From: Vairimorpha necatrix
Taxonomy: Eukaryota
Direction: 5' to 3'
DNA length: 64,000 nt
Assembly: GCA_036630325.1 (NCBI GenBank)
Contig: CP142728.1
Location: forward strand, 372,001-436,000
A program made the position numbers and the translations under genes. This document shows positions 1 through 64,000 of this stretch, piece after piece. Within the stretch, counting starts at the first letter, position 1. Every line of letters begins with the position of its first letter. The notes under the pieces are model-generated. The model worked only from the letters and a program-made list of their open reading frames with translations, made no database searches and had not been told where the DNA came from.

Positions 1-9
1 TATCCAAAG

Positions 10-1848
10 ATGGGTGTACCAATATTATTTTCATGGTTAAATCAAAAGCATCCCAATTGTATCAGGAAATCTCCTCCTAAACATGTTGATGTTGTTTATA
101 TTGATTTAAATGCTCTAATACACAATTGTTACAATTCAAATCTCCGATCTTTAGACGAGATTTACATTGACATGCTTGATAGACTAAAAAATGCTATAGA
201 CAATATTATAGAGAAAACTAGACCTACTAAAATATTGTATATAGCAGTAGATGGTGTAGCACCTGCTGCTAAATTGGCGCACCAACGAAGCAGGAGATAC
301 AAAGCGGCCTGTGAAAAAATTGACAATTTGGAAGCTGAAGAAGAAGCACTCAATTTAGAGGAGGAATTATTGGCCTGTGATGTTTTTAAAGGGAATGGGT
401 TTGATTCTAATGCTATTACACCCGGCACGAGTCTCATGGAATATTTGCATAATGGCATAAATGAAATGCTCTTGTACTGTCTCAGTGCAGACCCGAAGTA
501 TAAAAATTTAAAAGTTATTTACTCAAGCTACTTGGTCCCAGGAGAAGGAGAACAGAAGATCATGGCTTTTTTAAGGAAATATCATGAAAGCCATCCTTCT
601 GACACTCACTTGCTTTACAGTCCTGACGGAGATATAATTTTCTTGGGTGTTGGGCTGTATGACGTAGATCTCTTTATTATGAGAGAAGATACTTTTAATA
701 ATCCAAATAAAAAAGTAGTGTGTAACATTTGTACAAAAATGGGCCACACTGATTACCAGTGTAATAAGCCCAGTTCTCTTCTTTACACATACATAGATAT
801 TCCCGAGTTTAGATCTACTCTCATCAAGGGATTTAATCTTAATCGACAATATGATAAACGAAGAATGCTTGTAGATTGGGTCTTCATATGTTTCCTAATT
901 GGAAATGACTTCCTTCCTGGTCTTCCTTGCGTGGATATAAAAATTTCTTCAATTGAGTCGCTTACAAATTTATTGTGTAAAAATTTTATAAATTGTAACG
1001 AATATTTAACTACTAACGACAAAATGATCAATTTTCATGTGCTAGAAAACTTTTTTATTGCTCTTAGTAACTTAGAAGACAGTTACTACGTAGTAAAAAC
1101 AAGAATGCTTAATAGATTCTGCGACACTGGTAGAGAAGAAATACCCTTACAAACTAAACAAGGAAAAATGAAGTATTACGCCAGTAAACTCAATGCTCAT
1201 AATCAAACAGAGATAGACAATGTCTCTATGGAATATATTACTGGTATGATATGGATTTATAATTATTATATAAACGGGCGCACCAACTGGGACTGGGTTT
1301 ACCCTTTTCATTTCGCACCTTTTACAAGTGACTTAGTAAAAGTAGTTAGGGCGAGATATCACTTGAAATTGGGCGTGCCTTTGTGCCCATTCGAACAATT
1401 AATGGTCGTCATACCCCCGCAGAGTAAAAATCTCGTACCAGAAAAATTACACCATATTTATGAAAAATTTTCGCAATTTTATCCAGTAAATATTCAGTCA
1501 GACATGTTTGACAAATATTTATCATGGACTAGCGTCGTTTTACTACCTCATTTAAACTCACAACTAGTATTAACTGAAGTAAAAAAAATTTTAAATGAAA
1601 TTAGTGCACCTGAACTTAGTAAAAATGCTCAAGAATCCGATCTCCTTTATACTTCTGATAAAGATTCTGTAATCAATTTACAGAAATTATATTTTAACCT
1701 AAAACCCGTTACAAAATATTTTTTATATAAAATGGTTATTTCAGTATACCCATATTATAAAGCGAAATATACAGGGAATGAACTTGTTTTTAATAATAAG
1801 AAATTTACTAACAAGGCAACGATTGTAAGATTTGATTCTTTACAATAA
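10..1848 (+). CDS. XRN2: 5'-3' exoribonuclease, XRN2/Rat1 type
   Basis: MGVP start, YIDLNALIH, AVDGVAPAAKLAHQRSRRY, FDSNAITPGT, PGEGEQKI, GNDFLP and W.W.YP.HFAP motifs. An internal CCHC knuckle (CNICTKMGHTDYQC) is typical of the XRN2 branch. Confidence 0.92.
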   Translation: MGVPILFSWLNQKHPNCIRKSPPKHVDVVYIDLNALIHNCYNSNLRSLDEIYIDMLDRLKNAIDNIIEKTRPTKILYIAVDGVAPAAKLAHQRSRRYKAACEKIDNLEAEEEALNLEEELLACDVFKGNGFDSNAITPGTSLMEYLHNGINEMLLYCLSADPKYKNLKVIYSSYLVPGEGEQKIMAFLRKYHESHPSDTHLLYSPDGDIIFLGVGLYDVDLFIMREDTFNNPNKKVVCNICTKMGHTDYQCNKPSSLLYTYIDIPEFRSTLIKGFNLNRQYDKRRMLVDWVFICFLIGNDFLPGLPCVDIKISSIESLTNLLCKNFINCNEYLTTNDKMINFHVLENFFIALSNLEDSYYVVKTRMLNRFCDTGREEIPLQTKQGKMKYYASKLNAHNQTEIDNVSMEYITGMIWIYNYYINGRTNWDWVYPFHFAPFTSDLVKVVRARYHLKLGVPLCPFEQLMVVIPPQSKNLVPEKLHHIYEKFSQFYPVNIQSDMFDKYLSWTSVVLLPHLNSQLVLTEVKKILNEISAPELSKNAQESDLLYTSDKDSVINLQKLYFNLKPVTKYFLYKMVISVYPYYKAKYTGNELVFNNKKFTNKATIVRFDSLQ

Positions 1849-2313
1849 AACTTTTATTCTTATCTAATTTATATTAAAAATTCCTTTTTTAAATGATCTA
1901 GTACTTATAAACAAATTTTCTATGCTATTATATTTATTATTGGTTTTCAGTTTTAAAAATATCCATACGCACAATTTGAATTTTTCATTAAATTTGCTTT
2001 ATTATTTTTTAGCAAGTCTTTACTTTTAAAAAATATTCAGTGCACACATCTCTTAAATTGAAAATTTATATTTAACAATAAGGCTTCAGTTGAAGATTTT
2101 AACTTTTAACAATGAGATGTAATTGTAAAAAATATAATTGAAATCCATTTATTACACTATTAATTCGTGTAGAATTCTCTGAAAAATTTTTTTTTTTCCA
2201 GTAAATTTCTTTGTCATAAAAATTTTTAAGATTTGATACATATGGTAAAACTTTACTTTAAAAAAATTATTGTGCATTCTTAAACTGTAAAATTCCTCTA
2301 CACAACAATATAT

Positions 2314-3141
2314 TTATTTTTCAAAAAAATATTTTATATTACTTTTTAACTCTTCAACCTTTTTTCTATTAAAATTTCCATTTTTGATTTTATAATCATG
2401 TTTAAATACTGGCGAATAAACCCATCTTAATGTAGCAGGCCAAGTATATGTATCTAATCTTTTTACAATATCTTCCTTCTCTGCATATTTCAAAATTATA
2501 TCTTTTTGTATTCTCAATTTATACAACCTTTCTTTACATTGTGTCAATAACAAATTAAATATTTTTAGCTTCTTTTTGCCTTTTTTTATATTTGTGTTTT
2601 TTGTGTATTCTTGTTTTATATTTTTTTCTATGTTGTGTCCATCAAATTCTAATATATTAAAAACCACTTCATTGAGACAATTGAAAGCGTATACGCCTTC
2701 GATTATGATAACATTAAAGCCGGGATTTTTTACATATGATATGTCTTTTACTAAGCCATTTGGCCTTTTATAGATTGTTATATAAGTTTTTTCTTCTATT
2801 AATGAGTTTATTACATTGTAAATATTGGACCAATTTAACATATTTGGATTATCATAATCTACAGAAAAATCGTCCTTAGAATTGTTGTTGTAAGGAAAAT
2901 CATAGAAATCATCTAATGATAAAAGAAAAGGTTTAATATTTTTAGGAGAGCTATCATTGCAGCAATTGATATTTTTTAATATGTAAAAAATGTCTTGAGA
3001 CAGAGTTGTCTTGCCCGCCGCAGTAGGTCCTTGTACAACTATAAAATACATAATATTTTTTTCATATTTGACACCAAATGTTTTTTCTAATGATTCTTTA
3101 CATGGCAGATGATGTGTCTTATGATTCGACATACTTATCAT
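2314..3141 (-). CDS. Uridine/cytidine kinase-like P-loop kinase
   Basis: Walker A GPTAAGKTT, plus LSLDDFY, DYDNP and IIIEGVYAF motifs of the UK/PRK family. The first in-frame ATG is at 3141 (alternative 3132); the ORF track start at 3174 is TTG. Confidence 0.75.
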   Translation of the reverse strand: MISMSNHKTHHLPCKESLEKTFGVKYEKNIMYFIVVQGPTAAGKTTLSQDIFYILKNINCCNDSSPKNIKPFLLSLDDFYDFPYNNNSKDDFSVDYDNPNMLNWSNIYNVINSLIEEKTYITIYKRPNGLVKDISYVKNPGFNVIIIEGVYAFNCLNEVVFNILEFDGHNIEKNIKQEYTKNTNIKKGKKKLKIFNLLLTQCKERLYKLRIQKDIILKYAEKEDIVKRLDTYTWPATLRWVYSPVFKHDYKIKNGNFNRKKVEELKSNIKYFFEK

Positions 3142-3807
3142 CGATAAATGAAATTTAAACAATTTATTTACCAATAAAATTAAAGAGGTTGTATTTTAAT
3201 TTAATTATGTGCAATTAGGAGAATGTATTTAAATAGTAGATTATCTTAATTCCTTTTTGTCGTGTAGAAATTGTGTAAAGTAAGCACTTGCATGTGGTAC
3301 TCTTATTTTCTATTATTTAAAAATCAATAATTTGCAGCCTACATTTTAAAATTGCGAAAAAACTTTGATGTTTTATGTTATCAAAATTCTGCTATAACCT
3401 CAAAGCAAAATAATAAACCGTATATCAAATTAATTTACATGAAAACTTTAGATGATTTTTAGATCTGTACCAAATGGAGAAAAGGGAGAAATGAGCAAAT
3501 CAAAAGCGAATAATAGTTTTATTGTCTAAAAAAAATAAAGAAAAAAGATATAGACGAAGCCTTCCCAAAAAAAAATTTTTTAAAAAATAATTTTTTTTAA
3601 TATGGAAATATCATAAATAAATTCTAAAGTTGAATATTGGGACAGAGGCAGATTGAGGATTTAACGTCGAAACTTAAAAAAATAAGCAGCGAATTGCCAA
3701 CAAAAAACTTAAGTTCCCAAATAAGTTTGTAATATAAAAAATTTATTTATTTATGTAATATAAATCGAGAACTTCGTATTTGACTTAAAAAATTATCAAG
3801 AATTTTT

Positions 3808-5007
3808 TTAATTTGTAAATTCTATAAATTCATAGTCTTCGTCTTCCAAATCAACTACTAAAACTTTGTTTGTTTTTTTAAAATTAGGTATTGAAATTAC
3901 ACGGCAGCCAGAGACTTCATCTTTTTCAAATATAAATTCTTCACAATTAGGAATAATAAAAAAATCTATAAACTTATCAATAAGAAAAACTTCTTCTTTA
4001 TTATATGGAGAAATTACTAAGGTATCGGGACCATTAGGACAAAGAAGTCTACAATCTAATATTCCTCTTACAACTTTAAGAATATTGTTTTTATTAAATT
4101 CTTGTAAGTGTGCATGTGTTTCGTCTATTGCTTTTTCATTTAAGTGCATTCGATATCCGTCAGCCTCAGTTTGTAAATTTTTGATGTCTTGATTTAAATA
4201 TTTCAATAAATCTTTGATAATTTCATGAGACGTGACAGACAATGTTTTGTTATGAAAATCAAAGATACATGGATTACTGTAAGAAATAATTGATTTTTTA
4301 AATAAATTTTTATGTACTGGAAGCAATGGGTAAGAAAGACAACCGAAGTCAGAATATTCTGGTATTATTGTAATGTTTATATTAGAACTTTCTATACATT
4401 TTTTAAAAATTTCAAAATCGTCTAAAAATAAGTTTCCTATAAGAAAAAGTTCTTTGATTTCTTGCATAAGCAAGAAATCTGTGATAACTTTAAAAGAAGT
4501 TAAATTGTTATTATTTTTAGAAATTTCTAACCCCGACAAAAAGGCCACTTTATTATTTTTTTCGTTTTTTATATTTTTATTTTCTTTAATATTTTTGTCA
4601 GGAAAAATAAAATTTTCGACTTCAAATTTGTTACTTTTCATAATTCCAACAAAACCAAGAATCATTCCTGTACATAAAAAATTATCATTGTTTTTGCTTA
4701 TAACTATTTCTATTCTTCCAGTTTCATCTTCTACAAAATATTTCACGTCATTTGAAATGTAAGTCGATCTCTTAAATTCCAATTTCTTTTCGTTTGTATT
4801 TAACCTATCAAATATTGTAGTCTTTAAGTCACTGGAAATAAATAATATTCCTTTAATAAGACATTTTCCAGATTGAATGTTAATATCATGAATTCTATTA
4901 CATATGTCTATGGGCTCTGATGTATTAATGAGAGATCTCAATGTATTTAATCTTATTTTATATGTGGCATTGTATTGCTTTGTAAAGTCTTGAAAAAAAT
5001 CTGGCAT
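3808..5007 (-). CDS. POL31: DNA polymerase delta small (B) subunit
   Basis: QY...Y..RL N-terminus, VEDETGRI, TGMILG, SNP and CPNGPDTL..PY motifs. The start context is CCCCAAATG. Confidence 0.75.
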   Translation of the reverse strand: MPDFFQDFTKQYNATYKIRLNTLRSLINTSEPIDICNRIHDINIQSGKCLIKGILFISSDLKTTIFDRLNTNEKKLEFKRSTYISNDVKYFVEDETGRIEIVISKNNDNFLCTGMILGFVGIMKSNKFEVENFIFPDKNIKENKNIKNEKNNKVAFLSGLEISKNNNNLTSFKVITDFLLMQEIKELFLIGNLFLDDFEIFKKCIESSNINITIIPEYSDFGCLSYPLLPVHKNLFKKSIISYSNPCIFDFHNKTLSVTSHEIIKDLLKYLNQDIKNLQTEADGYRMHLNEKAIDETHAHLQEFNKNNILKVVRGILDCRLLCPNGPDTLVISPYNKEEVFLIDKFIDFFIIPNCEEFIFEKDEVSGCRVISIPNFKKTNKVLVVDLEDEDYEFIEFTN

Positions 5008-5059
5008 TTGGGGTTCACATAAATAAAATTATTGAAAATTTAAGAAGCAAAAAAATATC

Positions 5060-5200
5060 ATGCAAGTATGAGGCAGGGAGAAACCTTACATATGAATCAA
5101 AGAACACGGATTTTGTGTTCTATCCAAATAATATTATGACATTCTATTTACTTATCTTACTTCAATGATTTTGCTCTGTAGTGACTCCTGCCGTGCAAAT
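5060..5200 (-). mobile_element. SINE family 3'-tail fragment
   Basis: TGCAAGTATGAGGCAGGGAGAAACCTTACATA matches the tail of the intact copy (TGCAAGTAAGAGGTAGGGAGAAACCTTACATA at ~44997). Similarity fades after ~100 bp. Confidence 0.6.
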
Positions 5201-5885
5201 ATTAATTCGGTTACAATAAAATTCGTCATGTTCATCATCATAGTTCTTCAGGAAAGATATACAATAGATATAATCGTTGTGCAATAGTAGATTAATTACG
5301 GAGCGGCAACATCGCATAAAAATGAACGCCCACTATAATCTGCATTTGAAAATAGTCTTTACTGCCATATTTTGCCATGCATTCAACATGTTGTGGATAA
5401 TTTGTCATATCAAAATCAACAAATGTTTGAAGAATTATTTTGATATTTTCCTCAAGACTATTGTTTTACTTCGTCAAATTTTACAAGTTCTTTTTAATTA
5501 CTTAAAAAATTGTACGTACATCGTTTTTTACCTTTTGTTTTTTTTTGTAAGTTTTATAATGATATAGCTGCTTAGTTCGGGTCTCAAGCTATTTTTAAAA
5601 AATACTATTTTTTTGCGATTGATAATATATAAAGAAAAGACCAAATTTAATAAGTATAGTGAAGGAATTTTCCAATATGAGGTAATAGGTTAATGTATAC
5701 AAAAAAAGAGCTCTTTGTCTTAATTCATTTTCTTTTACAACACAATTAATACAAAATAATACTTATTTTAATAATGTTTTTATATAAATTTATGCATCTA
5801 ATATTGTGATGTAATATAATAAAAAATTTGAACTATTAAAAATTATCCTAATTTTATTTTATTATAATAAAGATCAATATAAAAT

Positions 5886-6977
5886 TTAATTGTTATATTC
5901 TAATGTTGATGTCATTTGGTTCCGATAACTTATAATAAGCAAATTGATCAGGTCTTTTTTTTTGTTACGCGGGTTGTATATATAAAAAACAACCCCGCCA
6001 ATAAAAATAAGAATAAAAATGACAAAAATTATTATTCCATAATGCGCATTTTGTTCACTATATATTGATAGTTTATTTCCAATATTAGCAAATTCGGCCT
6101 CATTTTCAGACATGTCAAGGTTTTTAGTACTAACGCCGTTAAAACCTCCTTTGATGTCTAAAGTTTTATTAAAAGTTTTCATTTCTTCATGCTTGCATAT
6201 TTTTGTCATAAGATCTTGAATTAGAGGTTCTTTGTTGTTCTCTTTATTGCAAAAATCTGTCATATTGCTATAATCAGGAATCTCATCGTCTTGAAATTCA
6301 TAAGTTTCGTTGTAACATATTGCACTTGATACATCCTTCTTATTGTCTTGTAATATGGCATAGATTTCTGACCTATCGTAAAAAGGGCCCAATTTGTTAT
6401 ATTTGCATCTCTCAAAATACTGAATATATTTTTTACACACTTTAATGATAACTTTCGGATAATTCTTTGGCCCAATCCGTTTAAAACAAATATTCTTATT
6501 AATAAAATCTTCTAAACTTTCAAAAAGAGATATTACTGTATCAGTAACATTCTTATAACAAGAAACATACATTTCATAAACTTCTTTTGCAACAAATGCC
6601 ATATTTGTTGCAAAGTTATATTCTATACGCGTGATACTATCCATTAAATCTATGTCGACATCTTTTTTATTAAATACTTGAAGGATTCTGTCTAAATACA
6701 CATTTTTTATTGCAAAATGTTTGTATATTGATTCCATGAATTCGATATTATTTTGTATCATTTTTTTAAAGATCTCATTTTCTGTTATTACTCTCCATAT
6801 CAACATACCATACTCTCGTAAACGCTCTAAAGAAGGTCCGTTGTCAGGTTGGCCATCATATAAATGACAAAAATCATCATTTTTGATTTCGAAATGCTTG
6901 TGAAGAGGATTTAAATCTTCTTCGCTTGCTTCGACAAAATTTATGGCGAATATAAAAAAATTTACTAACAAACTCAT
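5886..6977 (-). CDS. Hypothetical type-I membrane/surface protein
   Basis: The ATG at 6977 has CCCCC-ATG context. There is a signal-like N-terminus (MSLLVNFFIFAINFVEA) and a C-terminal hydrophobic segment (GIIIFVIFILIFIGGVVFYIY) followed by basic RNKKK. Confidence 0.7.
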   Translation of the reverse strand: MSLLVNFFIFAINFVEASEEDLNPLHKHFEIKNDDFCHLYDGQPDNGPSLERLREYGMLIWRVITENEIFKKMIQNNIEFMESIYKHFAIKNVYLDRILQVFNKKDVDIDLMDSITRIEYNFATNMAFVAKEVYEMYVSCYKNVTDTVISLFESLEDFINKNICFKRIGPKNYPKVIIKVCKKYIQYFERCKYNKLGPFYDRSEIYAILQDNKKDVSSAICYNETYEFQDDEIPDYSNMTDFCNKENNKEPLIQDLMTKICKHEEMKTFNKTLDIKGGFNGVSTKNLDMSENEAEFANIGNKLSIYSEQNAHYGIIIFVIFILIFIGGVVFYIYNPRNKKKDLINLLIISYRNQMTSTLEYNN

Positions 6978-7196
6978 GGGGGTCAAAAAGATTTTTGTAA
7001 TTTTATTTTTAGTAAATTGCGAAGAAATAGTTGTATTCTCATCATAAAATAAAACATTAAATAAAAATTTATTTTTAAATGTAGGTAATTTTAATATCAC
7101 ACATTAGTAAAAGCAATGCATTTGATGATTTTACAATTTTCTTATTTTCATTTGAAATATTATAAAATAATAACTCATTATTAAAAAAATGGACTC

Positions 7197-8155
7197 GAGA
7201 ACTGTAGGTAATTATTTTTGAACCAGAGTTTTTTTTGTTGCCTCATCTTAAAAAATAAAGGAAAGAATTAGAACTTATCTATAATGAATTGATAACACAA
7301 AAAAAAAATAAATTTTGTGGAAAATGTTAAGGTAAAATGCGTATAATAGGTAAAAGAAATATTTACTTATTTCTACTTGGAAGAAATGTAAAAAGACAAT
7401 TTTTATTGGCATGATACTTTCTTAAGTAATTCCAAACTTGATCATTTACTAACGTTAAACTTTCAATATGTGGATTCTTGGGCATCCGAGTAAGTGTATA
7501 TGTCAAATTTTAGGTTGTTCGAAAAATCTATTCTCAGTTTAAAAAAAACTAAAAGAAATAAACATTTACATAAGTATTTGTATATAATAAACATTATAGA
7601 CATAAAAGATATAATAGTATTAATTGATGAAACAAAGTTAGGAAAAAATTTAAACTACCGAGACAAGCTAGTAAAAGAATTTTGGTGTTTGTAATTATTG
7701 ACCGGATTATAGATCTTTTATTACAATTGGTAAAAAAATGATATAAAACTCTAATAACACTTTTCATGGAATATGTAAACACAAAAAGTATCATACATAG
7801 TGATATGTGAAGAGCCTATAATTCTTTAGATACTTTATTTAGCCAACACCATATGGTTAACCATACATTACACTTTAAAGACCCAATCGCGGAAGTTCAT
7901 ACCAATACCATAAAGGGAATTGGCGAACACTAATAAATTCATTTGCTAATAGAAACAGATCAGTCAATAGTGCAAAACCATATTTGATTAGGTCTATGCT
8001 CCAAAAAAAATTCTTCATCTTAGTCTTTGCTGCTTTAAAAAATCTTTTATTCTACTTGTTAATTTTGTTCCTTCCTCAAAATTTTCTTTCCTTTATTTTT
8101 GAAAAAAGGGCAAAAACAAAAAACCCTAGTTCAAAAATTATTACCTATAGTTCTC
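7197..8155 (+). mobile_element. Degenerate Merlin (IS1016/ISXO2-like) DNA transposon
   Basis: Imperfect TIRs: GAGAACTGTAGGTAATTATTTTTGAACCAGAGTTT at the left end and the reverse complement of GAGAACTATAGGTAATAATTTTTGAACTAGGGTTT at the right end. Broken transposase motifs IDETKLGK, IHSD, VNH..HFKDP...VHTNTI are present. Confidence 0.85.
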
Positions 8156-10566
8156 TTTAGCCAAAAAATATTCTATAATGGGAATTTGGAAAGTATTTTT
8201 TTTATAATGAAGCTATACCTATATGCATCTTGTTTGTATGTTTTATCGATATTGAAATGATAAACGAATATAAAATGGCAGAATAACACAGTGTGGTTTA
8301 CTACAAAAAAGTTAGCGATTTATTGCAAAATTACGATGTTTGCCCTTTTATCTGATTATTCTATGTGATCACACTTGTTTTGCTAATTTTTTCCTCTTTG
8401 TTTGTCTAATATTATTCATTTATATCACTCCTTGTGTATGCTCACAAATATTATAAAATAAATTTTTAATTATAAATACATCACAATTTGGAAAGATGTT
8501 TACTGGAAAAAAAAATGATTTTTTTAAATATTGAATAAATTGGTGGTGACTTATCTGTCTTACGATATATAATGATTAGTAGAAGAATTATTAAATCATA
8601 ATGGAGGGAATCTTGCATAAATAAAGCATGTTTTTGTTTTATATAGATAAAATGACCAAATATTAATATTATAAATCACGTATATGCTACTAAGTTTTTC
8701 GGCTTTAATATTCTAATAACTTTACATATATTTAATTTTTTCCATAAAAAATATGCACATAGAGTGCAATATAATACACACAACGCCGATATATAAAAAA
8801 AAACAAGATTAAGTTCAGTGAATTTTTATGTATTTGTTTTCCAGGCTTCAAACCCCAATTTAATTGCTACTAACCTAATGCTATTTAAATTGTTTATAGC
8901 CAGTGAATACAAGTTAAGGGAATGCGAGTAAATACAATCTACAAGCATCTCGAAAGATTTACCAAAAAAAATCTCCTATAGATTTAGATTCTTCTGAAAT
9001 TTAATAAGTAAATTTTTTAATATCATGCAATACATGAATATTTTTTAAAATAAAATTCAATTTTTAAAATCCCGCCATTCGAAGTTGTTAAAGCTGAAAT
9101 AATTTACTTTCACCATTTTGTCAAATTATTTATTCCAATAGACCTTTAAAAGCCGAAATTGTTTTCGTAAAATTATTTAATAAAACAATTCAATTTGGTT
9201 TTTAGCATTTCAAAAATAAAAAATTTATTGTTATTAATTTATTAATAGTGTGGTAATTTTATATAGACTCGTACATATCTTGTCTTGAATGTAAATGAAT
9301 ATAATCTAAGTTAAATAATTTGCCAGTCGTGCTGTCTATATGCTGATATTTTAATTTGAAAAATATTAAGTCGTTCTTTTACTTCTTTAAATTTTTTTTA
9401 TTCGATATAAGTTTCCATTTGGCTTTACAATTGCATCATGGACATATTTTCGATGTTATTTATGCATTTTATCCCTCAATTAACCACGTTTGGCAGAATT
9501 AATGACTTGTACTTAGCAACCTCTCTTAATGAGAGGTGCGTAATATCATAACCCCACCAAAGATAGCTGTTAGGTAATTACTGCCCCCGACCATTTCCCA
9601 AAAGGAAGAGTAAGAAAGAATAATAATTTTTAGCCGTCAGATATTTTTCATTCTTTTTTTTCAAATTGACAGACTTGGTGACCTACTAAAAGTATTTAAA
9701 AACATTGTCAATAGAGGAGATGGAAAACAAGAATGTAGGTATTGACAAAAATATTTATATAAAATATAAAATTTCAATTTTAATCGTGTTATTACTGTAA
9801 GTATAAACATGAGACATAAATTTAACCTTAACTTTTATATCAAAAAGATTCATTAAAAGATCATTAAATTAAGGAAATGTTAGAAAGAAATCCCGATAGT
9901 TATGGCGCAGTTGAAAAATAATAAACACTCTAAAATTGTTTATACCTACAAAAAAAAATTTATAAAAATTAAGTCATATTAGATTTATAAAGAAGACTAT
10001 TACAAAGAACATTATTTAAATTGCATTTTGTTGTTAAAAAACATTCTTATTATAAAACATTAGTTGTTCGTAATTTTTGTTCCCATCATGCTTCGTTCTT
10101 TTTTAAATTTCTTCTTGAAATCGTAATCATGTTACAGCTTCCTCAAAAGATTTTGATATGATCTTCGGACTTTTTTTTGATTACAAATCTTTATATTTTG
10201 AAATTAAAGAGCTACTTATATGTTTTTTACACAACTTCTTCTGTTTTAACAAACTGTCACTTTTTTTTGATTGTTGTGAGATATAATGTTACTTTCATAG
10301 TTGCTACTCTTGTCTTTACTAGTTGCTCATTCTTGTTCTTTGTACTATTTTTTTTTCTAACTACAGCCAAAAAAATTAATTAACTCATCTTGAAAGAGTA
10401 ATCTCGACGTATTTCCGTTTAAGATAAAATAGAGAATCGTACGATTCTAAAAAACTATATAGACAAAGGCATTTAATCGAAACATAAACATGTTTTATAT
10501 AAAATAAATAATTTCACTGAAAAATAAAAATTTTTACATTTTTAATTTTCCGATTTTCCCCCTTTT

Positions 10567-11010
10567 ATGTTAAAGAATGAATTAGAAGATCTGTTTATTT
10601 CTGGAAAATACAAAAATGTGTCAAATACTATTCTCATTTCCGAATTACAACAATATTTAAATAATAACCCACTCTACATAAACGAGATAAAGAATTTTTT
10701 GAGAGATAATGATAGTTACTTATTCCATAAATATGCGTTATGTTTCAAACATAACGCTGGTGTAAAATGTGCATTCGGCATAGAACAAGATACATCAAAG
10801 GTGGATTTGACAACTTCACATATAAAAATATTTAAGACATTAAAACCAGTGTACAAAACTAATAATAAAAAAGAAGAAAATAAGACAAAATATAATATCA
10901 GAAAAAATAATAAAAAAGAACAAATTAAAAGATATAAAATGAAAAATAAAGAAAAACAAGAAAATGAAGAGAAAATAAAAAATATTAGAGATAAAATAAA
11001 AAGAGGATAA
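10567..11010 (+). CDS. Hypothetical protein with Lys-rich C-terminus
   Basis: 147-aa ORF preceded by an AT tract and CCCCCTTTT-ATG. No family recognised. Confidence 0.6.
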   Translation: MLKNELEDLFISGKYKNVSNTILISELQQYLNNNPLYINEIKNFLRDNDSYLFHKYALCFKHNAGVKCAFGIEQDTSKVDLTTSHIKIFKTLKPVYKTNNKKEENKTKYNIRKNNKKEQIKRYKMKNKEKQENEEKIKNIRDKIKRG

Positions 11011-11599
11011 ATTAGACAAAAAATAAATTTGATATACAATTTTTAAATGAAAAATATTTACATGTATTAAAAATGATCCATATGAACAAAAAATATTGTT
11101 TTTTATCTTACAATTGAATATGTTTTTATATGAACCTCTAAAAACTGTATATTTGATCAATTTTAAAGTTAAATTATTGTGCACATTTTTTTTAACGCGT
11201 TATAAATCATTCACCTTGTATTAGTTTCATTTATAATATAATCATTTGTTTTTTTATATAATAAAATTGATACCAGTTTTACAAAAAAAACGACATTTAT
11301 ATGAATTCATAATTAAAACGTTCAATAATTTTTCATTGTGATTTAGATTTGTTTATATGATTTCCTATTTATTAATTTTAGACATAAAATAATGGGGGTT
11401 TTCGGGCAGTGTCATTTTGTATTTTAGAAATTGCAGTAAAAATCGTCTTGATATCGCTCATGAGATACTGATTTTCCTCGTTTGTTATTTCTGCGATATA
11501 ATTTATTTTTTTTCAGTTTTGTATTGTCAGAAACAATCCCTTCTAGACACATCGTGTATTAATATTGACATTTTTGCCTGTTACAAAATATTTCGCCAG

Positions 11600-13560
11600 T
11601 TATTCCCTTGTTGAATTTTAATGTTCATATCTTCGTTGTAGATCCAAGATATGAACTTTAAAGTCTTTTTCAGCACAGTTAACTTAATATTTTGCTGAAG
11701 AAATGTAAAATTTCGGCACCCTGATGTACTTTCTTCAATATTTTGTCACATATCATTATAAGAGGATTATCACATCCCGTGCTTATTTTATGCATTTCGA
11801 TTCATTTACTTTAAGATAATTTTTATTTATATTTTATTTTCAACTATAGTAGGACAATTATTCCAACGTCAAATATAAAATTTTTAGATTTAGTTGTCAA
11901 ACACAAGAATATCAGACTTATTTTAAGATACTTTTATATTTGTAGATATCTTAGTATTTATTCATAATCTCCACGATCTTTTTTATGATCTATAGATCCA
12001 CGTGCTTGATATATTCTTTGGCTCTAAAAATCTCTATTTAATACATAGTAAGAAACAAATTCTTTAAATACTTTGTTATATCTTTTTATATAATCAAAAC
12101 CCAATATTTAATCAAGCTTGTTCGTCAAATCGACTAAGGTTTTCTTGTAAGATCCACTGGAGGCAGTATTTATTTTGTTTACACAATATTTTCTATATAA
12201 ATTGTTTAATTTGACAGTTTTATATAAAATTTTCTGATACTACAATTTTTTTAATAATTTTAACTTCTTTTCGTAAATCTCGGGCTTAATTTTTACTTTA
12301 AAGTCTAATTCTTAGGTTTTGTAAGAATATTATGGATCACCTTTCCTAAAAAGCACTAATTAATTCTCAAAAGGTTTTTTATATAACCATTTTAGATTTT
12401 CTTGCCACATCTACTTCGATTTCAATACTCGTCTACAATCTTTTTTTAGGCCATAAAATGATTTATAGGCAGATAAAGCGTGTTCTTTATCTTAAACTTA
12501 AAACGTACAAGACCTATTCATTCCAAACTTTACTATGTATAGCCTTTCTACGAGCTTTCCATATGTTTATTATGTACTTAATCGGTTTCTGCTGCACTCA
12601 AAAATGCCAATTTTTGAAATTTTTTGGCTTAAAATTTGGTACACTAAATGGAGGTTTATTACTGATAATGCGTATTCATTGATGCTCGCAATAATGCTTT
12701 ACCATGAAATTAATCTTTAGCAACCTTCAACTCCATGTAAATTTAGTTTTTTTTCCTAAAGTCACATTTTTGATATGACTTAAACCAACTTTAGCTGTTC
12801 CGTGATCTTTGTATTCGTAATGGCCTAATAGTAATACTGCATATTATGTTTAGTTCGTGGCACTTTGCCTCTGTTCATTTATAAATACAGGATAGAAGAA
12901 CTTTTGTTTTATCGTTAAAAGTTACAAGTTTATTATCTATGAAAAGTTTAAGATCGTTAATAAATAAAAAATTATATTTTACATAGACTTTATGAGTACA
13001 GATTTCTAAGTTGAAAAAAATTGACTTTTTTTTTCTTTTCTTAGGATATATACACAGCTTACACAAAGTGGGTTCGACAGTTACCTTGTACACAACCCCT
13101 TTTCAATCATCTTATCTAACATTGTCTCCGACCATGTTATATTCTCAACGTGGCATTAAGACAGTTTATTCTGAAATAAGTTAAAAATTATGTAAAAAAA
13201 TCTTGTTAATACATTTCAAGTGTTTAAGATCTACGGGGTTCGTAGGCCTTCTTGGCCCGACCCTTACAGTCTTAATTTGTCATGATTCTTAATGATGTTA
13301 TATTGATTAAAGCGCGCTCTTCGCTTTTTAGACTGGTCTTGCAGTCAATATCTGTTATTAGCAATCCTCTACTTTCTACATTATATGCATTATTTTAGTG
13401 TGGAATTTTGTTGTCAGCATAAAGATGTTTAACATACAGGTAACAAGTCTGAGGCCATTGCAATCAATAAACATTGTGATTTTAAGTTTAAAAATCCTTT
13501 AATAGAACCAAGCACCGGAATTATCATCCAGGTGGATTTTTTTTGAAAATGTTGTAAAGG
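11600..13560 (-). mobile_element. Decayed non-LTR retrotransposon (RT plus C-terminal restriction-like endonuclease, R4/Dong-like)
   Basis: Colinear minus-strand motifs across stops and frameshifts: NFLFINDLKLF (~12940-12975, RT YxDD-like), INEYALSVINLH (~12650-12685), VERLYI (~12540), LGFDYIKRYNKV (~12070-12104), NKSDILVFD (~11893-11922, PD motif) and VLKKTL (~11670). Ends are approximate. Confidence 0.75.
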
Positions 13561-15647
13561 AATGATGTATAGTTTTAAATTTTAATATAAAAATTGAATA
13601 CTATCTAATGATATTATTTTACAAATATTTATTAAAAAATATTTTGATTACTTCTCAAATTATAAATGTAATCTTGTTCCTCATTATCAAAGGGTATTTA
13701 AGTTGTTGGTTATAAAACTAATGAAGTTTAAGAACCGGTCTGTCTTATTTTATTGGTTAGATCGGGTTGAATTAATACTAGCGCAACGGCTGGAGCTTTA
13801 CTATTGTTATTTATTATCTTCTGAATTCCGAGTCAGACTGTAAAGTGAGAAATATTTTTTGTGAATAATTTACCCAGAAGTCGAAATTTTACTAAGAAGT
13901 TTATAGTTCATGTATTTTATATTCCTTAAGATATATATATATTTTGATTATAAATGGAGTATAAGAGATTATTACACTTGTAGTATGTCTTTATCTACTT
14001 AAATATGTCGAAAATATTCTCGATAACATCAGGAAAAAAGGATGAAAATATATTAAAACCTTAATACAATGTGTAAATGGTTAGTGGGAATTGTATTGCC
14101 CCGGGAAAATTGTCTTTTACTGTTCTTGGTTTAAATGAGGAATAAGACAGGATCTGTAGATTCAAATAGAGTTTTCGACAAAACTTTATATTCTTTTCTT
14201 CGTAAATCTATACATAATTATTTGCATATTCTGTGCTCATAAACTAAAAAATGTGTAAATAAAATCTAAACAAAAATTCTTATTGTAAGTATCCAGTGTC
14301 TTTAGGGCAAGAAAAAAATTACGAATAAATGAGAAAGAAAATAACAAACACTTAAAATGGGAGAATTAAGGAGGGACTTGGGCCGATGAAACAGGTATTG
14401 TGAAGAAAATTAGTCAAATATCCACCGGAAACTTATGACGCCGCTTAAGTTTGTTCGTGTTAGTTATAGCAATAAATGTACGAAGATTGAATATAAGAAT
14501 TGAATCAAATCTATAATGAAAAATTCTATAATTTTTCATTGAAATTAAATCGACATGTACAACTGATGACAAAAATTTTATCCAAAACGAGTCAAATTAA
14601 TCAACGATAACACTGCGTTATTTTTTATGTTAAAGGCTTTGCTCACAATTTGAAGAAAAAGCCAATTGAATTGAATGATTATATCATATCTTCAATATAA
14701 AAATCCAGAAAGGTGATTAATAGAAGTAAGACTATCCCTCATTTTTAAGGGAATAAATGGCGAAAAAGATATGCAATATATTCAAATATCAAAAGTGCCA
14801 AAGATTTTCATACAATAAACTGATTTTTTGTATTTGTTTCTCTATAAGGGCCCCTTTGGAGAAAAAACAAGTTTGGTTAAGATCGTTGCGCTCTAAATTT
14901 TTTAATTTGGTATTTTGAGTATTCTCCTTGGGACATTGAAGTTTCTTAGAAATTGCTTTATAGAGCTTAAAGTTTTTATCATAGCGTCAATATTCTGCCT
15001 CGGTCAACCATCTTTAGCTTTCTTTACCATATAGCTTTTCTATTATTAAAAAGTAATAGTCAAGGATCTATCTCGTTTTAAAAGATTAACATATTAAGTT
15101 CACTCAATATCTTTTTGAATTCATTTTAAAGACCTTCGAAAGCTCAAGCTTTTTCATAAGTTTCAATTTGTCTTTGAAAGTAGCCAACTTTTTAGTTGCC
15201 AAGGATTTACTCGCAATTTATGGTCCATTTTTCTATTTAGGGCTGTATCATTGTCATCTAGACATGTTACGGGGGAAAGATCTAGCGTTATTCTCTACTG
15301 TTTAAAATAGGGGATAGAGTTTCAAATATCATCCTCAGACCTAAAAGATTCTTTTTTCCTGTACACACATTCGATTTGGCTAAACTAAGTTTTTCTGACG
15401 ATTTTTTATAATATCTATTTATGATATTGAAACCCCTTTGGGGCCTTTTCTTCACTAGCTTCGGTACTCACAAATACTGCTTCTAAAGTTTTAGAAACTA
15501 GACATAAGCATACTTCTGTGTTCTGGACCCTATTCGGTTTTCTTTGTCCCTTGCTAAAAAAGAGAATTTGAAAAATTGTTATTTTTCGTTACCAATATTT
15601 TTTATGCTTTAATAAAAAACTAAGTTCTTTTATTTTTTACCGTTAAA

Positions 15648-15869
15648 ATGAAAAACTTGGCCGTTTTGAAAACTAAAATATTAGAAAATGAAGATTTAAC
15701 CTCAATACTTGAAATATGCCTAAATGATTTACTTGATAATCCAAATAAACAAAAACTTGCTGTTTTATTTCATTTGCTTCAAATGATACACCAAGAAAAT
15801 TTTTTAAAAATTAAAATTTTGAAAGTAATAAATTTAATAAGATTCCCTTTAAAATTCTCTACACAATAA
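15648..15869 (+). CDS. Possible small hypothetical protein
   Basis: ATG-initiated 73-aa amphipathic ORF ending 13 bp from the convergent LCB1 stop. No homology recognised. Confidence 0.3.
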   Translation: MKNLAVLKTKILENEDLTSILEICLNDLLDNPNKQKLAVLFHLLQMIHQENFLKIKILKVINLIRFPLKFSTQ

Positions 15870-15882
15870 AGTTTATTATTTT

Positions 15883-17142
15883 TTAATATTTTTCACATAT
15901 TTCTAATATTTTTATAGCTAACTTTTTTACATTTTTTTGTTCTAATTTTATTCCTATCATTAAAGTCGGCATTGGATTTAAATTTAGACCCACATAAATA
16001 TTTTGACCATGCAAATCTTCAATTATTTTATGAAAAATGGACAAATTCGCTTTTTTTGATTTTTCGCTTTTTAAGCGTATCAAAATTATTGGCGATTTTA
16101 TGTTTGAAATAATTTCGTATTTTTCAGATTTGAAATTTTTATGAAAAATCTTGATTTTTCTTCGAATACGAAGATAATCAAATTTCATGTCAAAAACAAG
16201 TCTATTGAAATTTGATAAGACCCCAGGTAAAGATGCAGAAAATACATAACTTGAACTATTTAGTCTTTGATAATCAGTAAGAAGTTTATCTCCGGTGAAA
16301 AATCCCCCACAGGATGAGAATCCATAAGAAAATGAGCCTATTCTTATTTCTATTAATTTTGATGGTACATTAAAATATCCGCATACACCTCTCATATCTA
16401 AAAAAGGAATACTTAATGATTCATCTAAAATAATTTTAAAGTTATATTTTTCTTTAAATTCTAATATTTTTTTCAAATTAATAATTTCCCCTTCATTTTT
16501 TGATAACCCTTCAATAATTACGAAATTATTTACTTTTTTATTAAAATATAATTTTAAGAGATTTTCTAATGTTTCTAAATTATCAAATTCGTAACATTTA
16601 GATTTTGATAAATTTATACCTCGAATTATTGCTTCATTTGCATTTTTAGGGTAGAAAATATAGTCACTTTTCGTAGAGAAACATGAAATGACACTGTGTA
16701 CACAAGTGTAAGAATTAGAATATAGAAGCGAATCTCCTGTCCCTAATATTTCTGATATTTTATCTTGTAATGATAAATGGCAATCTAGTGTACCATAAAA
16801 TGTAGGGGGTCCACATGTGCCTATACCATATGAATTTATTATTTCTTTAGATTCGTCCTTCAATAAATTTCCTATTTGGAAGCAGTCGTAGCTCGCCAAG
16901 TTTAAAAATTTTTTAGAATATTTTTTTTCTACTAGAAAATCCCCAGGAGGATTTTCTAGCAATTCTGAAGGTTTAAAATCTTTTATTAATTTCATCCTTA
17001 TTTTTTCAGGTAACTCGATTGTGGGTTTTTTTACTTTGTGTCTGAATCTTATGATCACATAAATTAAAAAAAGTTCCAGAATAAACTTAGTAGTCTCTAC
17101 TGGATCACCAAAGACTCTCTTTAGAAATATTTCTATGATCAT
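15883..17142 (-). CDS. LCB1: Serine palmitoyltransferase subunit 1
   Basis: N-terminal TM helix, LNLASYD, YGIGTCGPPTFYGTLDCHL, DES, GGF and YVFSASLP motifs. It lacks the PLP-binding Lys (GSFSYG), as expected for LCB1. Confidence 0.88.
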   Translation of the reverse strand: MIIEIFLKRVFGDPVETTKFILELFLIYVIIRFRHKVKKPTIELPEKIRMKLIKDFKPSELLENPPGDFLVEKKYSKKFLNLASYDCFQIGNLLKDESKEIINSYGIGTCGPPTFYGTLDCHLSLQDKISEILGTGDSLLYSNSYTCVHSVISCFSTKSDYIFYPKNANEAIIRGINLSKSKCYEFDNLETLENLLKLYFNKKVNNFVIIEGLSKNEGEIINLKKILEFKEKYNFKIILDESLSIPFLDMRGVCGYFNVPSKLIEIRIGSFSYGFSSCGGFFTGDKLLTDYQRLNSSSYVFSASLPGVLSNFNRLVFDMKFDYLRIRRKIKIFHKNFKSEKYEIISNIKSPIILIRLKSEKSKKANLSIFHKIIEDLHGQNIYVGLNLNPMPTLMIGIKLEQKNVKKLAIKILEICEKY

Positions 17143-17554
17143 TTCAGGGCCTTATTTAAAAATTATTAAATAATTTAAGTTTGTTTTATTGAGTCATGAA
17201 TATGTCAAATTTTAATCACAAAAAAAAAGTATAAAAGCTTAATTTCCTATAGATCAAAATTTTCAGCATGACTTGTACATTGACATTTTGACGCCATGCC
17301 TCAAAATGTGTGGATGACTTAGACACATTTTAGAACTAAAATATGATATGAATTTGCTTATATTTTTTTTTGAATTTGCAACATCTTTTTATTTTATTCT
17401 ATAGTTTCTTAACTTTATTTCTATACTAACCTAGCGTCTTTATAATTTTTTATCCTGTTTAACTTATAAATAAATTAACAAATATGTGTTATGTCTCGAT
17501 TTGACTTTAATATAAAATTACAAATGCTATATTTACAAGAAACTTGCACTCTAT

Positions 17555-18318
17555 TTTTTGCAAGTAAAATATAGGGCGAGCCCTCGCATAGAGAACAAAG
17601 AAATTCGGATGTCTCCTTTATCCAACTAACACTTTGTGATTATTATTTACATAAAATACCTTCATATAACTTGCCTGTTAACAAGTTCGCCGTATCCATC
17701 GGACTTTGGCTCCAGGAGAACACTTTCCATTTTTACCTCAAATCGCGTTTAGAGTGACCTCAAAGCGAATATATTAAACGAGCATCGCCATCTATGGCCC
17801 GTGTAGAAACATAATCGTACTAATTCAAAGGACCAACGATCATCCTTATCGCTCACATGGCTCATTATACCGCCAAATCACCAGCTCGGCGTTTTTATTG
17901 GGCTGCGTTGACACCAGTATATACCTAATTTCGACTACCATATTACGAAATCTTGTAGGATAGGGAACACGAGACCTATTATTGCTCTACTCCATCTATC
18001 CTCTTAGACGCTTTAGGATAATACACTTGTGTGCACTAGTCATGGGCTTCATTTTGGCTGTTAACAGGTACTTTTATGTATCATTAAGTCCCCACAAGGG
18101 TATACTGTTTTTCGGCCTTAAGGTGCGTTTCTACACTGATTTCTAATCCCATCGTGGCTGGACACACATAAGTTTCATCAAATCAACGTAACGACAATCG
18201 ACATTTTAATCCTCTGTGTTGTTCCAGACGCAAAAAAGAATAACTTTTGATGCTTTTGAACTCGAAATTAGACAAGCTAAATCGGAGTTATGTCTTCTAC
18301 TACAGAGCTGGGATCTCT
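17555..18318 (-). mobile_element. SINE family copy, near full length, degenerate head
   Basis: Long near-identical blocks shared with 44986-45776: GCCGTATCCAT.GGACTTTGGCTCCAGGAGAACACTTTCCATTT, TTTTATTGGGCTGCGTTGAC, TTATGTATCATTAAGTC and AGGTGCGTTTCTACACT. Confidence 0.88.
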
Positions 18319-20589
18319 AAAAAATACATCCTGTAGGTATTTACTGTTATACAAGGTTTTTTATATAATTTTAAGCACAAACGAAATATTAAATAGATTT
18401 TTTTTAACATCATACATTCAATATTTACCTAAATTAGACGATATATTTTCAGGTATGGCTTGTAGGAGAATATGCCCGCTACTGCTAGTTGAACTTTAAA
18501 GAAGCGCTTTACCACAAAATATACAAGTTTTTAGCTAAGAACATTGAAGTAATTATTATAACTCTTTTTCATAATTGGCCATGGGAACAAACAGGCTGGA
18601 CCGAGAAAATTTATTGCTCTAATATGATAGATATACATACTGTAAACATGATAAACAAATTTCTAATCAAATAAAAAAAAGCCAGGACTCATTTGGATAG
18701 GAAGCGTAAACAAACAACGAGTACATTTTATATTAAAAAACAAGTCGAGGTGTTATGCTTTTCAAATTATAACCAAGAATAATTAGTTATAAAATGCTTA
18801 AAATATACAATAACAATCAGTTTAGGAGATCATGGAAAACGATCAAGCTATGAAAGAGTGCATCACAATATCGACAAAAAATAAATAAACCCGAGATAGG
18901 CACGAAATCTTCTATTTCATTCCAAAAAAGTAAATACTCAAGGTGAAGATTGATGTAAGCTACCAGGTTCGACTACTCATTGTCGAAAATAAAAGCATTG
19001 ACACATGATATATAATTTTTTATTAAGCTATTGAGTTTATTTTCTTCAATTTAACTCCACTGCCGCGCATTCTATCTGGTCGCACCATCTTCTAGCCGGA
19101 TCTACTATGTTCTCGGTTCCAGATTCTTCCTCGGCATGTCTCTGCCGGCGGTAAAGGAGTTGCTCTCTAGTGTCTCCTTTATACTTCTCATTTGTATATA
19201 AGATTCGGTACTAGTCGATACCGAAAACATTAATATAATTGCTGTGGTATTTTGTTACAATTCAGTTCCATGTCATGACGTATGGTATTATTTGAACTTT
19301 ACATTTGTACATTAGGTCCAATTCATTTGCTAAGACATCGTACTTTCCGTGAATAATCCCGGGAAGTTGTTTCTATTACGATTAGTATCATTTACTTTTC
19401 CATGTCCAGTACAAATATATCAGGCTTTTTTAGTGTCTAAGTCATATACATTATCTAAGCTTAATCTTTAAAATATATATATATATTGGCGTTACATACG
19501 AATAAATAATTTTTGATATGAACTTATTTTAAACTTGAGTAAAGCTACCATTTTAGCGATATAGAAACAAATAAAGGCTTGTAATCATTTTAATCTATTA
19601 TATAGAAACACTTTTATTCCTTTAAAGAATGTGGTATTGTGAAACTAATACAATAAAAATTTTAATATTCTTTATAGCAGTTACAAAAACAATTAAACTT
19701 AAACTAGATCTACTGATTAAATTGGTTTAAATTTTAAATTTGTTTTGATAATTTTTCCTGAAGTACTTAGAGTATTTTTCATTATTTATACGATACAGTT
19801 TGGTATAATTCCCTTTAAAATTGAACAACATTGTGGATAACAACATATTATATGTTAAGATGGACAAAAATTATTTTGTACAGTCATTTCAGGTCAATTC
19901 AAATGATATTTCTGGAAAATAAATATACTGTAAAGAAATAGAAATAATCTTTTGCAAGTGCAAAGTGAAAGAGAAAATAAATGAGCACTTCCAAGATTTT
20001 AAAATTTTCATTTTTTTAAATTCTAGGATGATATCTTAGAAAATAATAGCAGTTAATTAATAAGGCTACTTTTAAAAATATTAATTGATCCAAAAAATAT
20101 TTCAAAGACATCTCCTAATAAGAAATTTTAAGGTAAATATCTCTCAAAGTATTTTTCATTAATGATTTAATTAAAATATAAAGTAATAGACTTTTAAAAA
20201 ACAGGTTAAAATAAAACTTTCCTTTTTTAAAAACTTTTATGTCAGACATTTGTTTTTATTTTTACAAATAATTAGTAAAATAAATTATAAATTAAATTTT
20301 CTAGGTTAAAGTCAAAAAATCCACAATGAAGATAGAATAAATTTGGAAAATCTGATTATAATAAATTTATAATAATTTGATAAGGCAATTCTGTAAATTA
20401 AATTTTTAAGAAAATATATCACTATGAGTTTTTTATAGAGCGCAAATAAAGAATTGATTTTTTCGTAGTATGATTAATTTGTTACGAAGAATTAAATGTA
20501 TACAAAAATTGTTTGTCGACAAACAAATTCTCAACTATAAAATCAATAAAATTTATATATTATAAATTTTATTGCCCACTTTATTAAAT

Positions 20590-21411
20590 ATGACGAGGAG
20601 TAAGACTAAAGAAGAAAAGAAACAGTTAAAAGTGCTGTTTTTGTCTTATAATTCCATCTTGGATAATCATAAGATAACTCAGTTATCTTATGATATTTTA
20701 AGTAAGGAATGTGATTTTGATCAAAATGATCTGCACAATTTCTTGGAAGCAGCAATAAGTTCATATAATGATATTCCCTATCATAATGCTACCCATGGGT
20801 TCAATGCATTGTATAATGGGAATATCTTATTAGAACTTATTGATAGACCAAAAATTGGACGAAAAGTTAGGTTTATCTTTTTGATTTGCTGCCTATTGCA
20901 TGACATAGGCCACCCAGGTTCTGATTTGCCTGGGCATAATAAATTCGACTTAGAAAATCTCCATGTAGAATTTATTAAAAAATTACTGTCTGAATTTTTA
21001 CCTGGGTATTTGACAGATGAAAATATAAATTTGATAAGTGAATTAATCTTATCTACCAATTTAATTTCACATAATGACGTCCTTAACTCTTTTAGAAATA
21101 AGTATTTAGGTCGAAATATCAATAGCGCCAGTGAATTGAATATTATTGATTATAAAATGTTGATAAAAATAGCAGATATCGGTGCATCTTATAAAAAGTT
21201 TGATGATTTTATGTGTGGAAGCAGAAAGCTTGAGAAAGAACTCCGCGGCTCAAGTATAGAAAGCGCTAATAAAAAAGTAGAAGAAGATGAATTTTTTCTC
21301 TTAAATTATTCCATACCACTAGCAGAAGTGTTTTGTGAAGTTTTTATAGATTTTAAATTTTTATATGAAAATGCTATTGATAATTTGAGAAAATTGAAAA
21401 ATTTGAAATGA
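20590..21411 (+). CDS. Class I cyclic-nucleotide phosphodiesterase (catalytic domain only)
   Basis: YNDIPYHNATHG, LLHDIGHPG, LENLH, ILST and IKIADI motifs. The first ATG is at 20590. Confidence 0.88.
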   Translation: MTRSKTKEEKKQLKVLFLSYNSILDNHKITQLSYDILSKECDFDQNDLHNFLEAAISSYNDIPYHNATHGFNALYNGNILLELIDRPKIGRKVRFIFLICCLLHDIGHPGSDLPGHNKFDLENLHVEFIKKLLSEFLPGYLTDENINLISELILSTNLISHNDVLNSFRNKYLGRNINSASELNIIDYKMLIKIADIGASYKKFDDFMCGSRKLEKELRGSSIESANKKVEEDEFFLLNYSIPLAEVFCEVFIDFKFLYENAIDNLRKLKNLK

Positions 21412-21549
21412 AAGATCTTAATTTTTAAAAATAAAAGTTTATGCCATGAAAATTATTTTATTTATACGAAATTAATTTTTTTTAAATCATGCATGAGCAT
21501 AAAATTGTACATGGTTAAAAATATATGATATGGATAATTGAGATGTCTG

Positions 21550-22255
21550 TGGCCGAAGCCGGAGCAACGCTATTGGAATGTCTGAATTATAATACAGGGA
21601 CACCAAAGTTACTACCTTCTATGATGCAGTTGGAACAACTCAGATGATTAAAATGTCTACGATAATTATTAAGTTAGAACGATGAAACTTTTGTACGTAC
21701 AGCTATAAGAGACTTATATTTAGAACGATAGCAATTTTAATAAAATATTATACTTAAACATATTGTAGGTACGTTTTAAGAAAGCTTAGGCTTGTTGACT
21801 GTGGCAATCCAAATTCACTAACTAGACGGAGTGGAGCTTAAGTTTTCTCGTGGCCCTATACTACAGAATTCTGTAACATGGTGGCCGAAACTTACGGGAT
21901 ATAAAGAGTCAACATAGTCCCATTGAATGAAGAGCTAATGATGTGGCAGTGTAAGAGGCTGTGAGCGTTAAACAAAAATTGTAAGGGCCTTTAAGCTAAT
22001 ACAATGATGCCTCTCCTGGGTTATTAAACTATACTCGTTAGGTATAATCACTGTAAAGTCATTTGGATGCGTTTAGGGGATAGATGAACAAATATCACAG
22101 TAGAGCCAAAGTCCGATGATTTCGGCCGTGCTTTCTGCGCCGAAAAGTTATAGGAGGAAGTTTTAGTGAGTTGAATCCTAAAGTACCAGTTAAACTAGGA
22201 TCCTGAATTCTCTGGTTCCTATTCAAGAGTTCCCCAGCTTCTTATTTGCAAGGAA
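21550..22255 (+). mobile_element. SINE family copy, degenerate
   Basis: TTCTATGATGCAGTTGGAACAACTCAGATGAT, ATTCTGTAACATGGTGGCCGAAACT, GAGCCAAAGTCCGATGA and the terminal CTTATTTGCAAG match the reverse complement of 44986-45776. Confidence 0.82.
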
Positions 22256-22508
22256 GTATAACAGAGATAATTGAATTTAAAATTCTAATTTTTGGTTCTT
22301 TTAAATGTTGTCAACTTTACTAAGAAGTATAAGCTTGTATAAAGGCAACCCGTTTTAGGGCACATCGCTTAAGTACAATAAGCTTGTTACAGGCTCCCAC
22401 TTTTAGGCCCTAATATTCTCTAAACCCTTTCAGAACTCTTGGACAATGTTTCTATGAGTATTCTTAAGCGTTTCTAATATTAAATTAATTTTAATTTAAA
22501 TTAAAGTT

Positions 22509-23909
22509 TTATTTTTTTAAAATATATTCATTTGTATAAATTACACCACAAATCAGAGTTATCAATAACACCCAAAACATCATCCCAAACCTGCTCCCTC
22601 TTTTCTTATAAAATATTTTCATTTTCCCACTCTCATACATTTTCAATATCTTCCCCGCTTCTTCACTAAACGTCTTCTTTTTTAATATTATCTTTTTATG
22701 ATACCATATCTTTTCATAAGGATTATACACTACAATAGTAGGTATCTCAATATTTGGTAACAATGATTGTGTAAATAAAACATATTCATTCAAGTTTATA
22801 CTAGCAAATACCATTTTCACAAATGGCATGCCTGCATGTACATTTTTCGCAAATTTCTCGTATTCATCAATTAAATAATCGTCATAAGTCAGAAGTAAGA
22901 AACTTGGTTTTAATCCATTGAACACGCTGTGGAATGTCGAGTCATTGATTTTCACTACATTTGGAAAATGTGAATGGAAAATCCATTCTAAAACATTTTT
23001 ATCATTAAAAATGTCTTGATCGTAAAAATGAAATTTACCATTTTTGTAGAGTGCCAAACTTACTTCACTAAAATATTTTGGATTTAGTTTGTCGAATAAA
23101 ATGTGGTCATTTGTTTTGTACATTTCAAGTTTAAACTTGAAATTATGAGCATATTTTGAAAATAATATGTCGGCAGTTTTCTCGTTTTTGTATAAAACTA
23201 TATAAAATTGAGTATTGGTATTTATCTTTTGTAGTAGTTGGTCGTAATTTATATTTGGAAATGGATGACTCATTAATTTATTAGAGAAATTTACTAAATT
23301 TTCGAAGTTTAAAATTTCCAAGAATGGAGATGAGAGATCTTCATAGATCCCGAATATCACAGGGAATATTCTGATATTGTACCTGCCTATAATGTTTTTA
23401 GATTCCTTTTCGTTTATTTTTCCTATTTTTAGTTTATTTTTAAAATGGCCTGCTACTTTTATAAGTAAAGAGTCTATTTCTTCAGAAGGCTTGTCATAAA
23501 AATGAATCAGCCACGGTCCATCAAATGAACTGTAGAAATCTATTTCCTTTAATTCTACTATACCTACAATATTATCTCTATTTATATTTTGATCAGGGTT
23601 TATATTTTTATTTACAAATTGTACTAGCTTTTGATGCTCTAAATGTCCTGTTAATGAATCGATTTCTTTATGATCTTTATAAATCTTAAATGTAGGAAAT
23701 CCTTCTAATTCGGGACATGTACACTTTGAACAATTAATCTTCTGTATTTTAGTATCAAATTTATTCTTTTCTAGATATTCATCTAGAAGATGAATATCTT
23801 CATCTACGAAATTATTGTAATATTCTAAGAAAACAGTGCCTTCACTATAAATAGAACAAGTATTCTCTATTTTGGAGAATATAAAAGAGCAGATTAGTAG
23901 GAATATCAT
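22509..23909 (-). CDS. Multi-thioredoxin-domain (PDI-like) membrane protein
   Basis: Signal peptide, thioredoxin-type segments (INCSKC...GFPTFKIYK, WLIHFY, YNIRIFPVI), C-terminal TM helix and terminal KK. No canonical CGHC. Confidence 0.65.
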   Translation of the reverse strand: MIFLLICSFIFSKIENTCSIYSEGTVFLEYYNNFVDEDIHLLDEYLEKNKFDTKIQKINCSKCTCPELEGFPTFKIYKDHKEIDSLTGHLEHQKLVQFVNKNINPDQNINRDNIVGIVELKEIDFYSSFDGPWLIHFYDKPSEEIDSLLIKVAGHFKNKLKIGKINEKESKNIIGRYNIRIFPVIFGIYEDLSSPFLEILNFENLVNFSNKLMSHPFPNINYDQLLQKINTNTQFYIVLYKNEKTADILFSKYAHNFKFKLEMYKTNDHILFDKLNPKYFSEVSLALYKNGKFHFYDQDIFNDKNVLEWIFHSHFPNVVKINDSTFHSVFNGLKPSFLLLTYDDYLIDEYEKFAKNVHAGMPFVKMVFASINLNEYVLFTQSLLPNIEIPTIVVYNPYEKIWYHKKIILKKKTFSEEAGKILKMYESGKMKIFYKKRGSRFGMMFWVLLITLICGVIYTNEYILKK

Positions 23910-24127
23910 ATTGTTTATTATAAGATGAAAAATTTAAAAACGTGTTTTAAATCAACAAACTTGAAACAAATTTATTCGAAATACAAAATGTCGCACATTT
24001 ATTAACTTTGACATATAAGAAATACGTATTCTTTATATATTGATTTATTCAAATTTGAGATTAATATTGTAGTTCTTGCTTTTTGCTTATAGTGGAATTA
24101 CTAAAATACAAGCTTGTTTATAGCACT

Positions 24128-24715
24128 GTTTTTTGCAAGTGTATGGTAGTTGAGATCTTACATTATAGAAGTATCTAGTGCAAACCTTGTCTATTGATGC
24201 TGTGGAATTTTTAAACAACCCCTTTTTATACAACTTTTTGGCGCAGCAAGCTTCGTCGTACCCATTGTTTTTTTTTCTCCAGATGATTTCCATTTATACC
24301 TCAAATCGAGCTTATAGTGACCTCACGGCAGATATACTAAACGGGCGTGGATTTTTATAAATCAAACAGACATCATCGTACTATCTCAAAGGTCCCTACA
24401 ATCATCTGTATTGCACAAACTGCTACATTCCAGGCCTTTTTATTGGACTGCGTTGACAACTTATCTCTCACCAATTTAAGCCACCGTGTTACAGAATCTT
24501 TAAGATTATAGTAAACGCGTCTTTTTATTGCCCTACTTCGTCTAGTTACTTTAAGAAAGATCCATTTAGAGTGCGCAAGTCATAAACACTGACTAACAGC
24601 TACTCTTATGTATCATTAAGTCACCACAAAATAAAATTGTTTTTCGGCCTTAAGGTGCGTTTCTGCACTAGATCCCTCTTATAGTTGTACTTACACAAGT
24701 TTCATCAAATAAATA
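24128..24715 (-). mobile_element. SINE family copy, 5'-truncated
   Basis: Starts with a T-run plus GCAAG tail and shares AGACATCATCGTACT, AAAGGTCCCTACAATCATC, GCCACCGTGTTACAGAATC and GGCCTTAAGGTGCGTTTCT. It stops before the tRNA head. Possible TSD CACTGT (24124-24129 / 24716-24721). Confidence 0.85.
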
Positions 24716-24884
24716 CACTGTAACTTGGGATTTAATTTCTTTGGAATTATAAACTTATTCAAGGGCCTCGTTCTCGATATTTTATATGTATCCATCGAGA
24801 TGTCCTTAAGCATTTCTGGCTAAAAAATCGCTTAAATTTATTTTATGCATTTTCCTATAAATTTTTTTCTTTTTTTTTTATGCC

Positions 24885-25619
24885 ATGGAGAAAAATCTGA
24901 TAATTTCAAACGACGAAAATTTGAAAATTACAAATTTCAAAAATGCCAAAAGGATTCTCATAAACAATCTTGACATAAAAAACTACTCTTCTCTACAAGA
25001 CTGTATTTATGATTTATACGGCACACCACTTTACAATGCCATAGATAAATGTCATTTACGAAGAATTCTTTATGGATATTTTAAGAATCGTGAATTTATA
25101 AGAAAGACCAAATTAGTCAATCAATTAGATGATAATATAAAATCATACAATGAATTCATAACTAAATCTCATATTATTAATAATAATAATATTAATAATA
25201 TTAATAATAATAATAATATGTTAGATTTATATGAATTTTATGTTTACAATAGAAGTAGAAATTTCCCAAAATTATCTTTTAAAGATATTCCAGATGATAT
25301 CTCAATTGAATATTATTATTTCTTACTAAAACAATATGACCCAGATAATTTAAAAGAAGTCTGTCTTGAGTTTTATTTTTTTATTTGTGATTTGTATTAT
25401 GAAGATAAGATTTATTATAAAATGGATTATAAAGATCTTCTGCCATTAGTCAGAGATTTAAAATGTTTTAATATTTTAGAAGGGACTCGTATGAGTCCCG
25501 AGAATATTTATTATTGCTTTATAGACAAGTTAGAAGAAAGATTTAGTAAATTTGTAAGTGAACATGACAAGAGAAGTATAGAGAGATATGAAGAGACCAA
25601 AGAAGAAGGCGAAATATAA
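24885..25619 (+). CDS. Hypothetical protein with poly-Asn tract
   Basis: 244-aa ORF with a T-tract and GCC-ATG start context, and an internal (AAT)n run at ~25176-25218. Confidence 0.65.
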   Translation: MEKNLIISNDENLKITNFKNAKRILINNLDIKNYSSLQDCIYDLYGTPLYNAIDKCHLRRILYGYFKNREFIRKTKLVNQLDDNIKSYNEFITKSHIINNNNINNINNNNNMLDLYEFYVYNRSRNFPKLSFKDIPDDISIEYYYFLLKQYDPDNLKEVCLEFYFFICDLYYEDKIYYKMDYKDLLPLVRDLKCFNILEGTRMSPENIYYCFIDKLEERFSKFVSEHDKRSIERYEETKEEGEI

Positions 25620-25699
25620 ACTTATAAATATATTTACATATATTACAGATTTTAAATAAGATCAAGAAAACACCCACTTCGTTTTTAAAACGGGAAAGC

Positions 25700-25835
25700 A
25701 TACGCTAGTAATTTATTTCGACTATGATAGTATTATACGCTAGTCGCAAGATAATCAAATCTTTTAACTTCGGGGTTATTATACGCTAGTACTTTATTTT
25801 GACTATGGGAGTATTATACGCTAGTAATTTATTTC
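25700..25835. repeat. Four copies of (TATT)ATACGCTAGT upstream of the HDAC gene
   Basis: The core ATACGCTAGT occurs at ~25700, 25734, 25781 and 25816. Units 1 and 3 also share TTTATTT.GACTATG..AG. Confidence 0.85.
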
Positions 25836-25852
25836 TTTTTTATTTTCACCCC

Positions 25853-26884
25853 ATGAAAATTGGTTATTTATACGATGACACTGTCGGCCTTTACCACTAC
25901 GGCCCAAAGCACCCAATGAAGCCTTTCAGAATTATGGTCACCCACTCACTGGTCAAATCTCTGGGCCTAGACAAAAAGATGACTATCATTAAACCCCAAG
26001 TAGAAGATCTTACTTACCACTCAAGAGACTATTTTAATAGTCTAGGGGAGACTGAGACATCAGACTGCCCTTCTTTTGAAGGCTTAAAAGACTTCTGTGT
26101 GAAATATTCCTCTGCCTCTATAAATGCCGCGAGATATATTAATAATAAAGATTTTGATATAGTCATAAATTGGGCAGGGGGTCTTCACCATGCTCATTTA
26201 CTTGAGCCTAGTGGGTTTTGTTATGTCAATGATATTGTCATGTCTATCTTGGAGTTACTTAAAGTTCATCAGAGGGTCATGTACATAGACATAGATGTAC
26301 ACCACGGGGACGGGGTAGAAGACGCCTTTCTTCTGGAGGACAGAGTCCTGACTCTGTCCTTCCACAAATTCGGGAATGGCTTCTTCCCAGAGACGGGGTC
26401 TCTTATTACTACTAATCATAAGGCAGTAAATGTCCCTCTTCTCTCTGGTATTACTGATGAATCTTATCAGTATGTCTTTGAGCCCATAGTAGACGAGTGT
26501 ATTAAGAAGTTCAGGCCTGATGTCTTGGTCATGCAGTGTGGGGCTGATTCCTTGGGGGCTGATCGACTTGGTATGTTTAATCTGTCGATATATGGCCATG
26601 CCTCATGTATTAGGTTTATTAAGACTTATAATTTACCACTAATAATACTAGGCGGAGGAGGATATACCCTGTGTAATGTGGCGAGATGTTGGGCTTATGA
26701 GACCAGTGTCTTGTGTAATGAAGATATTCCTGATGAGATACCAGAAGATAATCCTTTTTATTCATATTTTAGTCCAGAGTATAAATTTAACCCTAAGTTT
26801 AAGACTAAGTTTAATGATAAAAATGATAAAGAATATTTAGACAGTATTTCTGAATTTATATGTGAGCGTATAAACAAGTACTAG
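25853..26884 (+). CDS. RPD3: Class I histone deacetylase
   Basis: HPMKPFRI, DCP, INWAGGLHHA, SGFCYVND, YIDIDVHHGDGVE, QCGADSLGADRLG and GGGGYT motifs. The ATG at 25853 follows CACCCC. Confidence 0.96.
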   Translation: MKIGYLYDDTVGLYHYGPKHPMKPFRIMVTHSLVKSLGLDKKMTIIKPQVEDLTYHSRDYFNSLGETETSDCPSFEGLKDFCVKYSSASINAARYINNKDFDIVINWAGGLHHAHLLEPSGFCYVNDIVMSILELLKVHQRVMYIDIDVHHGDGVEDAFLLEDRVLTLSFHKFGNGFFPETGSLITTNHKAVNVPLLSGITDESYQYVFEPIVDECIKKFRPDVLVMQCGADSLGADRLGMFNLSIYGHASCIRFIKTYNLPLIILGGGGYTLCNVARCWAYETSVLCNEDIPDEIPEDNPFYSYFSPEYKFNPKFKTKFNDKNDKEYLDSISEFICERINKY

Positions 26885-27020
26885 TTTAAGATATAAAAGA
26901 ATTATATAAAGAATATTATATATAAAGAATATTGTATTGTAATAGTATAGTATAAGTACTAGCTTAAGATATATAAGAATTATATAAAGAAAATTAAATA
27001 TTATATAAAGAATATTGTAA
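26878..27020. repeat. AT-rich direct repeats between convergent genes
   Basis: AAGTACTAG.TTAAGATATA.AAGAATTATATAAAGAA occurs at ~26876 and ~26954, with several TATATAAAGAATATT subrepeats. Confidence 0.65.
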
Positions 27021-27056
27021 TAATATTATATAGATATATATATTTTTGAAATATAT

Positions 27057-27518
27057 CTAGATTGCTTGTTTAAGTGTCAGTACTGGTATACCTAGTTCTT
27101 CTACTAATAATGTCCCATTGGTCTTACTAAATATCCTCTCAAATATATTCCTCTTCTTGGGTAGAAATACTATAATCAAATCTGTCTTCAATTGTGACAC
27201 ACACTTAGTAATCTTGTACTTCTCATCTCCCAGTAATATTAATTTAATCACCTCGGCCTTCTTATTATTGATCTTTACAGCGAACTCAAGGCTCTTTAAA
27301 AGGGCTATAATATTCCGCCTTTCTATTCCCTTTTTAGAATTCAGGGAATTTATAGAGGCGCATATTGTCTGGGGGTCATTTATAGGGAACCATCTCTGTG
27401 TCTCTATGTAGATCAAGACTACTTTGTCAGCAGACATGATTAATTCCCACTCTGGAGTATTTCTATTATGAGAGAAGTCTTGGTTGATATTGTCAATAAT
27501 AATAGTAACAGATTTCAT
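27057..27518 (-). CDS. Universal-stress-protein-like fold protein (tentative)
   Basis: 153 aa with CCCT-ATG context. The USP-like pattern includes an N-terminal beta strand plus D, GD....I, DLIIV, and IFS......LV.....PVL.L. Confidence 0.5.
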   Translation of the reverse strand: MKSVTIIIDNINQDFSHNRNTPEWELIMSADKVVLIYIETQRWFPINDPQTICASINSLNSKKGIERRNIIALLKSLEFAVKINNKKAEVIKLILLGDEKYKITKCVSQLKTDLIIVFLPKKRNIFERIFSKTNGTLLVEELGIPVLTLKQAI

Positions 27519-27651
27519 AGGGTAAAAAGAGAGGGGAATTAATATTAAAGAAGATCTCCTTTATAATAAAGGAGTATGATATAGAAAATAAATTATAGAT
27601 TTATAATTAAAATTTATTTAAATATTTTGGGCTGTATTTGCCTCATTTGAA

Positions 27652-27778
27652 AGACCCTTTAAAATAAATAGACCCTTTAAATTTAAAAAGCCTTTTAAAG
27701 GGGCCTCCTTTAAAATGAATAGACCCTTAAAATGAATAGACCCCTTTAAAATATAAAAACCCTTTAAAAGGGTCTAGT
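27652..27778. repeat. Cluster of direct and inverted (AGA)CCCTTTAAA motifs
   Basis: About seven CCCTTTAAAA-like units, with inverted TTTAAAGGG and TTTAAAAGGGTCT copies. Confidence 0.8.
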
Positions 27779-27791
27779 CTTTTATTTCTCC

Positions 27792-28562
27792 TTAGTTGGC
27801 CCTACGCTTGTCTATGGAGTCCTTGTAGGGTGGATTTATGGGCTGAGTGAGGGGCTTAAGTGTCATTTTCTCCACTAAATTTCTAGTCATGTCACTATCT
27901 GGTCCATCTCCACACCCAATAACTTCGAAATCTTCTACAGGAAAGCAGTCTCGTTGATGTTCATATTTCCCTTTACAATATATAAAACACTCTATAGAAT
28001 TGTGTCTACTGGCCTTAGGCTTTAATACTCTTACTTCTTCATAATGCTTCTTAAACATACTCACTACATATTTAGTATATTTCCCTCTAAATATCTTGCC
28101 TATAAAACTCCCACCTATTTTACTAATCTTTAAAGATATTTCTAGTGCTTTAGAAACAAGTTGGTACTGGAAATATTCATCCACGTCGTGGATGCCTGTC
28201 ATGTCGGGCGCCCCGTCACACAAACAGAGATCGACTTTCTCGTCTCCGAAATAGGCCAGAATTTTATCCACACAAGATTGTGTAGTAATATCTTCTTTAA
28301 GAATAAAGACATCTTCTATTGGCTCTATGTCTTGTAAATCGACAGTGACAATCTTCAACTTATTATTTCTTAATTTGTTCTGTTGACAATATTGAGACCA
28401 AGAGCCTGGGGCTCCACATAAATCAACTATATTTGATATATTGGAGAATATATCATAAGAGTCGTCTATGTGCTTCAATTTTTAGACACTTCTTGCTCTG
28501 TAGCCATTTTCTTTACTTAATTTGTAGTAAATGTCACTTTTGTCTTTACTCCGAGTCCCCAT
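27792..28562 (-). pseudogene. TRM7: tRNA (C32/N34)-2'-O-methyltransferase TRM7/FTSJ1, interrupted by one in-frame TAA
   Basis: From the ATG at 28562 the frame reads MGTRSKDKSDIYYKLSKENGYRARSV*KLKHID...VDLCGAPGSWSQ...CDGAPDMTGIHDVDEY...KIFRG...KPKASR..SIECF...PINPPY. The TAA is at 28482-28484. Identity is confident; pseudogene status is uncertain. Confidence 0.7.
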
Positions 28563-29110
28563 AGAAAAAAAGGGGGACAATAAGTATTATCTTAGTTCGG
28601 AAAAGAACTTTTTTTTAATTTTTTACCCTTCTCATGTTCTAAATAACTTCAGTCTATTTAGTATATTGATAATATCAAATCCAGATTTAAAAAATTGAAA
28701 TTATAAGTGCGTATCTTTATGTTAATGCATTTTTAAAAAATTCTTATTTTTGAAAAACTTAGTTCCTAAATATCGCAAGAATTTGGGGTTGAAATTTATG
28801 TAACCCTTCCACATAATAAAATACATTTAAGCATCGAAAAATTATGAACAGAGTCTAAAAAATTTAACATAAAAAACATATATAAGTTATCCCATTTTTT
28901 GTTCAAATTTTTCTCGACTGAAATTTATACTACTTTAAATTGCGAATCGCACCTTTTCTTATGTAATTGAAAATGATCTATCAAACTGCATCGCGCTATT
29001 TGCTAGATATTTTTTAAACTGTGAAATACATTCGCTAATATTATTTTGTGTTTATATTATGCAATTTACTATTTATGTTTTGATTTCAAAATACTTGCTT
29101 TTTTGACCCC

Positions 29111-29350
29111 ATGTTCGGCCTTTTTACTATGTTTTATGGCTTCATTTTACTGGCAAATTCTGTGGTCATTTTGGATGACAAAAGATTTCTCAGTAAAATC
29201 GGCCTGCCTTTAGGTCAGGAAAACAGGAGTCTCTTGGGCGAGAAAAGGCAGAAAGTGGTGGATATGATTAATGGAATAAGGACAGTATTAAGAATACCAC
29301 TTATTATAGTGAATATAATATGTATAATATATGAATTACTACTTGGATAA
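29111..29350 (+). CDS. YOS1: Yos1/IER3IP1-like ER-Golgi membrane protein
   Basis: 79 aa with LLANSVVIL...RFLSKIG and IRTVLRIPLIIVN...YELLLG. The start context is GACCCC-ATG. Confidence 0.88.
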   Translation: MFGLFTMFYGFILLANSVVILDDKRFLSKIGLPLGQENRSLLGEKRQKVVDMINGIRTVLRIPLIIVNIICIIYELLLG

Positions 29351-29492
29351 AATAAATCTCTAAATAAAAAATATTATAGCATTTATTATACAATATAATT
29401 TAAACACGGACATTTGTTTCTAAAATATCGATAATTTACTATTGCACAAATACATGGCCTCAGTAGACTTTAGCCAAATACATTACGGTAAT

Positions 29493-30803
29493 TCAATTTA
29501 ATATGTTTATTGTTTGAAGATCCTCGGTCTCATTGTTAAATGAAAAATGCATAATCTTTTTATATCCATGTTCTTCTTTTAATTTCTTACCTATTTCTTC
29601 TACAGATTCCTCAGATTTCTGTAGCGGAATAATTCCTCTGTACAAATTTATAATTGAGAGAAATCTCCGATCTTCAGAAATTACATAAATATTTACTCCC
29701 AGTCTTTTATTATACAGTGACTTAATAATACTGTGACTACTAGTCTCAAGTATAATACAAGAATCAATTTGATTTATAAACGGGCACTTACTACATTTCT
29801 TTTTAGAGGCATGCTCTTCGGCATTTCTGATAATATTCTGCATAAATGCAGTGCATAAATATGGGAAATCCCCGACTGCTGTCTCTCCACTAAGCATTAA
29901 TGAGTCATACTCGTCTAATACTGCATTTCCTATGTCACTTATCTCTGATCTTAAAGGTATAGTACTAGTAGTCATACTCTCCAACATTTGTGTAGCACAA
30001 ATTACCGGCCTAAACTTCTCTCTACACTTCTTTACTAATGTTTTCATAACACCAAACATCTCAACAAACCCTGTCTCTACTCCCAAATCTCCTCTGGCTA
30101 CCATAATCCCATCAGAATTATCAATTATATCATCAATATTCTCTACACCTTTAATAGCTTCTATCTTCGAATACACTGGTATATCACCACATAACTCTTT
30201 AATCTTTAATACATCTTCTTTATTTAATATAAAAGAACCAAATATCACATCTACTTGATTTCTAACACCAAATAAAATATCTTCTTTATCTATATCAATT
30301 AATCCCGAATTTTTAAATTTTATACCTGGAAAATTTACCTTTTTATTATTCTTTAACCTGTGACTATTTAACGCTTTAGCTTTTATATAATTAGTACTAA
30401 CTTCTAAAATCTCTAGACTTAGAAATCCATCATCCAAAAAAAATTTCATACCTTTGTTCAAAATATTAAAATCTTCTATAGGTATAAAAATATCTTCTGT
30501 ATCTTTTTTATTTGTAAATAATATAATATCATTGTCTTTGACATTCATTTCTGAAGATTTCGTAAGATTTATACGGAACTCTTGACCTTTTGTGTCAAGA
30601 CAAATGGTAATTATAGTATTGGTTTTTTGACTGGCTTGCCTTAAATTGTCAATTAGAAGTTTGTGCTCTTGTTCTGTGCCATGTGAAAAATTCATACGGA
30701 AGATTGTTATGCCTTGGTTAATGAAAGATACAAGAGCCGGGATGTTATTGAGTTTTGGACTGAGAGTTATGATAATTTTTGTTAGATTGGGGATTTTGTT
30801 CAT
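29493..30803 (-). CDS. PYK1: Pyruvate kinase
   Basis: TKII.T, RMNFSHG, LDTKG, LDDG, SKIE, DGIMVARGDLGVE, ATQMLESM and MLSGETAVG motifs. The first in-frame ATG is at 30803. Confidence 0.96.
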   Translation of the reverse strand: MNKIPNLTKIIITLSPKLNNIPALVSFINQGITIFRMNFSHGTEQEHKLLIDNLRQASQKTNTIITICLDTKGQEFRINLTKSSEMNVKDNDIILFTNKKDTEDIFIPIEDFNILNKGMKFFLDDGFLSLEILEVSTNYIKAKALNSHRLKNNKKVNFPGIKFKNSGLIDIDKEDILFGVRNQVDVIFGSFILNKEDVLKIKELCGDIPVYSKIEAIKGVENIDDIIDNSDGIMVARGDLGVETGFVEMFGVMKTLVKKCREKFRPVICATQMLESMTTSTIPLRSEISDIGNAVLDEYDSLMLSGETAVGDFPYLCTAFMQNIIRNAEEHASKKKCSKCPFINQIDSCIILETSSHSIIKSLYNKRLGVNIYVISEDRRFLSIINLYRGIIPLQKSEESVEEIGKKLKEEHGYKKIMHFSFNNETEDLQTINILN

Positions 30804-32913
30804 TAAGATATGAGTCAAGTTTGTTTATAAACATAGAAAAATGAAGAGACCAATGATAAACTTATTTGTCTATTATATTCATTGGTGATTGTGTAATCAA
30901 ATAAATTTGACAAATAAGATAATCTATAGTATCATTAAAAAATATACTAGATTGACAAATGAGATCTTTTTAATAATATTTCAGATAGACAATAAAAAAT
31001 TTTAAGGTAATAAATGCAAATAAAAACCAGACATTTAATAATTTTTTTATCAATTAAGTAAGTGGGTTGATACAATATGATTTGTTAAAGTCGTGATGTT
31101 TAATTGCTATGGGAATAGAGTTGCTACCTAAGTATTTTAATTGTCTTGGAATAGTTTTTTTCTCTTTTTGTAAAAATCTACTAATAGCATATTATATATC
31201 AACTGTGTCTGCAAAATTTGAAACGTTTTGATGCATTAGCATATAATTTTATGAAGTACAGATGTCAAGTATATCATGATCAAACGTCATAAGATTTGAC
31301 ATGTGCATCTTTAATTTTTAAATAACAAATACTAATATGTTAATCCCGAACAAAAAAAATTTTTACCTATAGCTATAAGGTAAATTTTCTTCAAGTTTAA
31401 CCTTTTGCAAGAAGATTTGAAGTTTAGATATCTATGGGTCACGTTGTAATGTGATTTAATGTTAAGTACTTTGCAAATATTAATGTGTAAAAAATTTTGC
31501 CTACAATTTTCTACTTTTTTTTTAAAAAATTTTATAAAATTGGTCAATCATACATGACTTTTTATAAAATATAAAAAAATGTGAATTGCCTCTTTTCTTT
31601 TTACTTTTACGCATGCTTTTTTTTAGTCTTTTTATTCTGTATATTCTAATTTATACACTAATTTACATTTTTTTTTTGCTCTATTCTCTTGAATATTCTA
31701 TTGATATATTGGACTCTAACTTGCATTGTAAAAAAATTCAGATCTACTAAACACATCTGGAGTTTTTTAGCTTATTTAGAAAATGTATAGATCATAAAGT
31801 CGTCTTTAACTTATATATGGGACAATCTCCGAGTCAGATAAATATGTATTAATAAAACATAAGCATACAATACTTATTAGAAAGAAGTTAGATAAAAACT
31901 CGCACGCCAAATAATAACAAATATTACAAAACAACAAGGACTATAGTATTCGTTTTCGTGATTTCTGAACAAACCACAAAGATATACGTTAAATACAAGT
32001 CTAGGAAAATCAACTTATATTATCATTAATCACCATAGACATACTATAACTTAATAAGCCCGGATAGCATAATCAAAGCATAAGTTTATTTAAAAACGAA
32101 AATTATCTCTGGAAATACTATCTCTGATGATTAAAAATTGTAAAGGGAGTTTTCGAAGGATTGCATTTTACAAAGATCACTAAAGATATTAATTGCCAGT
32201 TACTTATCGCTTTGTTTATGAATTTATTACAATGAATTTTATATCACAAATATTTTTTACAGAATTATTCTTCATTTATAATTAAAAATAATCAAATGAA
32301 GATGACTCGAATAAAAATTTAATGATTTGTTTATACCCGTACAAAAATTATTGGTTGAAAAAACAATATAACCTTATAATGTAATTTGTCATTGTAAATG
32401 TGAATATCATCAAAAACAATATGATCTAAATAAAAAAGCTTTTATTCAAAGTTTATATCTAACGTAATTAGACATGTTATGCAAAAATTTTTAATATCAA
32501 TAAAAGTGCAAGTTTTTTTTATTGGATTTTAAAAACATTTAATTGGAATAAAACATGATATAAAGACATAACATAGCAAATTGTGGTATATTTCGTGAAC
32601 GAGGCATCATTATATGGTGTCATTTATGTCTTACGCAACAAGTTCTTTGGTTCTAAATTTATCTTATACCCTTACTAAATTACTTAGGTCTAACAAAATG
32701 GACCTACGAATGCTTTCACTGTACAAAAGTCTAAATATAGACTTGTTATGTCTCTTTACATAATTATTTGAAGCAAGAACTGACTTATATTTTAAAAATA
32801 ATTAGCGCGCATGGTCTAAATCTTTTTTACTTTATAACACAAAATAAAAATGATACATTGAACATGTAAATTTGCCAGTAAAATATATATATAAATTTAC
32901 TGATAATAATTCT

Positions 32914-33432
32914 TTATTTTTTAAACACTAATGACATCATGCTCGATATTCCATGTGTTCCTCCAGGAATAAAAGTCAAAGCAAATACAATGAAAGAACT
33001 TATTTGCACTAAGCAGAAGAAGAAATTAATAAAATAATGTCCCATAGTCAATGTAGAATATATCGTAGTTATTGTACTTAAGATGAAGAAAGAGGTGTAC
33101 ATTCTCTTTTTCTCAGAGAATAAATTTGAGAGATAAGACCGGAAGCCCAAGATAAACCCAAACATAAAAAAGAATATGAAATTTGACAGAGCATAAGGAA
33201 AAGCGAATGACGCAGGATAAAACACAGCAGCAGGGACTTTCATCATGGCATATAAGAAAGAAAGGAGACCAATAGCAAAGAACACGACGAAGGCCATAAC
33301 TCTCTGCATGAGAGTGAGACCAAAGTACTCAAGATCGTATTCCTTTTGCTTAAAGATTTGTTCATATCTTGGTGGTATTGTAAAGAATATTTGTTTCTCT
33401 TTGATTTTTAATGCTTCTTGTAATGGATCCAT
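32914..33432 (-). CDS. SFT2: Got1/Sft2-family vesicle transport protein
   Basis: FGLT..QR...F, four hydrophobic segments and the C-terminal TFIPGG..GI motif. Confidence 0.82.
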   Translation of the reverse strand: MDPLQEALKIKEKQIFFTIPPRYEQIFKQKEYDLEYFGLTLMQRVMAFVVFFAIGLLSFLYAMMKVPAAVFYPASFAFPYALSNFIFFFMFGFILGFRSYLSNLFSEKKRMYTSFFILSTITTIYSTLTMGHYFINFFFCLVQISSFIVFALTFIPGGTHGISSMMSLVFKK

Positions 33433-35634
33433 TTTTATGCCCTTGTTTATTTTTTTTTATTTTTATTCAAAAAAAGGAGAAATTTGTTTTAACTAAAAAA
33501 CAAAGTAAATAAATTACTCCTTTAAATAAAAACAGTATATTAATATTTAAAAAAGGAGAACATATAAAGTTAAGATATATAAACATGCACACATTAAGTG
33601 CATGATATATTACATTTTGAATTAATATAAAAAAACATCATTTTTATCTTTGTTTTGAAACATAGTAAAACTGTTCTTTTGCTAATTTAAAACTTAAAGT
33701 TTCAAAATGTGAAGCTTAGAAATGTAAAATGTGCTTTCAAAATATTTTTTAAGTGCCAAATTTTATTATGGTAAATTGCATGTTATTATATTTAAAATTG
33801 TCTAAAAACTCAACGAGACAAATTTCAAAGATTTTTGAGTCATGTTTTTTTTGTAAACCTCTTTTCTCTTTCAGGGGTAAAAAAATAAAAAATGAATAAA
33901 GGAGAAGATAAAATTTGAAAGCAACTAAAATTTAATTCATATCAAGAAGATTTAAATAGACTTCAAATGCTCATTCATCAGCATATTTAACATTTATTGT
34001 TTTTTATTTTTATTGAAAATTTATAAAAAAAAAACGTCTTAAAAATAATGAATCGATGGATTAGAATGAAATCAGATTAATGATAAAACAAATGCTTCAT
34101 TAATACGTACTACGAAGTCGTAAAAGAAAAAATAAAATTTAACATGTAATATATACAAAATTCGAGTCATGTTTAATTTTTTTCATTAGAGTCTAAATTT
34201 TTTTTCTATGTGCAAAACTGCAAATATGTGATTCTTAGTTGTACTAGAAAATTTTAACCTAAATATTTTTGAAGTTAAATTTATGTAAAAAAGTACAAAA
34301 AAATGATATTAAATAATTCATCACAGTTTAAAGAGCAAAATAATCTATTCTTATTCGAAAATACAATACAAAAAAAATGGCTAAAATCCATTCAAAATTA
34401 CATTAATACATGAAAACTAAATATTTATGATCTATTGCTAAGTACAATATATAAAATTATTTCTATTTGCATTATTTTATACTCTTTATTGTACTTTTTA
34501 TTTATCTAGACTTATGTATGTTTAATAAAAAAATTTTTATTTTAGCTCAGTATAAAAAGTAATCACACTTGTTTATAACTAGAATTATGTTTATAAGATA
34601 TTGTAGTTTAGTGTCGGAATCAGTGGTGTTTACAAGCCCAACTATACGTATATTATGTTATCGAGATAAAAAACATAGGACTTATAATGCGATGCATTCA
34701 TTTAACCACACAATATGATATTTTTATTTGTTTGTATTAAAACGTAAAATTACAATTTGAATGTTTTTTCCTCGCAAAATATTCAATCATAATCTATCAA
34801 TGCTTTCACAGTTCCACATTTTTTAAAGATCGGAAGTAAAATGTACTTTGACAATTCTATGCAATTTATATTTGGCTACACACAGATCTATTCTATAATC
34901 TTGATAATTAATTCGTCAAAAATGAGACATTCACAAATTTATGCCACCTTAGCACAAAGCAGCGATTTATAAAAAATTTTTATGATATATACCTAGGTAT
35001 AAGAACCTTCAAAACAAAAGTTTGCAAACTCCTACTGTAGATTTTCTTCAGGCCCTAAAAAATTTAATGAATAAATTATGTTTTTAGTCGGATTTTCACA
35101 CACAAATTGCCATCAAGACGTAGTCATCATTATTGAACTACTATTTTTTAATTTTTTCTAAAACTTTTTGTTCTTTAAAAATATATTATTTTTGACAACA
35201 TTAGATTTAAAAATTTACAAAAATTAATTGTATATCAGAATCAAATGATTGAAATATTTATTTTTTTTATAATGTGAGTTAAAAATTGTAATAGCATTTT
35301 TTGGTGCATTCTTATTTTTTTCCGATCATTAGAGGAGTAACTAATGGCATCCCCGACCCGCTTAATATTTATCTAATATATTTATTCTGCATAATTTTAC
35401 ATCTCTAGGCTCGTATATTATCAAGCTTTCTAGTGTCATTTTATAGATCGGATCGCAGAATCATATACAAAATACTTTTCAATATAAATATCACAAGATA
35501 TGCTTGTAAAAAATATATCAATATAGTGTATGTTTTATCTAAGAATATTGTAAAAGGCGTCGTAAATATAATGAAAATTTTTTGTTAAATTTTATGCAAA
35601 TTAAGATAAAATTTTTTATTCTACTATTCATATC

Positions 35635-36537
35635 TTAATCTACGCCTTCAAGTAATAAAGTAGCAATCTCACAACATTTTCTTAATGATTCCAATTCTTG
35701 ATATAAATCGTATAATTTACCATAAATTTCGCGTAATAATTCTTTTTCGTCGTTTGTTAACATATTCACTTGTGCTTTATCTAAATATATTTCAAAACGT
35801 TTAAATTTTCCCAGTATATTAAACTCATAAAACAAGATATTTAATCTTTTGGGTATATTCTTAAATATATAAATATATTCAGCGATTGAATATGGAGTAT
35901 TTTTTATATGAGGAGGCATTTTTCTTATATAGTCGAAGCAATAAACAAAAAATTGCAATTTTTCATTAAACATTTTTTTTAACTTATCGTCTAGCGAACT
36001 TTTTGCGAAAAGATGTTTTATTTTATCTAATTGCGTTTTCATGCCAAAACTAAAACTGTTGAAAATTCTTTTTATTTGATTTTCAACATTCTTGAAATCT
36101 ATTTCTTTATCTGTATTTGATAGTGGATGAATGATAGCTTTCCCGATTAATTCTTTACTATCTTCTTCCTTCCACGCTTCAATTTTATTTTGTATAATTT
36201 CTAATGTCATTTTATCAATTGTATCTTTAATCTTAAAAAATTCCTCAAGCCGCGTATTTGGATTCTCGCTTAAGTTGTATGCAAATGATGTAGAATCAGC
36301 ATTATATTGCAAATTTTCTGTTCTATTTATATATCTTTTTGTCGTTTTTAGTCTTGTTGAAAATGGTTGAGCAATTTCCAATCTTTTTTTCTTTTTTAAT
36401 ACAAAATTTTTATCGTCTATATTTGAGTTTATCTCATTTTGAATGTTTTGTGATAAAACATTAGATTGCAATGTATTTGATTCGTATGATTGATTTATAT
36501 TTTCAATACATACTATTAGATAAAAATATATAAACAT
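35635..36537 (-). CDS. Paralog 1 of an unnamed SP+NLS helical protein family
   Basis: The ATG at 36537 follows CCCATT. Motifs MFIYFYLIVC, LKKKKR, W..ED, FFVYCFDYIRKMPPH, IPKRLNIL and LTNDEK are shared with the other paralogs. Confidence 0.85.
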   Translation of the reverse strand: MFIYFYLIVCIENINQSYESNTLQSNVLSQNIQNEINSNIDDKNFVLKKKKRLEIAQPFSTRLKTTKRYINRTENLQYNADSTSFAYNLSENPNTRLEEFFKIKDTIDKMTLEIIQNKIEAWKEEDSKELIGKAIIHPLSNTDKEIDFKNVENQIKRIFNSFSFGMKTQLDKIKHLFAKSSLDDKLKKMFNEKLQFFVYCFDYIRKMPPHIKNTPYSIAEYIYIFKNIPKRLNILFYEFNILGKFKRFEIYLDKAQVNMLTNDEKELLREIYGKLYDLYQELESLRKCCEIATLLLEGVD

Positions 36538-36557
36538 AATGGGATTATTAAAAAAAA

Positions 36558-36618
36558 TTATAGGAGTGAAAAAAAAAGAATATAGGAGTGAAAGGAAAGA
36601 ATATAGGAGAGAAAAAAA
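36558..36618. repeat. Three ~21-bp tandem units directly upstream of paralog 1
   Basis: TATAGGAG(T/A)GAAA..AAAGAA repeated three times. Confidence 0.8.
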
Positions 36619-38097
36619 CAAAAAAAGCAAATGTAATTCTTATTGGTTTAAAAATTGACATATAAATGCTACTCGACGTGTTACACACGCTATTATTAAG
36701 ACTGAACATAAAATAAGACACAATTGATAATGATCTAAAACCGGTCTGTTTTAGATCCAGACTAAAACTATTTAAGAAATTTTAAATAGATAAAATATGA
36801 CAATCAAAATAGTTTTTCTTCAGAAAGAAAGCCTTCTACATACCTCAGCTCTCCTTTTAGTAACATATGAAATTATTCCTTTTTTAATTTTCCGTTTTTT
36901 GAGAGATTTTCTAAATAAAAAAAAATTTGTTCATCATAAAATTTATTTTTAAAAATATTTAATAGCATTTAAATTTTATAACCGTTATTATGTCCTTTGG
37001 ATAGTTTTTAAGTATGTCAAGTATAAGTGAATTTTATTTTTTTAGATTTTCCAATTTTAGGCGTTCAATCGCATTTGGAATATTTTTTTTTAGTAGATTA
37101 AATATAATAAGACACAAAACATATTTTTAACTTAGGTGTAAAATTGCTTTTTTTGATGTCTAAAGAACAAAGTATACATAATCAAATTTTTCAAATTGTT
37201 CTGGTAAGGTCCATATTTAATAGAACATTAAAAAAAATAAATTTTTTTTTGGCGACTATTAATAATTTAAAAGGGGAAATTTTGATTAAAATTTACATAA
37301 TATATGTTAATAGCGCATGATTTCTTGTTTTAAAAACGAAAATCTCATTGATTTTTAAATATATTGATAAAATTCTCATCCGGGTACAAAAAAATTAAAA
37401 GAAGAAAATATGATTTTTTAAGCAAAGAAATTACTTTTTAAAGTGTGTATATTTAGAGATAAATTATATTCGCCTGATTACATGAATGATGACTAAATTT
37501 AATTTAAAAAAAGTATTTTTATTTTACCTTAGTAAAATTAAATATAGTTGATACATTTTATTCATAAATAATATGTGGTTTTTTTAGTTATCATCAATTA
37601 TGCATAAAATCTCAATTTTTATAAAGATGCAAATTTTTAATGTGACGAAACTTGTTCGTAAAAGTATTTTCTTTTAGTTGTTTATGACTTTTTTTCTTTT
37701 TCCCGTTTTTAACTTTGAATCATAAGAAGCAAAGTATAAAATAAAGCATTCTTTATGCACAAAAGGATGTAAAGTAATTTGCCTCTTGGAATTTATAAAT
37801 GTGTTAATTATTTAATTATATTATCATGAATATTTAATAATTTGTTTGTCAAAAAAGATAAATTTTTATGATCTAAGATGACGTTGCGATGATGATCATA
37901 AACATAATATCAATAAGATACTTGATACATTTTTAAATTTATTAAACTCATTCATAATTAAATAAAGTTTACCTTTTTAAAATATAAATATAATTTTTTT
38001 TTACATAAATAATGAACATTATTATTAATTTTGATCACTTGCCAGTATCTTTTTTCATAATCTTGTTATTTTAATTTTCTTTTTTTTTGACCCCACG

Positions 38098-40329
38098 ATG
38101 AATCAAAAAGAAGACATTTTAAGAACAAAAGAATTTGAAAATCTAAAAGACTACACAATATTCAAGAAAAGAACTCCTAGATTAAAAAGATACACAAGAA
38201 ATGATAAGAAAAGACTTAGTAGATGGTATATAAGCTTCGTCAAGAATAATAACCCTCGTATTAAATATAAATATTGGATAAGTATCAATGGATACTTAGA
38301 CGACAATAATTTGATACAAAGCTCGCCCATTTTGAATATTCAGGGATCTTTGGTTGTAGTCACAGCCAACTCGCTTTATTTCTTAAAAGGGAATAGTGAA
38401 ATAATAAGAAATCCGCCTCATTCTAGATTTGAGATTACTGAATTGTCTAAGTTTAGTAAAGGCTTCCCTAATGACTGGGAGGAAATAATTATAAGACAAC
38501 TTACAGAGATATTTGGGGCTGAGAAGCTTAAGACTAGTGATTTAGATGGAGATATGGTATTGACACCCTTTGATAAGTTATATAATAAGATATTTAGTAA
38601 CGAAGAGGAGGAAAATATACAATTGTCAAATGCTCAATCAGGCGATGAAAACATAGAAGAAAATTATTTAGCTGATCAAGAACAATCAGAAGAAAATGAT
38701 ATAGAAGAAACTGAAAATAAGTCTGAAGAATCTGAAAATATATCAGAAGAGTTTGATCTAGAAGAAAATAAAAATATATCAGAAGACGACGACACAGAAG
38801 AAAATAAAAATATATCAGAAGACGACGACACAGAAGAAAATAAAAATATTTCAGAAGACGACGAAACAGAAGAAAATAAAAATATTTCAGAAGACGACGA
38901 AACAGAAGAAAATAAAAATATCTCAGAAGAGTCTGATCTAGAAGAAAATGTTTTATTAGAAGTTAAAAATAACTTAGAAGATAAAGGTAATCTTTCTATA
39001 AGAAGTCAAATTACACAGGCAACATTAAAAAGCCAAACAAAAGAGGAAGATAGCGAAGACATAGAAATAGTGTCAAGTTCTTTCCGTTTTGACAAGTCAC
39101 AAAACAAAGAAAGTAAATTTAAGGGAGCCTTTGAAAAGGAAAATACATTTGACATGACATATGATAAAGGAAAGCTTGTTGACAGTCCCTATGAGCACAT
39201 TTTTCTAGAAGATAATATTGAAGAAATAATCAAAATAGAAGAAAAATCTAAAACAAAAGAAGAATCTGATTTAGAAATTTGTATTTTAAACACAAAAGAA
39301 GAAGACAATTTTGATAGAAAGTTCAAATCTAATGACTCTGAAAAATCTGCAGAAGATATTCAAAAATCAATAAAGAAAACTGCAGAATCCTTTCAAAGCG
39401 CAATAAATAACATTAATGAGCAAAACAGTGCACCACCTCAAAGAAACTATAAAACAAACACAGACTTCTTCATAGACAGTAGTTTCCACACCGAAGAAAC
39501 ACTTTCTTCGGGTATAAAACTCGAAGATATCGAAGATAAAGATTGTCTACAGGACTCAAAAATAATTGAAAGCATTTTAAGCCTAGGAAGTATATTGGAA
39601 AATGGGACATTTACTCCAAATGACTCAGATAAAGTGAATTTGTCACTGACAAAAAGAAAGAAAAAAGAAGAAAAAGGTCAAAAAAAGAAAAGTAAAGACT
39701 CGGTGATCTCTGAATACACTAGTGTGCAGAGTGAAGGGAAATCTAACAAGTCCCTACTAGAACAAATTATGAATAGTAGAATAAGCCGACCATATTCGTA
39801 CGAAGAAGTAAGCAATAAAGAGAAGATTTCATTAATACAGAAAAATGAAGAAAATAAGACACAAGTGGAGGAAAGACAAAAACATAATGAGATAGAAATA
39901 TTAAAAGGACCGAGTATCATTAATGAACAGCAAGAAAAAGAACCAAGTATAATAAATGAGGACAAAAAAGTAAAAGAAGAAATTGAGCAGAAGCGAGTAA
40001 ATGTAGAGCCAAATATTTCAAAGGAGGAAGCAAAGGAAGAAATTGACCAAGATACTGTAAATGAATTGATAAAAATAGAAAACCTGAAAAAATTATACAA
40101 ACAAAATGCAATTATACAAAATCAAGAGTTAGAAAATAAACTCAATCAAGTTCTTTATGAAGACAGTGAGGAGACAAGGGAGAATAAATCTTTGTTTGTA
40201 GAAAGTAAAAATGTGCCCACGGGAGAAGTCGAAGGCAACGCTACATCTTCAAGTCTGAATACTCGCAAAATAAAAAAGAAGAAAGGAATGCGCATGCCAA
40301 GCCAGGGCAAAAATAAAAAGAAAATGTAA
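38098..40329 (+). CDS. SANTA-domain protein, KNL2/M18BP1-like, with a long acidic disordered tail
   Basis: The N-terminal LSRWYI...ISINGY...QSSPI......VVTANSLYFLKG...FSKGFPNDWEEII pattern matches the SANTA domain. The start context is GACCCCACG-ATG. Confidence 0.7.
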   Translation: MNQKEDILRTKEFENLKDYTIFKKRTPRLKRYTRNDKKRLSRWYISFVKNNNPRIKYKYWISINGYLDDNNLIQSSPILNIQGSLVVVTANSLYFLKGNSEIIRNPPHSRFEITELSKFSKGFPNDWEEIIIRQLTEIFGAEKLKTSDLDGDMVLTPFDKLYNKIFSNEEEENIQLSNAQSGDENIEENYLADQEQSEENDIEETENKSEESENISEEFDLEENKNISEDDDTEENKNISEDDDTEENKNISEDDETEENKNISEDDETEENKNISEESDLEENVLLEVKNNLEDKGNLSIRSQITQATLKSQTKEEDSEDIEIVSSSFRFDKSQNKESKFKGAFEKENTFDMTYDKGKLVDSPYEHIFLEDNIEEIIKIEEKSKTKEESDLEICILNTKEEDNFDRKFKSNDSEKSAEDIQKSIKKTAESFQSAINNINEQNSAPPQRNYKTNTDFFIDSSFHTEETLSSGIKLEDIEDKDCLQDSKIIESILSLGSILENGTFTPNDSDKVNLSLTKRKKKEEKGQKKKSKDSVISEYTSVQSEGKSNKSLLEQIMNSRISRPYSYEEVSNKEKISLIQKNEENKTQVEERQKHNEIEILKGPSIINEQQEKEPSIINEDKKVKEEIEQKRVNVEPNISKEEAKEEIDQDTVNELIKIENLKKLYKQNAIIQNQELENKLNQVLYEDSEETRENKSLFVESKNVPTGEVEGNATSSSLNTRKIKKKKGMRMPSQGKNKKKM
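38725..38940 (+). repeat. Coding minisatellite, 6 x 36 bp (EENKNISEDDDT-like)
   Basis: The unit GAAGAAAATAAAAATAT.TCAGAAGACGACGA.ACA is repeated in frame. Confidence 0.95.
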
Positions 40330-40639
40330 AGACAAGGTTAAAAAACATTGTAAAATATTATTATGTAAAATACAAGATCTTATCTAAAAATATATAATAA
40401 AAGATTTTAAGAATTTTATATAGGGTTTATTTATATTTAGTTAATTTTAAGATATTTATATTTACGGTTCGTCTACTAATATACAAGGTATTTTTAGGTA
40501 CTGTGGTATTATTAATGATTTATACTTACTAACATTCCCGCGATTTTGAACAATTTCGTCTCAGTAAGTGCACTTATGTCATCTTCTACGGTGTATCCCT
40601 TGTTATATTTTTTTCTTCAAATAAAAAAAAATCTAATGT

Positions 40640-41130
40640 CTACCTTTTCACATTACAACGAATCTATGATTCAAGAAAATTCTTAATGTTTGTTTCCCGA
40701 TTTACCTTATGTGATATTTAGTCGCCACAATAAAACTATTTCTGTAACGACTTGTAGACTAATTAGAAAAAAAATATGTTTTTAGTTTTTTTATTTGTAT
40801 ATGCAAATTGATCCTGTTTGTATTAAACTTCTACTATTAATGTTTCTCATTTATTTTGTCGAACACAAAAATATCAGGTTTATTATAATTTATTTCTATA
40901 TGTTCTCGTATTCAAGCTCGAACTTTTTCATAATCTCATATGCTGTGTTTACGTATTTTTTTGACTTATTGAAGCCAAATTTAGCACATAATGAAAACGA
41001 TTAGATTATATCATCCCGTTGTGTTTTTTTTTATAAATCAAAATCTAACGTTCGATCACACTTAATAATAAAAAAATCATAGACTTCTTAAGAAATCCAC
41101 AGGGAAACATTTATCCCAACGTCTTGATAT
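40640..41130 (-). mobile_element. 3' fragment of a second RLE-type non-LTR retrotransposon
   Basis: KCDRTLDFD (~41036-41063), LCAKFGFNKSKK and NKPDIFVFDK (~40854-40884) are colinear with the relic at 11.6-13.6 kb. Confidence 0.7.
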
Positions 41131-42213
41131 ATATATATTTCTATTTTTTACAACTGATGATTGCTTCGGATCTAGCATATTTGTTACCATTGATAAAAAG
41201 AAGAAGAAAACAATTAGCTTAAAACCTTTTTTTAACTTGAAACAACTTTATACGGTAGGTTCATAATTTAATTTAGCAAACCGCCGTCTTTCAGGCGACT
41301 TTAGCCTACTTTAGATTAGTTTACCTAAAAAAGCTAAACTTTTTTAAAAAAAAGTGTTAATTTGTAGTGAAAAGATTGCTATTGTGTTAATTATAAAACT
41401 ATATAGTTTACAAAACTTATAATATTTTCCAGATTTATTCTCAAACTATACAATTATCCTCTTAAAAACTGGCATTCTTGAGAATTAGAAGTAAATTCGC
41501 TAAAAGTTAGTCTTATATAATATAATATATATTATATATACATTTGAGAAATCAAATATTTCGAAAAGAAAGCCCGCAAAATGTATTCTAGGATACCGAC
41601 TTTATTGCTATGACATTATACAGTGATATTTAAGTTTATAATTTATTGCATATAATGTCATCCTTAAAAATGTTCTGAATTAAAGTTTTTCAATATAAAG
41701 ATAGACTCTTACCTCATATGCAATTGTACCCATATATTACACAAAAAAAAGTTTCTACTAATTGTTCTTAAAAATGATTAATTATTTACAATTTCACTAA
41801 AAAAACAACGTACAGAATTTTTTTTAGGATACAAATATACTTTATTTAAAATGTGACTTTAATTTATATTAAACATTATAACTGCCTGTCTATTTTTTTT
41901 TATTCTATCTATCTAAAATTTGATATAATAGCCTTATGCTTTGTTTTTTGCAAAAACTGCTCTATATTTGTTGTATCATTGCATTTGCATAAATACGTAT
42001 CCTATGCACCCTATTGATCAAACTTCTTAAGTAAGCTTATATTTCTGGGGTGTAAACCACTATACAAAAAAAAACATTCTAGTTTATATTGTTCAAAAGA
42101 TAATTTCAATTTCTACATGTTTTTTTTTTGAATATTGATACTTGTTTTATATATTATATTTCAAATATCTTATAAGAGTTTTAGACATATAAAAATATTT
42201 TTTACTTTAATTT

Positions 42214-43158
42214 TTATTTATAAGCTAGTCGAAGCTTTTCAAGTGCCGAAACAGCAATCATACAATTTGTACTTAATGAGGGCAAATCTCTGTGTAATGT
42301 TTTTATTTTATCATTAACTTTGCTTAGTGGGTTTTTTTCATTTTCGGTCAGCTGATTATTGCATGCTTTGTCTATATTTTGCATAAAATGATTAAACTTC
42401 TGTATTATGTTGCCATAGTCATACAAGATATTTAGTCTAAGTGGTATATTTCTATATTTATAAATAAATCTTGCACTGTTTGATCTAAATCTTACATTAT
42501 GAGGAGGCATCTTTATTATACATGCAAAGCAATGCTCAAAAAAAAGCATTTGTTCTTGTAATCCATTTTTGGATCTTTCATTTATTTCAATTTTTTCTAT
42601 TAAATTATTAATTTTAGTCAATTGCGGGCTTAAATCCAAAGTAAAACTGTAAAAATAACCGTTTATTATATTTTTTGTGCTAATAAAATCTGTAGTTTCT
42701 TTTGTGGTTTTTTCGCAATTTATTTTAATAGTTTCAAATATCAGTTTTTCATCATCAAAATCCCATTGTTTAGTTTGTTCTTGTATCATTTCTAATGCCA
42801 ATTTATGAAAGGTACCATATGTCTGATCGTTTTCATTATTTTTATTTTGATTTGTTTTTTCGTGTTGTAAACTTGGATTTTCACATAACCGCTTAGGACA
42901 CGAATTATATTCATCATTAGATTGTGTATATGCTTCTTTTAATGTATATATTGTTGTCGGTGTTAGTTTGGGTGAAAGGGTTTCCCAATTTTCTGATCTT
43001 TTTCTTTTTTTTATATGAAGATTGATATCATTCATATTTGTACTATAGATTCTTTTATCTTGATTATCTTGTGATATGATGTTCGCTTTTAATGTCTTTA
43101 ATTCTTTTGGATGAAACAATGATTCAGTACATATTATTGGATAAAAATAATAAAGCAT
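42214..43158 (-). CDS. Paralog 2 of the SP+NLS family
   Basis: Start context GGCCCCAT-ATG. Motifs MLYYFYPIICTE, IKKRKR, QWDFDD, FFEHCFACIIKMPPH, IPLRLNIL and LTENEK. Confidence 0.88.
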   Translation of the reverse strand: MLYYFYPIICTESLFHPKELKTLKANIISQDNQDKRIYSTNMNDINLHIKKRKRSENWETLSPKLTPTTIYTLKEAYTQSNDEYNSCPKRLCENPSLQHEKTNQNKNNENDQTYGTFHKLALEMIQEQTKQWDFDDEKLIFETIKINCEKTTKETTDFISTKNIINGYFYSFTLDLSPQLTKINNLIEKIEINERSKNGLQEQMLFFEHCFACIIKMPPHNVRFRSNSARFIYKYRNIPLRLNILYDYGNIIQKFNHFMQNIDKACNNQLTENEKNPLSKVNDKIKTLHRDLPSLSTNCMIAVSALEKLRLAYK

Positions 43159-43344
43159 ATGGGGCCATAGTTTTTTTTACAAATAAAAAGTAAAATAATG
43201 TAGTGTACTTAAAATATTTATTTGTAAGATATTATTTTCATTTTAATCTTAAAGTATTGTCACAGACATCACAAAGAAAGGGAAGAGGGCTTCAAATGTT
43301 ATTTTTTATGGAGGACCTTGAGCTTATCTTCTCAACGGTTAAAG

Positions 43345-44307
43345 GGCAGTCTGGTGGCCAAAAATCCCTTAAAAGGAATTTTTAAAAAAATCACCCCAAA
43401 AATGAAAAGTCAAGAGGAAGAAAAATAAAAACTTAAAAATCATTTTAATAATTTTTTCAAACAAATCCCCTTCAAAATTTCTTCTAAGCATAAATCTTAC
43501 CAAAGAACTCTTTATTAATTTTTTTGTTCTATGCCTTATGGAAGTTTCACTTTTAACAGCACTCCAATTACCTTCGATAGTATTTGTATGGCATGAATTA
43601 TTTTTATTAACAAATTCTTTTGAATGATTAACCGTCTTATGTTGTTGAAAAATTAAACACATTCTAGAATATGAAGAGAAGCAATCACTATGTATGATAG
43701 ATTCTGGGTGAACATATTTAATTAAAAGTTCTTCTAGTGTAGAAGCTCTTCTATTATCAACAGGAACAAACACAATTTTCCTTTGAGGTGTTCTTTCTAC
43801 AATCCCGAAAATCCAAACTCCTTCTACTCTATGGCCTCTATGGTATTTTACTTTACCAAACTTACTTTCATCTATTTCCACAACAATCCCAGGTCCTCAT
43901 ATTATACCTGTTTCAACGTAAACAGAATTTTCGATGGAATTTACTGTTTAAGTTATGATTTTTCTTACACTTTTAATGCTAATTCCAAGAAATTCCGCAA
44001 TAGCTTTATACTTTACATTAACTGACCATAATTTAATAATTAATAACATAGTATTAATTCCAAGCTTGTTATTGTAGAATGGAGTGTTTTTTAATAAAGA
44101 CCATTTACTTCTACATTTAGACCAAGTACATCTAAAAATAAAATTTTCATTATATTTTTTACTTGAAGAACCACATTTTATACATATTTTGCTTGTTTTT
44201 TCAATGTATTTTAAAAAAATTTCAAAAAGTTTTTCCTCTTGACTTTTCATTTTTGGGGTGATTTTTTTAAAAATTCCTTTTAAGGGATTTTTGGCCACCA
44301 GACTGCC
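43345..44307 (-). mobile_element. Merlin (IS1016/ISXO2-like) transposon with perfect 75-bp TIRs
   Basis: 43345-43419 is the exact reverse complement of 44233-44307, starting GGCAGTCTGGTGGCC. No TSD is seen. Confidence 0.95.
43369..44250 (-). pseudogene. Merlin transposase with two in-frame stops
   Basis: A single frame from the ATG at 44250 carries a CxxC...CxxxxC zinc ribbon, a TAA at 43948-43950, a TGA at 43897-43899 (I*GPGIVVEIDESK, where IGGPG is expected), KYHRGHRVEGVWIFG, IHSD, VNHS and HTNTIEGNW. Confidence 0.9.
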
Positions 44308-44985
44308 ATAGCTCCCTTCTCAACAACCACTGGCATGCATTAAAGAACTTATTGACAGCCATTAAATGAGAATTTTTTTAGAATCTCATGATTTGTATAT
44401 TTATTCTGCATCTAAAATATACTGTGTAATACTAATGATAATAAAAAAAAAATGAAAAATGATTCAAATTATTTCAAAAAATACTGATTTTGATTTCATA
44501 AAAAGATTTAGTACGAAAAAGTAAAAAATATTCTAATGAAAGTTGAGAAGCTTCGGCCTATGGAAGATAATGTCGATACATTAGCTTTTATAAAATTTGA
44601 AAATTACTTGTTTCCAAGTATTGTAAAAATTTTGATGATTATTTTAAATAATTGAAATACATTCTTTTGGATTCATAGTATAATTTTTAGAATTTTGAAA
44701 TAAAATTTAAGCCAATCGATAAACTTTAATGTTGATATAACTTTGTAAAAACAAATCATGATGAAATATGAAAATTTTTATATTCTAAAAATCCAAATAG
44801 TCATAGAAATCGGACAATACATATAAATTGAAACCTTTATGGCGTTTTTTTGATTTATCGAAAAAGAAAAATATCTCGTGATACTAATTTGTTTAATTTG
44901 TTGTTACGTTGGTCATGACACGGAAAAGACAAGTAATCATCAAAGACCATAAATCTAACAGATAGCAGCGCCTCAATCAAAAGAT

Positions 44986-45776
44986 TTTTTTTTTCTTGCA
45001 AGTAAGAGGTAGGGAGAAACCTTACATAGGGACCAGAGGGATTTGGGTGTGATCCTCATCCAACTGGTACTGTGAGATTCTTACTCACTAAAACTCCCTC
45101 CATACACTTGCCGGTGCAGCAAGCTCCGCCGTATCCATTGGACTTTGGCTCCAGGAGAACACTTTCCATTTATACCTCAAATCGCGTCCAGAGTGACCTC
45201 ACAGCGGATATACTTAACGGGCATGGTTATCTATAACCCGAGGAGAGACATCATCGTACTGACTCAAAGGTCCCTACAATCATCCGTATTGCACACACGG
45301 CTCCTTACACGACCACATCCCCAGCCCGGCGTTTTTATTGGGCTGCGTTGACCACCAGTCTCCCACTAGTTTCGGCCACCGTGTTACAGAATCATGTAGG
45401 ATAGGGTCCACGAGACCTTCTATTGCCCTACTTCGTCTAGTCTCTTAGTTAGCTCTAGGATCCCACTCTAGAGTGCACCAGCCATGGGCTCCAACTAGGC
45501 CGTACCCATTAGATACTTTTATGTATCATTAAGTCACCAAAGGGCGATACTGCTTTTTGGCCTTGAGGTGCGTTTCTACACTAGATGCTAATCCCCTTGT
45601 GGCTGGACACACACAAGTTTCATTGAATCAACTTAATGATTATCGTGGACATTTTCATCATCTGAGTTGTTCCAACTGCATCATAGAAAGTAGAAACAAT
45701 TTTGGTGCCCCTGGGAATCGAACCCAGCTATTGCTCAATGGAAGCATAGCATTCTACCACTGTGCTAAGGGCACCT
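44986..45776 (-). mobile_element. Intact tRNA-derived SINE (~790 bp) with poly(A) tail and 14-bp TSD
   Basis: The TSD CTCAATCAAAAGAT lies at 44972-44985 and 45777-45790. The T-run at 44985-44994 is the poly(A) of the minus strand, and a tRNA-like head sits at the other end. Several homologous copies occur in the window. Confidence 0.92.
45703..45775 (-). promoter_or_regulatory. tRNA-like SINE head with Pol III A and B boxes
   Basis: Minus strand: GGTGCCC/GGGCACC acceptor stem, A box TAGCACAGTGG (45757-45767), B box GGTTCGATTCC (45714-45724), and T arm CTGGG-TTCGATT-CCCAG. The anticodon arm is irregular. Confidence 0.88.
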
Positions 45777-47419
45777 CTCAATCAAAAGATATATGAGAAC
45801 ATCATTGATGGTGTTTTTTCACATAAATAGTAAAATGATATTTCTCATTGATTGTATAAATTCTAAGAAAAACAATATGTTTTGTTTATATATGAACTTT
45901 TATTATATGTATGATAGCCCAGTTCTCTTTTGTGCATCTCCAAGAGATATACTGAACCAACAAAAACGATAAAATTTGACGATCGAACTAGAGGACTAAT
46001 AAACTGATTTTTGTTGGCGACATTCTTAATTCTAGGCCATGTTGTTTTCCTAGGCTATCTGTTTATATACATTTGCAAAAGCTAGGAAAAATTTATTTAA
46101 TTTTAATTTAGGTCAAATACGACTATTTTTTTCATAATTATATTTACTATCAAAAAAGCAACCTATACATTGTAAAAAAATTATTGTATGCTTTCACAAT
46201 TTTTAGAGAATTCGAATTTTGTGCATGTACCCTCGTTGCAAAATTTATAAAATCTTAAAAAATGTTATAAATTACCTAAGACCATTTAAGATGCATAAAA
46301 CTCCTGTTGTAGGATGAATTTAATATTCCCAATATTTGTAAATATACTTACATGACTAAAAAACACTAAATACTCATAAAATCCGTAATGCAAGTTTATA
46401 ACATTTGATGTTGCGTAATGAGATACTTATTTCCTAGGCCAATGACTAACAAATCTTCTATTCCAATTAGTTTTTTAAGGTCTTTTATCAATTTGCGTAT
46501 CACAAAAAGCTGCAATAAAATATATTATATTCAAATTATAAGCACTTTCTAAGGTTAATCCAGCCCAACTTATATTTCTGCTGTATTAAAAAAACGATAA
46601 AAAAGATGAAAATCCTATCAAAACTAACAAATCTAGATGAATTTTTCTGAAATACATAGAACCCCCGCCGTAAATACAATCTAAAAATCTTTTGTCTTGT
46701 GATTCTTAAATAAAATAAAAAATACTAGTTTGTTTACGCTAAAAATAAAGTTTCTTTGTTTTAATTCCCTCATAAGATATCATTACACCAACGTTTTTAT
46801 ATTGTTTTCGATTTTATTTACGAAAATTTTGAATATTCTATGGTATATTGTTTACATTTCTATGATATTTACATGTTTTAAAATGCCAACACGCTTTGTG
46901 TGCTTGCATAAATACATATAAAAGACAAAAAAAATTAATCACTCTTAATGATATGTGTTAAAAAAATTTCTTAAAATTCGGTGCAGTATGCCTAGATATA
47001 TTCGACTTGTCATAAATTAGTTATAATTAAACTATGTCTTTTACGTCTATAGTTCTATTTTTACTTTCATATAAATGTCACAAGAACATCATTAATTTAA
47101 AAAAAAATATTTAACATTTTCATGGGCCAATGATAATTTAAATACTCATGTTTTTAATATTTCTCCGTTTTAATCAATCTATTAAAAATTTAAAATGAAA
47201 TTTTTTGCAATACCCTAATCTGTTTTGATTAAATGGATCATTGCAATCCAGTATGTTTCGTTTGATATCTGATTTTTCCTCTATAAAATACTTTATAAAA
47301 ACATTCTGTAATCTATGCCTAGCAGAATTAGCATGAAAAATATTTACTTAGCTTTTCAAACTATGATTTAATGTTAATATATATAAAATTAAAAAGGTAT
47401 TTTTTATTTTCATATTTTA

Positions 47420-48265
47420 TACTAAGCATTAATGGCTTCACACAACAATCAAATATTTTATGCCCGATTAATTTTGCCTTTTAGTTATAAGTAATATTTT
47501 ACTTTTGCTTCTCGAAGTGTTTTTTTATTATCAGTCAATATATTTACACGTTTGAATCCTAATTATATATAAATTTTGCTCTAAATCGAATTTATTTGCA
47601 CAACTTTTATCTTTGCAAAATTAATATGTATTAAATCAATTTCCGAATTGATTTTCAATGTTTCATATTTAAAGATTCAATTTCAAAATATAATAGAAAA
47701 TGCAAAAATTAAAAAAATTTACTATATTTTATTAGAATCAACATTTTATATAAATTTTTCAAATTTATACATATAATATCTGATAACCCCCGTAAAGTGC
47801 TTTTAATCCTTTTTTAATATTTTAGTTATTAAAACTTTTCTTAAATTTTAATCACACCACGTAAATATTTTTGATTCGTAGTAATTCATTCTTTTAGACC
47901 ATTTTAATATCTGTGTTTGGACAATGCAATTAAGATTGATTATTCGTATCATTTATATCATTTTTTTTGATAAATTGATTGGTTAATTTGAAAATTCGAA
48001 TAGTAGGATACACTCTTAACACATTAATTATATTTATTAGTAGATTCAGATATCACTTGCATAGAATAGTTACTTTCATTATTCTTTAAACTAGATAAAT
48101 GCATCAAATTTATTAATCTTTATTCTTCTTAAAAAAAAATTAATATGATCTATTGCCCGTTGATTACGATTGTGTTCTGGTTTTAATTTTTAAATAATTC
48201 GCTATTAATAAATCCAGCCTACAATATTCAAGTGTTTATAACTACATAAAACAATTATACATCAT
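47420..48265 (-). pseudogene. Decayed sixth paralog of the SP+NLS family
   Basis: Minus-strand fragments appear in the family's order and approximate spacing: ATG ~48265, VQTQILKW (~47900), FNFCIFYYILKL (~47680-47715) and NILTDNKKTLRE (~47500-47545). There are many stops. Confidence 0.55.
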
Positions 48266-51200
48266 ATGAATAATAGTTTTCAATACAAATACATAAATTT
48301 AAAAAAATATAGAAATTAAAAGCAAAAAAAAACGAGGGATAATATTTATTGATGTTTATTTTAAATCTGCACTAAGTTTTAACAAGTACATTTTTAAAAA
48401 TATCTACTAGAATAGGTACTTGTAAGAAAAAATTACAAGCATTTTATGATTCATCAAGAACCGACTTTAGCCATTTATCACTCTAATTGTTACTATTATA
48501 AAGGTATGCCTGAATAGACCAAAAATGGTTGTCCACGGCGATTTCTATAAGATTCGTGGTCTATCATCTTCAAATTTTTTGAATTTAAGAATTTATGAGA
48601 GACATGTATTATATGCCAGAGAAATATTAAGTCGTTATTTAAAAAAATAAAATTCCATATGAGGCATAAAGGCCATTTAATTTTTTATATAAGATACCCT
48701 TTACCGGGCATGATAGACTACAGAATATAAATAGAAAAGATTATAATCCATTTTATAAAATTTATAACCGCAACAAAAAGTTTTTTACGAGACAAAATCA
48801 ATACAGTAGACAGAAAGAAAGCATTTCGTTGAAGCATCAATGTATGAGTCAAAAAAATTAATTCCGCGTCACACAACTGCTTCTGTGCGATAATTAAATT
48901 GTGATAAGAACCAAGACTCTTCAAATCATTCCAGGTGGAATATAAATATAATCAATTTGGTTCACTATCGCTACATGGACTGATTCGCAATGATAAATTG
49001 TATTTACATTATTCTCTTAAAAAATAAATTTTTTTCATACAAAAAAGGCATTTGAATTAAGGTCATCAAAATGCAAAAAAGATGTACGAAAACATAGAAT
49101 GTTCATTTCTGTTTTTTTTAATGTCTAAAGGCCCTTGTATATTGATATAAATTTAATACTACATGCATTTAATTGTCTTTTATTGTATATCTTCTCAGGG
49201 ATAAATATGATTTATTTTTGTATAATTTTTTACTTACTAATTACTTTTCACAAGATGCACCCACAATCTCTTTTGACAGTTTCCGTAACTCCTTCTGAAG
49301 TCAATACATTGGGTTCTTGAATTTTCCTCCTAGTTCATTATTAAGCCTATGTCTGATTGAAATAGTTAGGCTTTTCAAAATCATTTACAGAACTCTTGTC
49401 TGTATATATGCGTTCTTTCTGGTTATAATTGAAGCTTTTTAATATGCACGTGGTCAAAATATCTACTATTTCATCTCAAGTCAAGCAAGGAATAATTTAT
49501 TAACTCCAAAAAATTTTGTTTACACCTAAATTAAGGCCAATGCAAGGGATCACCAAGTATTTTCTTCAATGCTGTCTAATATATAATGGATACAAAGAGT
49601 TTAAAACTCTATATTTTTGCAAAAAGAGCCAATACTCTTTTCGTTTCTCCGTATGATATTTTCGGGGACTTTAGTCTCGAGATCTGTTGAGCTATGCATA
49701 GGATAAGTTACAACTCCTATTTGAGAGAAAAAAGAGGTATTTACAGGGTAATTTTTATGTTTTGGAATAAATGTATTTATAATCACGAGAGTACAAATAA
49801 AAATTAAAAACAAATTTGTATAAGTATTATTACGTTTATTTTGTCTTGTATGTTTTTAGATTATAAAAAGGTTAAAATCTGTTGATTAAAATTAAAGCAT
49901 GAGTGTTGGCAAGAGAAAAACATAGTCTTAGATTCGAGAATATCTACAATACAAATATTTAGCTGTACAATTTTAGTGCGAATTTATTTGGGTCACTAAT
50001 TTTTTTTAATTTGTACTTTATCATTTTCAAAAAAATGAAAAGCAGGTTGGTGACAAAAATTATTAGTAATTTTACATATGATGCTACAAAAAAAAATATT
50101 TTAATGATATAAATTTATTTGTAATGTAGATTTTTGAGGAATGAAAAATTTAACAATAAGTATACAAACCATTGAAATGTAGTCTTTTATTTACTGCGGT
50201 TTATTTGTTTTGTAAAGAGATTCATATAAAAAATATTCTTCTGAAATAAAGTCATTGAAAACAAAAAAATCGATCGGAAATGGACAACTAAAAACATTTT
50301 TTTCATTCTAAAATGGTTAAATTTTACAAAAAATGCAAGGAATTTGTCGACTTTTCTTAAGATGAAGTATGAATTTAAAAATGAGTAATATGAAATTATA
50401 TTTATAATTTTTTTATATTTTTAATGGGGAAAGTAGCTAATAAATTTGTTCCCGGCTGCTCACGGGGTTTAAAATTTTTTTTAAGGTTGTAAAAACAATC
50501 CAAAATGAGTCTAAAGTTTACTTTTGCGCAAATTTTATTACATTTTTAAAAGAAAATTTTTTTCTTTTATTCACTTGAGCAACTGTAAAAATTACACTTC
50601 AAAATAAATTTTTTTTAAGTTTAATAATAACTATGTCGTGACGTATTTTGAAATTTCCCGAAATAAATGAACTTAAGTGTGATTAAAAATGTAAATTAAG
50701 GGGAAAAACGCTTTATTTTTATTTTTCGAAGCAAACTATTGCTTAAATTATAATATCATTTTCTAAACATCAATACTTATCTACTATACTAAATATACAT
50801 GCCCATGGAAAATAATATATTTCATAAGAAGTAAAAGGTATATATTATTCTGATATTTAGAAATTCTATGAAAAGGGCCTTAAATTCAATGTTTTTTAGC
50901 ATGTTGAAATCTAAATAAGTATTTTTTGTGATAATTTTTTTATACTTAACATTCTTTATATTCGTGGATTCATAAAAACATTAAAGATGGTACATATTTA
51001 AAAATATAAATAATGTATTCAGCATAAGTTTTTTTTTTGCTTAGAAAAAACATCATTTTTAATTAAGTATCCAATTCAACCTTTTAAAATAAGTAGTACA
51101 ATTAAATATATCCAGAATTTAAAACTTTCTTTGAAAGTACTAGTTATATACTTGTTAAACTGTTTCAAAGGCTGTTAACATCGCGCCCAAATAATTACAA

Positions 51201-51673
51201 ACACGTTAAAAGCTTTTAACGAACAGGCTTAAAAACTATTTTTCTGACTAGACATATAATGTACAATGGCCTTCTCGTAGAAAAAAAATCGTTTTGAGTA
51301 TATATGATATTTTTTGTCTCTAAAAAAACAGGCAAGTTATGTAACGTTAATTACAAAGAATTTTTTTTGAAAAATTATTTTTTATAAACTACAATATGAA
51401 TTAAACCTTATTAATAATTGCAGATATATTAATAAAAAAAAACCGTTTAAATTTTTTTAATTTAAATATAATTGCGTTCTAAGTATTATATTTAAAAGTA
51501 AAAAAATAAAAATAACATTCAATTAAAAATTTCTTATCTACATATATTCAAAGATTATCAACCCCCCCTCCCGAAATTTATGAAATTCTTTATTTCGCTT
51601 TTAAAATGAATGCATATTCGTTTTTTATGATCTAATTACACAAAAATTAAAAGACAAGTAGTTTTAATGTTTT

Positions 51674-52618
51674 TTACCCGTACTTAAATATAAGTACTTT
51701 AAGATTTAACACAATATTCGAACATACCGTATATATTTCGTTCAAGGATCTAAAGAGGGAATCCAATTTTTGATAAGTTTTGCCTAAGATTTCTTTTCCA
51801 TCGTTTGTCAATGAAAAATTAAAACTTCTCTCCAAAGCATATTCGAGAGATTTAAAATTTTCAAGCAGCTGGAATTTTTTGAACAAAACATTTAGTCTTA
51901 TAGGCAGGGTGCTATAATTCGAAATTAATTTCATAGAATGATATTTATAATGCAAATAAAAGGGGCTTATTTTCTTTATATAGTCGAAGCAGTATTTAAA
52001 AAAAAGTAACTGTTCAAGTATCAATTTTTTTGATACTTCATCCTTAGCTACAAAAAATATAAAGCTCTCAATTTTTGTTAAATTACAATCTAGCTCGCCG
52101 TAAAAACTAAAAAAATGTCCATATATTATTTTCATGTTATTAATGTGCATTTTGACTTCATATACATTGTTATGGCAATTTTTTAGTGTATAGGGCCATT
52201 CCAGAAGATCATCATCGAAATCCCATTGGTCAATTTGATTATTTAAAATTTCTAAATCTGATTTAAATGTTTCATCATTTATTGGACGCTTTTCTTTATT
52301 TTTGTCTTGATTGTATTTATGAGACTGCAATTTTGTATTCTCACATGTACTTTTATCACATATGTTAACATATTCGTTGTTTGGAGAATGTTTTCGTTTG
52401 AGAAGAAACCTTTGTGTCGAATCTCCATTGTTAAAAGACTTAGACACATTTAATAATATTTTTCTCTTTTTCAACGGAAGATTTCCCTCGTTTTTTTCAG
52501 CATTGGGTACGGATTCGTAGTTATTATCTTGTAATGCTATCTGTGTATTGGGCGCATTTGATTCGGTTTTTTTATTTAACTTTTGAGTACAGGATATGAA
52601 AAAAATGTATTGAATCAT
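51674..52618 (-). CDS. Paralog 3 of the SP+NLS family
   Basis: Start context CCCCACA-ATG. Motifs MIQYIFFISCTQ, LPLKKRK, QWDFDD, FFKYCFDYIKKISP, LPIRLNVL and LTNDGK. Confidence 0.88.
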   Translation of the reverse strand: MIQYIFFISCTQKLNKKTESNAPNTQIALQDNNYESVPNAEKNEGNLPLKKRKILLNVSKSFNNGDSTQRFLLKRKHSPNNEYVNICDKSTCENTKLQSHKYNQDKNKEKRPINDETFKSDLEILNNQIDQWDFDDDLLEWPYTLKNCHNNVYEVKMHINNMKIIYGHFFSFYGELDCNLTKIESFIFFVAKDEVSKKLILEQLLFFKYCFDYIKKISPFYLHYKYHSMKLISNYSTLPIRLNVLFKKFQLLENFKSLEYALERSFNFSLTNDGKEILGKTYQKLDSLFRSLNEIYTVCSNIVLNLKVLIFKYG

Positions 52619-55600
52619 TGTGGGGTTTATAATTATCTACTAAAAATGTAAAACTATAAAAAAATATATAAGAGACGAGCTAAAAGAAAAAGCGCTATAT
52701 GTTTATTGATGATACATATATAAAGATTTGTTATTACACTATGTATGTAAGAAAACTTAACATATAATAAGGATCATATTGGATTAAATTTTTATTAGAT
52801 CAATTAAGTAATGTATTTTAGTTACAATATTTTTAGAAAATTCAACAATATTTATGAGTATCTAAATCAAAATGGTCAAAAAATTGTTCATGGTATTTGA
52901 TCTTATTTTTGACATTGATGGTCGATGTCATACGAAATGATCAAAAAAATTATATGATCATAGATAACTTGAGATATGAGTAAAAATACAAATAAAAACA
53001 AATTATTAGCAAAGCTTTTAATTTAAATCATATTTAGTAAATTAGAACATGTTTTGGATGAATATTCCAGTTCTTATTTTATAAATATTTAATATTGAGC
53101 TAAAAGGACAATATGTTTCGAATTCACCTTTCTGTCTGAAAACTTTTAACCGCAAAAAATGAAGTTCAGAAAAAATAAGAACCAAGATTTTCTCTATAAT
53201 TAATGAGCATTAACTATAAGTAAATAACCGCATAAAAATTAAAATAAAATAAATTAAAATCAAATTAATTGTAATAACATAAATATAAACTCGTCAAACA
53301 GGCTTTTATGAAAGCATCCCGAAAAATTAATTTTTTTTAGATCCTAAGATGCACGTTTTCGTATTCTATTTTTAGTTTGTATTCGGTTGCAACGTTTATT
53401 TATAATTCTTGAAGAAATTTATAGTAATCTCTTATTTTATTCTATTTTTATAATACAGTTTATGTTTTTCTATTTGATACTTTTCATTTTCTTTTAAATG
53501 AAAAAAAAATATCAATAAACGAAATTGGGATCGAAAGCCAAGTTATTTTTTGTAATAGTGTATAAAATCAAGTAATAGTTTTTTCTGATATATTATATTT
53601 ATTTTGTGTTTTTTGCTGCTCGAAAATACTTAAATTATTTTTGATTCTAACTGTCCTAATTGTGGCCTAAAAAACACGGGGCTTTACTCCTCTCAAAATT
53701 GGAAAATACGGGATCAGAAGCGAGATTGAAAAGCGAGGACTTTGAACAAACTTATCTCGCCTTGGAGATAAAATAAGCGATAATAAATAAAACACTGATA
53801 AATGTAAAACATAACATATTCTCTATATATTTTTAAAATGATAAGAATAGTAAAAAGATGATTTTTAGCTTATTAATTAATTATTCAATTTTTGCTTTTA
53901 TATTTTAAAAGGCGGGACAAATGAGTATATATTGTATTCTTCTCGATAATATTGTATCAATGTTTTTTAGCAAAAAATATAAAGATTTTTATTCATAATC
54001 TAGCTTTTGATGCAAAAATAAGAAGTCTAAATATCCATTTATAATATACATTTTAAAATTATTATCGTAATCTAGTAGATTTATAAATCTAAGAATAATA
54101 ATAGAAACAGAGATTCCCAACAACCAGAGATATAATTACTGCCGTTCTACTAAATTGTAATGTCTAGTGGAATTACAAACTAATAATTTTTGTGAACGCA
54201 TTTGACGAATTATATTACAATTAAAAGTTGTTTGAATAAATAAAATCGGCGAAGAGGTAATATGAATTTTTATATAATTCTTAATATAATTACTTCTCTT
54301 GACAGACTCTTTATTGGTTAGTTATCACGCATAAATAAGATCTCCGTTGCAAGCAAAATTTTTGAAATTTCACACAAACATTCAATTATGAGGTTTAGAA
54401 TTCTTAAACTGTCATGTATAAATTAAAGACTTTTTGTTTTTTATATTTTTGCTAATATAACTAAAAAATTCATGTAATTATAGCATACTTTCGGAAATTT
54501 ACACTGTATATCTTAAAGATATTACGATACCTTTTTATTGTATATTATTATATCCCGTTTATATTTGCAAATACAAAGTCTAAAAGCAAAGAAAGTGTAG
54601 ATTTTCATAGATATCGATTTTAAATATTTTTGGATAAAAACATAATAAAAACGAAACAATTTATATACGAAATCCCGATAATTATTTAGCATATCCAAAT
54701 TCTATTTAGTTTAAATGTTAGTAGCTCATCTTGTCCCGGTATCGCTCATGGGATTCAGATCTTCACAGAATATTGCTATTGTGAAATTAAGTTTGATTTT
54801 AGCCTTCAGACTTTTAGCTATATTATTCTTTGTCAGTAGCTATATTATCTATTGACTTATAGCCAAGCTAATTCTTCCCTTGTTGCATTCTTTTGGTCGT
54901 ATTCTGATCGTTGTTCCAAAGAAATAGCTTTATAAGTTTTCTTTAGTACTGATAATTTACGATATATGATATATTTTAATAAATATATATATACTGGAGG
55001 GCCTCGGACGTGAACTTATTCTATTTTTATTTTTTATTTAAAGTATAAGATAATTGAGCATAAACCATATCTAATTTTGTGTGATCTATTTAAATAATCT
55101 CTTTCCATTTATAATAAATTAAAAGTCTTCTTTACAATTGAGCAAAACAGTATGATCCTAACAACATTTAATGTAAAATGCAAAGTTCAATAAATATTAA
55201 GACTTGCTAGATAATACAGAATACTTTATAACTTTATTCGCCCCTATAATACATACGAAAAATCTTAAACATTGGTCTACAAATTACACTACTATAATGA
55301 AATAACATCGATATCTATCAATTTTTCGGCGTGCAATTTTTGTAAAGTTTTTTATAGCAATTGAGCATATGATATATATCTTAATCTTTGTACACATAAA
55401 AAACATACATTTGCATTTTTTTAGTTAAAAACATTGCTCAAATTGCAGAATATGTTCGAAACACTATTCTATAGTGTGGTATCCACCACTGAGGAAAGTA
55501 TGTAAAATGTTTTTATTGTTAATTTTAAACTTTCTTTCCATTACTCCGTACCCCTCTCCAGATAAAATATTTAAATAAATGTTGGAGGGAAAACGGGACG

Positions 55601-56522
55601 AATTTGGAGGGAAAGATTTTAGAAATATATTTTATGATATTTGGTATATCATATATAGAATGAATAAAAACAAAGTTTACTTTCTTATTTTGTTAAAACA
55701 ATTTTTACGTATCCATTACTTATATCTCACGATTAATGATTGATGTTAACTTTATTTACTACAATTATAATTTTTTTTTATAGTTTTTACGTATAATCGA
55801 TATAGTTATATTTGAATCTTTTAACATCACATTTTTTAGTTTGTAGTTTTCTCGATAAATTGAATACAAAATTAATAATTTTACGTTTTTAATAAAAGCT
55901 TTACATTGCCTTTTAAAATTACAGCTTCATATTTAATAAAAATTTTCGATTACTTTATTTAAATTGTCACATTTCCGCTTTTGAGAAATCTTTTCACAAA
56001 CAACACGCTAAAAAAATATCAAATATATAATATCGCCTTATTCTATCAGAACACTGAAATCACAAAACTATATCTTTTAATACACTATCTTACATTATTG
56101 TTGTAAGAAAAGATTTTAGAAATTAGCCAATTAATGCTAATAATTGATTAATAAATTGCCTTTATGTAATATGGATTTATAGTAATGTCAAAAAAATGTT
56201 GCAAATATTTTTGTATTTATATAATAATGTTTATGAACTGTTAAAAAGAAATTACAATTTCATATATCTCCAAAATGATAGAAAAGATGTTCTAAATTGT
56301 ATTTTAGCACAATTGATCTTCTAATCTTGACAAAAAATCGCAACTTATCTAATTCTTTTATCTTATAGTGATTTTTAAAAGGTTCTTTTAAATATTAAGA
56401 TGCAGTGTCTGAAATAAACTTAGGAGGAACGGCCCGAATAAATGCAATAAATTGCATCATCTCGCGCAACAAAATATAGCTTTATAAAAATATGAAAATT
56501 TTAAGTGCCTCTTAAAACTTTT

Positions 56523-57491
56523 TTATTTTTTAAAAAAATGATTCTTTTTTCCATATTTGTCCCTAAGTTTTTTAAGATTTGATACAATATTACTAGAATA
56601 ACGACATATTTGTTTATAATTGTCAAATAAAAGTCTAATTTTGTTTCCGACTACGTTCACTGCATATTTTTCTTTATCTGTCAATAAATTATTACATATT
56701 CTTTCTAAATTATACCTAAAAATTTCAAAATTCTCGTTTAATTTAAATTTGTCATCAAGAATCTTAAGTCTATTAGGAGTCTTTCCATATAATGAAATTA
56801 AAATATGACTATTAAAAATATAACGTTGTTGACTGGGGAGCATATTTTTTATATATTCAATACAATGTTCGAAAAAAAGAAATTGTTTATATAACGATTT
56901 CTTGGGCTTTTCATCCCATGAAATTCTGTGGATAATTTTCTCAATTTTTTTAAGATTAAAGCTTATATTCAGTTTAAACCGGTAAAAAACTCGATTAATG
57001 TAAATTCTATTTTGAAAATAGATTTTGTGTTCCTGTGTTTCCTTATCACAATTTAATTCCATTCCGTCAATTTCGATTTGTTTATCTTCTAAAATCCAAG
57101 TTTTTAATTGATCTTTTAATAATTTTAATGCTGATTTACACACAGAATCATTTTTCTGAATTTTTTCATCTGTCTTGTATATATTTGTTCTCCCGACTTG
57201 TTCTTTTGAAACTTTACATGCTTCCTCTGCATTTTTATTAAAATTGATTCCAGAATAAGAACCTACCGATTCAAAACAATAACATTGTTTTGTAATTGGT
57301 GCATTATTTATTTCCGATAAACTAAATGTTCTTTTCCTTTTTTTTAGTGGAAGGGTTTTCTCATATATAACTTCACTAGTTATCATTTTATTTTGACTAT
57401 ATTTAATTGAAATATTCTCTTGTGCACAATTTGATTTATGTGATTTGTTCAAAATTTCCGTACATATAATATGAAATATATATTTAAACAT
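56523..57491 (-). CDS. Paralog 4 of the SP+NLS family
   Basis: The ATG at 57491 follows CCCACATA. Motifs MFKYIFHIICTE, LPLKKRKR, TW..ED, FFEHCIEYIKNMLP, TPNRLKIL and LTDKEK. Confidence 0.88.
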   Translation of the reverse strand: MFKYIFHIICTEILNKSHKSNCAQENISIKYSQNKMITSEVIYEKTLPLKKRKRTFSLSEINNAPITKQCYCFESVGSYSGINFNKNAEEACKVSKEQVGRTNIYKTDEKIQKNDSVCKSALKLLKDQLKTWILEDKQIEIDGMELNCDKETQEHKIYFQNRIYINRVFYRFKLNISFNLKKIEKIIHRISWDEKPKKSLYKQFLFFEHCIEYIKNMLPSQQRYIFNSHILISLYGKTPNRLKILDDKFKLNENFEIFRYNLERICNNLLTDKEKYAVNVVGNKIRLLFDNYKQICRYSSNIVSNLKKLRDKYGKKNHFFKK

Positions 57492-60400
57492 TATGTGGGT
57501 ATAAAATTTCAATGCATAAAAAAATGCCTCGGATGTGTGTTTAAATGCAATCTAATAGATTATAGCAGAGGAATTGTTTGCGAAATTGAATAAGGATCTT
57601 TACTTTTTATATTTTAACATTAAAATATACGCAGATGGTTGTTCCACCAATCTATTCAAACCAGAAAATAAAAATCACTGAATTAAAACAACTTGATTTT
57701 AGTTAATTTACAAAAAACCAATAAAGATTTTTTTTCACTAACAAAGAATTTCTAAATTTTAATCATTCATAAGATCATATAATTTGTCATTTTTGTTTTA
57801 TTGAACTATATACCTTAAAACTGTAAGTCTTTGAAACAAAAGAATGTGATAAATAAGCAAATTAATATTTTGAAAAACTTTACAATATCTTGTAACAACT
57901 TAATTATTTTCATCAAGTTTCTAATATGATTTTAATTTAACGAGTAATCAAGGTTTTTATAGTGAACTTCTTGAAAAAAAGTTTTGAACAATAAATCTTG
58001 TTAATGTGAATATTTAAAATTATGGCTCGATATAAGCGTGTTACCATATGCAGAATTTTAAGTTATAATGTAATGTTATATTTTGAAGTGTTATTTTTTA
58101 TTTTAGAGGTGTAGAATTTAATTAAGCAAATATGTACAACAGTATTTAGAATATTTTTGTCGGGCATTATGACGTTTTTACCTAATAAAATTCCGTAAAA
58201 AGAAATACCCTTATGTTTTTATACATAAAAATTAATAAGGCTAATATATTAGGTTTTAAATATAAAGTAATTATTTTTAATGACGATTATAAGCCTCTTT
58301 ATTATTTTTTCCATTTTCAACAGCATTTCTTTTCTTATAAACAGCGGTTTTGATATTTATAAAAAAATTTATGTTTTTGCTATTGCTACTACTCATTGAA
58401 CTATATACTGAGTATAGATTTTTTCTGTATTATATAAAAAATCTATGAATTTTTGGAAACTAGATTTATAGCCTAGTCTATCTAATTAAGACAACAAATA
58501 ATCGATTACGCTTCATAGTACATAAAATTTTAGGTCATCGCTAAAACGTCTAAAAACTATGCGTTTTAATTAGCTTGTTTTAACTCAGACTAAAAAGTAT
58601 TTATGAGTTTAGTTTTATTTTACATTCAGTGGCTTTTTGTTCTTTTAAACAAAGAATATAAATATCTACATACCATCGGCGTAAATAAACAACTTTAATT
58701 TTTGTACTAAATGTCTTGCAGCGCAGGCAAAAATAATAATAATATTACATATGATAAAAAAATTAGAATTGTATGCACCAGGTGTGCATAGCTACACCAA
58801 AGAAAAGGCAAATTTGTTCAAAATCTAAAAATATACCACGCATAAAATTTTTAAACCTAAAATTGCTTATTAAAGCATAAAATGTCAATATCATAAATTG
58901 TTTATTTTTGTGTGGCGATTGTTACAATGTCCGAGAACCTTCAAAGCTTTCTATAATAAAAACATTTTAACAAAATAACGTAAATAGGAGTGCATATTTA
59001 TTAGATTACATATGTGGTAATCAAGTCTAAACTATATGTATTTTGAGGATAATATAAACGATATCCCCTGTTTTATATGATTTTAATATTATCATATTAT
59101 TAATTTTTGATCTATAAAAAACTATTTCGAATAAAATTATTGAAAAAACTCATGTGCCAATTAACGTTTTCAGATCTATGTTACTGTAAAGTCTAATTTA
59201 TAAATGACACTTAAGTTGCATGATACGCTTGCATATTATTCTTTTATTGTTAAATTTCAATTGGCTATGTTTTTGTTGTGTCTGTTTTCAACAGCCTCAA
59301 TTCAAAACTTAGATTATATTGTGAAAACAAGTATATAAATATAATAATGCTCATGATTCTCTTATTGCATGTCAATGCCACAATTAAACAACATCTACTT
59401 ATTTTTTATGAAATGATAATTCTGGAAACAAAAATTGATTGCACGGAATAATGTAGTATATATTAGAATATTGTATCTAAGTATTTAAAAATATAAAGAA
59501 AAAGTATCTTATACGTCTACATAACAAAGCAAAATTGTACATGAATCAATCACTTTAAAACAAATCGTCATTAGATAGGCTTATTCCATCGTAGCCAATA
59601 GTCGATATTCTTAATATTGACATGGTGAAATTGATAGCTTATGGAAAAAAAGGGATTCTAGATATAGTTTCATATGTCTGTATCAATTTTGGCTCCTATA
59701 TAGGTTGTCCTCTACTTGTTTTTTGGCCCTGTTGATCGTATTTTCTCTGATTGCTGTTTGTAGTATGCTTCTTATGTATCTATATTCGTTTGTATTCAAC
59801 AACAAAAATTATATAAAACAGATAGTTTGAAAAAAAATTATCGAAAGACAAAAATTGAATAAAAACAAGTCTCTTAAAAACAAACTAGTAATTTTTATGT
59901 TTCACAACAAAAATGGCAATTTTTCATTCATAATTTTTACAAATAAGCATGCAAAACAGTTTTAGCATCTTAAAAAACAAAAATGTTCTTGTACAATTTT
60001 ATGAAGAGGAAAAATAACAAAAAAACTAATCGTGTTTGACAATAGAGAAGTCACTTTAAAGTATTATAACAACATGCAAAGAAAATAATATTGATCTTAC
60101 AATATGGACTGAAAAGTAATATAAATAGAAGATTTTTAGCAACATACTAATATATATAAGACCATTCAACAACCCCTCCCCCGATATAAAGCTTGCAATA
60201 AATAAAATATTCAGAGATAGTATTTTTGTAAAACAAAAAAAACTGAAGAATGACATCATTGTGAAATTTATGAATCTGCAAAGAATTCTGGTCAAAATAA
60301 AAGAATCAAACTTTTATTAATATGTAGCAAGAGTATGAGTACTATAAAATAAAAAGAAGTCATTTTTGAAATATTTTTTGTGTAAATAAGTTCTACAAAT

Positions 60401-60759
60401 TTATAAATTAAAATCAATTATATTTCAATGAAAAACGATACTTTAAAATGGGATCACGATTCTAATAATACCTCACATAATATAAATAAATCTATTCACA
60501 GATTATAAAGTAATAAAAAACCTCCAGCAATAAGTTAAGTTAAATATAAAAATCTATAAATTCTGTAAAAACCCACAAACAAGACGTATTATAAATCTAA
60601 AGCTAAAGACCCAAGTCGTTGAAAGACTATTTAAAGGGAAGTTGTTAGTGCAAAATGACAAAAGTAAAACCTAAAACCCACACATACAATCCCGACAGCT
60701 TATTCGTTAATGATATGAAATTAAAATATTTGTTTATAAGAAAAATTATTTCAAATGGT

Positions 60760-64000: not shown

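Follow-up and report, generated by a model that had tools for sequence, protein, structure and literature searches.

Microsporidia are the textbook example of genome reduction among eukaryotes, though some of their lineages are nonetheless rich in transposons. No characterised microsporidian SINE was found in the literature searched for the present study. The survey of mobile DNA in microsporidia was protein-based, and its main text never uses the word SINE (PMC4202319), and the genome account of Nosema bombycis gives a RepeatMasker line only, with 0.18% "SINE" (PMC3614468). Because these surveys were based on proteins or confined to a RepeatMasker line, non-coding retroposons have gone undescribed in the literature searched.

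The closest described systems are found in other fungi. The tRNA-derived SINEs Foxy of Fusarium oxysporum, Mg-SINE of Magnaporthe and AfuSINE2 of Aspergillus fumigatus have a tRNA-related head with A and B boxes, a non-coding body, an A-rich tail and short target-site duplications (TSDs), all of which recur in the element described here (PMC5063351). Such fungal SINEs are present in tens to hundreds of copies, and the TSDs of AfuSINE2 measure 4–14 bp (PMC5063351). Eg-R1 and Egh24 of Blumeria resemble the present element in another set of traits, namely a length of 700–900 bp, non-autonomy, dispersal in the genome of an obligate biotroph and intergenic location (PMC5063351, PMC6022598). Eg-R1 is without A and B boxes, has T-runs in its interior as well as a polyadenylation signal, is transcribed by RNA polymerase II (Pol II) and encodes a peptide (PMC6022598).

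RESULTS

Anatomy of the element

The window analysed is the whole stretch of DNA, 64 kb in length. On its minus strand, positions 45776–44986 were read as a 791-bp element consisting of a tRNA-like head, a non-coding body and an A11 tail, which lies at an AT-rich, intergenic insertion site and has a GC content of 0.47, compared to 0.27 for the window. The element and its borders comprise the following features, in the 5′ to 3′ direction of the element.

45777..45790, unstranded: TSD copy on the 5′ side of the element, CTCAATCAAAAGAT on the plus strand (sequence read; identity of the two copies checked), the one retained at the empty site described below
45703..45776, minus strand: tRNA-like head, an extra A at 45776 followed by a 73-nt cloverleaf
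45757..45767, minus strand: A box TAGCACAGTGG, internal Pol III promoter motif, consensus match
45714..45724, minus strand: B box GGTTCGATTCC, internal Pol III promoter motif, sole exact match in the window
44997..45702, minus strand: linker and ~700-bp non-coding body, GC 0.39–0.56 per 100 nt
45011..45099, minus strand: 3′-terminal region with two hairpins, weakly like the R2 retrotransposon 3′UTR model (Rfam RF00524)
44986..44996, minus strand: A11 tail (T11 on the plus strand; sequence read)
44972..44985, unstranded: TSD copy on the 3′ side of the element, containing TTTT (44979–44982) on the element strand

The 14-mer stands at both 44972–44985 and 45777–45790, and the outer neighbouring bases of its two copies are unlike, so that the TSD is exactly 14 bp long; an exact match at a single fixed offset would arise by chance with a probability of 1.3e-8. 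With the 5′ truncation seen in other copies, the A-rich tail and the TSD complete the marks of retroposition. The TTTT inside the 3′ TSD lies shortly beyond the tail and may act as a Pol III terminator.

ARAGORN called a single tRNA-like gene in the 64 kb, at 45703–45775 on the minus strand, and labelled it Met/CAT. The cloverleaf, as read from the sequence, has a 7-bp acceptor stem, a 5-bp T stem and the anticodon loop UCCAUUG. The Rfam tRNA model matched the head with 26.6 bits (E=0.0043), under its gathering score of 29, and at gathering level Rfam gave zero matches across the whole window. A functional tRNA-Met would be expected to have U33, a purine at position 37 and a score above gathering, whereas the loop of the head has C33 and U37; because of these two bases, the head is probably not a working tRNA.

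The A box corresponds to the textbook consensus. When one mismatch was allowed, the B box had three matches in the window against 1.9 expected, and the combined pattern of A-box core and B box had a single occurrence in the window and none in 100 shuffles. Both boxes are exact, correctly spaced and located at the extreme 5′ end, the element starting 1 nt before the tRNA-like +1, and the element thus has the tRNA-derived 5′ head with A and B boxes by which such SINEs are recognised. The two boxes suggest that the element may be transcribed by Pol III.

Non-coding body and 3′ end

The longest stop-to-stop frame in the element spans 91 aa on the antisense strand. No frame is kept across the other copies: all six frames of at least 45 aa are interrupted in the copies A, C and D that are listed below, and one 54-aa frame is without a stop in copy B, but its length there differs by 17 nt. 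At 791 bp and with no conserved frame, the element is short and non-coding, as SINEs are. An Rfam scan at E≤10 gave no match to rRNA, 5S, 7SL, snRNA or ribozymes on the element, and only weak hits to Rfam families in its body.

The RF00524 match to the 3′-terminal region scored 19.2 bits against a gathering score of 38 (E=0.18 in a 961-nt scan and 0.04 in a 215-nt scan), below the level at which an R2-clade 3′UTR tail would be assigned, and this possible resemblance of the tail is a lead only. The single-sequence fold of the element had a z-score of −3.3 (20 shuffles). RNAalifold on five copies yielded a weak consensus of 69 pairs (−19.4 kcal/mol, covariation term −2.1), and its pair counts were above both controls, the structure being drawn from the same alignment and the copies being decaying fossils. 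The element strand has one T4 run (TTTT, position 684) compared to five A4 runs, and its body has zero runs of five or more T. Selective avoidance of Pol III terminators on this strand was considered and rejected, since a shuffle test gave no significance to the shortage of T-runs (1 run observed against 2.4 expected, P=0.29).

Other copies in the window

BLASTN and nhmmer detected five homologues in the window, 65–78% identical to the 791-bp element, and no further ones. By the sum of copy spans, the family occupies ~6% of the window.

17554..18320, minus strand: copy A, full length, its head decayed; body identity 78% (BLASTN 17554–18226), GC 0.40
21528..22262, plus strand: copy C, near full length; 67% identical (BLASTN 21595–22255), GC 0.38
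24134..24715, minus strand: copy B, 5′-truncated by ~135 nt, without head; 72% identical (BLASTN 24240–24713), GC 0.36
62612..63232, plus strand: copy D, the oldest; 65% identical (BLASTN 62612–63229), GC 0.35, with a head either missing or too decayed to recognise
5025..5234, minus strand: copy E, a strongly 5′-truncated 3′ fragment of ~210 bp; BLASTN 5058–5145 (73%), nhmmer 5025–5234 at profile positions 589–799

The six copies in both orientations and at different stages of decay that were originally predicted for the 64 kb were thus recovered, but in the old ones the tRNA-like head can be recognised only weakly. The head of copy A aligned at 24 of 34 positions at the expected place, and that of copy C has its last 11 nt clear and a weakly alignable remainder. 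In shuffle tests by local alignment, P was 0.03 between the reference element and copy A (78-column head block), 0.04 between copies A and C, and 0.26 between the reference element and copy C, with no signal in copy D. The heads of copies B and E are missing, and two or three of the five older copies are 5′-truncated.

Among the window copies, only the 791-bp element has a recognisable TSD, none being found by eye around the older ones. GC-to-AT changes exceeded AT-to-GC changes in the older copies (104:45, 127:56, 157:65 and 136:57), and GC falls with copy age from 0.47 to 0.35. The copies down to 65% identity, together with this decay bias, uphold the prediction that the family is long-lived. 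No reverse-transcriptase gene was found among the ORFs of at least 100 aa in the window.

Empty site and copies in public reads

The search for empty-site alleles, suggested with the original prediction, yielded one in run X2, from a close relative. A 387-nt contig joins 44961 to 45777, with 9 letters corresponding to window positions 44962–44971 and a single copy of the 14-mer; the empty site rests on this single contig, of depth 3.49. The X2 flanks are ~97% identical to the window (9/410 and 13/339 letters differ). Head, body and tail, together with one TSD copy, therefore inserted as one unit, and this 791-bp unit duplicated 14 bp of its AT-rich intergenic target. The empty site strengthens the SINE call and supports the view that the family was recently active.

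The same unit, ending at the same two points, occurs at numerous further sites, both in this organism and in a close relative. The element was covered by 485 contigs in run X1 and 217 in run X2. In run X2, three contigs pass into unlike sequence at 45776 and three at 44986, and in run X1, 26 contigs ending at 44985 continue with T14 or more and then with unlike flanks; other copies therefore have longer A-tails. The body-to-head junction of other copies was present in run X1 (record 6, 45605–45747 with 12 differences) and run X3 (record 24, 45422–45728), and these contigs dispel the concern that other copies might never carry the head. With the six window copies and the X1 and X2 contigs, the element thus belongs to a dispersed multi-copy family sharing head and ends, the old window heads being marginal. 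Run X4 contained two ~40-nt matches with unlike flanks, not enough to point to a habitat or a relative.

The summed depth in run X2 was 207–840 on the element compared to 3.2–3.5 on the flanks, and 207 in the head bin compared to 3.5 on the flank, summed contig depth in public runs being no copy number. In run X1, whose library type is a guess, depth was very uneven, at 0 on the left flank, 16–318 on the right flank and up to 341,000 on the element. The X1 depth gradient, which peaks at the 3′ end, was tried as a gauge of 5′ truncation and dropped because summed depth is no copy number and flank cover was erratic.

DISCUSSION

Reading of the sequence together with ARAGORN, Rfam and BLASTN confirmed a 791-bp element with a tRNA-like head, a ~700-bp body, an A-tail and an exact 14-bp TSD. 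We consider it likely that the element is a tRNA-derived SINE, i.e., a non-autonomous non-LTR retroposon, of a microsporidian of the Nosema/Vairimorpha clade and of the insect-parasite type, putatively transcribed by Pol III and copied by the enzyme of a partner LINE. Published tables report LINE families for members of the genus Nosema (Table 1 of PMC4202319, Table 2 of PMC3614468).

The following scenario may explain how the family spreads. Guided by the A and B boxes, RNA polymerase III would initiate at the head, pass through the body, which has no T-run of five or more, and the templated A-tail, and stop at a T-run in the flank, here the TTTT within the duplicated 14-mer. The reverse transcriptase/endonuclease of an autonomous LINE may then bind the A-tail and/or the 3′ hairpins, nick the target and copy the RNA in place by target-primed reverse transcription, staggered nicks producing the 14-bp duplication and incomplete copying producing truncated copies. 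Old copies decay toward the AT-richness of the genome. The master lineage would stay at ~47% GC in a 27% GC genome, we propose because only copies with a working head and 3′ end are recopied.

The element might instead be a Pol II-transcribed non-autonomous retroposon with a vestigial head that is not a promoter, its RNA being polyadenylated like mRNA before a LINE enzyme copies it, as has been proposed for Eg-R1. Long fungal SINE-like elements without Pol III features and with Pol II transcripts do exist (PMC6022598), the body contains one TTTT, and A-tail length differs among copies. However, exact boxes with the correct spacing occupy the extreme 5′ end, 1 nt downstream of which lies the tRNA-like +1; the contigs indicate that other copies have the same 5′ end in common; and no AATAAA was read within 30 nt of the tail. 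Eg-R1 itself, moreover, is without A and B boxes (PMC6022598), and we regard Pol II transcription as unlikely. The ARAGORN call and the barely recognisable heads of the older window copies would also suit a true tRNA-Met gene that happens to lie beside an unrelated dispersed repeat. Such an adjacency is already contradicted by the empty site, since TSD and empty-site contig enclose head and body jointly, and is further opposed by the body-to-head contigs of other copies, the excess of X2 depth in the head bin over the flank, C33 and U37 in the anticodon loop and the Rfam score under gathering; we give it almost no credence.

The GC-richness of the element, at 47% in a 27% GC genome, could reflect foreign origin rather than selection if the family, or its GC-rich master, had been transferred recently from an animal host, and there are reports of transposon transfer from hosts to Nosema species and to other microsporidia (PMC3614468, PMC4202319). 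The window, however, holds copies alignable over their full length down to 65% identity, indicating long residence of the family, and the contig collections scanned (metagenome, genome and viral, with no animal genomes, Dfam or Repbase among them) gave no match: a 23-nt exact mid-body pattern had 0 matches in each of the three, and a 24-nt exact tail-hairpin pattern had 0 in the metagenome contigs. Given these old copies and the collections scanned, recent transfer from a host is very improbable.

Returning to the tRNA-derived SINE, a more far-reaching version can be put forward as a speculation that we rate as doubtful. This would be the first characterised SINE family in Microsporidia and still mobile, held at ~47% GC against AT mutation bias since its ~700-nt body and 3′ hairpins would be needed by an R2/R4-type LINE enzyme inserting at dispersed AT-rich sites, not in rDNA. 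If so, presence or absence of copies would provide homoplasy-poor strain and species markers for this group of parasites. Filled and empty sites are simple presence/absence markers for telling isolates apart, and the family makes up part of the enlarged intergenic space. Its polymorphism between close relatives suggests that at least one LINE enzyme has recently been active in the lineage.

Compared with the 3′UTRs of R2/R4-clade LINEs, the last ~90 nt of the element weakly match the R2 3′UTR model, with half of the gathering score but with strand and end as expected. Short derivatives of R2/R4-clade LINEs are known as SIDEs. LINEs that carry an AP-type endonuclease more typically leave a 14-bp TSD and an A-tail of variable length, and the present insertions, unlike those of R2/R4 elements, are scattered through intergenic DNA instead of lying in rDNA. 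In N. bombycis, LINEs of the Dong-R4 class account for 1.04% of the genome (Table 2 of PMC3614468).

The length of the element was originally predicted to be unusual. Though longer than Mg-SINE (472 bp), it falls inside the 700–900 bp range of other fungal SINE-like elements, and ~790 bp is thus ordinary beside described elements of 472–900 bp (PMC5063351). The element belongs to a well-known class and leaves the known working of SINEs unchanged. It differs from Eg-R1 in its exact A and B boxes and in having no conserved frame. From the fungal tRNA-derived SINEs, to which it is likened by description and not by sequence, it differs in phylum, belonging to the Microsporidia, and in being GC-rich in a very AT-rich genome.

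Anatomy of the tRNA-headed element

The element occupies 791 bp on the minus strand and is composed as follows.

Features of the element
45776, minus strand: single A, first base of the element, preceding the cloverleaf
45775-45703, minus strand: tRNA-like cloverleaf, 73 nt (ARAGORN, labelled tRNA-Met(CAT))
45767-45757, minus strand: A box, TAGCACAGTGG, sequence match to consensus
45724-45714, minus strand: B box, GGTTCGATTCC, sequence match to consensus
45702-44997, minus strand: linker and body, 706 nt
44996-44986, minus strand: A11 tail
44972-44985 and 45777-45790: target-site duplication (TSD), CTCAATCAAAAGAT, exactly 14 bp, enclosing the whole element

The cloverleaf was the sole tRNA-like gene that ARAGORN found within the 64 kb, and its acceptor and T stems were both perfect. 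Against the Rfam tRNA model the head scored 26.6 bits (E=0.0043; gathering score 29), and no Rfam match reached gathering level anywhere in the window. By textbook consensus, we take TAGCACAGTGG and GGTTCGATTCC to be the A and B boxes; a single pairing of A-box core and B box at tRNA spacing was found in the window, against none in 100 shuffles. In the alignment to the Rfam tRNA model, the anticodon loop reads UCCAUUG and has C33 and U37. The head is a tRNA derivative and not a plausible working tRNA, the "Met" label being nominal. The probability of an exact 14-bp match at one fixed offset by chance was 1.3e-8. The original prediction of a tRNA-headed element with intact stems, an A-tail and an exact 14-bp TSD was thus borne out by the sequence, ARAGORN and the A and B boxes.

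The element was also GC-rich and non-coding, as predicted: its GC content was 47% against 27% for the window, and no stop-to-stop frame exceeded 91 aa. None of the six frames of at least 45 aa was intact in the older copies A, C, and D. In copy B a 54-aa frame was free of stops, but its length there differed by 17 nt. The single-sequence fold was somewhat stabler than shuffles (z = -3.3, with only 20 shuffles). The consensus fold of five copies was weak (69 pairs, -19.4 kcal/mol) and exceeded shuffle and slide controls, though the structure was derived from the same alignment. Comparison with Rfam, originally proposed as a check for embedded ribozymes, gave no ribozyme, rRNA, 5S, 7SL or snRNA similarity. 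The last ~90 nt weakly matched the Rfam R2 3'UTR model (19.2 bits; gathering 38) on the correct strand and at the correct end, with E=0.18 in an unbiased 961-nt scan; this possible resemblance is a lead to a partner LINE, not a finding.

Older copies in the window

BLASTN and an nhmmer profile recovered five homologues and no more, the same ones as originally listed, in both orientations and at varied stages of decay.

Homologues of the element in the window
Copy A, 17554-18320, minus strand: 78% identity; full length, head decayed
Copy B, 24134-24715, minus strand: 72% identity; ~135 nt missing at the 5' end
Copy C, 21528-22262, plus strand: 67% identity; near full length
Copy D, 62612-63232, plus strand: 65% identity; head absent or unrecognisable
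Copy E, 5025-5234, minus strand: 73% identity over 88 nt; 3' fragment

Each of the six copies in the window lay between ORFs and had the same 3' end (...CTTACTTGCAAG, then a short A-rich run). The GC content of copies dropped as divergence grew (0.47, 0.40, 0.38, 0.36, 0.35), and, with the young copy as reference, GC-to-AT differences outnumbered AT-to-GC differences (104:45, 127:56, 157:65, 136:57); the old copies are fossils drifting toward the composition of the genome. Their heads were poorly preserved. Copy A had a collinear match of 34 nt (24/34) at the expected place, and in copy C the final 11 nt of the head ran directly into the body; shuffle tests on the head block gave P=0.03 between the young element and A, P=0.04 between A and C, P=0.26 between the young element and C, and no signal for D. 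The window copies alone thus leave the head-body question half open.

Empty site and other insertions in public sequencing runs

Contigs of four public runs (X1-X4) were aligned to window 44500-46300. The depth of X2 was low on the two flanks (3.2-3.5); one flank showed nine differences and three gaps in 410 letters, the other 13 differences and two gaps in 339. X2 thus represents a close relative and a different strain. A 387-nt contig of X2 joined 44961 directly to 45777, the nine letters between them at the junction (CTGCAGCGC) corresponding to window 44962-44971 (ATAGCAGCGC). This one low-depth contig is an empty site, with the left flank, a single 14-mer and the right flank in succession; the head, the body, the tail and one copy of the TSD therefore came in as a single insertion, after the window and X2 lineages had split.

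The element is highly repeated in the organisms of both the window and X2. It was covered by 485 contigs of X1, whose library type was guessed and whose flank cover was erratic, and by 217 of X2, where summed contig depth, which is not copy number, was 207-840 on the element (207 in the head bin) and ~3.4 on the flanks. Six X2 contigs entered unlike sequence exactly at the element ends (three at 45776, three at 44986). In X1, 26 contigs did so at 44985, each running first through at least 14 T, indicating longer A-tails in other copies. Near-identical pieces with different flanks occurred in X3, a bat gut metagenome. Body and head were bridged in other copies by X1 record 6 (45605-45747, 12 differences) and X3 record 24 (45422-45728, three differences), so that the head was found in copies elsewhere and the public contigs settle the union of head and body. 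Most other copies differed from the window element at about five positions (45105, 45285, 45290, 45331, 45729) and by a 1-nt insertion, A behind 45105; the window element is thus a young member, <1% from the majority.

X4, a freshwater metagenome, contained just two ~40-nt pieces (45062-45103 and 45603-45641), with two to three differences each and unlike flanks. A different organism may carry a related family, of which these pieces would be the best-conserved segments.

Genomic setting

The genes of the window are compact and apparently intron-free, and include XRN exonuclease, DNA polymerase delta subunit B, histone deacetylase and pyruvate kinase. For the last, identity was 63% with Vairimorpha ceranae, 57% with V. 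bombi and 45% with Nosema granulosis, and lower for the remaining matches, which places the organism among the microsporidia of the Nosema/Vairimorpha clade. Five paralogous minus-strand ORFs (35635-36537, 42214-43158, 51674-52618, 56523-57491, 60760-61713; 300-322 aa, pairwise identity 26-35%) matched no Pfam family above cut-off and are a lineage-specific gene family, grouped in the right-hand half of the window. Outside the SINE region, ORFs of at least 100 aa were absent from 44320-51670 (~7 kb); non-coding space of this length is unusual for a microsporidian.

A remnant of a Merlin-like DNA transposon spans 43328-44324, at ~660 bp distance from the SINE. Its terminal inverted repeats are 78 bp long (43345-43422 and 44230-44307, 98.7% identical). 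Of the two broken frames that it carries, 43369-43896(-) encodes a DDE_Tnp_IS1595 domain (E=1.3e-13) and 43948-44319(-) has a weak HTH match; the 9-bp direct repeat CTTCTCAAC, 8 nt beyond each inverted repeat, is a possible target duplication of this remnant. Another pair of inverted repeats (7197-7267 and 8084-8155; 85% identity over 72 nt) encloses ~960 bp of AT-rich sequence that lacks ORFs of at least 100 aa, and is possibly a MITE-like element.

Discussion

The insertion was of retroposon type: the inserted unit is non-coding, has a tRNA-like head and an A-tail, and is flanked by a 14-bp TSD. Its family has many copies whose ends are shared, includes 5'-truncated members, and is both long resident and recently active. 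The original SINE interpretation is strengthened by the empty-site allele of X2; "long-lived" agrees with the 65%-identical fossils, and "recently active" with the empty site.

Following established SINE biology, Pol III would be directed by the A and B boxes to begin transcription at 45776 or beside it, pass through the body, the element strand having no T5 run and a single T4 run (position 684), and end at the flank T-run (TTTT, 44982-44979), four bases beyond the tail. The shortage of T runs was not significant (one observed, 2.4 expected, P=0.29) and thus adds little to this reading. A LINE enzyme would then perform target-primed reverse transcription of the SINE RNA. No LINE was located among the window ORFs of at least 100 aa; Table 1 of PMC4202319 gives 4-15 LINE families per species in Nosema, and Table 2 of PMC3614468 gives 1.04% for "Dong-R4" LINEs in N. 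bombycis.

The mutation bias of the genome clearly erodes GC, and the best explanation for the persistence of a master at 47% GC is that copies able to transpose are selected. A foreign origin would also account for this composition, but is the weaker alternative, since 65%-identical fossils indicate that the family is long resident. The window element, though mechanistically ordinary, is a SINE that is clean and was recently mobile, and the non-coding retroposons of its phylum have been ignored; it is usable as a marker and is evidence of recent LINE activity.

In searches of openly available full-text articles, no SINE family was found described for Microsporidia; a library entry for the family, for instance in Repbase Reports or Dfam, may exist. 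In term searches, "SINE" did not occur in the main texts of PMC4202319, PMC7313128, PMC12558613, and PMC12449221. The microsporidian mentions found were RepeatMasker category lines, namely 0.18% in N. bombycis (PMC3614468), zero in the published line for Microsporidia sp. MB, and a category in that for a Glugea comparison.

At the sequence level, the element has every feature of a tRNA-derived SINE. Its length, originally considered unusual, is unexceptional among fungi, for which PMC5063351 lists SINE-like elements of 472-900 bp (MgSINE 472 bp, Egr1 700 bp, mgsr1 800 bp, EGH24 900 bp), along with TSDs of 4-14 bp for AfuSINE2. Eg-R1, as described in PMC6022598, is a caution that long fungal "SINE-like" elements can be Pol II units; it is without A and B boxes, whereas both are intact in the window element.
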